Assembly: GCA_947624795.1 (NCBI GenBank) | Contig: CANQLY010000001.1 | Span: 1-50,805, forward strand | Source: an uncultured Marinospirillum sp. | GTDB taxonomy: Bacteria > Pseudomonadota > Gammaproteobacteria > Pseudomonadales > Halomonadaceae | Length of the DNA: 50,805 nucleotides | Direction: 5' to 3' | Part shown: positions 1 through 50,805 of the stretch, in pieces | Position numbering within the stretch: position 1 is the stretch's first letter | Layout of the letters: every line of letters starts with the position of its first letter | Position numbers and translations under genes: made by a program | The notes under the pieces: generated by a model | The model's input: only the letters and a program-made list of their open reading frames with translations | Database searches by the model: none | Told to the model about the DNA's origin: nothing

Positions 1-1
1 A

Positions 2-1903
2 AATGGTAGTGAGTTACCAGCCAACACAAAAGACGGTGTAACTGGTGTAACCGGTGTAACCACCAGCAACGGTGCGGTTTCCAAAGTTACACCAAGCAAG
101 AATCAAGGTGTAACCGGTGTAACCTCTTTTATAAAGAAGGTTGATTTACAGGCAGAACCCACAGCCCCCGAAGTAGTGGAAGCTAAAATTCAGCGCCCCT
201 GTTTTATGACGCATGATGATTGGTTTTTACTAAACGGCAAGCGGTACAAAGCCGGTCTGTATTGGCACGGGGAAAAGGAAGGTGCAGATGATGCGCCGCC
301 TGAACCAATTAACGAGCGCATTTGTAGCCCAATTTATATAAAAGCCATTAGCAGCGATTCGCAAGACCAAGAGTTTGGTAAGTTGCTTTGCTTTATCAAC
401 CTAAACGGTAAGTGGAAAGATTGGGTTATGCCAACCCGACTATTAAAAAGTGCCGGTGATGAATTGCGTGGTGAATTGCTAGACCAAGGATGGATGCCAG
501 AATCTAACAGGGCGCAAACTAGGGCTAGGTTTACTGAATGGCTATTACAAGAAAACCCAAGTGAACGCATAACCGCTGCAACTTCAACTGGCTGGCACGA
601 TGACGGCAAAGCCTTTGTTTTTCCTACGCATACCTTGGGTAATGAAAAAATACGCTTTCAATCAGAATATACCCGTAATGATTTTTTTGTAGAACGCTCA
701 ACACTGGCTGAATGGAAGGAAACAGTAGCCAGTCAATGCGTAGGTAATCCAATGCTAACCCTTGCGCTATCGGTAGCTTTCGCTGGTACGTTGCTATTGC
801 CTGCAAAGCTTCAGTCTAGCGGTGGTGCTGGCATAAACCTTATGGGGCGAAGTTCACAAGGTAAGACTACGGCGCTAGAAGTTGCTGCTAGCGTATGGGG
901 TGCAAGTGAATACGTTCGTACATGGAATGCCACAGGCAATGGTTCTGAGGCAATAGCCGCTAGCCTAAATGATGCGCTGCTAATTTTGGATGAACTAGGG
1001 CAAAGTGACCCCAAGAATGTTGGCGATGTAGTTTATATGCTGGCAAATGGTAGCGGTAAAACTAGAGCTAAAAGCAGTGGTGGCGCTAGAAGAACGCAAG
1101 CATGGCGATTGATGGTGTTAAGCAGTGGTGAAAAGACGCTACCTTCACACATGGCAGAAGTCGGCATTGTAGCCAAGGCAGGGCAAGAAGCTAGATTGCT
1201 TGATATACCTGCAACAGAACAAACCTATGGTGTGTTTGATGAACTGCACGGCTGTAAAGATGGGCGTGAGTTTGCAGACAAATTAAAGTCGGCAACTTCC
1301 AAAGCTTACGGCACAGCAGGTAAGGCTTTTATAAAAGGCGTGATGCAAAAGGATGACTTGCCAGCGTTATACAATGAAATAAAAGAACAAGCTGGCTTCA
1401 CTGCTACCGATGGTGTGGAAGCTAGAGCCGCTGCAACCTTTGCGCTAATAGCCCTAGCTGGTGAACTAGCAACAAACCTTGGTATAACTGGCTGGGATGC
1501 AGGCGAAGCAATGGATAGCGCCGTCATTGGTTTTGAGTTGTGGCGTGGTGCAAGAGGTCAAGGCAGTACAGAAGACCGGCATATCTTGGAGTCTATCCAG
1601 TCTTACATTGAAACCTACAACGACAGCCAATTTACCAACCTAGACAATGCCAGCGATTTAGTTAAAACAGCCAAGCGTTCCGGCTACTGGAAAAACACAC
1701 CTGATGGTCAGCGTATTTATTACTTTACTACAGCAGGTTTAAAAGATGCGGTAAAAGGCTATGAGGTTAGAACAGCAAACCAAGCGTTAAGGAATGCTGG
1801 CTGGCTTGCAGAAACCAGCAGTGACAATAAGCCGACAGTGACAAAGCGAATAAACGGCATTACCACACGCCTTACCGCTATTCTGCCAAAGGAGCTAACC
1901 TAG
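2..1903 (+). CDS. DUF927-family replication helicase/NTPase (5' truncated by the window edge)
   Basis: The frame of ORF 176..1903 is open back to position 2 (NGSELPANTKDGVTGVTGVT...). Walker A GRSSQGKTT, Walker B LILDELGQ, and TGWH and ANGSGKTRA motifs typical of DUF927 proteins. Confidence 0.85.
   Translation, partial: NGSELPANTKDGVTGVTGVTTSNGAVSKVTPSKNQGVTGVTSFIKKVDLQAEPTAPEVVEAKIQRPCFMTHDDWFLLNGKRYKAGLYWHGEKEGADDAPPEPINERICSPIYIKAISSDSQDQEFGKLLCFINLNGKWKDWVMPTRLLKSAGDELRGELLDQGWMPESNRAQTRARFTEWLLQENPSERITAATSTGWHDDGKAFVFPTHTLGNEKIRFQSEYTRNDFFVERSTLAEWKETVASQCVGNPMLTLALSVAFAGTLLLPAKLQSSGGAGINLMGRSSQGKTTALEVAASVWGASEYVRTWNATGNGSEAIAASLNDALLILDELGQSDPKNVGDVVYMLANGSGKTRAKSSGGARRTQAWRLMVLSSGEKTLPSHMAEVGIVAKAGQEARLLDIPATEQTYGVFDELHGCKDGREFADKLKSATSKAYGTAGKAFIKGVMQKDDLPALYNEIKEQAGFTATDGVEARAAATFALIALAGELATNLGITGWDAGEAMDSAVIGFELWRGARGQGSTEDRHILESIQSYIETYNDSQFTNLDNASDLVKTAKRSGYWKNTPDGQRIYYFTTAGLKDAVKGYEVRTANQALRNAGWLAETSSDNKPTVTKRINGITTRLTAILPKELT
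35..124. repeat. Iteron module A: 9-bp GGTGTAAC(C/T) x3, one inverted copy, then x2
   Basis: Direct copies at 35, 44, 53, 107 and 116; inverted AGTTACACC at 85-93. Lies inside the open helicase frame. Confidence 0.9.
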
Positions 1904-2472
1904 TGAATATAGGTGAGATTGCCAAGGCTGCACAAAAGAAGTCACTACAAAGGAAATTAGCAACACAAGCAAAGCCGCTTGGTAACACTTGTAACACCGC
2001 AACAAATGAAAGTGTTACACCTGAAAACCGCATGAAACCTAGCTGTAACACTTGTAACACTTGTAACACCGCAAATGCAGAAGGTCAGCAACTAAACCCT
2101 AAAACTGAAGTGCATACAAAGCCGCTTGGTTACACCGGTTACACCGCAACAAATGAAAGTGTAACCGCTACAAGCCGCATAGAGCCTAACGGTTACACCA
2201 GTTACACCGGTTACACCGCAAATGCAGAAGGTCAGCAGTTAGGGCAAAGTAGACCAGTAATAACCCACCCTAGCTTTTTGCCACCAGAAGAACCGGCACC
2301 AGAAGAAAAGCAGCGGTTAATAACTTATGAGCTAGCTAAAAAAGCTTGGTATAGCCATTACTGGAAATGCCAGCTTTGCATTAGCCACCACACCAAGCTA
2401 AGACCACCAGAGCACCACCCGTGCAGCATAGGCAGTGAGCTAGTAAACAACTACAACCTAGCAACAATATAA
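1903..2472 (+). CDS. Hypothetical protein overlapping the iteron repeats, with a C-terminal His/Cys cluster
   Basis: GTG start overlaps the upstream TAG, with an AAGGAG RBS. The 147-bp repeat period preserves frame. C-terminus HYWKCQLC...HHPCSIG. Confidence 0.5.
   Translation: MNIGEIAKAAQKKSLQRKLATQAKPLGNTCNTATNESVTPENRMKPSCNTCNTCNTANAEGQQLNPKTEVHTKPLGYTGYTATNESVTATSRIEPNGYTSYTGYTANAEGQQLGQSRPVITHPSFLPPEEPAPEEKQRLITYELAKKAWYSHYWKCQLCISHHTKLRPPEHHPCSIGSELVNNYNLATI
1970..2237. repeat. Two 121-bp imperfect direct repeats (1970-2090, 2117-2237), each holding a 90-bp iteron module; putative replication origin/crr-like region
   Basis: Both start CAAAGCCGCTTGG and end GCAAATGCAGAAGGTCAGCA. Each has 2 direct + 1 inverted + 3 direct 9-mers. 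Confidence 0.9.
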
Positions 2473-2533
2473 GGAAGTGACTTAGCCAAGGATCGGCAAC
2501 AACCCAACCCCTGATGTAACAGGTATTGAACAG

Positions 2534-2971
2534 ATGAAGAAAACACAATTTAAGAAAGGTCAGAGTGGAAACCCAGCCGGTCGACCTAAAGGCAGTGGCT
2601 TAGCAGGTCGATTAAGGCAGGCCATAAATGATGATGCTGATGATATTTTAAAGGCCGTTGTCGTTGCCGCTAAGGGTGGCGATATGCAAGCCGCCAAGAT
2701 ACTACTCGACAGAATATGCCCAAGCCTGAAGCCTGAATCCCAGCAAGTAGACCTACCCGAACTATCAGCAGGCACACTTACCGAACGAGCTACAGCGGCG
2801 CTTGATGCCGTGGGACGTGGTGATCTAGCACCCGATACAGCAGCGCAACTTATCAATAGTGTTGGAGCGCTTGCCCGTGTTGTCGAGCTGGACGAAATGA
2901 TGGAGCGTGTAGCACGGCTAGAAGAACACACCGGCGTAACTGATACAGGGGAGCATCAATGGCAAGTATAA
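2534..2971 (+). CDS. DUF5681-domain protein (small-terminase-like N-terminus)
   Basis: N-terminal FKKGQSGNPAGRPKGS signature and GDMQAAKILLDR helix. Confidence 0.8.
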   Translation: MKKTQFKKGQSGNPAGRPKGSGLAGRLRQAINDDADDILKAVVVAAKGGDMQAAKILLDRICPSLKPESQQVDLPELSAGTLTERATAALDAVGRGDLAPDTAAQLINSVGALARVVELDEMMERVARLEEHTGVTDTGEHQWQV

Positions 2972-3105
2972 GAGCAAGGTTAGCTAGGTTAGAGAAAGGT
3001 AATGCTGTTCAGATTAAACCACCAGCCAAGCGAAAAACACTTGATGACTTCTACCAAGAGCTAGAAGAAAGCAAAGGCGCAATTATGAAGGAGTTTTACC
3101 AGTGA
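2959..3105 (+). CDS. Small hypothetical protein, 48 aa (MASIRARLARLEKGNAVQ...MKEFYQ); not in the ORF track
   Basis: Hand-translated. GGGGAG RBS; overlaps the end of the DUF5681 gene; its TGA overlaps the next GTG start. Confidence 0.7.
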   Translation: MASIRARLARLEKGNAVQIKPPAKRKTLDDFYQELEESKGAIMKEFYQ

Positions 3106-3266
3106 ACCTAAAAGCTAGATTGGCAAAGCTTGAACAGCGTCACCAGAACAAGCCACAAGACACACAGCAGGCGGTTATTGCGGTACTAAGGTCAATGCTT
3201 GCCAACTGTAAAGATGACCACAGGCACGCCGTAATTCAAGCGGTGCTAGGAGGTGTAAGAGCATGA
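3102..3266 (+). CDS. Small hypothetical protein, 54 aa (MNLKARLAKLEQRHQ...VLGGVRA); not in the ORF track
   Basis: Hand-translated. AAGGAG RBS; GTGA overlap upstream and ATGA overlap downstream. Confidence 0.7.
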   Translation: MNLKARLAKLEQRHQNKPQDTQQAVIAVLRSMLANCKDDHRHAVIQAVLGGVRA

Positions 3267-3487
3267 ACATTAGAAATAGATTAGCCAAGCTTGAACGCAA
3301 CACGACCACCAGCAACGACACCATGAAGTTAATCGTATTGTCTGCACCAGAACAACAGATAAACGGCCTTGCTCATGGTGGCGAACGTATTGAACGGCTA
3401 GCAGGTGAACCGCTGGACGCATTACAGCAACGTGCTATTGCAAGGTGGTACACAGGCCAGCCGATTATATGCGTTGCAGTGAGTTAA
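3263..3487 (+). CDS. Small hypothetical protein, 74 aa (MNIRNRLAKLERN...)
   Basis: AGGAGGT RBS, ATGA coupling, and the same N-terminal motif as the two preceding ORFs. Confidence 0.75.
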   Translation: MNIRNRLAKLERNTTTSNDTMKLIVLSAPEQQINGLAHGGERIERLAGEPLDALQQRAIARWYTGQPIICVAVS

Positions 3488-3600
3488 ATAATTATCGGAC
3501 ACGTTAGGGCTAGTAATTAGCTATTGGGATTAGTGAATAGATAGGGAAATACAATAAGCGCTTAATTCAAGCTGTTTAGTTAATTTAACACTAAGAAAAA

Positions 3601-3676
3601 CGGGGGTATATATGGGGGTATTTTCTGTTATCTTAACTCTTAAGCCTATATGCCATAAGGCTTAGAGAGTTTTTAA
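3601..3676. other. Putative att arm region of the integrated element
   Basis: GGGGGTATATATGGGGGTAT direct repeat (3602-3621) resembles P4-family integrase arm sites. An inverted repeat TAAGCCT...AGGCTTA follows, then the tRNA 3' end. Confidence 0.6.
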
Positions 3677-3761
3677 TGGTACCGGTGAGCGGACTTGAAC
3701 CGCTACGCCTTGCGGCAACGGATTTTGAATCCGTCGTGTATACCAATTTCACCACACCGGC
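3677..3761 (-). tRNA. leuX: tRNA-Leu(CAA)
   Basis: Reverse complement GCCGGTG TGGTGAAATTGGTATACAC GACGGA TT-CAA-AA TCCGT, long variable arm, GGTTCAAGTCC, CACCGGT-ACCA; 85 nt with encoded CCA. Confidence 0.97.
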
Positions 3762-3818
3762 TTATTTGAAAATTTAAACACGCTTGTTAGGTAGCAACTG
3801 CTAGCTAACAAGGTGTGT

Positions 3819-3846
3819 ATTATAAAGCTGTTTTTCTTCTAGTCAA
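3819..3846 (-). promoter_or_regulatory. sigma70 promoter of tRNA-Leu
   Basis: Minus strand TTGACT-16 bp-TATAAT, about 57 bp upstream of the tRNA; the leader contains a hairpin (3783-3812). Confidence 0.7.
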
Positions 3847-3984
3847 CACTTATATTATTGTTACAAAATGTTGCTGCCGTGGGTGCTTAGCAGGCTTACC
3901 TGTTTTACTTATCAAATGCTCTAATATCCATTAGAATCGAGTAATTAAAATAATGTAGCTGTTATTCTACAGCCAAGAGATGCT

Positions 3985-5889
3985 ATGAAATTTACTCAAG
4001 AAGAAAGTCGGGTCGCTTTAATTCGCAAGCGTATTTTATTGATCGCTTTACTGGGTGTATTGGCTACTGGCTTGGTTGCAAGCTTAAGTACTAGTATTCC
4101 TTTTTACTTCTCAGCACGCTCTAACCTTGAACAGATCACTTTAACGACAGTTCAAAGCCAAGCTAGTTTATTAAATAATATGTTAGAGAAATACCAAGAC
4201 CTTGCTAGCCAGTTTACTAGCAGAACCGAAATACGCTTACGTTTAGAAAGGTACACTGCAGGTCAGCTATCAGCTGAAGACCTAGTGGCTTATTCTGAAC
4301 CTCGGCTTAAAGATGCCATGCGTTTATCAAGCGAGCTTCTAGGTCTTATTCGTTTAGGCCTTAAAGGTGAAGTGTTAGTAAAAATTGGCCAAACACCATT
4401 GCTGCCTGAAATGATTGGTCAGCACCTTGAAAACACCCCATTTAGCAATTATATGCCTAGCTATAATTTAGTGGAAATTAATGCTACTCCTGTGATTCAG
4501 ATACAGGCAAATATTTTTTCTCAGCAAGGTCAAGTGATTGGTAAAGATGTGCTTTATTTTAACAATAACGACTTACTTGACGTGCTTAATGAAAAATTGC
4601 AATTAGATAAACACGCTAAAACTTACATGGTTAATTTAGCCATGAATCAAAGTTTAAACTATGTTGAAAGCACTAATAACTTAATGCTTACAAAAGACAT
4701 TGATCCTAAAAAAATAGTCCACCTAGATAAAGCTAATCAGCTAGGGCAGTGCGCTATTAGGCCTGAGAGTCGATGTGAAAATGTTATTTTCTTTGTGCCA
4801 TTAAAAAACTCTGATTGGTCACTGGTTGCTGAAATTCCAGTGAATAACTTTTATCTTCCTATTCGTCAGCAAATTTTTTGGCCACTTTTAGCCATTATAT
4901 CCATGTTGGTTATAGCCATTTTTGCCATTAGCCAAGCATTACACCCTTTAACGCGTCGTTTAGCTTATCAGGCCAAAGAGCTAGAAGAATCTACTGAAGA
5001 GTTACGCCTAGTTGCCAGTGTTTTTGAGGGGACGCGTGAAGCCATTGCTGTCACGGATGAAAAAATGCATTTAATAAAAGTAAACTCTGCTTTTAGCCAA
5101 ATCACCGGCTTTCCTGCTGCTGATGTTTTGGGCAAAGACTTACAAGATTTTTTTTACAAAAAGAAAACCATTGAAAAGCTACAGTTAAAAATTCAGCAAT
5201 CACTTGAAGTTAAAGACAGCTGGCAGGGTGAAATTTGGTATCAAAGTCAAAGCGGTGAAATGTTGCCTGTATTGCAAAGTATTAGTGCGTTACTTGATAA
5301 AAACTCTCAGGTTATTAATTACATTCATATTTTTAATGACATTTCTGAAAGTAAGGTTATTGAGGAGCGTATTAACTATTTAGCCCATTACGATCAATTA
5401 ACCGATTTGCCTAACCGTACTTTAATTAATCGACGCATTAAAAAAGCGGTGGAAAAAGCCAAGCTTAATGAGCAAGGTTTAGCGATTCTTTTTATGGATT
5501 TAGATCATTTTAAAGAAGTGAACGACACTTTAGGTCACCCTGTGGGCGATTTGCTTTTGCAGGCGGTAGGGCAAAGGCTTAAAGCAAGGCTTAGAGAGCA
5601 GGATACTTTAGGTCGATTAGGCGGTGATGAGTTCTTAGCCATTTTAGACCATTCAGCCAATACAGAAGCAACCGGCACAGTGGCACAAAAAATTATTCAT
5701 TCTTTAGTACAGCCTTTTCACATCGAGGGTAATCCAATTCAAATTGGCGTTTCTATTGGTATCGCTATTTACCCTAAAGACGGCGACACGGCAGATGAGC
5801 TGATTAAAAATGCAGACATTGCTATGTACCGTGCTAAAGATAGCGGACGTAATACCTTCCGCTATTTTTCTGACTCTGAAGAGGTTTAA
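3985..5889 (+). CDS. Membrane-bound sensor diguanylate cyclase (periplasmic sensor + PAS + GGDEF)
   Basis: Two TM segments, PAS (WQGEIWY), HYDQLTDLPNR, FMDLDHFKEVND, REQD I-site and RLGGDEF. Confidence 0.92.
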   Translation: MKFTQEESRVALIRKRILLIALLGVLATGLVASLSTSIPFYFSARSNLEQITLTTVQSQASLLNNMLEKYQDLASQFTSRTEIRLRLERYTAGQLSAEDLVAYSEPRLKDAMRLSSELLGLIRLGLKGEVLVKIGQTPLLPEMIGQHLENTPFSNYMPSYNLVEINATPVIQIQANIFSQQGQVIGKDVLYFNNNDLLDVLNEKLQLDKHAKTYMVNLAMNQSLNYVESTNNLMLTKDIDPKKIVHLDKANQLGQCAIRPESRCENVIFFVPLKNSDWSLVAEIPVNNFYLPIRQQIFWPLLAIISMLVIAIFAISQALHPLTRRLAYQAKELEESTEELRLVASVFEGTREAIAVTDEKMHLIKVNSAFSQITGFPAADVLGKDLQDFFYKKKTIEKLQLKIQQSLEVKDSWQGEIWYQSQSGEMLPVLQSISALLDKNSQVINYIHIFNDISESKVIEERINYLAHYDQLTDLPNRTLINRRIKKAVEKAKLNEQGLAILFMDLDHFKEVNDTLGHPVGDLLLQAVGQRLKARLREQDTLGRLGGDEFLAILDHSANTEATGTVAQKIIHSLVQPFHIEGNPIQIGVSIGIAIYPKDGDTADELIKNADIAMYRAKDSGRNTFRYFSDSEEV

Positions 5890-7022
5890 CCAGCTTTGCC
5901 ATCGGGCCTTGGATTAATAAGAATAGGCAGGTAAACAATGACAAATAACAGCAGTGCTAACATCCAAAGCACTGCTGATATTTGATAAGCAAGTAAGCCC
6001 TGCCAGCTTGCTAAGAACACCCTTACCACGGCGGCTAACGTCATTAGCACTAAAGCTAAAACAGTTAAACCTGCAGGTTCCAGCGCTCTACCTGTATGAC
6101 CTAAAGCCACTCGGCTCATCATGCTTAAAGTAAGTAAGCCTATGCCGCCCACAGTGAGTGCGTGAACACCTAAATAGGGGCTGACCCACCCTAGTGCACT
6201 GCCGCCACGTAAAAACAACCCCAACACTAGCCAAGCGTAGGCTAAATAAAGGCTCCATAATAAAGGTTTGCGCCAAATGGCTGAATCGTGCCAGCGCCAC
6301 AGATTAGGCAATAACCAGCAGCCTAAAACAAAATTAATCAGCGCTGCCCAAAGGCTATTGGCAAGTAATAAATTAGTAGCCAGCATAATTACCAACAAAG
6401 GTGGCAAGCCTTTTTCTAGCCAAGGAATACGGGCTTGCTCTGCTTTTTGTAAACCCCGCTGAATAAAAAAGGGAATCACTCGCCCGCCCATCACAAGCAT
6501 AATAATCAGTATTAAATCTAAGCCTAGATAAGCCCCTACATAGCTTAAGTGTTGGTTATCTGGCGCTAAAATAGACCAATGGCTTAAAGCTGCAGCGGCT
6601 CCTAGCAAGCCTACTAACAGTAAAAACACGCGGTTACGAACCACGGCAGTAATTAATGCGTGCCACAGGCTTATAAATAATCCTACCCAAAAAAGCATAT
6701 CAACGGCCACATAAAGAAGCTGTTGTTCACTGACTAGCGGAACTAGCCGTGCGGTAATCCAAATAAGTGCAAGCGCTGCTAGGGGCTTACCGTCGGGTGT
6801 TGATTTACCTGTCCAGTTTCTTACGGCGGTTAACAAAAAACCGGCGATAACTGCACCAGTATAGCCAAAGAGCATTTCATGCCGGTGCCAAGTAATAATA
6901 TTAGCCACACCAGGCCAGCTATAGCCAGTAGACAAGGTAATAATCCATAGCAACATCATGGTAAAACCACCCACCCCTGCTAATAAAAAGAAAGGCCGAA
7001 ACCCCAGTGAAAAAAGTGTCAT
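5886..7022 (-). CDS. nnrS: NnrS family heme-copper membrane protein
   Basis: GFRPFFL, WHRHEMLFGY, GFLLTAVRNWTG, GGRVIPFF, RVALGHTGR. Confidence 0.93.
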   Translation of the reverse strand: MTLFSLGFRPFFLLAGVGGFTMMLLWIITLSTGYSWPGVANIITWHRHEMLFGYTGAVIAGFLLTAVRNWTGKSTPDGKPLAALALIWITARLVPLVSEQQLLYVAVDMLFWVGLFISLWHALITAVVRNRVFLLLVGLLGAAAALSHWSILAPDNQHLSYVGAYLGLDLILIIMLVMGGRVIPFFIQRGLQKAEQARIPWLEKGLPPLLVIMLATNLLLANSLWAALINFVLGCWLLPNLWRWHDSAIWRKPLLWSLYLAYAWLVLGLFLRGGSALGWVSPYLGVHALTVGGIGLLTLSMMSRVALGHTGRALEPAGLTVLALVLMTLAAVVRVFLASWQGLLAYQISAVLWMLALLLFVIVYLPILINPRPDGKAG

Positions 7023-7036
7023 AAAAGCTACCCTGT

Positions 7037-7128
7037 GTTTATTAGTTTATTGGTTTATTGGTTTATTGGTTTATTGGTTTATTGGTTTATTGGTTTTTTA
7101 AGTTTTTTAAGTTTTTTAAGTTTTTTAA
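7037..7128. repeat. Compound VNTR: (GTTTATTG)6 plus one degenerate copy, abutting (GTTTTTTAA)4
   Basis: 8-mers at 7045-7092, degenerate copy at 7037-7044; 9-mers at 7093-7128 encode (LKN)4 at the MnmC C-terminus. Confidence 0.95.
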
Positions 7129-9111
7129 AATAAAGCGTGCTGGGTTAAGGCAGTTAACCAGTTCTTGTTCAAAAGGCGCTGGCTCGCCCACTAGCTGACT
7201 GGCTAATAATTCAGCACTGATTGGAATACTGGCTAAGCCCCGTGAGCCATGACCAATATTTAGCCATAATCCAGTATGATTCCACTTACTAGGAAACTCA
7301 GAAATAGCCAGGCTTGATTGCGTTGATTGGTAGTTTTTTTGCCAAGCTTCAATGGCCGGTACTTGCCCAACCAGCGGTAAATAATCCGGTGAAGCACAAC
7401 GAAAACTAACCCGTCCATTAAGCGAGCTTGTCGATAGTTCAGCCAATAAAGTAGGTAATACCGCAGTTAATTCCTGCTGGTTTTGTAATTGATCTGTTTG
7501 ACTTAGCTCAAGGCTTGAATCTTCAGCATCAAAGGTTGCTCCAAAGCAAAGGGTGTTATCCGCCGGTGGAAGGGCATAGCCTTTGCCACATACTACCGTG
7601 CGTGGTATTGCTTCTTGATCTAAACACCCTTTTAAAGGTAGATAGCTCACCTGCCCCCTGACGGCGGTAACCGGCAAGGTTTGGCTAGGTGTAAAGTTTT
7701 TAGCCGCTGCCGCACAACAAATAATCACCTGTTGGTAATTTTTAATGCCCTTAGCTGTTTCTAACTGCCAAGCTTTTTCTTCATTGGCTAAATTAGCTTG
7801 AGTTAAACCCGTCACAGCTTGGTTGTTATAAAGGGTTAAGTTGTTAAAGCTGTTGGCAAGATGCAGAGCTAACGCCTTAGGCTTTACCCAGCCAGCCCTT
7901 GGGAAAAACAACCCCCCAGCAGCTGTCGCACTGCCTGCTAACTCACTGGCTTGGGTTTTATTAACGGCTGTTACCAGTGTTTCAGGTAATTGCTGGTTAG
8001 TTAAAAACTTCTGCTGGCGTTTGGCTTCCCGCTCACTAGTGGCTAGTTGCAGTACACCTGAAGGCGACCAAAATTGTTGCTTAGGATCTAAAGCTTCTAG
8101 CCAGCGGCGAGAATATTCTAAGCCTGCCAAATAAAAACGACTGGACGAATTGGCATCCACAGCCAGCTTAATATAAAGCGCCCCTTGTTTATTGCCCGAG
8201 CCACCTGAGGCCGGTGTTTTTGCTTCATAAACATCAACTTTAAAGCCCCGTTTAATAAGTGCTTGTGCTGTAGCCAAACCAGCCAGCCCTGCACCAATAA
8301 TGGCAATGGGTTGTGCTTTGTTAATGGCTGAAGGGGTTAAATGAATCACTTTTTTACAGGCGTTAGGTGGGTTAAAAACACCGCTTAGCATTTCTCGTTT
8401 ACGGCCAAAGCCTTTGACTTTATTAACAGTAAAGCCCACATCTTGTAAACCGCGCTTTACAGCACCTGCAGAAGTAAAGGTAGCAAAGGTCGTGTTAGTA
8501 TGGCTAGCATTACCGAGTGCCATAAACAGTTGTTCTGTCCACATGCTAGGGTTTTTGCTGGGCGCAAACCCATCTAAACACCAAGTATCTACTTTACCCG
8601 TTAGGCCGCTTAAGTTACTGCCCGCATCGCCTAGCAATAAATCCACACTAATGCGTGGGTGAAGGTTAAACCGATGAAAGCCAGAAATAGCCAAGGGGTA
8701 GTTTTCTTGTAGTGATTGGGCAAGCGCTGCCAATTCAGGCCAAAAAGCATGGGCACGTTTTAAATCATCAAGCGTCAGTGGGTAAAGCTCGGTGCTTATC
8801 CAATGCAATCTTGCTGTTGCTGGCGCTGTTTTTAGAAAACTCGCCATAGCCACCAGCAAATTTAAACCGGTGCCAAAGCCCGTTTCAGCCATAACAAAGG
8901 CACGCTCTTGCGACCAAGTTAACCAGCGTTCAGGCAAGTTGTTTTGTTGCAAAAAAACGTAATTACTTTCTGCAATGCCTTGGTCACGTGAAAAATAAAC
9001 ATCATCAAAGTTTTCAGCAAAAGGGGTAACGGCCTGCCAGTCAATGGTGGCAGTCTTTAGCTTGCAAGGCTTACGGTAGTCAGCAGGTTTAGGGCTTATA
9101 GAAGTAGGCAT
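7087..9111 (-). CDS. mnmC: Bifunctional tRNA mnm5s2U34 methyltransferase / FAD-dependent oxidoreductase
   Basis: FDDVYFS, ETGFGTGLN, LDGFAPSKNP, GFGRKREM, IIGAGLAG, GHGSRGL. Confidence 0.96.
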   Translation of the reverse strand: MPTSISPKPADYRKPCKLKTATIDWQAVTPFAENFDDVYFSRDQGIAESNYVFLQQNNLPERWLTWSQERAFVMAETGFGTGLNLLVAMASFLKTAPATARLHWISTELYPLTLDDLKRAHAFWPELAALAQSLQENYPLAISGFHRFNLHPRISVDLLLGDAGSNLSGLTGKVDTWCLDGFAPSKNPSMWTEQLFMALGNASHTNTTFATFTSAGAVKRGLQDVGFTVNKVKGFGRKREMLSGVFNPPNACKKVIHLTPSAINKAQPIAIIGAGLAGLATAQALIKRGFKVDVYEAKTPASGGSGNKQGALYIKLAVDANSSSRFYLAGLEYSRRWLEALDPKQQFWSPSGVLQLATSEREAKRQQKFLTNQQLPETLVTAVNKTQASELAGSATAAGGLFFPRAGWVKPKALALHLANSFNNLTLYNNQAVTGLTQANLANEEKAWQLETAKGIKNYQQVIICCAAAAKNFTPSQTLPVTAVRGQVSYLPLKGCLDQEAIPRTVVCGKGYALPPADNTLCFGATFDAEDSSLELSQTDQLQNQQELTAVLPTLLAELSTSSLNGRVSFRCASPDYLPLVGQVPAIEAWQKNYQSTQSSLAISEFPSKWNHTGLWLNIGHGSRGLASIPISAELLASQLVGEPAPFEQELVNCLNPARFILKNLKNLKNLKNQ

Positions 9112-9246
9112 AAGTAACGGCTTAAAATAGAAGGAACTAAGATTCTAACGCTTTAGGCTGCTAAGTAGTAATCTACTCATTTTTGCCTAGCAATAAGATC
9201 AATCAGTGCAGTGGAATTATTTAATGGCATATAAAGGAAGGTTTGA

Positions 9247-10152
9247 ATGAGTTTGCATTTAAAGGCCGATTTACTGTTAGTTTTCGCCACCCTAATTGCT
9301 GCTACTGGGTGGATTTTTTCCAAAGAAGCACTGGCCGGTTTTAGCCCACTGTTGTTTATGGCATTGCGCTTTGCAGGGGCTGGTTTAGTGCTGGCTTTTT
9401 TCTGTTTAAAACCACTACAAAATTTAAATAAGAAACAGTTGATCGCAGCTTTAAAAGTTGGAGTGCTGTTTGGCTTTGCTATGGTGTTTTGGATACTTGG
9501 CTTAAAATATGCCCAGCACTTAGGGGTGGGTGCTTTTTTAACTAGCTTGGGCATTGTAATGGTACCGCTGCTTAATTTTGTATTGGGTGGTGAAAAACCC
9601 AGCCGTTTTGCTTTTCTTTCGTTGCCTTTTGTTATTTCTGGCTTGGCCATTTTATCGCTTGATAGCGAGTTTGTTTTTGGCTTGGGTGAGTTTTATTTTT
9701 TATTGGCCGCTTTCTTTTTGGCCTTTATGTTTATTTTTAACAGTCGTGCAGCAGCACGTATTCAAGCTCTGCCCTTAACAGCTATACAATTAATAATGAC
9801 AGGTTGTATTACTGGTGTTTTTTCATTTATTTTTGAAGAGTGGAGTTTTCAACATGCACCTGCCATTTGGGGTTGGTTTTTAGCCAGCTTATTTTTAGCT
9901 ACCAGCCTGCGTTTTTTATTACAAACCTATGCCCAAGGTTTAGCGCCACCCAGTCACACAGCGATTATTATGACGTTAGAACCCATTTGGACGGCTATTT
10001 TAGCCAGCATTTGGTTTAGTGAGGTGATGAGTTTTTTACAGCTTTTAGGCTGCACTTTAATTTTTGTTGCTGTGCTGGTTAATCGTGCACCGGCTTTGCG
10101 TTTGTGGCTAAAAACTAAGCGAGCGATCAGTGTAAAAACACCTTGTCCATGA
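9247..10152 (+). CDS. EamA/DMT family transporter
   Basis: About 10 TM helices, two EamA-like halves, IMTLEPIWTA motif. Confidence 0.88.
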   Translation: MSLHLKADLLLVFATLIAATGWIFSKEALAGFSPLLFMALRFAGAGLVLAFFCLKPLQNLNKKQLIAALKVGVLFGFAMVFWILGLKYAQHLGVGAFLTSLGIVMVPLLNFVLGGEKPSRFAFLSLPFVISGLAILSLDSEFVFGLGEFYFLLAAFFLAFMFIFNSRAAARIQALPLTAIQLIMTGCITGVFSFIFEEWSFQHAPAIWGWFLASLFLATSLRFLLQTYAQGLAPPSHTAIIMTLEPIWTAILASIWFSEVMSFLQLLGCTLIFVAVLVNRAPALRLWLKTKRAISVKTPCP

Positions 10153-10230
10153 CCTTTCTAGCGATCTAGGTTAAAATCTTGCACCTAAGCTTACACAACA
10201 CTTGCTCAGCTAACCATTATTAAGGCCGCC

Positions 10231-11262
10231 ATGCAGCGCACCGATTTTCACTTTGATTTACCCGATAACCTAATAGCCCACTACCCAACCGCCCAAAGGC
10301 GCGGTTCACGTTTATTGGTGCTTGAAGGTTATGACCTACAGCACCGGCAATTTCCAGATTTATTAGATTACCTAAAGCAAGGCGATCTGCTGGTTTTTAA
10401 TAACACGCGGGTTATTCCAGCCCGTTTATTTGGGCAAAAAGCCACGGGCGGCAAAATAGAAGTATTAATTGAACGCCCGTTAGATGAGCACCGTGCTTTA
10501 GCGCATATTCGCTCTAGCAAATCACCCAAGGCTGGCGCTAAATTATTTTTAGAAGGCGGCATAGAAGTTGAATGCACCGGCAGAGAAGGGGCGCTGTTTT
10601 GCTTAACTTTTCTTAACCCTGAGCCTTTATTAGAGCTGTTAGAAAAACACGGCCATTTGCCTTTACCGCCTTATATAGACCGAGCCGATGAGCTGGATGA
10701 CCGAGAGCGTTACCAAACCGTTTATGCTCAGCATTTAGGTGCAGTAGCAGCCCCCACGGCTGGCCTGCATTTTGATGATGAACTGCTAGCGCAAATTCGT
10801 GCCAAGGGCGTCGATACAGCTTTTGTAACCTTGCACGTTGGCGCAGGCACTTTTCAGCCCGTAAAAGTAGACAAGCTAGAAGAGCATGTCATGCACAAAG
10901 AGTGGCTTGAGGTAACGGAAGAAGTCGCCGCCCAAGTGAATGCTACTAAGGCGGTGGGTGGTCGGGTAATCGCGGTGGGTACAACAAGTGTGCGCTGTTT
11001 AGAAACGGCAACTCGCTGCGGTACTACCCAAGCCTTTAAGGGTGACACCGATATTTTTATCTACCCTGGTTATCAGTGGCGTTGTGTCGATAAGTTATTA
11101 ACCAATTTTCACCTGCCAGAATCCACCTTATTAATGCTAGTCAGCAGCTTTGCTGGCTATGAGCCAATTAAAAAAGCCTACCAAACAGCGGTAGCCGAAC
11201 ATTACCGATTTTTTAGTTACGGCGATGCCATGCTCTTGTCGTTAAATACTGCCGCCGAATAA
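10231..11262 (+). CDS. queA: S-adenosylmethionine:tRNA ribosyltransferase-isomerase
   Basis: [44 protein letters not shown]. Confidence 0.98.
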
Positions 11263-12417
<1,155 letters not shown>

Positions 12418-12471
12418 TGGCCACAAATTAAAAAACTGAAAATATAATACCCACAACCTTAGGAGTTTTTT

Positions 12472-12801
12472 ATGGACTTTTTTATCTCTGCTGCACACGC
12501 CGACGCAGGTGGTGCTAGCCCCATTTCTAGCATTGTTATGCTGGTTGGTTTTGTCGCTATTTTCTATTTTATGTTAATTCGTCCTCAGCAAAAACGTGCT
12601 AAAGAACACAAGAACCTGTTATCTGATATTGGCAAGGGTGATGAGATTTCTTTGGCAGGCGGTATGCTTGGCCGTGTAACTAAAGTAACTGATGAGTTTA
12701 TAGTGCTTGAAATTGCAAACAACGTTTCAATTAAAGTACAAAAAGCGGCGGTAACTGCTGTGTTGCCTAAAGGCACTTTAAAAGCAGTGGACGCTGAATA
12801 A
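12472..12801 (+). CDS. yajC: Preprotein translocase subunit YajC
   Basis: FYFMLIRPQQKRAKEH motif and synteny. Confidence 0.97.
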   Translation: MDFFISAAHADAGGASPISSIVMLVGFVAIFYFMLIRPQQKRAKEHKNLLSDIGKGDEISLAGGMLGRVTKVTDEFIVLEIANNVSIKVQKAAVTAVLPKGTLKAVDAE

Positions 12802-12837
12802 CCCCTACCCTCCTTTTACGACCAAATTAAGGCTGCC

Positions 12838-14679
12838 ATGCTGAACCGTTATCCACTCTGGAAAAACCTGCTTATATTGCTGGTGATCATCATCGGGGCT
12901 GTTTATGCCCTGCCTAACCTTTACCCAGAAAACCCTGCTGTACAAATTTCTGGTACCCGAGGTTCAATCGAAATCACCGATTCTGATTTAAACCGTGCTG
13001 AACAAGCGCTAAAACAAGCTGGAATTAATGTAGTGCAGGCCAGTTTGGAAAACAATACGGGGTTGATTCGGTTGTTAGCCGACGATCAACAGCTGGCAGC
13101 CCGTGAAGTAATTCAAGCATCGTTTGGAGAAAAATACGTTGTGGCGCTGGCACAAGCGGCAACTACACCGGAATGGTTGGTCAACCTAGGTGCGCGTGGC
13201 GTTAACCTAGGTTTAGACTTGCGTGGTGGTGTGCACTTTTTAATGGAAGTGGACATGGATGCTGCGGTAAAGCAGCAATTAGAAGTGACGGCTAGCGAAG
13301 TGCGTGCCACCTTGCGTACTGAAAGGCTACGCTTTCGCAAAGTCAGTGTTGAAAATAAAAAAGTGGTGGTTTTGCTAGGCAGTGCTGATGACGTGGCCAA
13401 AGCTCGCCGCTTATTGCAAATTGATCGTAAAGACTACATTTTTCAAGACGATGCAGGGGTGTTATCACTTTATTTAAACGAACAGGCGATTAGAGATTTA
13501 GAAGATTATGCAGTGGATCAAAACTTAATTACCCTGCGTAACCGTGTGAATGAGCTTGGTGTAGCCGAACCTTTAGTGCAACGCTCTGGGCGTAACCGCA
13601 TAGTAGTTGAATTACCCGGTGTGCAAGACACGGCTGCCGCCAAGCGTATTTTGGGTGCAACGGCTAATTTGGAATTTCGTTTAGAAGCCCGCCGCAATGC
13701 CGAAGTCTTTGATACTGAAACTTTTGAGTTTCGTGACCAGCCTAACCGCACTGCCGTACTAGAAAGAGACATTATTACCACGGGTAATCACGTGGCTAAT
13801 GCCAGCGTAGGCTTTGATGAAAACAACAAGCCACAGGTCAATATTCGCCTGAACGGTCAGGGCGGACGGTTAATGTCGCAAGCCACCCAAAGCAATGTGG
13901 GGCGTAGCATGGCGGTGTTGTTTATTGAACATAAAACCCGCAACCGTTTAGTTGAAAAAGACGGCGAGCGTGTTGAAGTGCGAGAGCCTTACACCGAACA
14001 AGGCATTATTTCTTTAGCCACCATTCAAAGTCAGCTAGGTGCAAGTTTTCGCATTACTGGCTCTGGTAGTGTGCAAGAAGCTTCCGAGCTTTCTTTATTA
14101 CTGCGTGCCGGTGCTTTAGCCGCGCCTATTTATTTTGTTGAAGAACGCACCATTGGCCCAAGCCTTGGGCAGAAGAACATTGAACAGGGTGTCACTTCCA
14201 TTCAAATTGGTTTGGCTTTAGTGGTTATTTTTATGCTGGCTTGGTACCGAGTGTTTGGTATTTTTGCTTGCGTGGCCTTAACAGCCAATTTGGTGTTACT
14301 GGTGGCCTTGCTATCTGTTTTAGGTGCAACACTTACCCTGCCAGGCATTGCCGGTATCGTGTTAACGCTGGGTATGGCAGTGGATGCTAACGTGCTGATT
14401 AATGCGCGTATAAAAGAAGAAATTTATCACGGCGGACTGTCGCCACAAAATGCCATTCATGCCGGTTACGAACGTGCCTTTGCTACCATTTTAGATGCCA
14501 ACATTACCACCTTTTTGGTGGCCATTATTCTGTTTTCTATTGGTACTGGGCCGATTAAAGGCTTTGCTGTCACCCTTTCTTTAGGGCTAATAACTTCCAT
14601 GTTTACTTCCATATTAGTTACCCGAATGCTGGTTAACTGGGTGTATGGCGGTCGTCGAATTGAACGCATTTCGTTATAG
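12838..14679 (+). CDS. secD: Protein translocase subunit SecD
   Basis: LGLDLRGGVHF, LRNRVNELGVAEP, GMAVDANVLI. Confidence 0.98.
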   Translation: MLNRYPLWKNLLILLVIIIGAVYALPNLYPENPAVQISGTRGSIEITDSDLNRAEQALKQAGINVVQASLENNTGLIRLLADDQQLAAREVIQASFGEKYVVALAQAATTPEWLVNLGARGVNLGLDLRGGVHFLMEVDMDAAVKQQLEVTASEVRATLRTERLRFRKVSVENKKVVVLLGSADDVAKARRLLQIDRKDYIFQDDAGVLSLYLNEQAIRDLEDYAVDQNLITLRNRVNELGVAEPLVQRSGRNRIVVELPGVQDTAAAKRILGATANLEFRLEARRNAEVFDTETFEFRDQPNRTAVLERDIITTGNHVANASVGFDENNKPQVNIRLNGQGGRLMSQATQSNVGRSMAVLFIEHKTRNRLVEKDGERVEVREPYTEQGIISLATIQSQLGASFRITGSGSVQEASELSLLLRAGALAAPIYFVEERTIGPSLGQKNIEQGVTSIQIGLALVVIFMLAWYRVFGIFACVALTANLVLLVALLSVLGATLTLPGIAGIVLTLGMAVDANVLINARIKEEIYHGGLSPQNAIHAGYERAFATILDANITTFLVAIILFSIGTGPIKGFAVTLSLGLITSMFTSILVTRMLVNWVYGGRRIERISL

Positions 14680-14693
14680 GTTAGGAGCCGAAT

Positions 14694-15638
14694 ATGACTA
14701 GTAAAATCAGTTCCAAACTATTAAATATCAATATTAACTTTATAGGTCTGCGCTTTGTTGCCTTTGGTTTATCGGCTATTTTGCTGCTGGCTTCCATCGG
14801 CTCTTTAGCCACCCAAGGGTTACGCCTTGGCCTAGACTTTACCGGTGGTACCTTGGTCGAGCTGCATTACACCAGCTCACCTAACTTAGAAGAAGTTAGG
14901 TCGCACTTAGATACGGCAGGTTATGAGCAGTTTGTAGTGCAAAATTTTGGTAGTTCCCACGATGTGCTGATTCGCCTTAACCAAGGTTTTTCGCCCGAAG
15001 TGGGTGAGCAGGTACGCAGCCTTTTAGATGCTAAAGATGCACAAAAAGTAGATTTAACCCGTGCTGAATTTGTCGGTGCTCAGGTGGGTGATGAACTGCG
15101 TGACCAAGGCGGTTTAGGCATGCTAGTCGCCATGTTGGGTATTATGATTTACGTGGCTTTTCGCTTCCAATATAAGTTTGCTCTGGGTTCAGTTGTAGCT
15201 TTGGTTCACGACGTTATTATTCTGCTAGGTTTCTTTTCAGTCTTCCGTATCGACTTTGATTTAACCGTGCTAGCTGCGCTCTTGGCTGTGGTAGGTTATT
15301 CCATCAACGACACCATTGTTGTTTATGACCGTATTCGTGAGAACTTTCGTAAAGTGCGTGAAGGCACAGTGGATGAGCTAATTAACCTTTCCATTAACCA
15401 AACGCTAATACGCACCACCATTACGTCATTAACGACCTTGCTGGTTGTTGTTGCGCTTTTCTTGCTGGGCGGAGAAATGATTCATAACTTCGCGCTAGCT
15501 TTAATGGTGGGCATTATTGTGGGTACTTATTCCTCTATTTATATTGCCGGCACACTGTTGCTAAGCATGAAAGTAACCCGAGACGATTTGGCGATTCCAG
15601 TTAAAGAAGGTGTATTAGAAGAAGACGGACGGCCTTAA
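14694..15638 (+). CDS. secF: Protein translocase subunit SecF
   Basis: LGLDFTGG, GYSINDTIVVYDRIREN, GTYSSIYIA. Confidence 0.98.
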   Translation: MTSKISSKLLNININFIGLRFVAFGLSAILLLASIGSLATQGLRLGLDFTGGTLVELHYTSSPNLEEVRSHLDTAGYEQFVVQNFGSSHDVLIRLNQGFSPEVGEQVRSLLDAKDAQKVDLTRAEFVGAQVGDELRDQGGLGMLVAMLGIMIYVAFRFQYKFALGSVVALVHDVIILLGFFSVFRIDFDLTVLAALLAVVGYSINDTIVVYDRIRENFRKVREGTVDELINLSINQTLIRTTITSLTTLLVVVALFLLGGEMIHNFALALMVGIIVGTYSSIYIAGTLLLSMKVTRDDLAIPVKEGVLEEDGRP

Positions 15639-15718
15639 TCAGCCAAGCTGCTGGAAGGTTGTACAGAAGGTTTTAATTAAAAAACTCAGGTTAACAATCT
15701 TACAGGGGAATCTAACCT

Positions 15719-16693
15719 ATGCTTAATTTACCTAAAAAAGCACTTGCAGTTTTAGCAGCCTTTACACTAGCAGCCACGAGCAGCTTAGCCATGGCTGCTG
15801 AAACTAAATCGGTTGCCATTACCGCCATTGTTGAACACCCAGCCTTAGATGCAGTAAGGGATGGTGTGTTAGATGCGCTGAATGAAGCCGGTTATATTCA
15901 AGGCAAAAACCTTAAGTGGCAATACCAAAGCGCACAGGGTAATACTGGTACTGCTGCACAAATAGCCCGCAAGTTTATTGGTGATAAGCCCGATGTTTTA
16001 GTCGCCATTGCTACCCCTTCGGCTCAGTCTGCTGTTGCAGGCACTAAGCGTGTACCGATAGTTTTCTCGGCAGTAACCGACCCAGTCGAAGCCCAGCTCG
16101 TTCCTTCTTGGGAAGCCAGCGGCACTAACGTAACGGGTGTATCTGACCTGCTTGAGTTAGACAAGCAAATCGAGCTAATTAAGAAAATTGTTCCCCATGC
16201 TAAAAAAATTGGCATGGTTTACAACCCAGGCGAAGCTAATTCGGTGGTAGTTGTGGAAGCCTTTAAAAAACTGCTACCTAAATACGGTATGGAACTAGTC
16301 GAAGCTGCTGCACCTCGTACGGTGGATGTGGGTTCTGCTGCACGTAGCTTGGTTGGTAAAGTGGATGTTATTTATACCAACACTGACAACAACGTGGTTT
16401 CTGCTTACGAAGCCTTGGTTAAAGTCGGCAATGATAGAAAAATACCTTTAATCGCTTCAGACACTGACAGTGTTAAGCGCGGTGCTATTGCTGCCTTGGG
16501 TGTGAACTACCGTGACCTAGGCCGCCAGACTGGCCGCCTTGTAGTCAGGATTTTAGAAGGCGAAGCGCCCGGCGAAATTAAGCCAGAAACGAGCGATAAC
16601 CTACAGTTGTTTTTAAATGAAACCGCTGCTAAAAAACAAGGCGTTACCCTTTCTGAAGAACTGCTAAAAACTGCTAGCGAAATTATCCGTTAA
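15719..16693 (+). CDS. ABC transporter substrate-binding protein (ABC_sub_bind, putative aromatic amino acid)
   Basis: Signal peptide; IVEHPALD, AVTDPV, NVTGVSD. Confidence 0.88.
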   Translation: MLNLPKKALAVLAAFTLAATSSLAMAAETKSVAITAIVEHPALDAVRDGVLDALNEAGYIQGKNLKWQYQSAQGNTGTAAQIARKFIGDKPDVLVAIATPSAQSAVAGTKRVPIVFSAVTDPVEAQLVPSWEASGTNVTGVSDLLELDKQIELIKKIVPHAKKIGMVYNPGEANSVVVVEAFKKLLPKYGMELVEAAAPRTVDVGSAARSLVGKVDVIYTNTDNNVVSAYEALVKVGNDRKIPLIASDTDSVKRGAIAALGVNYRDLGRQTGRLVVRILEGEAPGEIKPETSDNLQLFLNETAAKKQGVTLSEELLKTASEIIR

Positions 16694-16701
16694 TCTAACT
16701 T

Positions 16702-16743
16702 GACCGATCCTGCTTAATTTAAGTTTTTTAAGCTGGATTGGTC
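16702..16743 (+). other. Intergenic stem-loop after the binding-protein gene (likely mRNA-stabilising)
   Basis: GACCGATCC.GCTTAA ... TTAAGC.GGATTGGTC with no following U-tract. Confidence 0.5.
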
Positions 16744-16770
16744 GTTAACCACCCTCCTTTGGTTTAGCCC

Positions 16771-17661
16771 ATGTCCTTGTTTTCTTTGTTTGGTGCGCTT
16801 GAAATTGGCCTTATTTTTGCCCTAGTTGCACTGGGCGTATTTATTTCTTTTCGCTTATTAAAATTCCCCGATTTAACCGTTGATGGCAGCTTCCCTTTAG
16901 GCGGCGCTGTGGGTGCGGTACTGATTGCCAGCGGTATGGATCCTTTTCTAGCCACCTTTTTAGCCATGCTTGCCGGTGCTTTAGCCGGTGTGTGTACTGC
17001 CTTATTAAATGTACATCTAAAAATTATGGATCTGCTGGCCAGTATCCTAATGATGATTGCGCTCTATTCAATCAACTTAAGAATTATGGGCCGTCCTAAT
17101 GTGCCCTTAATTATGGAACCCACAATTTTCAGTCTGTTAGAAGCAGATTGGGTTGTTGATTATGTGATGCGCCCCCTTATTTTATTAGTAGTGATCATCA
17201 TCGCTAAACTGCTGTTAGATGCCTACTTTGCTACTCAGCAAGGGCTTTCTATTCGTGCGACTGGCTCTAACCCACGCATGGCCCGCGCTCAGGGCGTTAA
17301 TATTGGCGGTATGATTATTCTAGGCATGGCAATTTCAAACGGTTTAGTTGGATTAGCAGGCGCACTTTTTGCACAAACCCAAGGCGGTGCCGATATTTCC
17401 ATGGGAATTGGCACCATTGTTATAGGCTTAGCGGCGGTAATTGTGGGCGAAAGCATTCTGCCTGCCCGTAAAATGTACCTGCTGACCCTTGCCGTTATTA
17501 TTGGCGCTGTGGTTTACCGCTTCTTTATTGCGCTGGCTTTAAACAGCGACTTTATTGGCCTAAAGGCACAAGACTTAAACCTAGTCACCGCTTTACTGGT
17601 TGTATTTGCGCTGGTTATTCCTTTAATTAAAAAACGCTTTACACGCCGTAAGAGGCTCTAA
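16771..17661 (+). CDS. ABC transporter permease
   Basis: FPDLTVDGSFPLG, LYSINLRIMG, GLAAVIVGE; multiple TMs. Confidence 0.9.
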   Translation: MSLFSLFGALEIGLIFALVALGVFISFRLLKFPDLTVDGSFPLGGAVGAVLIASGMDPFLATFLAMLAGALAGVCTALLNVHLKIMDLLASILMMIALYSINLRIMGRPNVPLIMEPTIFSLLEADWVVDYVMRPLILLVVIIIAKLLLDAYFATQQGLSIRATGSNPRMARAQGVNIGGMIILGMAISNGLVGLAGALFAQTQGGADISMGIGTIVIGLAAVIVGESILPARKMYLLTLAVIIGAVVYRFFIALALNSDFIGLKAQDLNLVTALLVVFALVIPLIKKRFTRRKRL

Positions 17662-17663
17662 TT

Positions 17664-18458
17664 ATGCTTAAGGCAACCGATCTTAATATTACCTTTAATG
17701 CGGGTACGCCAATAGAAACCCGTGCTCTACAAGGCATGTCTGTCACCATTCCTTCGGGGCAGTTTGTTACCGTTATAGGCACTAACGGCGCAGGTAAATC
17801 AACCCTTCTTAATGCTGTTTCAGGTGATTTAGAAATTGATAGCGGCAGTATTTTAATTGATGAAACTGAAGTCGCTAATCAGCCAGTTTGGAAAAGAGCA
17901 GGCCTAGTGGCTCGCGTTTTCCAAGACCCGATGGCGGGCACTTGTGAAGATTTAACCATTGAAGAAAACATGGCCTTAGCTCAACAAAGGGGTAATCGCC
18001 GCGGTTTAAGCTGGGCGGTAAAAACCTCGCAAAGGGACTATTACCGTGAACAACTGGCCCGTTTAAACTTAGGCTTAGAAAACCGCCTAACCGATCGCAT
18101 TGGCTTACTTTCGGGTGGTCAACGTCAAGCCGTTAGCCTGCTAATGGCTGCACTGCAACCTTCACGTATTTTATTACTTGATGAACATACCGCAGCCCTA
18201 GATCCACGCACCGCAGATTTTGTACTAGACCTTACTAATCGCCTAGTAACTGAAAAAAACCTCACCACCATGATGGTCACCCACAGCATGCGCCAAGCCC
18301 TAGATATAGGTGATCGCACCCTAATGCTGCACCAAGGCAAGGTGGTTTTAGATGTAGCCGGAGAAGAACGCAAAGGCATGCAAATAACCGATTTACTAGC
18401 CATGTTTGAGCAGGTAAGAGGCGAACAAGTAACCGATGATGCCTTATTGTTGAGTTAA
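17664..18458 (+). CDS. ABC transporter ATP-binding protein
   Basis: GTNGAGKST, LSGGQRQ, LLLDEH, VTH. Confidence 0.93.
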   Translation: MLKATDLNITFNAGTPIETRALQGMSVTIPSGQFVTVIGTNGAGKSTLLNAVSGDLEIDSGSILIDETEVANQPVWKRAGLVARVFQDPMAGTCEDLTIEENMALAQQRGNRRGLSWAVKTSQRDYYREQLARLNLGLENRLTDRIGLLSGGQRQAVSLLMAALQPSRILLLDEHTAALDPRTADFVLDLTNRLVTEKNLTTMMVTHSMRQALDIGDRTLMLHQGKVVLDVAGEERKGMQITDLLAMFEQVRGEQVTDDALLLS

Positions 18459-18528
18459 GGGTTGGTCGAATGATTAAGCATAAGCAGCAAAATTACCACT
18501 AGATATTAATCTAAGGATAGAAAATTAA

Positions 18529-19251
18529 ATGCAAAATATAGACAAGAAAAAAGTTTTGAATGATGCAAAAATCTGGTTTAAAGAAAGCTTTGCTGAGTCA
18601 CACATTAAAAATACTCTTAAGCTGATTAACCCTAATGAGTTTAATATTAATCACTTTACTACCACCTATCTAGCTAACTTTCTTACAGGTGATTCATCGC
18701 CAGAAAGCATTGCAAGGGCTTTGTTATACCCTCGTGTTTTAGGTACTTCGGTAGCAACAATCTTTGGCGCAGGAATTCAAAAATTTACTAATGAAGTTCT
18801 TGGAACCTTAGGCAGTACAACGAATGGTATTGATATTGAATTTATTGATCAGCTTGATAATCACAAAAAATATTGCCAGCTTAAGTCAGGCCCAAACACG
18901 ATAAACAACGATGATGTAAGTACTGTGGCAGGCCACTTTAAAGACATCATTAACTTATCCAGAACTAATAACTTAAGAATTGCTCATGATGACCTTATTG
19001 TGGGTGTTATCTATGGAGCACCCCAAGACCTTAGTAACTTTTATAAAAAAATTACTAATGACCACCATTACCCTGTGTATGTTGGTCAAGAATTTTGGCA
19101 TAGGCTAACAGGTGATCCAGAGTTTTATGATGATTTACTAGGAGCGATAGGATCAGTGGCTGTTGATGCTGATTTTAGTAAAGAGTTTGAAGAAGTAGTA
19201 AAGCAATTAGCTGCCACTCAAGAAATACAGTCTTTAAGCAACCGTAATTAA
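18529..19251 (+). CDS. Putative type II restriction endonuclease (PmeII-like, PD-(D/E)xK)
   Basis: GIDIEF...CQLKSGPNTIN catalytic-like motif, VGQEFWHRLTG, adjacent to a C5 methylase, AT-rich. Confidence 0.78.
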   Translation: MQNIDKKKVLNDAKIWFKESFAESHIKNTLKLINPNEFNINHFTTTYLANFLTGDSSPESIARALLYPRVLGTSVATIFGAGIQKFTNEVLGTLGSTTNGIDIEFIDQLDNHKKYCQLKSGPNTINNDDVSTVAGHFKDIINLSRTNNLRIAHDDLIVGVIYGAPQDLSNFYKKITNDHHYPVYVGQEFWHRLTGDPEFYDDLLGAIGSVAVDADFSKEFEEVVKQLAATQEIQSLSNRN

Positions 19252-19254
19252 GGT

Positions 19255-19302
19255 TTGACAGCTAAGCTGTACCTGCATACAGTTATAACCATGACCAAGG
19301 TT
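19255..19302 (+). promoter_or_regulatory. Methylase promoter with a LexA-like box and a downstream imperfect palindrome
   Basis: TTGACA(19255)-17 bp-TACAGT(19278); CTGT-ACCTGCAT-ACAG at 19267-19282; AACCATG-AC-CAAGGTT at 19287-19302. Confidence 0.55.
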
Positions 19303-19322
19303 TTGCTTTGATAGCGCATCTT

Positions 19323-20594
19323 ATGACAGGTAAAAAAATGATTCCTACTTATTATTCAATCGCCCAAGTAGCTGACATGCTTGGTGTTTCTAAGGAAACC
19401 TTAAGACGCTGGGACGCTAATGGTACTCTAGTGCCCCAAAGGCATCCTGATAATAATTACCGAGTGTATCATCGGTCTCAAATTGAACATTTTGAAGAAA
19501 TACAGCTTTTATTTAATAGCAATTGGCATGAAGAAATAAATACTAAGCCCAAACGAAACTATAATTTAATTGAATTGTTTGCAGGTGCTGGTGGACTTGC
19601 TTTAGGCATGGAGAAAGCAGGTTTTAATACGCTATTATTAAACGAGTTTGATAAACATGCTTGCAATACCCTGCGTGAAAACCGCCCTAACTGGAAGGTT
19701 GTCGAAAGCAGTATCTCAAGCCTAGACTTCACTGAATACCATAATCAAGTTGATCTACTTTCTGGTGGTTTTCCCTGCCAAGCTTTTTCTTATGCAGGAA
19801 AGAAGTTAGGTTTTGAAGACATTAGAGGTACGCTTTTTTTTGAATTTGCACGCGCAGTTAAAGAAACGAATCCAAAGGTTATTGTGGCTGAAAACGTTCG
19901 GGGTCTTTTAAAGCATGAAAATGGAAAAACCCTTGAAGCAATCACTAGTGTAATAGACGAGATTGGCTATGAACTTGTTGATCCAAGGGTTTTAAAGGCT
20001 ATGTTTTATCAAGTACCACAAAAAAGAGAGCGTTTATTTTTAGTCGGAATTCGGAAAGACCTAGCTAAGTATGTGAAGTTTAATTGGCCAGCGCCCTACA
20101 CAAGAATTATGACGCTTAGCGATGCTTTAAAAAAAGGCATTCTTTATTCTACCGATGTGCCTAGCTCTGCTGGTCAGACCTACCCTAAAAGAAAAGCAGA
20201 AATACTTGCCTCTGTTCCCCAAGGTGGCTATTGGCGTGACTTGCCCGATGACTTACAACGCGAATATATGAAAAAAAGCTATTTTTTGGGTGGTGGAAAA
20301 ACTGGCATGGCAAGGCGCTTGGCTTGGGATGAACCTAGCCTTACACTTACTTGTGCGCCTGCACAAAAACAAACTGAACGTTGTCACCCAGAAGAAACTA
20401 GGCCATTAACGGTACGTGAATACGCCAGAATACAAACCTTTCCAGATGATTGGAGCTTTTCAGGCCCCATTACAGCTCAGTACAAACAGATAGGTAACGC
20501 AGTACCTGTAAATCTTGCCTATGCCGTTGGCCGTTCATTAGTTACTTTGCTTAATGGCATTGAAAGCCTTCATGCAGAATCACATCTCACTTAA
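19323..20594 (+). CDS. DNA cytosine-C5 methyltransferase with N-terminal MerR-like HTH (M.Sau96I/M.Eco47II-like)
   Basis: VADMLGVSKETLRRWD HTH; ELFAGAGG, GFPCQAFS, ENV, QKRER, QIGNAV. Start ambiguous (19308 TTG, 19323 or 19338 ATG). Confidence 0.93.
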   Translation: MTGKKMIPTYYSIAQVADMLGVSKETLRRWDANGTLVPQRHPDNNYRVYHRSQIEHFEEIQLLFNSNWHEEINTKPKRNYNLIELFAGAGGLALGMEKAGFNTLLLNEFDKHACNTLRENRPNWKVVESSISSLDFTEYHNQVDLLSGGFPCQAFSYAGKKLGFEDIRGTLFFEFARAVKETNPKVIVAENVRGLLKHENGKTLEAITSVIDEIGYELVDPRVLKAMFYQVPQKRERLFLVGIRKDLAKYVKFNWPAPYTRIMTLSDALKKGILYSTDVPSSAGQTYPKRKAEILASVPQGGYWRDLPDDLQREYMKKSYFLGGGKTGMARRLAWDEPSLTLTCAPAQKQTERCHPEETRPLTVREYARIQTFPDDWSFSGPITAQYKQIGNAVPVNLAYAVGRSLVTLLNGIESLHAESHLT

Positions 20595-20614
20595 GTTGGA
20601 AGTAAAATAAAACT

Positions 20615-21091
20615 ATGCAGCCTAACTCTCCCTCACTCACTATGAGTGTTTTAATGACACCTGATAAGGCTAACTTTTCTGGTAATGTGCATGGTGGTAC
20701 GCTGCTTAAATATTTAGATGAAGTGGCCTATGCTTGTGCAAGTCGCTACGCTGGCAGTTATGTTGTTACCCTTTCTGTTGATCAGGTAACCTTTCGTCAG
20801 CCTGCTCATGTGGGTGAACTGGTCACTTTTTTAGCTTCGGTTAATTACACCGGACGCACTTCGATGGAAGTCGGTATTAAAGTGATTACTGAAGATATTC
20901 ATAAAAAAATGGTGAGGCATACTAATAGTTGTTTCTTTACTATGGTGGCTGTTGATGATGAAGGTAAGCCAATGGAAGTACCCAAGTTTGAGCCTCAAAC
21001 AGCCGATGAAAAAAGACGATTTTCTAATGCAAAAGTACGCCGTACTATTCGCCAAGAATTGAACGAGCGTTATGCTGCTTTAATAGACTAA
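20615..21091 (+). CDS. Acyl-CoA thioesterase (hotdog fold)
   Basis: ANFSGNVHGG..L...DE, GRTSMEVG. Confidence 0.92.
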   Translation: MQPNSPSLTMSVLMTPDKANFSGNVHGGTLLKYLDEVAYACASRYAGSYVVTLSVDQVTFRQPAHVGELVTFLASVNYTGRTSMEVGIKVITEDIHKKMVRHTNSCFFTMVAVDDEGKPMEVPKFEPQTADEKRRFSNAKVRRTIRQELNERYAALID

Positions 21092-21110
21092 GCTGCTTAA
21101 ATTTTTAGGA

Positions 21111-21647
21111 TTAAATACCTATGCCAACAGTGATGATCACTGCATTGGCACCAATTAAAATGGCTTCTGTTTGCATTCTCTTAAATTTAACACCAATGGA
21201 AGGCAGTATAACGGGGCCAACTTTAAGTTGATTAAAGGGCACTTTGCCACTGTATTCCCCTCTGTAACCATGAATGAATCCACCAGTTAATTTACTATAA
21301 AAAGGCGTTCCTTCAAAATCAAAGCGTTTACCTACATAGCCATAAATGGAGCGCTGTTCAAACGAATTAATAAAAGCTGCCGCCCCCCAAAGGTAGCTTT
21401 CATCTGTGTTGCGCTCAATACCCATAAGTTTCTGCCGATTATTATGCTCAGGTTTAGGGCTAAAATGCCGAGTTAAAACACTGGTTTGTATGTACCAATA
21501 AGGTTTGGCAACAACGGGCTGTGCTAGTTGCAAAAGGTTGGTCTTCAGCCAGTTTTTATCTGCAGGCTTGGTTTCACTCAATACAAGCGGTGAATAAGCT
21601 AATAAAATACCTAGCAAAATAAACAAAGTGTGGGTAAAAAACCGCAT
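21111..21647 (-). CDS. Exported protein, probable small outer-membrane beta-barrel (PagP-like fold)
   Basis: Signal peptide; alternating aromatic beta-strands; HFSPKPEHNN, FINSFEQRSIYGYVG, KLTGGFIHGY. A GGAGG RBS favours ATG 21647 over 21659. Confidence 0.6.
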   Translation of the reverse strand: MRFFTHTLFILLGILLAYSPLVLSETKPADKNWLKTNLLQLAQPVVAKPYWYIQTSVLTRHFSPKPEHNNRQKLMGIERNTDESYLWGAAAFINSFEQRSIYGYVGKRFDFEGTPFYSKLTGGFIHGYRGEYSGKVPFNQLKVGPVILPSIGVKFKRMQTEAILIGANAVIITVGIGI

Positions 21648-21690
21648 TAAAGCCTCCATTTTAGTCAGGTTATGTTAAGTTTAAAATAAT

Positions 21691-21724
21691 AAAAAATGGC
21701 ATCTATTTTAAGTAGATGCCATTT
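21691..21724 (-). terminator. Rho-independent terminator of fabI
   Basis: Minus strand AAATGGCATCTA-loop-TAGATGCCATTTTTT. Confidence 0.75.
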
Positions 21725-21761
21725 ATATTTATACATTAACTAACATTGTTAGCTGTAAGTC

Positions 21762-22529
21762 TTATGCCATAATGTTATGGCCAGCATCAACGTAATGTAC
21801 ACTACCCGTTATAGCAGAAGATAACGGGCTGACTAAAAATGCAGTCATATCACCCACCTCTTCTATTGTACACAAGCGCTTAAGGGGTGATTGCTCTTTA
21901 GCACTTTCAACTAATCGGCTAAAGTTATCTATGCCTGATGATGCCCTTGTCATCATAGGGCCTGGTGATACACAGTTAACTCGAATATTATTGCTGCCAA
22001 GCTCAGAAGCAAGGTAGCGGACTGTGCTTTCTAGTGAGGCTTTAATTGGCCCCATCATGTTGTAATGATCCACTACTTTTTCTGCACCATAGTAGCTCAT
22101 GGTAATTAAAGAGCCACCATTTTTCATTAATGGTTCTGCAAGTTTTGCCATACGAATAAATGAGTGGCAAGAGATGTCCATTGCTTTACAAAAACCTTCA
22201 GTTGTTGAATCTACAACACGGCCATGAAGTTCATTGATAGGAGACCAAGCAATTGAGTGAATGACAAAATCAATTTGTCCCCACTTGTCTTCTACTGCTT
22301 TAAAAAACGCCTCTAATTCACCTTGCCTAACAACGTTGCATGGCATGAAAACTTTAGCATCGACAGCTTTTGCTAAAGGCTCTACAAAAGGCAGTGCTTT
22401 TTCATTTTGATAAGTCATTGCAATTTCAGCACCTGCTGCATGCAATGCTTTGGCACAACCAAAAGCTATGCTTTGCTCATTGGCAACACCAATAATAATC
22501 CCTTTCTTTCCATTTAATGATAAAGACAC
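21762..22529 (-). CDS. fabI: Enoyl-ACP reductase FabI
   Basis: GVANEQSIAFG, MDISCHSF, YYGAEKVVDHYNMMGPIKASLE. A GTG start at 22529 with GGAG RBS is more plausible than 22613. Confidence 0.9.
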   Translation of the reverse strand: MSLSLNGKKGIIIGVANEQSIAFGCAKALHAAGAEIAMTYQNEKALPFVEPLAKAVDAKVFMPCNVVRQGELEAFFKAVEDKWGQIDFVIHSIAWSPINELHGRVVDSTTEGFCKAMDISCHSFIRMAKLAEPLMKNGGSLITMSYYGAEKVVDHYNMMGPIKASLESTVRYLASELGSNNIRVNCVSPGPMMTRASSGIDNFSRLVESAKEQSPLKRLCTIEEVGDMTAFLVSPLSSAITGSVHYVDAGHNIMA

Positions 22530-22769
22530 TCTTTTTTCTCCATAAATAAAAAAACTAACTTTAGTTAAATAATTGGCAAGGTGTATTTTAATATAAAAAA
22601 CTTTAAATTTCAAAGTGATTTTATAAGCTAGTTAATAAACAATAAGTTAAGTGCTTTTTTTCTAATTAAACGTTTGTTTTCAAATAAAATACATTGTGTT
22701 TTATACCCTAAGTCAGCCAAAATAAGCCGATGTTTAGTCGTTCTTAATTAAAGTAAAAGAAGCAATCTT

Positions 22770-23774
22770 ATGAATGTTTTAGCAGCTGTATTTATCATGT
22801 GTTGTGCTACTTTTTTTACACTAGGTTGTATGGCTGAAAGCCTAGAGCAGCGGAGTAAGGTCAGTGATCTTCCTGTTTGGGCTTCGGGTTATGTTGAGCC
22901 TTTTCATGCTGATTTAACCCAGTGGGTCGAGAATAGCTCACGTTCATTGGATAGCTTTTTTGGCAGTACGGATGCGCTTACGGTAGAAAACGATTCTTAT
23001 TTACGCCTTAGTTATGAGGTTGAGTGGTTTGAGGGTCGCACTAAAGACCATAATTTAGGGGTACGCTTTCGCTTAGATCTACCAACGACCGAAGAGCGTT
23101 TTCGCTTTGTTATTGAAAGTGAACCTGAGGAATACCGTGGTGACCTTGCAGGCCAAGAAACGAGTTTAAACAAAGACCCTGATAGGAGCCTGCGGGGAAT
23201 TCTTATAGGGATTAATCGGTTAAGTGACCGTGATAAAAGAAAGCAGTGGAATGCTGAATTTAGTGCAGGTATTAAATTGCGCTTAGTATTTCCTGATCCT
23301 TATGTGCGTTCTGTTATTCAGCGCCAATGGGCTTTAGGTACCAGTCCTTGGCAATTACACAGCGATAATCGTATTTCTTGGTTTAATCGTGATGGCTATT
23401 CTGCCCGTACACGGTGGGATGTTGGTCGACCCTTGGGTGAGCAATATTACTTTCGTTTATTAAATAATGTGCAATGGCGTGAAACAGAGGACACGCTTGA
23501 ATACAGTCAGGCGCTTGAGCTTAATCACCGTTTAAGTCCACGCAGCATTTTTCGTTATTCAGCTGTTGTATTGGGTGAAAGTGCCTCAAATCCAGCCATT
23601 GAAGATATTTATTTTGAACTACGTTACCGCCGCAATATTCATCAGGGTTTTACCTTTATTGATATTGCTCCAAGCTTACACTTTCCACGTGAAGATGACC
23701 GTAAACCGCATTGGGCATTAAATATTTCCATAGAAATGTATTTCCGCCGTTACATTGATCGAGCCAGCTTTTAA
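22770..23774 (+). CDS. Hypothetical exported protein, probable outer-membrane beta-barrel
   Basis: Signal peptide, LDSFFG motif, amphipathic beta-strands, C-terminal Phe. Confidence 0.65.
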   Translation: MNVLAAVFIMCCATFFTLGCMAESLEQRSKVSDLPVWASGYVEPFHADLTQWVENSSRSLDSFFGSTDALTVENDSYLRLSYEVEWFEGRTKDHNLGVRFRLDLPTTEERFRFVIESEPEEYRGDLAGQETSLNKDPDRSLRGILIGINRLSDRDKRKQWNAEFSAGIKLRLVFPDPYVRSVIQRQWALGTSPWQLHSDNRISWFNRDGYSARTRWDVGRPLGEQYYFRLLNNVQWRETEDTLEYSQALELNHRLSPRSIFRYSAVVLGESASNPAIEDIYFELRYRRNIHQGFTFIDIAPSLHFPREDDRKPHWALNISIEMYFRRYIDRASF

Positions 23775-23808
23775 CTGATTTCTTAACTAGTTTTTACTGA
23801 AATCTATT

Positions 23809-23982
23809 CTATTTAGTTAAAATGAGTTTGCCACGGCTAGTGATGCGCAAAGTATAGATTTCACCTTCATGTAAGATTGAGAGTTGTCGAGTTTTACCAA
23901 ACAGAGCCTTGCTTTCGATCTGAGGGCGGTTCTGTGGGTTATCTAATGGCGCAGTCTGTTGCTTAGTTTGGTTATTACTCAT
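23809..23982 (-). CDS. hemP: Hemin uptake protein HemP/HmuP, 57 aa; not in the ORF track
   Basis: Hand translation MSNNQ...QIESKALFGKTRQLSILHEGEIYTLRITSRGKLILTK carries the HemP signature H-x-G-x-x-Y-x-LRIT-x-x-GKLILTK. Confidence 0.92.
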   Translation of the reverse strand: MSNNQTKQQTAPLDNPQNRPQIESKALFGKTRQLSILHEGEIYTLRITSRGKLILTK

Positions 23983-24058
23983 AACGGGTTGCTCTAGGGT
24001 GCATGGTTTGGTTGGTTAGATTTTATGCTGCCTTTATTCTTGGCTGTACTTTAGTTGC

Positions 24059-24244
24059 AAATGATAACTATTGTTAAATGAGTTTTGGCTTTACGCTTTT
24101 ACCATGAGGCTTGCCTTCTTTTTGTTTTTAAACTTCTTCTGACCCACCTCAAATTAAATTGCAATTGATAGTAAGTCCCATTTGATTTTGCTTCTTGATG
24201 GCGTTAAGCTTCGCCATTAAACTTAAGTGCTAATCGTTCTCATT
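24059..24244. promoter_or_regulatory. Three Fur-box-like sites in the divergent hemP / iron operon promoter region
   Basis: AAATGATAACTATTGTTAAAT (24059-24079), AATTGATAGTAAGTCCCATTT (24163-24183) and AAGTGCTAATCGTTCTCATT (24225-24244), compared with AATGATAATCATTATCATT. Confidence 0.7.
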
Positions 24245-24259
24245 GCGTAGTTGGTGGTT

Positions 24260-24889
24260 ATGAAAGGTTTTTCTCTTCCTAAATACAAGCTCTCTCGTAG
24301 CCAGCGCTGGGTTCGTCCTTTGCATGCTTATAGCTCGATGCTGATGCTGTTTATTCTGCTGTTTTTCACCCTAACCGGTATCACGCTAAATAACCGCCAA
24401 TGGTTGCCTACACCGCAAGCCTCGCAAGAGGTGGAATTAGCCTTGGCTGAAAAGTTTGCAGCAATACCCATTGAAGCCACTAGTGCCGAAATGCAGGGGC
24501 AGGCTATTTGGCAGTGGTTAAAAAAAGAGCAGGGTTTGGCGGGTGGTGAACTCAGTGTGCAATGGCTAGCCGATGAGTCTTTGCTTCTACTCGATGTCAA
24601 GCGCCCTGGTGGCTACACCTTGGTGGAAGTATTTCCTGAAGAGCAGCGGGTTTGGTATGAAAACCAAAAACTAGGCTGGATGGCTGTGTTGAACGATTTA
24701 CACATGGGGCGTTACAGCGATAAGGCTTGGAGCTGGTTTATCGACCTGTCGGCCGTGGTTATTTTGTTCTTCACCTTAACCGGTTTTTGGTTGGTTTTAT
24801 TTCACCCTAAACGCCGCAGCCGCACCTTAATGCTCAGTGGCTTGGGGACTTTATTAATGCTGGTTCTGTATTTTTGGATGGTGTCATGA
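24260..24889 (+). CDS. PepSY-associated TM helix protein (putative heme-binding membrane reductase)
   Basis: LHAYSSM, FFTLTGITLN, LNDLHMGR, WFIDLSA, FTLTGFWL; three TMs. Confidence 0.85.
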   Translation: MKGFSLPKYKLSRSQRWVRPLHAYSSMLMLFILLFFTLTGITLNNRQWLPTPQASQEVELALAEKFAAIPIEATSAEMQGQAIWQWLKKEQGLAGGELSVQWLADESLLLLDVKRPGGYTLVEVFPEEQRVWYENQKLGWMAVLNDLHMGRYSDKAWSWFIDLSAVVILFFTLTGFWLVLFHPKRRSRTLMLSGLGTLLMLVLYFWMVS

Positions 24890-25419
24890 TTCAAACAAAA
24901 AAAGTAACAACTTTGGCTGCTTTGGTATTGGCTGCTTTGGTATTGATTAGTGCCTTAACCAGCGTCTCTTCTGCTTTGGCAGCTGAAGTGAGTATTGAAG
25001 TTAATTTGCCCGTTAGTGAAGGCTCAATGAATTACCGCCCTTACGTGGCAGTTTGGGTGGAAGATGCCCAAGACCAAACAGTTAAAACAATTGCTGTATG
25101 GCGCAAAGAAGCAGATTGGCTAAAAGACATGCGCCGCTGGTGGCGTAAAGCAGGCCGTTATGACCAAGGCGAATTAGACAGCGTGACTGGCGCTACCCGT
25201 CGCCCCGGCAAGCATGAGGTGAAATGGGATGCCACCAACCAACAAGGCGAAGCCGTTGCTGCAGGTGAATATACGATAAATATTGAAGCATCACGCGAAC
25301 ACGGCAGCCGTAGTTGGGTTCGCCAAACCATCACGCTAGGTAAGGGTGAAGGCAATCAAGTTTATACCACTAAGGCTGCTGAAGAATTGGGCAGCATGAC
25401 GATTAAAGTAAGTCATTAA
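24886..25419 (+). CDS. DUF2271 periplasmic protein with flavinylation motif
   Basis: YRPYVAVWVED, WLKDMRRWWR, DSVTGATR, EASREHG; ATGA overlap with the upstream gene. Confidence 0.88.
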   Translation: MIQTKKVTTLAALVLAALVLISALTSVSSALAAEVSIEVNLPVSEGSMNYRPYVAVWVEDAQDQTVKTIAVWRKEADWLKDMRRWWRKAGRYDQGELDSVTGATRRPGKHEVKWDATNQQGEAVAAGEYTINIEASREHGSRSWVRQTITLGKGEGNQVYTTKAAEELGSMTIKVSH

Positions 25420-25453
25420 AGTTAGCCAATAACTGGCATTAAGGAGTTTTATT

Positions 25454-26266
25454 ATGAAAAAAAGAACTTGGTTAGGGGCTGCTGCCCTGTCGTTAGCTTT
25501 ACTGGCGCCTAGTGTGCAAGCCCACCCGCTATGGATGTTGCCCAGTGAATTTAACCTTTCTACTGAAGAGTCCTTTTGGATAACCGTAGATGCCACGGCA
25601 GCGCATGGTGTGTTTACTTTTGATAAACCGCTGGGGCTAGATAGCGTCAGCATTTATAAGCCAAACGGTGACCGTCAGCGCATGGGGCCTTATTTTAAAG
25701 GTAAGCGTCGTAGCGTGTTTGATTTAGAAATAGACACTGCCGGTACTTATAAAATTGAACTCAGTGGCCAGCAGCGTTATGTAACCACCTATGAAATTGG
25801 CGCACGCAATACCAGTCGCCGTATTTTTGCTAATAAGCAAGAAGCAGAAATTCCTGAAGGCGCTAAAAACGTTAAAACCACCGCAGTGCAAACCTTGTCT
25901 GCTTTTTATGTAACCCAAGGCGCACCCAGCAACAAGGTACTTGAAGCAACCGGCAAAGGTTTTGAGCTGCACCCTTTAACCCACCCCAGCGATGTGGTTG
26001 CTAAAGAAGATGCCCGTTTCAAATTCACCTTTGATGGCGAACCACTGGCTAATTTAGACATAGAAATCACCCCCCATGGTACCGCTTGGCGTAATTCCCG
26101 TGAGCAGATGAATTTAAAAACGGACAAAAATGGCGTGGTTACTTTTAAGCCGACAGTCGTTGGTCCGCACTTATTAATGACCAGTATGCGTAAAAACGTA
26201 AACAGCCCTTTAGCCGACGCTGCGGGTGTGAACTACCACTTAACTTTTGAAGTGTTATCCCAGTAA
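25454..26266 (+). CDS. DUF4198 periplasmic protein
   Basis: Signal peptide ending AH, WMLPS, ELHPLTHP, FDGEPLAN, KTDKNG. Confidence 0.85.
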   Translation: MKKRTWLGAAALSLALLAPSVQAHPLWMLPSEFNLSTEESFWITVDATAAHGVFTFDKPLGLDSVSIYKPNGDRQRMGPYFKGKRRSVFDLEIDTAGTYKIELSGQQRYVTTYEIGARNTSRRIFANKQEAEIPEGAKNVKTTAVQTLSAFYVTQGAPSNKVLEATGKGFELHPLTHPSDVVAKEDARFKFTFDGEPLANLDIEITPHGTAWRNSREQMNLKTDKNGVVTFKPTVVGPHLLMTSMRKNVNSPLADAAGVNYHLTFEVLSQ

Positions 26267-26294
26267 TTGTTAAAACTTAACCTAGGAACCCACC

Positions 26295-26603
26295 ATGATT
26301 AAATTGTTGATTCGCACTGGCCTAATGTTATTGGCCGCCACTTCTGTTACAGCTTGGGCGCACTACCCAGTTATGGACTGTAGTCGGGAGGGCGAAGCAA
26401 TTGCTTGTCAGGTGGGTTTTAGTGACGGCACTTTGGCGCAAGGGCAGGCAGTGGTTATCTATTCTTACGATGATGAAGAACTAGCCCGCAGTGTGACAGA
26501 TGGTAGTTCTGTGGCTCGATTCGACTGGCCAGAAGGCGAGTTTTATATCCAGTTTGATGCCGGCCACGAAGACCCAGCCGAGTTTGATTATGTTGAGTTC
26601 TAG
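26295..26603 (+). CDS. Small periplasmic protein, FpvJ-like
   Basis: AH.P..C...C..GFSDG, YDDEEL and EFYIQFDAG resemble Pseudomonas FpvJ (from memory). Confidence 0.7.
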   Translation: MIKLLIRTGLMLLAATSVTAWAHYPVMDCSREGEAIACQVGFSDGTLAQGQAVVIYSYDDEELARSVTDGSSVARFDWPEGEFYIQFDAGHEDPAEFDYVEF

Positions 26604-27087
26604 GTCAAATTCTAGCGTCGAAGTGGTTCGCCCTGACGATGGCCGCCTAGAAAGTGTTTGGGTGGCTTTGTTTATTGCGGCTGTTGTACTTTTAGGTGCA
26701 TTAGGCATTTGGGCAAGGCAAACACCGGCTACGCTTGCCGACCCTTCAGCCAGCTTAACCACCGCAGAGCGCCAGTTGCTGTTAGAGCTTTCTATCGCCG
26801 CCGATGAAATCGAGTTTATGCAAGGCTTGCTGGGCGAAGAAGCACTGACCCTAGGCAATTTAACCCAACAGGCATTGTTGCCCCTATTTGTAGGGCAAGA
26901 TTTACAGGCTTGGCAAGCCATTGAGCAAGGCTGTTTTTTATTAGCCCAACCCAACACCAGTACAGCCTTTGCACTCAGCTTACAGGCGGGTGCCGCAACG
27001 GCTATTTTTTATACGCCTGAATTGGTTCACCCACCCCACACCTGCAACGAACTTAGCGGCTGGCTAAGAATGGATAACAATCTATGA
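26590..27087 (+). CDS. DUF6162 / FpvK-like membrane-anchored protein
   Basis: VVRP..G..E...V followed by a TM helix, LSIAADEI, and position before the metal ABC genes. ATG 26590 preferred to 26500. Confidence 0.7.
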   Translation: MLSSRSNSSVEVVRPDDGRLESVWVALFIAAVVLLGALGIWARQTPATLADPSASLTTAERQLLLELSIAADEIEFMQGLLGEEALTLGNLTQQALLPLFVGQDLQAWQAIEQGCFLLAQPNTSTAFALSLQAGAATAIFYTPELVHPPHTCNELSGWLRMDNNL

Positions 27088-27995
27088 ATCAGTGTTCGAT
27101 TAATCAAGGTTTAACTAAATACCTCATTTGGCTGGCGCTTATTGTTTTACCTAGCTGGGCAGTTGCTAAACCGCTAGTGGTGGGCATTACTTTACACCCT
27201 TATTACAGCTACACCGCACAGGTGGTCGGTGATAGAGCCACTTTATTACCTTTAATTGCCAGTGGTTTTAATCCGCATAACTATGAACTACAACCCTCTG
27301 ATATTCAGCGTTTAAGCAGCATGGATGCGCTGGTTTTAAATGCGATAGGCCATGACGAGTTTGCTGTTCATGCTTTGGAAGGTTTAGATTTACCTAACCT
27401 AACCGTGATTAATGCCAATAAAGATGTGCCGCTCTTATCTTCTGGCAGCGGCAATGCTAACTACAATCCGCACAGTTTTGTTTCGATAGATGCCGCGATT
27501 CGTCAGGTGTACACCATTGCCATTGAACTTGGCAAACTTGACCCTGCCAATGCTAGCTACTTTCAACAAAATGCCTTGCGTTATGCCCGTGAGCTGCGCC
27601 AGTTAAAAAACACCTACCGCAGCAAACTGCTCGATGTCAACCTAAGCGGTGTGCGTATTGCCAGCACCCACAATGCTTATGGTTATTTGTTGCAAGAATT
27701 TGGTATCGGGGTAGATACCGTAATTGAACCTGCCCACGGTGTTGAACCCAGTGCTAGCCAATTACAAGCCACCATTCAGCGCATTAATGATGCCAATATC
27801 CAAGTTTTATTTACCGAGCTAGATATGGATATCCGCTATGTGGATGTAATAGAAGCCGCCACAGGCATTCAGATTTACCATTTTTCGCACATGACCCACG
27901 GTGATTACGATGCCGACCAAGTTATAAGGGAAATGGAACACAACCTTTCTACCTTGGTAGAAGCCTTAACCTTAGCCGCTAAGGCGAATAGCTAA
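27084..27995 (+). CDS. Metal ABC transporter substrate-binding protein (FpvC-like, cluster A-I)
   Basis: GITLHPYYSY, GFNPHNYE, GHDEF, NPHSF, EPAHGVEPSASQL. Confidence 0.9.
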   Translation: MNQCSINQGLTKYLIWLALIVLPSWAVAKPLVVGITLHPYYSYTAQVVGDRATLLPLIASGFNPHNYELQPSDIQRLSSMDALVLNAIGHDEFAVHALEGLDLPNLTVINANKDVPLLSSGSGNANYNPHSFVSIDAAIRQVYTIAIELGKLDPANASYFQQNALRYARELRQLKNTYRSKLLDVNLSGVRIASTHNAYGYLLQEFGIGVDTVIEPAHGVEPSASQLQATIQRINDANIQVLFTELDMDIRYVDVIEAATGIQIYHFSHMTHGDYDADQVIREMEHNLSTLVEALTLAAKANS

Positions 27996-28663
27996 TGGGC
28001 CCAGCAATTGATTTAAAAGAAGTTAGCCTAACCCTGAAGGGTGTGGAAATCTTGCCTAAAATAAACGCCTATTTTAGCCCGGGTAAACTACACGCCATTA
28101 CCGGTGCGAATGGTTCGGGCAAATCCTCGTTACTTAAAGCGATTTTAGGCTTGGCTGCCCATCAAGGCCGGATTGAACGCCACTGGCCAACGGCTAACGA
28201 AACAATAAGCAAAGCAAGGCAGATTGCTTACGTTCCCCAACAAACTGCTTTTGAACCTTCTTTACCCATTACAGCGCAGGAATTTTTATTAGCTAGCCTA
28301 ACTAGACGGGCATTTTTTGGCTGGCGTAAAGCCGCAGATTTAAAGCAGGTGCAAGCATTATTACAGCGAGTGGGTATGCAAGCTAAAGGGCATTTACGCT
28401 TAGGTGAATTATCGGGCGGTGAACGCCAGCGTTTGTTATTTGCCCAAGCTTTAGAGCGTAATTCTCAGTTTTGGTGCCTAGATGAACCCATGACCGGCCT
28501 AGACCTACAGGCGCAAGCCTTGATTAATAAAGAAATAACCCAGCTTCGCCAAGCAGGTGCCACCCTGTTAGTGATTCACCACGACCCAGCTTGGGTTGCC
28601 GACTATGCCGACCAAGTTTGGTGTGTGGATAACGGCCTGTACATTCAAGGAGACCCGCTATGA
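27995..28663 (+). CDS. Metal ABC transporter ATP-binding protein (FpvD-like)
   Basis: GANGSGKS, YVPQ, LSGGERQR, LDEP. Confidence 0.92.
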   Translation: MGPAIDLKEVSLTLKGVEILPKINAYFSPGKLHAITGANGSGKSSLLKAILGLAAHQGRIERHWPTANETISKARQIAYVPQQTAFEPSLPITAQEFLLASLTRRAFFGWRKAADLKQVQALLQRVGMQAKGHLRLGELSGGERQRLLFAQALERNSQFWCLDEPMTGLDLQAQALINKEITQLRQAGATLLVIHHDPAWVADYADQVWCVDNGLYIQGDPL

Positions 28664-29541
28664 TGGATGCCTTGCGAGAGCTAGTTTTTGGATTGCAGCA
28701 AGCCGGTTATTTACCAGAAATGTTTCGTTATGGCTTTCTAACCAATGCACTGGTCGCTGCTTTAATTGTGGGGCCGCTTTTGGGTGCTTTAGGGCCTTTG
28801 GTGGTGGTTAAGCGTTTGGCCTTCTTTTCAGAAGCTGTTGGGCATGGTGCTTTAACCGGTGTGGCTTTGGGGATTTTGTTAGGCGAACCTGCCACCCAGC
28901 CTTTAGCCGCCTTATTTGCTTTTTGTGTGGTTTTTGCCATTTTGCTGCACTGGATTAAAAGCCGCACTCAAATTCCTTACGATGCTTTAGTGGGCGTATT
29001 TTTAGCTTTTGCTATCGCACTGGGTGCTTCTTTACTTTTATACGTGGCAAAAAAGGTCAATGTGCATATTTTAGAAAACGTGCTGTTTGGCTCAATTCTA
29101 ACCGTAAAAGACCAAGACTTATTGGTTATGCTGCTTTTAGCCATTGTTTGTATCGCCTTAATGTTATTCAGCGGCAACCGCGCTTTAATTAGCAGCCTAG
29201 CCCCAGACTTAGCCAAGGTAAGAGGCATACAGGTGCGCTTTTTCGATTATGTGTTTGTCTTGCTCATTGCGCTGATTACCGTGGCTTCAGTCAAAATTAT
29301 TGGTTCTATTTTAGTGGGCGCTTTGTTACTGGTACCCGCTGTTTCTGCCCGAATGATTAGCCGCACGGGTCGAGAGTTTTTCTGGCTATCGATTGTTTTT
29401 GCCACGCTAAGCTGTTTGCTGGGTATTTTATTGCCCATGGCTGGCGCTCTACCCATACCTTCAGGTGCAGCCATAGTGCTAGTGGCTTCTTTTGGGTTTG
29501 TTATTTCCTTAGTTATCCGCCGTTGGAGGTCATTAGCATGA
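28660..29541 (+). CDS. Metal ABC transporter permease (FpvE-like, ABC-3)
   Basis: FFSEAVGHGALTG, LENVLFGSILTV, PSGAAIV. Confidence 0.92.
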   Translation: MMDALRELVFGLQQAGYLPEMFRYGFLTNALVAALIVGPLLGALGPLVVVKRLAFFSEAVGHGALTGVALGILLGEPATQPLAALFAFCVVFAILLHWIKSRTQIPYDALVGVFLAFAIALGASLLLYVAKKVNVHILENVLFGSILTVKDQDLLVMLLLAIVCIALMLFSGNRALISSLAPDLAKVRGIQVRFFDYVFVLLIALITVASVKIIGSILVGALLLVPAVSARMISRTGREFFWLSIVFATLSCLLGILLPMAGALPIPSGAAIVLVASFGFVISLVIRRWRSLA

Positions 29542-30341
29542 AGCGCCACGCTAAGTTTTTAGTGCTTTTTTTAGCCGTATTTTTAACCCTGCCAGCCTGT
29601 GCGGTTAATCAGCAGCAGCCAATAACCACTCAGCCCAGTGTGACTACGGCTGTACCTATAACCCATTTAATTGCTTCGGCATTATTAGAATCTACAAGTA
29701 TCGAGGTTATTTATTTACCACCCAAGCGTTTACCCATTAACCGCATTCCAGCTTGGTTAAACCGTGTAGGCGCAAATGAATTAGCCTTTACTGATGCGGT
29801 GTTAACTATTGAATCCGTTTTACCTGAGCTGGCTATTTTTCCTTTAATGCGCCAAAAAAATATGCGTTTAGCCACCTTAGATTTAGCCCAAGAAATAACC
29901 CCTGGCGGTGCAGGCATTAGCCAACGGCAGGGCATTATCGAACCTGATTATTTTTGGTTAGAAAGCAATAATTTACTATTAATGATTAATATTGCGGCAA
30001 GGGATTTAACCCGCCTTTACCCAGAAGCAGCAGAGCAAATAAACACCAATCGCCAACAAGCCCTACGCCAAGTGCAGCAAATGGCTTTAAAAGTTGATGA
30101 GCTTTTATTACTAGCGAACATTAACTCGCTGGCACTAACCGATGATAAGTTAATGCCTTTAGCCCAAGCCACGGTTTTACCCTTAGTTGCACAAGAAGAA
30201 GCCGATTTAGTAATAAGTAACCGTGCAGAAAAAGGCCAACCAGCCTGGGTGGTAGACCCTTTGCTTCGCCCAGGTGCAGCTAGCCTAGAAGCTTGGTTAG
30301 AGTCATTAGTGGTAAGCTTACAAAGTGCTTTAAAAAAATAG
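29538..30341 (+). CDS. Second, divergent periplasmic binding protein (FpvF-like)
   Basis: Signal peptide, YFWL..NN, AARDL..LYP..A.QI..N; last gene of the operon, as fpvF is. Confidence 0.7.
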   Translation: MKRHAKFLVLFLAVFLTLPACAVNQQQPITTQPSVTTAVPITHLIASALLESTSIEVIYLPPKRLPINRIPAWLNRVGANELAFTDAVLTIESVLPELAIFPLMRQKNMRLATLDLAQEITPGGAGISQRQGIIEPDYFWLESNNLLLMINIAARDLTRLYPEAAEQINTNRQQALRQVQQMALKVDELLLLANINSLALTDDKLMPLAQATVLPLVAQEEADLVISNRAEKGQPAWVVDPLLRPGAASLEAWLESLVVSLQSALKK

Positions 30342-30362
30342 CTTAATTTGTAGGTAGTATAA

Positions 30363-31022
30363 ATGACCGTTTCACTGCATCGCCTGTATTCTTTTCGCCG
30401 CTGTCCTTATGCCATGCGCGCTCGATTAGGCATTCTATTTGCTGAACAAAAAGTTGAACTGCGAGAAGTAGTGCTGAAAAACAAACCAGTGCAACTGCTA
30501 ACCATTAGCCCTAAAGGCACAGTTCCAGTATTAGAGCTAATCAACCCAGACGGTAGCCAGCAGCATGTTATAGAAGAAAGCAGAGAAATTTTAGAATGGG
30601 CGCTAGAACAACACGACCCGCAAGGTTTATTAAACACTGACTTAACCAGCGCCAAAGCACTTATTGACCAAAATGATAACCAGTTTAAGCACTGGCTTGA
30701 CCGCTACAAATACGCTGACCGTTACCCAGAGTTGACCCAGCAAGACTACCGCCAAAAGGGTGAAGTGTTTTTACAAAGCTTAGAAACACTACTGACTAAA
30801 AACAAATACCTGCTAGGCGATAATATTAGCCTTGCCGATATCGGTATTATGCCCTTTGTGCGCCAGTTCGCTCATGTAGATAGAGATGCTTTTTACAGCC
30901 TGCCTTATCCTTATTTGCAAGCTTGGCTAAAAGACTGGTTAGACCACCCAAAATTTCAACAAGTGATGGTTAAATTTCAGCTGTGGCAGGCAGGTGATGA
31001 GCGAGTGATATTTCCTAAATAA
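30363..31022 (+). CDS. Glutathione S-transferase family protein
   Basis: LYSFRRCPYAMRAR, SPKGTVPVL, LDRYKY, PFVRQFA. Confidence 0.93.
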   Translation: MTVSLHRLYSFRRCPYAMRARLGILFAEQKVELREVVLKNKPVQLLTISPKGTVPVLELINPDGSQQHVIEESREILEWALEQHDPQGLLNTDLTSAKALIDQNDNQFKHWLDRYKYADRYPELTQQDYRQKGEVFLQSLETLLTKNKYLLGDNISLADIGIMPFVRQFAHVDRDAFYSLPYPYLQAWLKDWLDHPKFQQVMVKFQLWQAGDERVIFPK

Positions 31023-31199
31023 GCGACTCTCCACCATTTTTTAATTCTTTGAAAGTTAAGACTCCACCTTCAAGCTTTAAACTTTCTGTTAAACAATGTA
31101 ACCTAAACACTCTTTTTTGTAGTAAGAAAATGGCAACTCCAGAAGCACAACTTCTGTAGCAGCTCAGTGGGTTAGAAGTTATTCAGCAGGGGTTTAAGT

Positions 31200-32825
31200 G
31201 TGAAGATTATTAATCGGCTTTATTTGGGTTTTGCAGTAATTCTAGTCATTATACTAACAATAACTTTGGTTGGCTTATATAAAATAAATATTGCAGATAA
31301 AAGCTTAACAGAGCTTTCTCAACAAACTGCGATTGAACAACGCCAAGCAATTAATTTTCGTGGCAGCGTTCATGATAGAGCTATAGCTATTCGTGATGCT
31401 GTTTTAGTGGCTAACACCCAAGATTCTTTAAAGCACCAACAGAACATTGTAGAACTTAATCAGTTTTATCAAAATTCAGCGACTGTTCTTAATGCAATGT
31501 TTGTAAATTTTAAGCATTCGACAGCAGAAAACAGCATGTTTAAAGCGATTAAAGAGGTTGAGAAAACCACGCTAGTTAAAACTGAAAAACTACTTGAACT
31601 CATTAATAGTAACCAGTTTGAACTGGCTAATGATTACCTGCTAAACCATGCTTCACCAGCTTATACTGAGTGGCTAAAACGAATTAATTTACTCATTGAT
31701 TATCAAGAAGTAGCCATTCAAGACCATGTTGCCACAGCTGTTAGTGAGACAAATAGCTTTCAGCACACCATGTTGATTTTAACTTTCTTAGCTTTAGTTA
31801 TTGTTATATTTGTTGCAATGAGTGTTGTTAGTAAACTGAAGAGAATCATTGGCGGCGAGCCTGAAATTGCTGCTTCAATTATTAAAGTAATTGCCTCTGG
31901 TGATTTAACCGTAGAAATTAAAACCAATAAAAATAGTATTTTAAGTGCAGTTGAAGACTTAAGAAAATACTTAACCGACATTACTAAAAACTCAATTGTA
32001 ACTGCTAATAAGCTAGCTTTAGCTTCTAAACACTTGCTTTTAACGGCACAACATAACGAAGACTTAATTAGTAACCAAAAAGACTCGACCGAGCGTGGTG
32101 CTTCAGCCATTGCAGAAATGTCGGCGAGTGTTACCCATGTAGCTAACCACACCAGTGAAGCGGCTAGTTTGGCACAAGCGGCTATGACAGAGTTTACAGA
32201 AGGGCAAGCCGAAGTTAATAAAACTCAGTTAAGTATTAACGACTTGGCTAGTAAGGTTGTGGAAGCTGCTGAAGTGATTCATCACCTTTCAGAAGATAGC
32301 AAAGAAATTAGCCGCGTAATGGAAGTGATAGAAGGCATAGCCGAGCAAACCAACCTACTTGCATTAAATGCTGCCATTGAAGCGGCAAGGGCTGGAGACC
32401 AAGGACGAGGCTTTGCAGTTGTTGCCGATGAAGTGCGTAATCTAGCTTTAAGAACACAAGACTCAACGCGCGAAATTCACCGAGTAATTGAAAAAATGCA
32501 ATCCAGCTCTGGCAAGGCAGTAACGGTAATGAACCAAGGTCAAGAGCAAGCTAACCTAAGTGTTAACCAAGCAAAATTAGCAGGTGAAGCATTAAATGCT
32601 ATCAACCTGTCTGTTACACGTATAACCGATATGAATCAGCAAATTGCAACAACAACCGATGAGCAATCGGCAGTGGCAATTGAAATTAGTGAAAACTTTA
32701 ATCAAATAACCAACTCTGCATTAGAAGCAGAGCAAGAGGCAGCAAAAATAACCCTAGCCAGCAGAGAGCTAGAAGAATTAGCTAAAATGCTAGAACTTAA
32801 TGTTAAGCAGTTTAAAACCAAATAA
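31200..32825 (+). CDS. Methyl-accepting chemotaxis protein (4-helix-bundle sensor)
   Basis: Two TMs; [34 protein letters not shown]. Confidence 0.96.
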
Positions 32826-32865
32826 CGCATTTTTGGTAATAACTTGGTTTTGATAGCTTTAATTA

Positions 32866-32892
32866 GGCACCTCTTAGTAGGTGCTTTTTTTT
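32866..32892 (+). terminator. Rho-independent terminator
   Basis: GCACCT-cttagt-AGGTGC followed by T8. Confidence 0.85.
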
Positions 32893-32908
32893 ATTTGTAA
32901 ATTGTTTT

Positions 32909-32923
32909 TAGACGACTGGTCTA
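32909..32923. promoter_or_regulatory. NemR-type operator upstream of the TetR gene
   Basis: TAGACGACTGGTCTA palindrome resembles the NemR box TAGACC-N-GGTCTA. Confidence 0.8.
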
Positions 32924-32944
32924 GTAGTCTGTATATTAGCACCT

Positions 32945-33532
32945 ATGGAAGATCAAAAAGCTACTCGCACACACATTCTGACCGTTGGTCGTCGCTTAAC
33001 TGCTCAAAAAGGTTACACAGGCGTTGGCCTTAGTGAACTATTAAAAGTAGCTAGTGTACCCAAAGGGTCTTTTTATCATTACTTCGCTTCTAAAGAAGCC
33101 TACGGCTGCGCCTTATTAGAAGACTTTATTACAGAATATAAAGGTCGGTTAGCTAGCTCGCTTCAGCATCCAAAAATGAATGCTAGGTCAAGGTTTCTTG
33201 CTTACTTTACAGATTGGCATAGAAAACAAGTAAGCCCTAACCTAGAAGATCGTTGCCTAGTGGTGCGCTTGTCAGCAGAGGTTGCTGACTTGTCACCAGC
33301 GATGAGCAGTATTTTGCATCAAGGAGTAGTGAGCATTCTTGCTTACTTGGCTAACACTTTAAAAGAAGGTGTTGCAGAAGGCACGATTGCCCAGCTAGAT
33401 GACCCAGTTGCCTTGGCTGAAACAATTTATCACCTCTGGCTTGGTGCAAGTCTTGTTGCCAGTCTTTCACATAATGATGCATCCCTAAACGCAGCCATGC
33501 GTGCTACAGAAGCACTGGTACCACGGCCGTAA
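32945..33532 (+). CDS. nemR: TetR family repressor, NemR-like
   Basis: GYTGVGLSELL...VPKGSFYHYFASKEAYG and conserved Cys in RCLVVRLSAEVADLS. Confidence 0.85.
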   Translation: MEDQKATRTHILTVGRRLTAQKGYTGVGLSELLKVASVPKGSFYHYFASKEAYGCALLEDFITEYKGRLASSLQHPKMNARSRFLAYFTDWHRKQVSPNLEDRCLVVRLSAEVADLSPAMSSILHQGVVSILAYLANTLKEGVAEGTIAQLDDPVALAETIYHLWLGASLVASLSHNDASLNAAMRATEALVPRP

Positions 33533-33546
33533 TTTTTTGCCCAAAA

Positions 33547-33565
33547 ACTAGACGACCGGTCTAGT
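33547..33565. promoter_or_regulatory. Second NemR-type operator upstream of yqhD
   Basis: ACTAGACGACCGGTCTAGT; the core differs from the first site at one base. Confidence 0.8.
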
Positions 33566-33596
33566 AATATCTAGTTTAACGAAAGGAAACAGATTT

Positions 33597-34754
33597 ATGA
33601 ATAATTTTAACTTTCAAAACCCTACCCGTATTTTGTTTGGTAAAGGCACTATAGCTGATTTGAAAAAGCAGGTAGCTACAGATGCTAAAGTTTTAATTAT
33701 TTATGGTGGTGGCAGTGCTGAACGCACGGGTGTGCTGGGTCAGGTACGTGATGCATTGGCTGGTTATAGCCTTGTTGAATTTGGCGGTATTGAACCCAAT
33801 CCTCGTTATGCCACAGCAATGCAAGCGGTTGAAGTGATTAAAGAAAATAACATTGATTTTCTTTTGGCCGTGGGTGGTGGGTCGGTTATTGATGCCACTA
33901 AATTTATAGCAGCGGCAGCAAAATATGAAGGCGATGCTTGGGATATTTTAACCACTGGTGGCAATGTTATTAGCCAAGCACTTCCCTTTGGTTCGGTATT
34001 AACCCTGCCTGCTACGGGTTCAGAAATGAACAATGGTAGCGTTATTACTCATGCTGAAAAAGGGGCCAAGCTGCCTTTTAGTAGTCCCCATTGTTACCCA
34101 CTTTTTTCAGTCCTAGACCCAGAAGTAACCTATACCCTGCCCCCTCGCCAGATAGCAAACGGCATTGTTGATGCGTTTGTTCATATTACAGAACAATACC
34201 TAACCTACCCATTGGCTGCTTATGTTCAAGATGGCTTTGCTGAAAGCCTGCTTCGCACATTAATTGAACTGGGCCCTAAAGCGCTTGAAACACCTAACGA
34301 TTACGCTATTCGTGCTAATTTAATGTGGGTAGCAACTTTGGCATTGAATGGCTTGATTGGTGTGGGCGTGCCCCATGACTGGGCAAGCCATATGATTGGA
34401 CATGAAATAACCGCATTAAATGATACCGATCATGCACGTACTTTGGCGGTAGTTTTGCCTGCTTTAATGAATGATCAGCGTGAACCTAAACGTGAAAAAT
34501 TGCTGCAATATGCCAGCAATGTTTGGGGTATTACCGAAGGCACTGAAGAAGCTCGTATTGATGCAGTGATAGAAACAACGCGCAACTTCTTTGAGCAGCT
34601 AGGCATTAAGACGCGTTTAGGAGATTATGGTATTGCTGCGGCGGAAATTGAAATTATTGTTGCAGCATTAGAAGCGCATGGCATGACTGCTTTGGGTGAA
34701 CATCAAGCCATTAAACCTGCGGATGTTCGCCGCATTCTTAAAGCTGCTTTGTAA
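33597..34754 (+). CDS. yqhD: NADPH-dependent aldehyde reductase / iron-containing alcohol dehydrogenase
   Basis: NPTRILFGKG, GGGS, TLPATGSE, DWASHMIGHE, DHARTLA. Confidence 0.9.
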   Translation: MNNFNFQNPTRILFGKGTIADLKKQVATDAKVLIIYGGGSAERTGVLGQVRDALAGYSLVEFGGIEPNPRYATAMQAVEVIKENNIDFLLAVGGGSVIDATKFIAAAAKYEGDAWDILTTGGNVISQALPFGSVLTLPATGSEMNNGSVITHAEKGAKLPFSSPHCYPLFSVLDPEVTYTLPPRQIANGIVDAFVHITEQYLTYPLAAYVQDGFAESLLRTLIELGPKALETPNDYAIRANLMWVATLALNGLIGVGVPHDWASHMIGHEITALNDTDHARTLAVVLPALMNDQREPKREKLLQYASNVWGITEGTEEARIDAVIETTRNFFEQLGIKTRLGDYGIAAAEIEIIVAALEAHGMTALGEHQAIKPADVRRILKAAL

Positions 34755-34790
34755 ATTAATGGATCAATAAAAACACTTAAAGGAAGCCGT

Positions 34791-37700
34791 ATGCCTTCAA
34801 AACCACACTCCCCTTTAGACTTAGAATTAGACTATGGCTTTATGCTGTTGCAAGGCAATCGCTTGGAAGACTTGCGTGATTTATTAAGCGAATGGATTAC
34901 CAGCTACCCACTAAAGCCGCTAGAAGATGAATGCATTTTAGTGCAAAGCAACGGCATTGCTCAGTGGCTTAAAATGGCTTTAGCCAGAGACCAAGGGGGT
35001 TGTGGAATAGCTGCAGCCATGAAGGTAGATTTACCCGGGCGCTTTTTATGGCAGGCTTACCGCAGTGTTTTTGATGAATTGCCCGAGATTTCCCCTTACG
35101 ACAAAGCCCCCTTAACTTGGCGACTTTACCGCCTGCTAGGTGACTGGCCTGCTTTAGAAGCTCGTGTGCAAAAACTGGGCGAAAACCTTGAAGAACTAGA
35201 GCCATTAAAAGGCTTTCTTAAGCAAGATACCGACCCCCGCCGTTTACACCAGTTAGCCGCCAACCTTGCCGATTTATACGACCAATATCAGGTGTACCGT
35301 GCCGATTGGCTAACCGCTTGGGAAAAAAACAATAACAGCTTAATTACCGCACAAGGCCAAGTTAAGCCACTAGAAACAGCCGACCTTTGGCAAGCAGTTA
35401 TCTGGCGTTTATTAGTAGAAGATGTACAAAAAGATAAAGACTTGCCCGATGCCACTAGTCAGTGGGCAAGGGCTAGCCGTGCCACCATTCACCAAGCTGT
35501 GATTGAAAAATGTAAAAGCTATACGCCAAAAAACCGCCCAGAAGATTTACCTCGCAGGGTATTGGTATTTGGTATTTCTTCCCTGCCACGCCAAACCCTA
35601 GACCTATTACATGCCTTAGCGCCTTTCACCCAGATTATGGTATTTGCCAGCAACCCTTGTCAGCATTATTGGGGCGATTTAGTGGAAGGCAAAGAGCTGC
35701 TGAAGCGTGAATACAAACGCATTAGCGAACGTAAAATTTCTGCCGACCTTAACCCCGAAGATTTGCACTTAGAAGGCCACCCTTTATTGGCTTCTTGGGG
35801 GAAGCAAGGGCGTGACTATTTGCACCTGTTAGATGAACAAGACGAACCCGACAGCTACCGTGAAAAGCTAGCAACAATTAAACGCAGTATCGACTTTTAC
35901 CGTGACCCGCTTGATGAAGGCAACAGCCTATTAAACCAGCTGCAATCAGATATTTATAACTTACGTCCGTTAAAAGAACGCCAAGAACTTAACACCTTTA
36001 TAGACCCTGAAAAAGATACCAGCCTGCAGTTTTTAGTTGCCCACAGTGCCCAGCGTGAAGTGGAAATTTTGCACGACCAACTGTTAGCTACTTTTGAAAA
36101 AGCTCAGCAAGAAGGCAAAGAACGACTGCCCCGAGAAATTTTAGTCATGGTGCCAGACATTAATGTGTATGCGCCGCACATTCAGGCAGTCTTTGGGCGT
36201 TATGCGGGTAAATATGAAGAGCGAGACCCACGTTTTTTACCTTTTCATATTACCGACCAAAGCCAGCGTGGACAGAACACCTTATTGATTGCCCTAGAAA
36301 AACTACTGCAATTACCGGGTTCACGTTTTGCAGTGAGTGAGCTGCTTGATTTATTAGACACACCGGCATTGCGTGAGCGTTACCAGTTACAAGAAGCGGA
36401 TTTACCCCGCCTAAAAGAGTGGATTCAGGGCGCTAATATCCGTTGGGGTTTGAATGCTCAGCAAAAGGGCGATTTAGGCCTGCCAGCCGAAGAGCAAAAT
36501 ACTTGGTTGTTTGGTTTGCGCCGTTTGTTATTAGGTTTTGCCAGTGGTTCCAGTGATGCTTGGCAAGGCATAGAGCCACACGATGAAGTGGCAGGTTTAG
36601 AAGCGGCTTTATTAGGCCCACTGGCGCAATTATTAAAAGATTTAGAACTCACCCGTGCTGAACTGCAAAAGAAACACCCCCCAGCCGATTGGTTAACAAC
36701 CTTTGAAAACTTGATGAAACGTTTTTTTGTTGATACCAGTAAAGCCGATAGCTGGGCGTTAATGAATTTAGAAATTCAGTTAGAGAAATTAGAGAAAGTT
36801 TGGCAGCACGCCAGCCTAAAGAAGCAAAAATTACCGCTTGAAGTGGTCGCAGAAGAATTGCTCAGCGCTTTAGACCAGCCCACCCTAACCCAAAAGTTTT
36901 TAGGCGGCGCAATTAACTTTGCCACCTTAATGCCCATGCGAGCCATACCTTTTCAGCAGGTGTGGTTATTGGGCATGAATGATGGCGATTACCCCCGCAG
37001 TGTTCGCCCCGCCGATTTTGATTTAATGGCCAAAGACTACCGCCCCGGCGACCGTTCCCGCCGTGAAGATGATCGTTATTTATTTTTAGAAGCCCTGCTT
37101 TCAGCCCGTGAAAAGCTAGTGATTAGCTGGGTGGGGCGTAGCATTCGAGACAATACCCCTAGACCCGCATCAGTGCTGGTTGGGCAACTGCGCGACCATC
37201 TGGCAGCTGGTTGGCAACTAACCGATAAAAGTAACTTGCTAGAAGCCCTAACAACAGAGCATCCATTACAAGCGTTTAGTCCCAAGTATTTTATTGAACC
37301 AGATAAAACCAGTGCTACTTATCAAGCCGATCAGCGTTTAATAACTTACGCGCATGAGTGGCAAGCGTTAGTTAGAACAACCAATTCCCAGTCAGATAAC
37401 CATGAGGCTGCTACGCCCGAAGTGTTGCCGCTCTGGTTTCCTGAAAACGCCATTACGCTTAGGCAGCTGAACGACTTTTTACGTTGCCCAACCGAAGCCT
37501 TATTTAAAGAGCGTTTTAAAATTTATTCTTCCCGAGAATTAGAAATTCCGGCAGAAGTTGAAGGGTTTGAATTTGATGGGCTAGAAGCTTGGGGCTTAAA
37601 AGACAGGATTATTCAGCAAACCTTTCAGGCGGAATTAACCACAGGTGAGTATGAGAAACAGCTAGAGGGCGCACTAACCAAGTTAGTTAGCCAAGGCACT

Positions 37701-38390
37701 TTAATTAAAGGCGCTTTTGGTGAACATAAGGGCAAAGAGTTAACCGAACTTTTACCCGAATTATTTGCTAACTGGCAAGAAGCCCGAGGTAATTTGCAAC
37801 CCTTAGCCAAGCCTTTAACTGGCTGGCATGAAATACCTTTAGAGCAGGGCATAATTAAACTTGAATTAAGCAGCGCTTATTTATTAAGTAATGCAGAGCT
37901 AAGCCACTACTCGCAAATTATTGTGCAAACCAGTCATCTAGTTGATAGATATAAAGCCTACTCATGGAAAAACTTAACCCTGCCATGGTTGCAGCATTTA
38001 GCGGCTCAAGTCTTGGTTAAACAACCCATTACAACCCATGTTTTGTCGCCCAAGGGTAAGGTGGTTTTAGAAGGTTTACCTTTAGAAGAAGCTCAAAATC
38101 TATTAAACCAGCTGGTAGGTTATTGGTTGCAAGCAATGCAAGCGCCTTTGCCAACGGCGTTAAATTTAGCAATTCAATGGTTAGAAAGTTTAGCTAAAAA
38201 ACCAGATGAGCAAGATTTAGCCTTTGAAAAATCAGAAAAAGGCTACCAAGCCGATGCCAATTATGCTGAATACTTTGCGCACCTTTTTCCGGATTTTGAT
38301 TCAATTACTAAACAAGCCAACTTTGTATCTTTAATAGAAGGTGTTTACAGCCCACTTTACCAAGCCGTTAAATCGGAGGCCAACTCATGA
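34791..38390 (+). CDS. recC: Exodeoxyribonuclease V gamma subunit
   Basis: GNRLEDL, NPCQHYWGD, LASWGKQGRD, TLMPMRAIPF, DRSRREDDRYLFLEA. Confidence 0.96.
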   Translation: MPSKPHSPLDLELDYGFMLLQGNRLEDLRDLLSEWITSYPLKPLEDECILVQSNGIAQWLKMALARDQGGCGIAAAMKVDLPGRFLWQAYRSVFDELPEISPYDKAPLTWRLYRLLGDWPALEARVQKLGENLEELEPLKGFLKQDTDPRRLHQLAANLADLYDQYQVYRADWLTAWEKNNNSLITAQGQVKPLETADLWQAVIWRLLVEDVQKDKDLPDATSQWARASRATIHQAVIEKCKSYTPKNRPEDLPRRVLVFGISSLPRQTLDLLHALAPFTQIMVFASNPCQHYWGDLVEGKELLKREYKRISERKISADLNPEDLHLEGHPLLASWGKQGRDYLHLLDEQDEPDSYREKLATIKRSIDFYRDPLDEGNSLLNQLQSDIYNLRPLKERQELNTFIDPEKDTSLQFLVAHSAQREVEILHDQLLATFEKAQQEGKERLPREILVMVPDINVYAPHIQAVFGRYAGKYEERDPRFLPFHITDQSQRGQNTLLIALEKLLQLPGSRFAVSELLDLLDTPALRERYQLQEADLPRLKEWIQGANIRWGLNAQQKGDLGLPAEEQNTWLFGLRRLLLGFASGSSDAWQGIEPHDEVAGLEAALLGPLAQLLKDLELTRAELQKKHPPADWLTTFENLMKRFFVDTSKADSWALMNLEIQLEKLEKVWQHASLKKQKLPLEVVAEELLSALDQPTLTQKFLGGAINFATLMPMRAIPFQQVWLLGMNDGDYPRSVRPADFDLMAKDYRPGDRSRREDDRYLFLEALLSAREKLVISWVGRSIRDNTPRPASVLVGQLRDHLAAGWQLTDKSNLLEALTTEHPLQAFSPKYFIEPDKTSATYQADQRLITYAHEWQALVRTTNSQSDNHEAATPEVLPLWFPENAITLRQLNDFLRCPTEALFKERFKIYSSRELEIPAEVEGFEFDGLEAWGLKDRIIQQTFQAELTTGEYEKQLEGALTKLVSQGTLIKGAFGEHKGKELTELLPELFANWQEARGNLQPLAKPLTGWHEIPLEQGIIKLELSSAYLLSNAELSHYSQIIVQTSHLVDRYKAYSWKNLTLPWLQHLAAQVLVKQPITTHVLSPKGKVVLEGLPLEEAQNLLNQLVGYWLQAMQAPLPTALNLAIQWLESLAKKPDEQDLAFEKSEKGYQADANYAEYFAHLFPDFDSITKQANFVSLIEGVYSPLYQAVKSEANS

Positions 38391-41300
38391 GCAGCTTAAT
38401 TAATCCTTTAAAATACCCACTCAAAGGTTCTGCTCTAATTGAAGCCAGCGCCGGTACAGGTAAAACCTTCACCCTAGCTTTGCTTTATGTGCGCTTGGTT
38501 TTACAGCAAGGGGGTGAGTTAGCTTTTAAAGAAGCGCTGCTACCACCCAATATTTTAGTGGTCACTTTTACCCGAGCAGCCACTAAAGAGTTGCGTGATC
38601 GTATTCGCCAGCGCCTAGTAGAAACAGCCCAAGTGTTACGCAATGAGCAGCTAGACAAAACTACCACCGACCCGCTGCTGTTGGAATTACGTCAGGCACT
38701 AATTGATGAAGGCGAAGCTGCTGGCCAAACGAACCAAGCAAGAATTTTAGCTAGCGCTGCTTACAAGTTAGAAATTGCGGCTCAGTGGATGGATGAGTCA
38801 GCGATTTCAACCATTCATGGCTGGTGTTATCGCATGTTAAAAGAACATGCTTTTGACAGCGGAAATCTTTTTCAACAAGAGCTAATTGAAAGCGAAGTCG
38901 ATTTATTGCAGCAGGCAGCGGAAGACTATTGGCGTAACTTTTATCTATCACTTGATGCCACTAACCTAGCAAAAGTTTTAGAGTTTTTTGGTTCGCCCCA
39001 AGCAACCCGTTCAAAACTCTATGGTTTGTTAGATAACGTGCACCTTTTACCTTCACCTAAAGCCGCACCTGCGGAGTTAATTAGCAAGGCAGAAGAAGAA
39101 AAGAGTAATACTTTAAAGCCACTCAAAGAGCAGTGGCAGCAAAAATTTTTACCGGCATTGGAAGCGGCATTTGATGAAGCCAAAAAGAAAAAGGCTTATA
39201 AGGCACAGTCATTAAATGCGGGGCATATTCGAGGTGTTCTTGAGAAACTAGCGGCTTGGGCAGCAAGCGATGAAGAAAGTACTGGCCTAGACTATGCCAA
39301 AAGTAACTCCTTTAAACGTTTGGCTTTATTAGATACCAGTATTTGGACGGATGAAACAGCAATTCCTTGGGGTAACTCAGGTAGCAAAGCACTGGCAGAA
39401 CTTCCAGAACGACTAGCCAGTTTGCCCAGCCCTTTTAGTGATTTGTTATGCCACGCCGCGCATTGGGTTGCTAAGCGGGTTGAGCAGGTTAAAAAGCAAC
39501 AAAGCTTAATTAGCAACCAAGATTTATTAACTCGCCTAGACCAAGCCTTGCAAGGTGAGCGAGGCGAGCAGTTGGCCGCTTCAATTCGTCAGCAATTTCC
39601 GGTTGCTTTGGTGGATGAATTTCAAGATACCGACCCAGTGCAGTACCGTATTTGTAATAGCATTTATACTATTGAAGCCGCTTCTGAAGATAATGCCTTC
39701 TTTATGATTGGTGACCCTAAACAGGCTATTTATGCTTTTAGGGGGGCAGATATTTATACCTACCTAGCCGCAAAAAAAGCCACGGGTAAACGTCACTATA
39801 CTTTGGATCAAAACTTTCGCTCAGCTCCCGATTTAATTAAAGCAGTTAATGGTTTATTTGCTTTAGGTGCTGCACGTCCGCAAGGTGCTTTTCTTTTTAA
39901 GTCTGCTGAAGCTGCTGTTGATCCTATTCCTTTTGTTGAAGTGCAAGCAGGTAAAAAAACAGACCTTTGGTTGGAAGTGGAAGGAAAAAGGTTTTCACCT
40001 ATGCAAGCTTGGGTTGTGCCCAAAGATGAAGCGGGAAAATTAAACAAAGAAACTTATGCCGAACTGATTAGTGAAACGACGGCTTCTCAGGTTGCTGAGT
40101 TATTAATTGCTGCACAAAATGAAAAGGCTTGGTTGGTTGAAGCGGATAAAATAGAAGGTGAAAAAGAACGTCGGGCGCTGTTACCTGCTGATATAGCCAT
40201 ATTAGTTAACAACCGTGCTGAAGCGGATAGTTTGCGTGCTGCACTTACTGACAAGGGTGTGGCAAGTGTTTATTTATCAGAAAATAATAGCGTCTATCAA
40301 TCGGCTGCGGCCAAGCTGCTATTGCACCTCTTGCAAGTGGTAGCGGAACCTTACAACGATATTTTATTACGCAAAGCACTTTCTTTGCCGCAAATGGGGT
40401 TGAGTCTTTTAGACCTAGATGAATTAAATAATGATGAGTTAATTTGGGAAGAAAAAGTTCAACAGTTTGTAGGCTATCACTGGATTTGGCAAAGCAAGGG
40501 TAGCCTTGCTCTGGTTCATTTATTAATTAAAGATTTTGGAATTGCCGAGCGTTTGTTACAACAAGCAGGAGGCGAGCGCCAAGTGTCTGACTTGTTGCAC
40601 TTGGCTGAATTATTGCAAAAAGCATCAACTGAATTAGACGGTGAGCAGGCTTTAATTCGTCACCTACAAGAGCAAAATAAAAGCCCAGATGAAAACAGCG
40701 ACCTTCAACAGCTGCGTTTAGAAAGTGATCGACAACTGGTGCAGGTGGTGACTATTCATAAATCTAAAGGGTTGGAATACCCTTTAGTCTTTTTACCCTT
40801 TGCTACTAACTGCCGTGTGACTAAAAGTTCTGATTTGCCATTAAAAATGCATGATGAGCAAGGTTTGTTGCAACTGCATTTAACAAGCAGTCCAGAAATT
40901 CTTGCTAAGGCAGAAAGTGAGCGTTTAGCCGAAGATTTGCGCAAACTTTATGTCGCTTTAACCCGAGCCAGTTATTGCCAATGGATAGGGCTAGGCGAAA
41001 CGCAGGACTACCAAGCAAGTGCGCTAGGCTATTTGTTAGCTGCCACCGAAGACTTGCCATTAATCGACCTAGTTAATAATGCTGGGTTAGAAGTAACCGA
41101 GCTATTAGCCAGTGACGTCTTTTTTCAACCTAAACCTTCTACAGACTTTAAAAAGATTAGAGCACCACAAACGGGCGACCTAACCAACTGGTGGATTGCC
41201 AGTTATTCAGCCATTCAATTTCAATCGGTTGCTGGGCAAGCGGTTGAAGAGGTTTTAGAAGCTGACAGCACAGCCGTTAATCAAGGTTCGCTAGACCAAG

Positions 41301-42229
41301 ACACAATTGATTCTAGTGACGAGCAAATGGCTGAAGAAGATAAGATTTCTAAATTCAAACCAGCAGAAGAAGCACAACCCTCTGCAGAGCTAGGCCCTGT
41401 TTCTGCCACCAATATTATGCACCACTTCCCTGCTGGCGCAGTTTGGGGAACCTTGTTGCACAGTGTTTTAGAATGGGCGGCTGTTCAGGAACACGCGCCA
41501 ACTGAAGGCAAAAAAGTTAAAGGTTTTGCTGCAGTAGTTGCTGAAAACACTGCAAGCAGAGATGCTTTTGAACGTTTCTGTAAAAGACGCCGTATTGAAA
41601 AGTTTTTTGAACCACTTTGGGGTTGGCTGGTTAACTTTGTTCACCAAAAATGGCCGCTAGATGCTTTAGGTGAAGATTTAGATGGTAAAGCTATTAGCTT
41701 CTCATTGAGTGATTTAAAACCTGCGCAACTTGCAGTAGAGCTGGAGTTTATGCTGGAAAGTCACCGAGTAAATACTGTAACGCTGGATAAGTTAGTTAGA
41801 GCACAAACATTAAATCAGGTGAGTCGTCCGGTGGCTAAACCTAATTTTTTAAATGGTTTATTAAAAGGTTTTATAGACTTGGTTGCTGAACACGATGGCC
41901 GTTATTACGTGATTGATTGGAAATCTAACCGTTTAGGCCGCAGCGATAAGGACTATACCCAAGAGGCCATGTTAAAGCAGATTTTAGAACACCGTTACGA
42001 TATGCAATACGTACTTTATTTGGTGGCGCTGCACCGTCAGCTAAAAGCACGTTTGCCAGAATACAACTATGACCAGCATGTGGGTGGCGCTATTTATGTG
42101 TTTTTAAGGGGCATGAATGACCAGCTAAGCGCAGGGCTGTTTTGTGATAAACCACCCAAGGCACTGATTGAAGAATTGGATGCGCTTTTAGCAGGAAGCA
42201 ATCAAGACCCACAAGGAGCGGCATTATGA
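38387..42229 (+). CDS. recB: Exodeoxyribonuclease V beta subunit
   Basis: EASAGTGKT, DEFQDTD, TIHKSKGLE, and nuclease motif GFIDL...IDWKSN. Confidence 0.97.
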   Translation: MSSLINPLKYPLKGSALIEASAGTGKTFTLALLYVRLVLQQGGELAFKEALLPPNILVVTFTRAATKELRDRIRQRLVETAQVLRNEQLDKTTTDPLLLELRQALIDEGEAAGQTNQARILASAAYKLEIAAQWMDESAISTIHGWCYRMLKEHAFDSGNLFQQELIESEVDLLQQAAEDYWRNFYLSLDATNLAKVLEFFGSPQATRSKLYGLLDNVHLLPSPKAAPAELISKAEEEKSNTLKPLKEQWQQKFLPALEAAFDEAKKKKAYKAQSLNAGHIRGVLEKLAAWAASDEESTGLDYAKSNSFKRLALLDTSIWTDETAIPWGNSGSKALAELPERLASLPSPFSDLLCHAAHWVAKRVEQVKKQQSLISNQDLLTRLDQALQGERGEQLAASIRQQFPVALVDEFQDTDPVQYRICNSIYTIEAASEDNAFFMIGDPKQAIYAFRGADIYTYLAAKKATGKRHYTLDQNFRSAPDLIKAVNGLFALGAARPQGAFLFKSAEAAVDPIPFVEVQAGKKTDLWLEVEGKRFSPMQAWVVPKDEAGKLNKETYAELISETTASQVAELLIAAQNEKAWLVEADKIEGEKERRALLPADIAILVNNRAEADSLRAALTDKGVASVYLSENNSVYQSAAAKLLLHLLQVVAEPYNDILLRKALSLPQMGLSLLDLDELNNDELIWEEKVQQFVGYHWIWQSKGSLALVHLLIKDFGIAERLLQQAGGERQVSDLLHLAELLQKASTELDGEQALIRHLQEQNKSPDENSDLQQLRLESDRQLVQVVTIHKSKGLEYPLVFLPFATNCRVTKSSDLPLKMHDEQGLLQLHLTSSPEILAKAESERLAEDLRKLYVALTRASYCQWIGLGETQDYQASALGYLLAATEDLPLIDLVNNAGLEVTELLASDVFFQPKPSTDFKKIRAPQTGDLTNWWIASYSAIQFQSVAGQAVEEVLEADSTAVNQGSLDQDTIDSSDEQMAEEDKISKFKPAEEAQPSAELGPVSATNIMHHFPAGAVWGTLLHSVLEWAAVQEHAPTEGKKVKGFAAVVAENTASRDAFERFCKRRRIEKFFEPLWGWLVNFVHQKWPLDALGEDLDGKAISFSLSDLKPAQLAVELEFMLESHRVNTVTLDKLVRAQTLNQVSRPVAKPNFLNGLLKGFIDLVAEHDGRYYVIDWKSNRLGRSDKDYTQEAMLKQILEHRYDMQYVLYLVALHRQLKARLPEYNYDQHVGGAIYVFLRGMNDQLSAGLFCDKPPKALIEELDALLAGSNQDPQGAAL

Positions 42230-44367
42230 GTCAGCAAAACATTAACCAACAACGACTAGCTCAATTAGAAAGCTGGGCTGAAAAAGGCGCTTTACGTTTA
42301 CTCGATGTAGCTTTAACTCGCTTTATTGCCGAACAAATACCCCAAGCCAGTGATGCCTTGCTTTTGGCAACGGCCTTGCTAAGTGAACGCAACGGGCATG
42401 GCCATGTGTGTTTAGATTTGCAGGCAGTTTTGGCGCAACCAGAATTACAATTAGTAGAAGATGAACCAACCGACCTATCAACCCAAGAAGCAACCGAGCC
42501 AGGTGTTTCAGGGCTAAGCATTGCCGAACAGTTAGCCAGCTGGGTTAAGGACTGGACTTTAAATGGCTGGGTTGAGCAGTTATTAGCCACGGCTGCAGTG
42601 GTCGATAAAAGAACTTTAAGTAATGCTAACAATGCCAATGCTGACACCAGCCCATTAGTTTTGGCAGGCAGCCAAGAAAAACCCTTGCTGTATTTGCGGC
42701 GTTATTGGGTTTATGAACAACAAATTCAAAGCGGTATTCAACAGCGCTTAGCCATTCAACAAGACTTACCTTTAGAACCAACACGCCAGTTATTAGACCA
42801 ATTATTTGTCGATTTTAAACCCACCCAAGACCAACCCCTTGATTGGCAAAAAATAGCCTGCGCCTTAGCAGCTAGAACAGCTTTTGGTATTATCACTGGC
42901 GGCCCAGGTACAGGCAAAACCACCACAGTCGTGCGTTTGTTGGCTTTATTACAAGGTTTGCAAGTACAAGCTGGGAAAACGCCTTTAGTGATACGCCTTG
43001 CTGCGCCCACGGGTAAAGCAGCAGCACGGCTAAGTGAATCCTTGGCTGGTAGTGTGGCCGATGTGAAATTACCTGCTGAATTGGCTGCTTGCCGAGATGC
43101 TATTCCTACTGAAGTTTCGACCCTGCACCGCCTTTTAGGCAGTCAGCCAAACACTCGCCACTTTCGCCACCATGCGGGTAATCCTTTGCCTGCCGATTTA
43201 GTGGTAGTCGATGAAGCATCAATGGTCGATGTGGAAATGCTGGCTCGCCTGTTAGATGCCTTAACGCCAAACACTCGCTTAATTTTGCTGGGCGATAAAG
43301 ACCAGCTTGCTTCGGTTGAAGCCGGTTCGGTACTGGGTGATTTCTGCCAAAACGCAGAGGCAGGCAACTACACCCAAGCCACCCAAGCTTGGCTGAAAGA
43401 AACCACAGGGCAAACATTACCCAGCGCAATGCTTAACGAACAAGGCAGTCTTTTAGCCCAAGCCACCAGCATGTTAAGGCGCAGCTACCGCTTTGATGCT
43501 TACCCCGGCATAGGTGAACTAGCCCAGTTAGTTAACTCAGGCCAAGCCACCCAAGCAGAGCTAGAAACAGTCTTTGCTAGCTTCCAACGTGAAGGCGAAA
43601 CAATTAGTGCTACAGCCAACCTAGAACTAATAAAGCTAGCCAAGCCAGACTTTAAAAAATCAGCCTCAGAACAACAAGACCCTTTAGCACCGCTTAAAAA
43701 CTTGGTTAAAAAAGGCTATAGCGGTTACTTAACCACCCTGCTTGAACAACAGCCAGCCAGTGACGAACGTGAAGCCTTAGATGCTTGGGCATTAGCCATT
43801 TTTGCTGCCCACCAAAAGTTTCAGTTATTAACCTCAGTTAGGCGAGGTGTTTGGGGAGTAGAAGCCCTAAACCAAATAACGCTTACAGCCTTAAAACAAG
43901 TCGATAAGTTTAAAGACTTGCTAGCGGGCAACCAGCTTTGGTATTCAGGCCGCCCCGTGCTTGTTACCCGTAATGACTACAGCCTAAAGTTAATGAATGG
44001 CGATTTAGGTATTTGCCTAGAATGGCCACAAACGGCTAACTCGTTTTCTAAAAAGAAAATTCTACGTGTCGCCTTCCCCGATGGAAAAGGCGGCGTGCGC
44101 TGGGTGTTACCCAGCCGCTTACAAGGCGTAGAAACCGTTTTTGCCATGACCGTACATAAATCACAGGGTTCAGAATTTACCCACACCGCACTAGTGCTAC
44201 CTTCAGCCGATAACCCCGTATTAACCAAAGAGCTGCTCTACACAGGCATCACCCGATCCAGCCAAGCCTTCACTTTAATTTATAGCGATAAAAACGTGTT
44301 AGAAAGTGCTTTAAAAAAGAAAGTAGAACGAGCCAGTGGGTTGCAAGAGTCGTGTGATAATAACTAA
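42226..44367 (+). CDS. recD: Exodeoxyribonuclease V alpha subunit
   Basis: GGPGTGKTT, APTGKAAARL, VDEASM, TVHKSQGSEF, YTGITR. Confidence 0.97.
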   Translation: MSQQNINQQRLAQLESWAEKGALRLLDVALTRFIAEQIPQASDALLLATALLSERNGHGHVCLDLQAVLAQPELQLVEDEPTDLSTQEATEPGVSGLSIAEQLASWVKDWTLNGWVEQLLATAAVVDKRTLSNANNANADTSPLVLAGSQEKPLLYLRRYWVYEQQIQSGIQQRLAIQQDLPLEPTRQLLDQLFVDFKPTQDQPLDWQKIACALAARTAFGIITGGPGTGKTTTVVRLLALLQGLQVQAGKTPLVIRLAAPTGKAAARLSESLAGSVADVKLPAELAACRDAIPTEVSTLHRLLGSQPNTRHFRHHAGNPLPADLVVVDEASMVDVEMLARLLDALTPNTRLILLGDKDQLASVEAGSVLGDFCQNAEAGNYTQATQAWLKETTGQTLPSAMLNEQGSLLAQATSMLRRSYRFDAYPGIGELAQLVNSGQATQAELETVFASFQREGETISATANLELIKLAKPDFKKSASEQQDPLAPLKNLVKKGYSGYLTTLLEQQPASDEREALDAWALAIFAAHQKFQLLTSVRRGVWGVEALNQITLTALKQVDKFKDLLAGNQLWYSGRPVLVTRNDYSLKLMNGDLGICLEWPQTANSFSKKKILRVAFPDGKGGVRWVLPSRLQGVETVFAMTVHKSQGSEFTHTALVLPSADNPVLTKELLYTGITRSSQAFTLIYSDKNVLESALKKKVERASGLQESCDNN

Positions 44368-44815
44368 TGTGTTTTTTTAGCTTCAAGGTTAGTTCTTGCA
44401 AACACTTGGTCAAACAGCAGGGTAAACACAAAGGTATAAACCAAGAAAAAAGTCAGTAAGGCGATTTCCATACTGATAGCTGTCCACACGCCTACGCCGT
44501 ACCAAAGCATATAAAGTGGCAGACAAATTAATAAAAGCCCCCCTCAAAGCCCACGGCATGTAAGGTGCGTATTTTAAAGGTGCGGACTAAAATGTGTTTA
44601 CGCTGCTCCCAAGCTTCAAAGCCAGTATTGTAAATAAAGTTCCAAATAACTGCGGCTGTCGAAATAATTACTGCTACGGGTAGGGATTCTTGTGCATCGC
44701 CTTTACTTATTGCCATTAAAAGCAGTGTTGAGAAAAGAATACCTAGAAGTTCAAAGATGCTGACATAAAGAATACGGCGTTTGATGGGGCTTAAAACAAT
44801 CAACTGAAACTCCAC
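44364..44815 (-). pseudogene. PACE-family (AceI-like) efflux transporter, frameshifted at a G6 run
   Basis: RRILYVSIFE, WNFIYN..FE, RTLHAVGFEGG; the other frame continues LLLICLPLYMLWYG...YTFVFTLLFDQVF to TAG at 44364. One extra G at 44538-44543 restores the frame. Confidence 0.85.
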
Positions 44816-44935
44816 AGAGCCTTATTTGGCTCTTTAAATAAATAAGAGCCGGTCCGCCCCGGTTGATAGTTAACTCGTTAAGTGTGGAAGCTTGCTTCCA
44901 AAATGCAGAACCACGGTTTCCGTTCTATGGGCAAG

Positions 44936-44964
44936 ATTCTAACCCTGTCGCCAGTAAAACTCAA
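44936..44964 (-). promoter_or_regulatory. Putative sigma70 promoter of the PACE gene
   Basis: Minus strand TTGAGT-17 bp-TAGAAT. Confidence 0.55.
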
Positions 44965-44992
44965 AAAAATAAATTTCACCCTAACTTGAGCT

Positions 44993-45056
44993 ATGAGCCG
45001 AATAGAGTTGTCTTTTGGCTCAGCTAATGAGCCGAATAGGGTTTTAATCGGCTCAT
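44993..45056. repeat. Tandem pair of related hairpins
   Basis: ATGAGCCGAATAG at 44993 and 45027, each closed by (T/C)GGCTCA. Confidence 0.75.
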
Positions 45057-45142
45057 GCTTTTATTTATGGATTAGCTTCCGAGCGGTGGGCGCAGCACTC
45101 GCTATAGACTAGCCAATTAAGCTTTTAAATTAGGAGAAGATT

Positions 45143-45424
45143 TTGCATCTAGGCATTTTAACTTTAAATTTTTCGTTACCCGGTTGTGCTTCTTTAAAAG
45201 AAAAGCGGCAGCGTATGGGTGGTATGCATGAGCGTTTTGGGCGTAACCCTGCGGTGGCCGTTTGCGAAAGTGGTGAACATGATTTACACGAATCGAGCGA
45301 ATGGTCTTTTGTGGTGGTGGGCAATACTAAGCGGGATGTTGAATCTTTGTGTAGTCAAATAGAAGAGAAAATACAAAGCACTGTTGATGGGCGGGTGATT
45401 AAAGCAACCAGAGAATTTCTCTAG
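45143..45424 (+). CDS. DUF503 (YlxP-like) protein
   Basis: LPGCASLKEKR, VAVCESG..D; AGGAG RBS before a TTG start. Confidence 0.85.
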   Translation: MHLGILTLNFSLPGCASLKEKRQRMGGMHERFGRNPAVAVCESGEHDLHESSEWSFVVVGNTKRDVESLCSQIEEKIQSTVDGRVIKATREFL

Positions 45425-45496
45425 TCTGCTACATTAGCGACTTGGTTTGTCGCATCTACCCTGCATACTGGTGAAGACTAGACAGGGAGACTCACC

Positions 45497-46303
45497 ATGA
45501 CGCAGCAGTTTGAAATTTCTAAAAAAGATTCTTTGGGCGGTTTACGCTTAGAAAACACTCAGCTTAGCCAGTGGCAATGTACTGATGCTTCAATTAAAAA
45601 TCTCGATTTATGGAATGCTCCCCAGCTGACTAAGCTACACCTTAGCCTTTGTCTGCCGGGCATGCATTTAATGCTGGTTAATTGCCCAAAAATTACCGAA
45701 ATTATTTTACCGGCTGGTGCGCCCTGCTATTTACACCTAGACAGCCCCACTTCCCCCAACTTAACTATTCAAGGCTCTATTGCCGCCTTTGATGCCTGCT
45801 GGCCTAGTCAGCAATTTCGTGTGGAAGCGCCGGTACCCTTGCCTTTAAGAAAAACAGCGCGGCTGTTTATTAATGAAGCCACGGTTAAAGAGTTGCTGAA
45901 GGAATACCAGCAAGGTAAAGCACAAGCCCTGGAAGATTTGCGGCCTTTAGTAGTGCAAATGGTTGAACCAGTGCAAGTGCCTAGGGCTTTAAAACTGTTG
46001 AATGATTTGCTGCAAGCTGGCGCTGACCCAGAATGGGTTTGGCAAACACGCCAAGAGCTATCGGCACGGCATTTACGTGGACGACGTAAAGCGAATCAAC
46101 GCAACCTGCTTTTATCTGAGCAGCAGCTGCAGCATGCACTTAAACAGTGGCGCTGGAATTTACCGACCGACCTTAACGAAAATGCTTGGCTAGATGATTG
46201 GCGTATTTGGGTGGCTTGCCTTAAGAACCCTAAAGCCCAAGCCTACGCCAAGGTAATGGCTAAGCGTTTAATAGAAGCAGAAATTCAAGCTAAAAAAGCT
46301 TAA
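45497..46303 (+). CDS. Hypothetical protein with LRR-like N-terminal repeats
   Basis: GGGAG RBS; IKNLDLWNAPQLTKLHL and LMLVNCPKITEIIL. Confidence 0.65.
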   Translation: MTQQFEISKKDSLGGLRLENTQLSQWQCTDASIKNLDLWNAPQLTKLHLSLCLPGMHLMLVNCPKITEIILPAGAPCYLHLDSPTSPNLTIQGSIAAFDACWPSQQFRVEAPVPLPLRKTARLFINEATVKELLKEYQQGKAQALEDLRPLVVQMVEPVQVPRALKLLNDLLQAGADPEWVWQTRQELSARHLRGRRKANQRNLLLSEQQLQHALKQWRWNLPTDLNENAWLDDWRIWVACLKNPKAQAYAKVMAKRLIEAEIQAKKA

Positions 46304-46463
46304 TCTTTTAATCTTGCTCGATTTGTTGGCTTCTAGCTAAGACTCAGAACTACCAACTTGTAAGTGTACTTTGCCTGCTTGTAATGCAAGACAGCAAGTT
46401 GGGCAAAGGCTACAATTAAATGGTTTTTTCCTCCAATTCACTAACTACTAGAAGTCATTTCCT

Positions 46464-47183
46464 ATGGGTCGCGCATTCCAAAATCGTAAAGTTTCAATGG
46501 CCAAAACGGCTGCTGCTAAAACCAAAGTTTATTCACGCTATGGTCGTGAAGTGTATATGGCTGCTAAAAATGGTGGGACTGATCCTTCTGCCAACCTTAC
46601 TTTACGTAGCTTAATTGACCGAGCAAAAAAAGACCAAGTGCCATCTCACGTGCTAGAAAAAGCCATAGAAAAAGCCAAGGGCGGTGCAGGTGAAGATTTT
46701 CAGCCTTCACTTTATGAAGGTATAGGTCCTGGTGGCTGCCTGGTGCTTATTAGTGCGTTAACCGACAATGCTAACCGTACTTTTGGTGATATTCGTGGCA
46801 TTTTTACCAAGTGCAAAGCTAAGTTAGGTAGTCAGGGTTCGGTTTCTTACTTGTTTGATCATCGCGCTATGTTTGTATTTGCTGGTGAAGATGAAGAAGT
46901 AGCATTAGAAGCGCTGATGTTAGCCGATGTCGATGTTTCAGATATTGACTGTGAAGATGGCATGATAACGGTGCTGGTGCCACCAACTGAATACTTCAAA
47001 ACTAAAACAGCCTTGATAGAAATGAATGCAGGAATAGACTTTGAAGTTGAAGAAATCACCTACCTACCACAAACAGATCACCCTATAGAAGGTGATGATA
47101 TTGCTAGTTTTGAACGTTTTGTTGGTTTACTAAACGACCTAGAAGACGTTGCACAAATTTATCACAACGGCGTGTTTGAATAG
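46464..47183 (+). CDS. YebC/PmpR family protein (YeeN-like)
   Basis: MGRAFQNRK, YEGIGPGG, TDNANRT, DLEDVAQIYHN. Confidence 0.95.
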   Translation: MGRAFQNRKVSMAKTAAAKTKVYSRYGREVYMAAKNGGTDPSANLTLRSLIDRAKKDQVPSHVLEKAIEKAKGGAGEDFQPSLYEGIGPGGCLVLISALTDNANRTFGDIRGIFTKCKAKLGSQGSVSYLFDHRAMFVFAGEDEEVALEALMLADVDVSDIDCEDGMITVLVPPTEYFKTKTALIEMNAGIDFEVEEITYLPQTDHPIEGDDIASFERFVGLLNDLEDVAQIYHNGVFE

Positions 47184-47226
47184 ACAACTGTAACTACACC
47201 TGGACAAATGCTAATGTGAAAGATTA

Positions 47227-47949
47227 TCATTTGTCTGCCGTTTTTTTAAGCAAAATCACATCGCTACCTAAATAAACCTGCTCTAACTGCCAGTGCTTTG
47301 CTAGCCATGTAAAACAGGCTTCGCTAAAAAAGCTGATGTGGGTGGGGTCTGCTAGGTAGCGCCAATTTTGAAAGGCGGCTAGGTCTCTAGGGCGTTGGGT
47401 CATTATGCCTAAAATGCCTTCCGGCTTAAGGCAGCTCACTAGTTGGTTCATCACGTCTGCTGGCTGGGCTAGGTGCTCAAATACTTCAGTGCTTACTATA
47501 AAGTCGTATTTTTGCTCAAGTAATTCTGGGTGATTTGCAAAATAAAGGTCGTAATTTGCACAACTAACCCCAACTTCTGCAAACATTAACGACAGCGTTG
47601 GCCCGGGGCCACAGCCAAAATCAAGCCCAGCAATTTTAGCTTGGGGTTTGTTGGTTATTTTTTGGGATTTTTTAAGTAGAGCGAGTTGCTGCAACATTGG
47701 CTGTTTTATGCGGTCTAAAAATTTTCGATAGCCAAGGTCGTTGGGGTTATTTTCATGTTGCTGGTAAATAGCTATCTCTGCAGGTTTATCCCAATGAAAA
47801 GCAGGCGGCACAAAAATTAAGTCACACACTTTGCAGCGATGGTATTCACGCCCTAGTAAGGGCTTATGGGTTTGTATGTGCCATAACTCGGTTGAGTTTG
47901 AATGGCATAAAGGGCAAGAAAACACTAAGTACGACAACACAAAAAGCAT
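47227..47949 (-). CDS. Class I SAM-dependent methyltransferase with N-terminal Cys pairs
   Basis: CPLC...CKVC, LDFGCGPG, TEVFEH, DPTHISFFS. Confidence 0.88.
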   Translation of the reverse strand: MLFVLSYLVFSCPLCHSNSTELWHIQTHKPLLGREYHRCKVCDLIFVPPAFHWDKPAEIAIYQQHENNPNDLGYRKFLDRIKQPMLQQLALLKKSQKITNKPQAKIAGLDFGCGPGPTLSLMFAEVGVSCANYDLYFANHPELLEQKYDFIVSTEVFEHLAQPADVMNQLVSCLKPEGILGIMTQRPRDLAAFQNWRYLADPTHISFFSEACFTWLAKHWQLEQVYLGSDVILLKKTADK

Positions 47950-48012
47950 CCTAAAGTAAACATGGCTTAGAGTTTACAGGATTATGCAGTTAGTTAAGGA
48001 AATTCCAGCATT

Positions 48013-49158
48013 ATGGCGCTTTCTAAAAAGAAGAAATGGGCAGTTTTTAGTTTGGTTTTATTGCTGCTAGTTGCAGCGGTGGGTGCTTGGTGGTTTTTTA
48101 GTAGTAGTGAAAGCGAACAGCGTTTGCCAACCGCCAAGGTGACACGGGGTAATTTACAAGAAAGAGTAACCGCCACCGGCACGCTTAACCCTAAAAATTA
48201 CGTGGATGTGGGCGCACAAATCTCCGGCCAGTTGGTTAACCTGCATGTGGAAGTGGGCAGCGAAGTGGAGGCTGGTCAGCTTTTGGCTGAAATAGATGCC
48301 CGTGTTTTAGAGGCTAATGTAGCGGCCAGTCGTGCCCAATTACGTGCGCAAGCGGCACAATTAAGAGACCGTAAAGCGCAGTTAAAATTAGCCGGTCAGC
48401 ATTTTGAACGTCAAAAAATGCTACGTAAAGATGAAGCCGTCACCGAAGAAACTGTGCAGCAGGCTGAAGCGAGTTTTATTTCTTCTCAAGCTCAAGTTGA
48501 GCAGCTAGAAGCACAAATTGAACAGAATCAATCTTCATTAGCTGCCGATGAAGCCAACCTAGAGTACGCTCGTATTCTTGCCCCCATTAGTGGCACGGTG
48601 GTTTCTATTAATGCACGCCAAGGACAAACGCTGAATGCGAATCAGCAAGCGCCGTTAATTTTGCAAATTGCTGACTTGTCTAAAATGCGGGTAGAAACCC
48701 AAGTCTCTGAAGCGGATATTAGCCGTTTAACTATCGGAATGCCGGTTTATTTTACAACGCTTGGCAGCCAAGGTGACCGCTGGCAGGGCAACTTGCTGCG
48801 GATAGAACCTACGCCTGTGGTTGAAAATAATGTGGTGCTTTATAACGCGCCCTTCGATGTAGAAAACCTTAAAGGTAAGTTATTACCGCAAATGACAGCG
48901 CAGGTGTTTTTTATTGTGGCAGAAGCTAAAAATGCGTTGCTAGTACCTACGGCAGCCTTGCAGCGAGAAGGTAAAAATTACCAAGCCACGATTTTGCACC
49001 CCGATGGCCGCCAAGAAGTTCGCCAAGTGAAGGTGGGGGTGAATGACCGAATTCAAGCAGAAGTGTTAGAAGGTTTAAACGAAGGTGAAGCACTTTTACT
49101 GCAAACTAGTGCAGTAGCTAAGCCGGGCGCTAACCGTATGCCGGGAATGATTCGTTAA
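48013..49158 (+). CDS. macA: Efflux periplasmic adaptor subunit
   Basis: [37 protein letters not shown]. Confidence 0.9.
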
Positions 49159-50805
49159 TGGATAAGCAGGATAAGCAAAGAACGCCTTTAATTCGGCTAG
49201 AAAAAATCACTCGTAGTTTTAGCAATGGCGACCAAACCCTGCAAGTGCTTAAAGGGATTGATTTAACCATTAGTGAAGGCGAGTTTGTTGCCATTATAGG
49301 TAGTTCGGGTTCAGGCAAAACCACGCTAATGAATTTGCTGGGTTGTTTAGATAGACCCACTTCAGGCGAATATTGGTTTCGTGGTCAAGCCGTTAGCCAG
49401 CTAACAAAAGATGAACTGGCTCACCTGCGCCGTGATGCGTTTGGTTTTGTCTTCCAAAGTTATAACCTGCTCCCGGGCACACCAGCGGTTAATAATGTGG
49501 AGTTACCAGCTATTTATGCTGGGCAGCCACCGGCTAAACGTCGAGAAAGAGCCTTAGAATTATTAGGCCGCTTAGGATTAAGTGATAGAACAGGGCATTT
49601 GCCGGGGCAGTTATCGGGCGGCCAACAGCAGCGAGTTTCCATTGCTCGTGCCTTAATGAATGGTGGGCAAATTATTTTAGCCGATGAACCCACGGGCGCT
49701 TTAGATACTAAGAGCGGCGTAGAAGTGATGCAGCTTTTAAAAGAGCTGTCGGCACAAGGCCATACCCTATTACTAATTACCCACGACCCTGAAGTAGCCG
49801 CCCATGCCGACCGTATTATTGAAATACGTGATGGTGAAATTATCAGCGATAAAAAATCGGCTAATACGCCTTCACCCAAAGCTCGTCTGCCTTTACCCAC
49901 ACCTGCCAAAGAACAGCCGCTACTGGATATTTGGGAATCGACGCAAAGCGGCTTTTACAGCGCTGCACCGTAACCTGTTTCGTACCCTATTAACCTTGCT
50001 AGGCATAGTAATAGGTGTGGCATCGGTGATTGCTATGCTGGCGATAGGTGATGGTGCTAAAAAAGAAATTGTGGACCAAATTAGCTCCTTAGGTAGCAAC
50101 TTATTATTAGTTCGCCCCGGTGCACCTAACCAAAGCGGGCGCTGGAGTATCGCCACCCTAGTGCCTGAAGATGTCGAAGCCATTAACTTGGAAGTGCCTA
50201 ATTTAATTGCCGCCATTCCAGAGCTAACCGGTAACCAAACGATTCGCTACGGTAACCGGGATAAAAGCACCAGCATGAATGCCACTTCGACCCACTTCCC
50301 TTTAGTTAGGCAATGGCCGGTTGCTGAAGGCACTTTTTTTAGTGAAGAAGACGAAGCGCTTTATGCCACGGTTGCTGTATTAGGTAAAACCGTAGCCAAA
50401 GATTTATTCGGTAAGCAATCACCCTTGGGTGAATATGTGATGGCTGGTGGCACGCTTTTGCAAGTCATCGGTGTGATGAGCGAGCGGGGCGCTTCGCCTA
50501 TGGGGCAAGACCAAGACGATGTGGTGCTTTTGCCTTATAGCACCGGCAGCTTGCGTATTTTTGGGCAGCGGTTTTTGCGTAACGTAACGGTAGCAGTAGA
50601 CGATGTAAGCCAGATGGATGCGACCCAAGATAGAATTTTTGAATTAATGCTAGCAAGGCATGGCACGGAAGATTTCCAGATTCGTAATATGGCTTCGTTG
50701 ATTGATAGCGTAACGGCGACTCAAGATACTTTTACGCTTTTATTGGGTTCGGTAGCGGCCATTTCGTTATTGGTTGGTGGCGTGGGCGTGATGAATATTA
50801 TGCTG
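49158..50805 (+). CDS. macB: MacB ABC efflux ATPase/permease; frameshift near 49938-49945; truncated by the window edge
   Basis: [17 protein letters not shown] and ADEPTGALD in the first frame. The +1 frame continues [28 protein letters not shown]...[15 protein letters not shown] without a stop to the window end. Confidence 0.9.

What the first reader, a model, noticed from the sequence alone, without database searches (positions are those of the whole stretch)
2534..3487. Four consecutive genes share an R-h-x-x-h-E coiled-coil tag: a candidate modular docking system on a TerS-like hub
Seen: DUF5681 ends EMMERVARLEE. The next three translationally coupled ORFs (2959-3105, 3102-3266, 3263-3487; two absent from the ORF track, each with a strong RBS) begin SIRARLARLEK, NLKARLAKLEQ and NIRNRLAKLER, then diverge completely. 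The DNA differs mostly at synonymous sites (AGGTTAGCTAGGTTAGAG / AGATTGGCAAAGCTTGAA / AGATTAGCCAAGCTTGAA), pointing to protein-level selection rather than a DNA repeat. Known: R-h-x-x-h-E is the trimerisation motif of short parallel coiled coils (coronin, matrilin). Inference: a cassette of variable micro-effectors that hetero-oligomerise with the TerS-like protein or a helper-phage protein, for example to redirect packaging or interfere with the helper. I know of no description of such an array.
Basis: partly seen in the sequence, partly recalled or inferred. Interest (0 to 1): 0.82.

Follow-up and report, generated by a model that had tools for sequence, protein, structure and literature searches.

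The report
Satellite terminase with swappable docking proteins
A small integrated phage-parasite element carries a likely DNA-packaging recognition protein followed by a variable row of tiny proteins that all start with the same short helix on which that protein ends, a layout found across many bacteria; the tiny proteins likely dock on that helix and may act as interchangeable adaptors to the packaging motors of different helper phages.

Summary
The four genes end a PICI-like satellite (integrase, DUF927 primase, DUF5681 gene, no capsid or large terminase seen) integrated at tRNA-Leu. ORFs starting with R-h-x-x-h-E follow this type of DUF5681 gene in 42 of 62 loci (3 of 57 upstream) and in 27 of 41 held-out loci, in arrays of up to four. 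About 300 phage records carry a sister clade of the gene; where fetched it precedes TerL, and those TerLs have an extra N-terminal helix at the same junction (14 of 14 extended; exact motif in 3 of 14, against 0 of 51 ordinary TerLs). So the motif likely marks the TerS-TerL docking helix, and the small ORFs are free-standing docking modules. ORF4 is a real protein (family of 1019 clusters, dN/dS 0.21, confident fold), and heads and bodies are exchanged at the motif between relatives. Best reading: adaptors linking the satellite TerS to helper motors (0.4). Binding, translation of ORF2 and ORF3, and adaptor function are untested, and the bodies showed no bulk likeness to TerS tails or TerL extensions. 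Not found in 9 literature searches.

The parts
2..1903 (+). DUF927 primase/helicase of the element, cut at the contig start
   Evidence: Pfam DUF927 E 6.3e-77; PHROG DNA primase E 2.4e-73; the window starts at base 1 of contig C1
1970..2237 (.). Two 121-nt repeats rich in GTTACA/TGTAAC units, with inverted copies at 34-124; likely replication-origin iterons (recalled likeness, untested); the 189-aa ORF 1903-2472 across them has no family
2534..2971 (+). DUF5681 protein, likely small terminase (TerS); extra C-terminal helical hairpin ending in the motif R125-E130 (2906-2923)
   Evidence: Pfam; R125 and E130 invariant in 29 relatives and in 11 phage TerS; phage-TerS profile hits it at E 4.4e-13; AF2 helix 100-133; dN/dS 0.08 against L001
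2959..3105 (+). ORF2, 48 aa: motif helix plus orphan body
   Evidence: no relative of the body among the loci held; body replaced by other DNA in one contig of run X4
3102..3266 (+). ORF3, 54 aa: motif helix plus orphan helical body
   Evidence: its first 11 residues head an ORF4-type body in protein P0123
3263..3487 (+). ORF4, 74 aa: motif helix, linker, compact beta-beta-beta-alpha-beta domain; member of a large unnamed family
   Evidence: 1019 clusters at E<=0.001; R6, E11, E49, R57 invariant in 121 sequences; AF2 pLDDT 85.7; dN/dS 0.21
3602..3620 (.). GGGGGTA direct pair, also present just before the integrase at the other end; likely integrase arm sites (inferred)
3676..3690 (.). 15-bp att core, repeated at the element's other end on contig C161 next to a P4-type integrase gene
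   Evidence: empty-site contigs in runs X1, X2, X13
3677..3761 (-). tRNA-Leu(CAA), the integration target

Best explanation
This is the packaging end of an integrated PICI-like phage satellite: a likely small terminase (TerS) followed by a variable array of small proteins whose first helix likely docks on the TerS tail and whose variable bodies would act as interchangeable adaptors to a helper phage's packaging motor. Shown: the element's layout and ends; the conserved R-h-x-x-h-E helix at the TerS end and at the start of the following ORFs across many bacteria; an N-terminal helix-plus-strands extension on the TerL of phages that use the sister TerS clade; ORF4 under purifying selection; exchange of heads and bodies at the motif. 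Inferred: (1) in those phages the TerS tail and the TerL N-helix form a short parallel coiled coil that joins the two subunits; (2) the satellite TerS, having no TerL of its own, fills that site with the small proteins (about 0.7); (3) each body binds a helper component, most likely TerL, so one DNA-recognising TerS can be plugged into several helpers, with recombination at the motif DNA refreshing the array (about 0.4 overall).
For: Enrichment: 42 of 62 loci downstream vs 3 of 57 upstream, 2 of 62 antisense, 12 of 400 genome windows; arrays of two or more in 14 of 62 vs 1 of 400. Held-out set, same rule: 27 of 41 vs 6 of 40 and 3 of 41; arrays in 9 of 41. Reverse test: the only hit of the ORF4-family profile outside the own genome, among 401 genomes, lies directly after such a TerS. 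Phages: 309 and 306 records match two phage TerS queries; in 14 of 14 non-redundant partner TerLs the first ATPase motif ends at residue 83-92, against a median of 38 (11-69; located in 35 of 51) after ordinary DUF5681 TerS; h-x-x-h-E in 12 of 14 vs 4 of 51, exact motif in 3 of 14 vs 0 of 51. One contig (L150) has TerS, a free motif ORF, then a TerL without the motif (phrog_38, E 7.6e-48). Paired departures: one clade (L147, L149, L159) lost R in TerS and E in the partner; L151 has E...K in both. Module exchange: ORF2 body replaced up to 3 nt before the ORF3 motif, ORF3 head on an ORF4 body (P0123), TerS tail fused to an ORF4 body (P0127). Lambda TerS binds TerL through its C-terminal part (PMC6739421, passage), and the far N-terminus of lambda TerL binds TerS (PMC11417361, passage).
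Against: The bodies show no bulk likeness to 51 ordinary TerS tails (mean z -0.05), and the ORF4-family body does not align with the TerL extension once the helices are removed (P 0.28). The R is missing in most TerL extensions (11 of 14), and most of the 14 belong to one related phage group. Partners also lose the E beside an intact TerS motif (L139, L346, L373, L374, L380), so the paired changes rest on two events. About a third of loci have no motif ORF (20 of 62; 14 of 41), many with an unrelated 160-aa gene instead. ORF2 and ORF3 bodies are orphans with no evidence of translation. No helper phage is known. TerS function rests on gene position and annotation; a phage member was reported among virion proteins by mass spectrometry (PMC8954984, passage), unusual for a TerS (own knowledge).
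Confidence: 0.4

Rival explanations
1. The small proteins are decoys: free TerL-head mimics that occupy the tail of a helper's TerS of the same type (or throttle the satellite's own TerS) and so block helper packaging, as SaPI Ppi does.
For: They copy exactly the TerL position and lack any ATPase; ORF4 folds as a closed domain with its own last strand; phages with a matching TerS tail exist.
Against: One decoy helix would suffice, yet the bodies are conserved (E49, R57 invariant) and arrays hold different bodies; the matching phages found form one clade of Gamma- and Betaproteobacteria phages, while the arrays also occur in Alphaproteobacteria and Chlamydiae.
Confidence: 0.22
2. The motif is only a homo-trimerisation tag, used independently by TerS and by unrelated small effectors (anti-phage or regulatory cargo) that never bind TerS.
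For: R-h-x-x-h-E is a proven homotrimer motif, also in the bacterial FapF (PMC6173795, passages); bodies are mostly unrelated (64 of 86 blastp singletons).
Against: Does not explain the tight linkage and translational coupling to this TerS type, the helix on cognate TerLs, or the R-lost/E-lost pairing; no PADLOC match.
Confidence: 0.15
3. The array is a store of alternative TerS tails: deletion between motif copies fuses a chosen body to TerS, and the fused protein is the working form.
For: G012 holds a TerS tail fused in frame to an ORF4 body at the motif; starts of ORF3 and ORF4 are 79% alike over 33 nt.
Against: One clear case among 128 loci examined, and that TerS match is split in two pieces beside IS66 fragments; each ORF keeps its own ribosome-binding site and start; no deletion joint in 8 runs (contigs drop rare variants).
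Confidence: 0.1
4. The ORFs are mostly functionless remnants of repeated duplication or capture of the TerS-TerL junction.
For: ORF2 and ORF3 bodies are orphans; array length varies among close relatives.
Against: ORF4: dN/dS 0.21, a 1019-cluster family and a confident fold; silent-site divergence in the motif; open frames kept across phyla.
Confidence: 0.08

Closest known systems
PICI (phage-inducible chromosomal islands), as defined in PMC10085698 (passages read)
   Same: Integrase, primase-replicase and small terminase in that order, compact, at a tRNA; no tail or lysis genes seen in the held parts
   Different: No capsid-morphogenesis gene after TerS; regulator not seen (assembly gap); the motif array is not mentioned in the passages read
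SaPI TerS plus Ppi (PMC6739421, passage)
   Same: Satellite TerS that borrows the helper TerL, plus a small packaging protein
   Different: Ppi binds the phage TerS as a single inhibitor; here up to four variable proteins share a helix with the satellite's own TerS tail
Rpp of E. coli PICIs (PMC6739421, passages)
   Same: Packaging redirected by a heterocomplex with a terminase subunit, with a coiled-coil part
   Different: Rpp mimics the DNA-binding domain of lambda TerS; no modular array
PLE Gpi/GpsA/GpsB (PMC11417361, passages)
   Same: Three small, variable satellite proteins acting on the terminase; an adapter role is one of the authors' models
   Different: No shared tag is described there and no TerS is identified; sequence kinship was not tested here
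TerS-TerL pair of Vi II-E1/Skate-like, PE067, DDSR119 and Vibrio 1.036.O phages (phrog_9747 TerS)
   Same: Homologous TerS with invariant tail R and E; partner gene starts with an amphipathic helix ending in h-E
   Different: The partner is a full TerL; the phage TerS form their own branch (support 99, quick tree)
R-h-x-x-h-E trimerisation motif (Kammerer 2005, seen only as a reference; FapF, PMC6173795, passages)
   Same: Same six-residue pattern in a predicted helix
   Different: The case read is a homotrimer; here a hetero-pairing between gene neighbours is proposed

Membership tests
PICI | Integrase at one end, att repeats | tested here: met
   P4-type integrase beside the 15-bp core on contig C161; empty sites in public runs; the two contigs are not joined in the assembly
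PICI | Primase-replicase module | tested here: met
   DUF927 primase/helicase
PICI | Small terminase | tested here: met
   Homologue of phage genes directly upstream of TerL, annotated as TerS in PE067; activity not tested
PICI | AlpA/MerR/Stl regulator | tested here: inconclusive
   The stretch between integrase and primase falls in an assembly gap
PICI | Capsid-morphogenesis gene (common, not universal) | tested here: inconclusive
   None between primase and att; the gap could hold one; none recognised by Pfam in the 20 relative loci sampled
PICI | Induced and packaged by a helper phage | not testable with these tools
   No helper known
cf-PICI | Own TerL, portal, capsid and head-tail genes after TerS | tested here: not met
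   Only 189 nt separate ORF4 from the att core
Small terminase of solved fold | Structural match to a solved TerS | tested here: inconclusive
   Monomer model; no Foldseek hit at E<=0.001, best VIA Z 5.7 to generic helices
R-h-x-x-h-E trimeric coiled coils | Motif in a helix, R and E conserved | tested here: met
R-h-x-x-h-E trimeric coiled coils | Parallel three-stranded state | not testable with these tools
   Needs biophysics

The most novel reading that the evidence does not exclude
A widespread satellite lineage has split the terminase interface into a universal socket (the TerS tail helix) and a shuffled library of plug-in adaptors, each bridging to a different helper phage's motor, so that helper range is set and changed by swapping 50-100-residue cassettes at a coiled-coil-coding crossover site.
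Probability: 0.35. Interest if true: 0.87.

Novelty: new variant of a known kind. Interest (0 to 1): 0.72.

Why it matters
How satellites that carry only a TerS match it to the motors of unrelated helper phages is open for most elements. A shared docking helix with swappable bodies would be a new, modular answer, and it is testable with short peptides and two point changes. Even without the adaptor step, the work assigns DUF5681 to TerS by gene position, names a candidate TerS-TerL contact for about 300 phage records, and defines an unannotated family of over 1000 small-protein clusters that marks a common class of satellites.

Tried and rejected
Complex prediction of TerS residues 66-137 with ORF4, both as alignments: no verdict (score 0.01, mark 0.32, controls not folded); not used for or against. 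Fold searches: no match for the TerS model in PDB or BFVD at E<=0.001 or for the ORF4 model (BFVD best E 0.33, VIA best Z 2.4). Longer fused forms of the ORF4 family: none among 7996 candidates scored, weak evidence; P0127 (fused to a TerS tail) and P0146 (159 aa, two stretches) were the exceptions noticed among the best 150. The idea that bodies mimic TerS tails failed in bulk; only an LxxLSxEEL-like helix recurs (8 of 74 bodies vs 0.08 in shuffles; 1 of 51 TerS tails, 0 of 291 control tails). Homology of the ORF4 body to the TerL extension was not shown. A likeness of ORF3 to L115 ORF2 seen by eye was not significant. No Pfam, PHROG or PADLOC family for ORF2-4. ESM Atlas gave only unnamed clusters for ORF4, with recognition below the mark. 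An RNA run holds the element only as contigs, which shows no transcription. Prophage search with the phage-TerS profile in 400 genomes returned only loci already found with the satellite profile. A viral scan with the DDSR119 TerS found nothing. The tree is the quick version, unrooted, so no direction of descent is claimed. Three look-ups in earlier findings returned nothing.

Full report
Observation. The four genes, their overlaps, ribosome-binding sites and motifs are as described. The pattern is rare by chance: by a fixed rule (an ORF of 30 aa or more whose R-[ILVM]-x-x-[ILVM]-E begins at offset 3-12, within 900 nt), 12 of 400 random stretches of the own genome score once and 1 of 400 twice.

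The element. The window begins at base 1 of contig C1 inside a DUF927 primase/helicase. After a repeat-rich stretch come the DUF5681 gene, the three ORFs, 189 nt, and the 3' end of tRNA-Leu(CAA). Contigs of runs X1, X2 and X13 continue from that tRNA end into other DNA, the empty site. That flank lies on contig C161 of the own genome, followed by a second copy of the 15-bp core and a P4-type integrase. The two contigs are not joined, so the middle of the element is unseen. Related loci show the same plan, integrase then one of several primases or helicases then this gene, with no capsid or TerL recognised by Pfam among 106 ORFs chosen from 169 in 20 loci. This works like a PICI as defined in PMC10085698 (passages read).

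The array is general. Of 87 non-redundant loci whose DUF5681 protein covers the C-terminal domain, 77 have the motif in their own tail. Among the 62 with 900 nt downstream, 42 have a motif-headed ORF (28 one, 10 two, 2 three, 2 four), against 3 of 57 upstream and 2 of 62 on the other strand. These counts include the window itself, two phages (one scoring through its TerL) and two loci from unpublished genomes (L187 of G368, a hit; L188 of G356, a miss), which need their depositors' permission before publication; 25 loci with shorter flanks were left out of the ratio. A set fetched later and scored by the same rule gave 27 of 41, against 6 of 40 and 3 of 41, with pairs in 9; 22 of its genomes belong to one family, so they are not independent. 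In the reverse direction, the ORF4-family profile hit one other genome among 401, directly behind such a gene. About a third of loci lack the array; about ten of these carry an unrelated 145-200-aa gene in its place.

What the gene is. In viral contigs the DUF5681 N-domain usually sits directly before a TerL and ends in a short tail. The longer type seen here adds a helical hairpin whose last helix (residues 100-133 in the model) holds the motif. The window protein hits only 7 of 50,697 phage records, weakly, but two of those phage proteins each match over 300 records; where fetched, the gene precedes TerL, directly or after a short gap or one gene. Their profile hits the window gene at E 4.4e-13, R and E are invariant in them too, and they form one side of a branch against 80 satellite-type proteins (support 99, quick tree). 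No solved structure matches. TerS function is thus inferred from position and annotation; one member was listed among virion proteins of phage STGO-35-1 (PMC8954984, passage).

The junction in phages. All 14 non-redundant partner TerLs (from 67 distinct starts, merged at 80% identity) have an extension of about 50 residues: the first ATPase motif ends at 83-92, against a median of 38 after ordinary DUF5681 genes (located in 35 of 51). The extension opens with a helix ending h-x-x-h-E in 12 of 14 (4 of 51 ordinary) and with the exact motif in 3 of 14 (0 of 51). One of the 14 (Vibrio phage 1.198.A) appears to be a different TerL type carrying a similar helix. Since TerS C-termini and TerL N-termini are the known contact in lambda (PMC6739421 and PMC11417361, passages), the two helices likely are that contact here. 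The small ORFs stand where TerL would and start as it does. One 3.9-kb contig has TerS, a free motif ORF and a TerL without the motif, the arrangement an adaptor predicts, but it is a single case. Paired changes hint at direct pairing: a clade of three lost the R in TerS and the E in the partner, and L151 swapped charges in both; five partners, however, lost the E beside an intact TerS.

The bodies. They are mostly unrelated by blastp (64 of 86 singletons) but fall into recurring types. ORF4's type spans 1019 clusters of mostly 70-100 aa with two further invariant residues and no library name, folds with confidence into a helix, a linker and a compact domain, and shows dN/dS 0.21 over 63 codons in one pairwise comparison. 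ORF2 and ORF3 bodies have no relatives in the loci held. Modules are exchanged at the motif: in one contig of run X4, 104 nt from ORF2's body to 3 nt before ORF3's motif are replaced by 142 others; P0123 joins ORF3's head to ORF4's body, and P0127 joins a TerS tail to it. Against my reading, bodies resemble ordinary TerS tails no more than shuffles do, and the ORF4-type body does not align with the TerL extension without the helix. What the bodies bind is therefore open.

Mechanism. I commit to docking on the TerS tail (about 0.7) and to an adaptor role towards a helper motor (0.4 overall), because this TerS ends in a socket that ordinary TerLs do not appear to fit (0 of 51 carry the motif), the satellites occur well beyond the hosts of the matching phages found, and conserved, varied, swappable bodies suit several helpers. 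Decoy, independent homotrimer tag, tail-fusion store and remnant are the rivals. The motif's trimer role is taken from PMC6173795 (passages); the iteron and arm-site readings are from my own knowledge.

Novelty. Nine literature searches found one paper naming DUF5681 and none describing this array; five papers were read as passages only, no supplements were opened, and subscription papers are not in the library. The nearest systems are Ppi, Rpp and Gpi/GpsA/GpsB. Verdict: a real, widespread, apparently undescribed variant of satellite packaging modules, with a concrete but untested mechanism.

Noticed in passing
L001:2608-3105, L002:6429-6911, L003, L008, L010, L014, L184, L352, L353, L360, L377, L383, L385: A different, roughly 145-200-aa helical gene (starting Y-x-x-L-S/T-x-x-E/Q-R in most) takes the place of the motif array after the same TerS type, even in a close relative (L001, 82% identical TerS); no PHROG match for the two members tested, no PADLOC match for one.
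   Followed up: partly
L145:1576-6192, L022:1592-6226, L018:3561-6035, L019:7279-7953, L394, L395: Some of these elements carry large phage-like genes (LPD38/ddrB-ParB, tape-measure, baseplate, phrog_5880) beside the TerS module, which suggests satellites that may supply their own ejection or tail parts.
   Followed up: no
L388-L392: An alphaproteobacterial subtype has a shared 250-aa unknown gene before TerS and two other small genes between TerS and the motif ORF (600-780 nt downstream).
   Followed up: partly
L020:9293-9945 and L019: Two records listed as plasmids (Waddlia pWc, a Shigella 13-kb circle) have integrase, primase, this TerS and a motif ORF; they may be excised or plasmid-like satellites.
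   Followed up: no
L017:1-2055: In the DDSR119 record the labels of the small and large terminase are swapped (157 aa called large, 525 aa called small).
   Followed up: yes
L105: One element has a motif-headed ORF upstream of TerS as well as downstream.
   Followed up: no
window:7022-7200: Short tandem repeats (frame reading LLVYWFIG and FFKFFKF several times) between an NnrS-like and an MnmC-like gene (names recalled, not tested).
   Followed up: no
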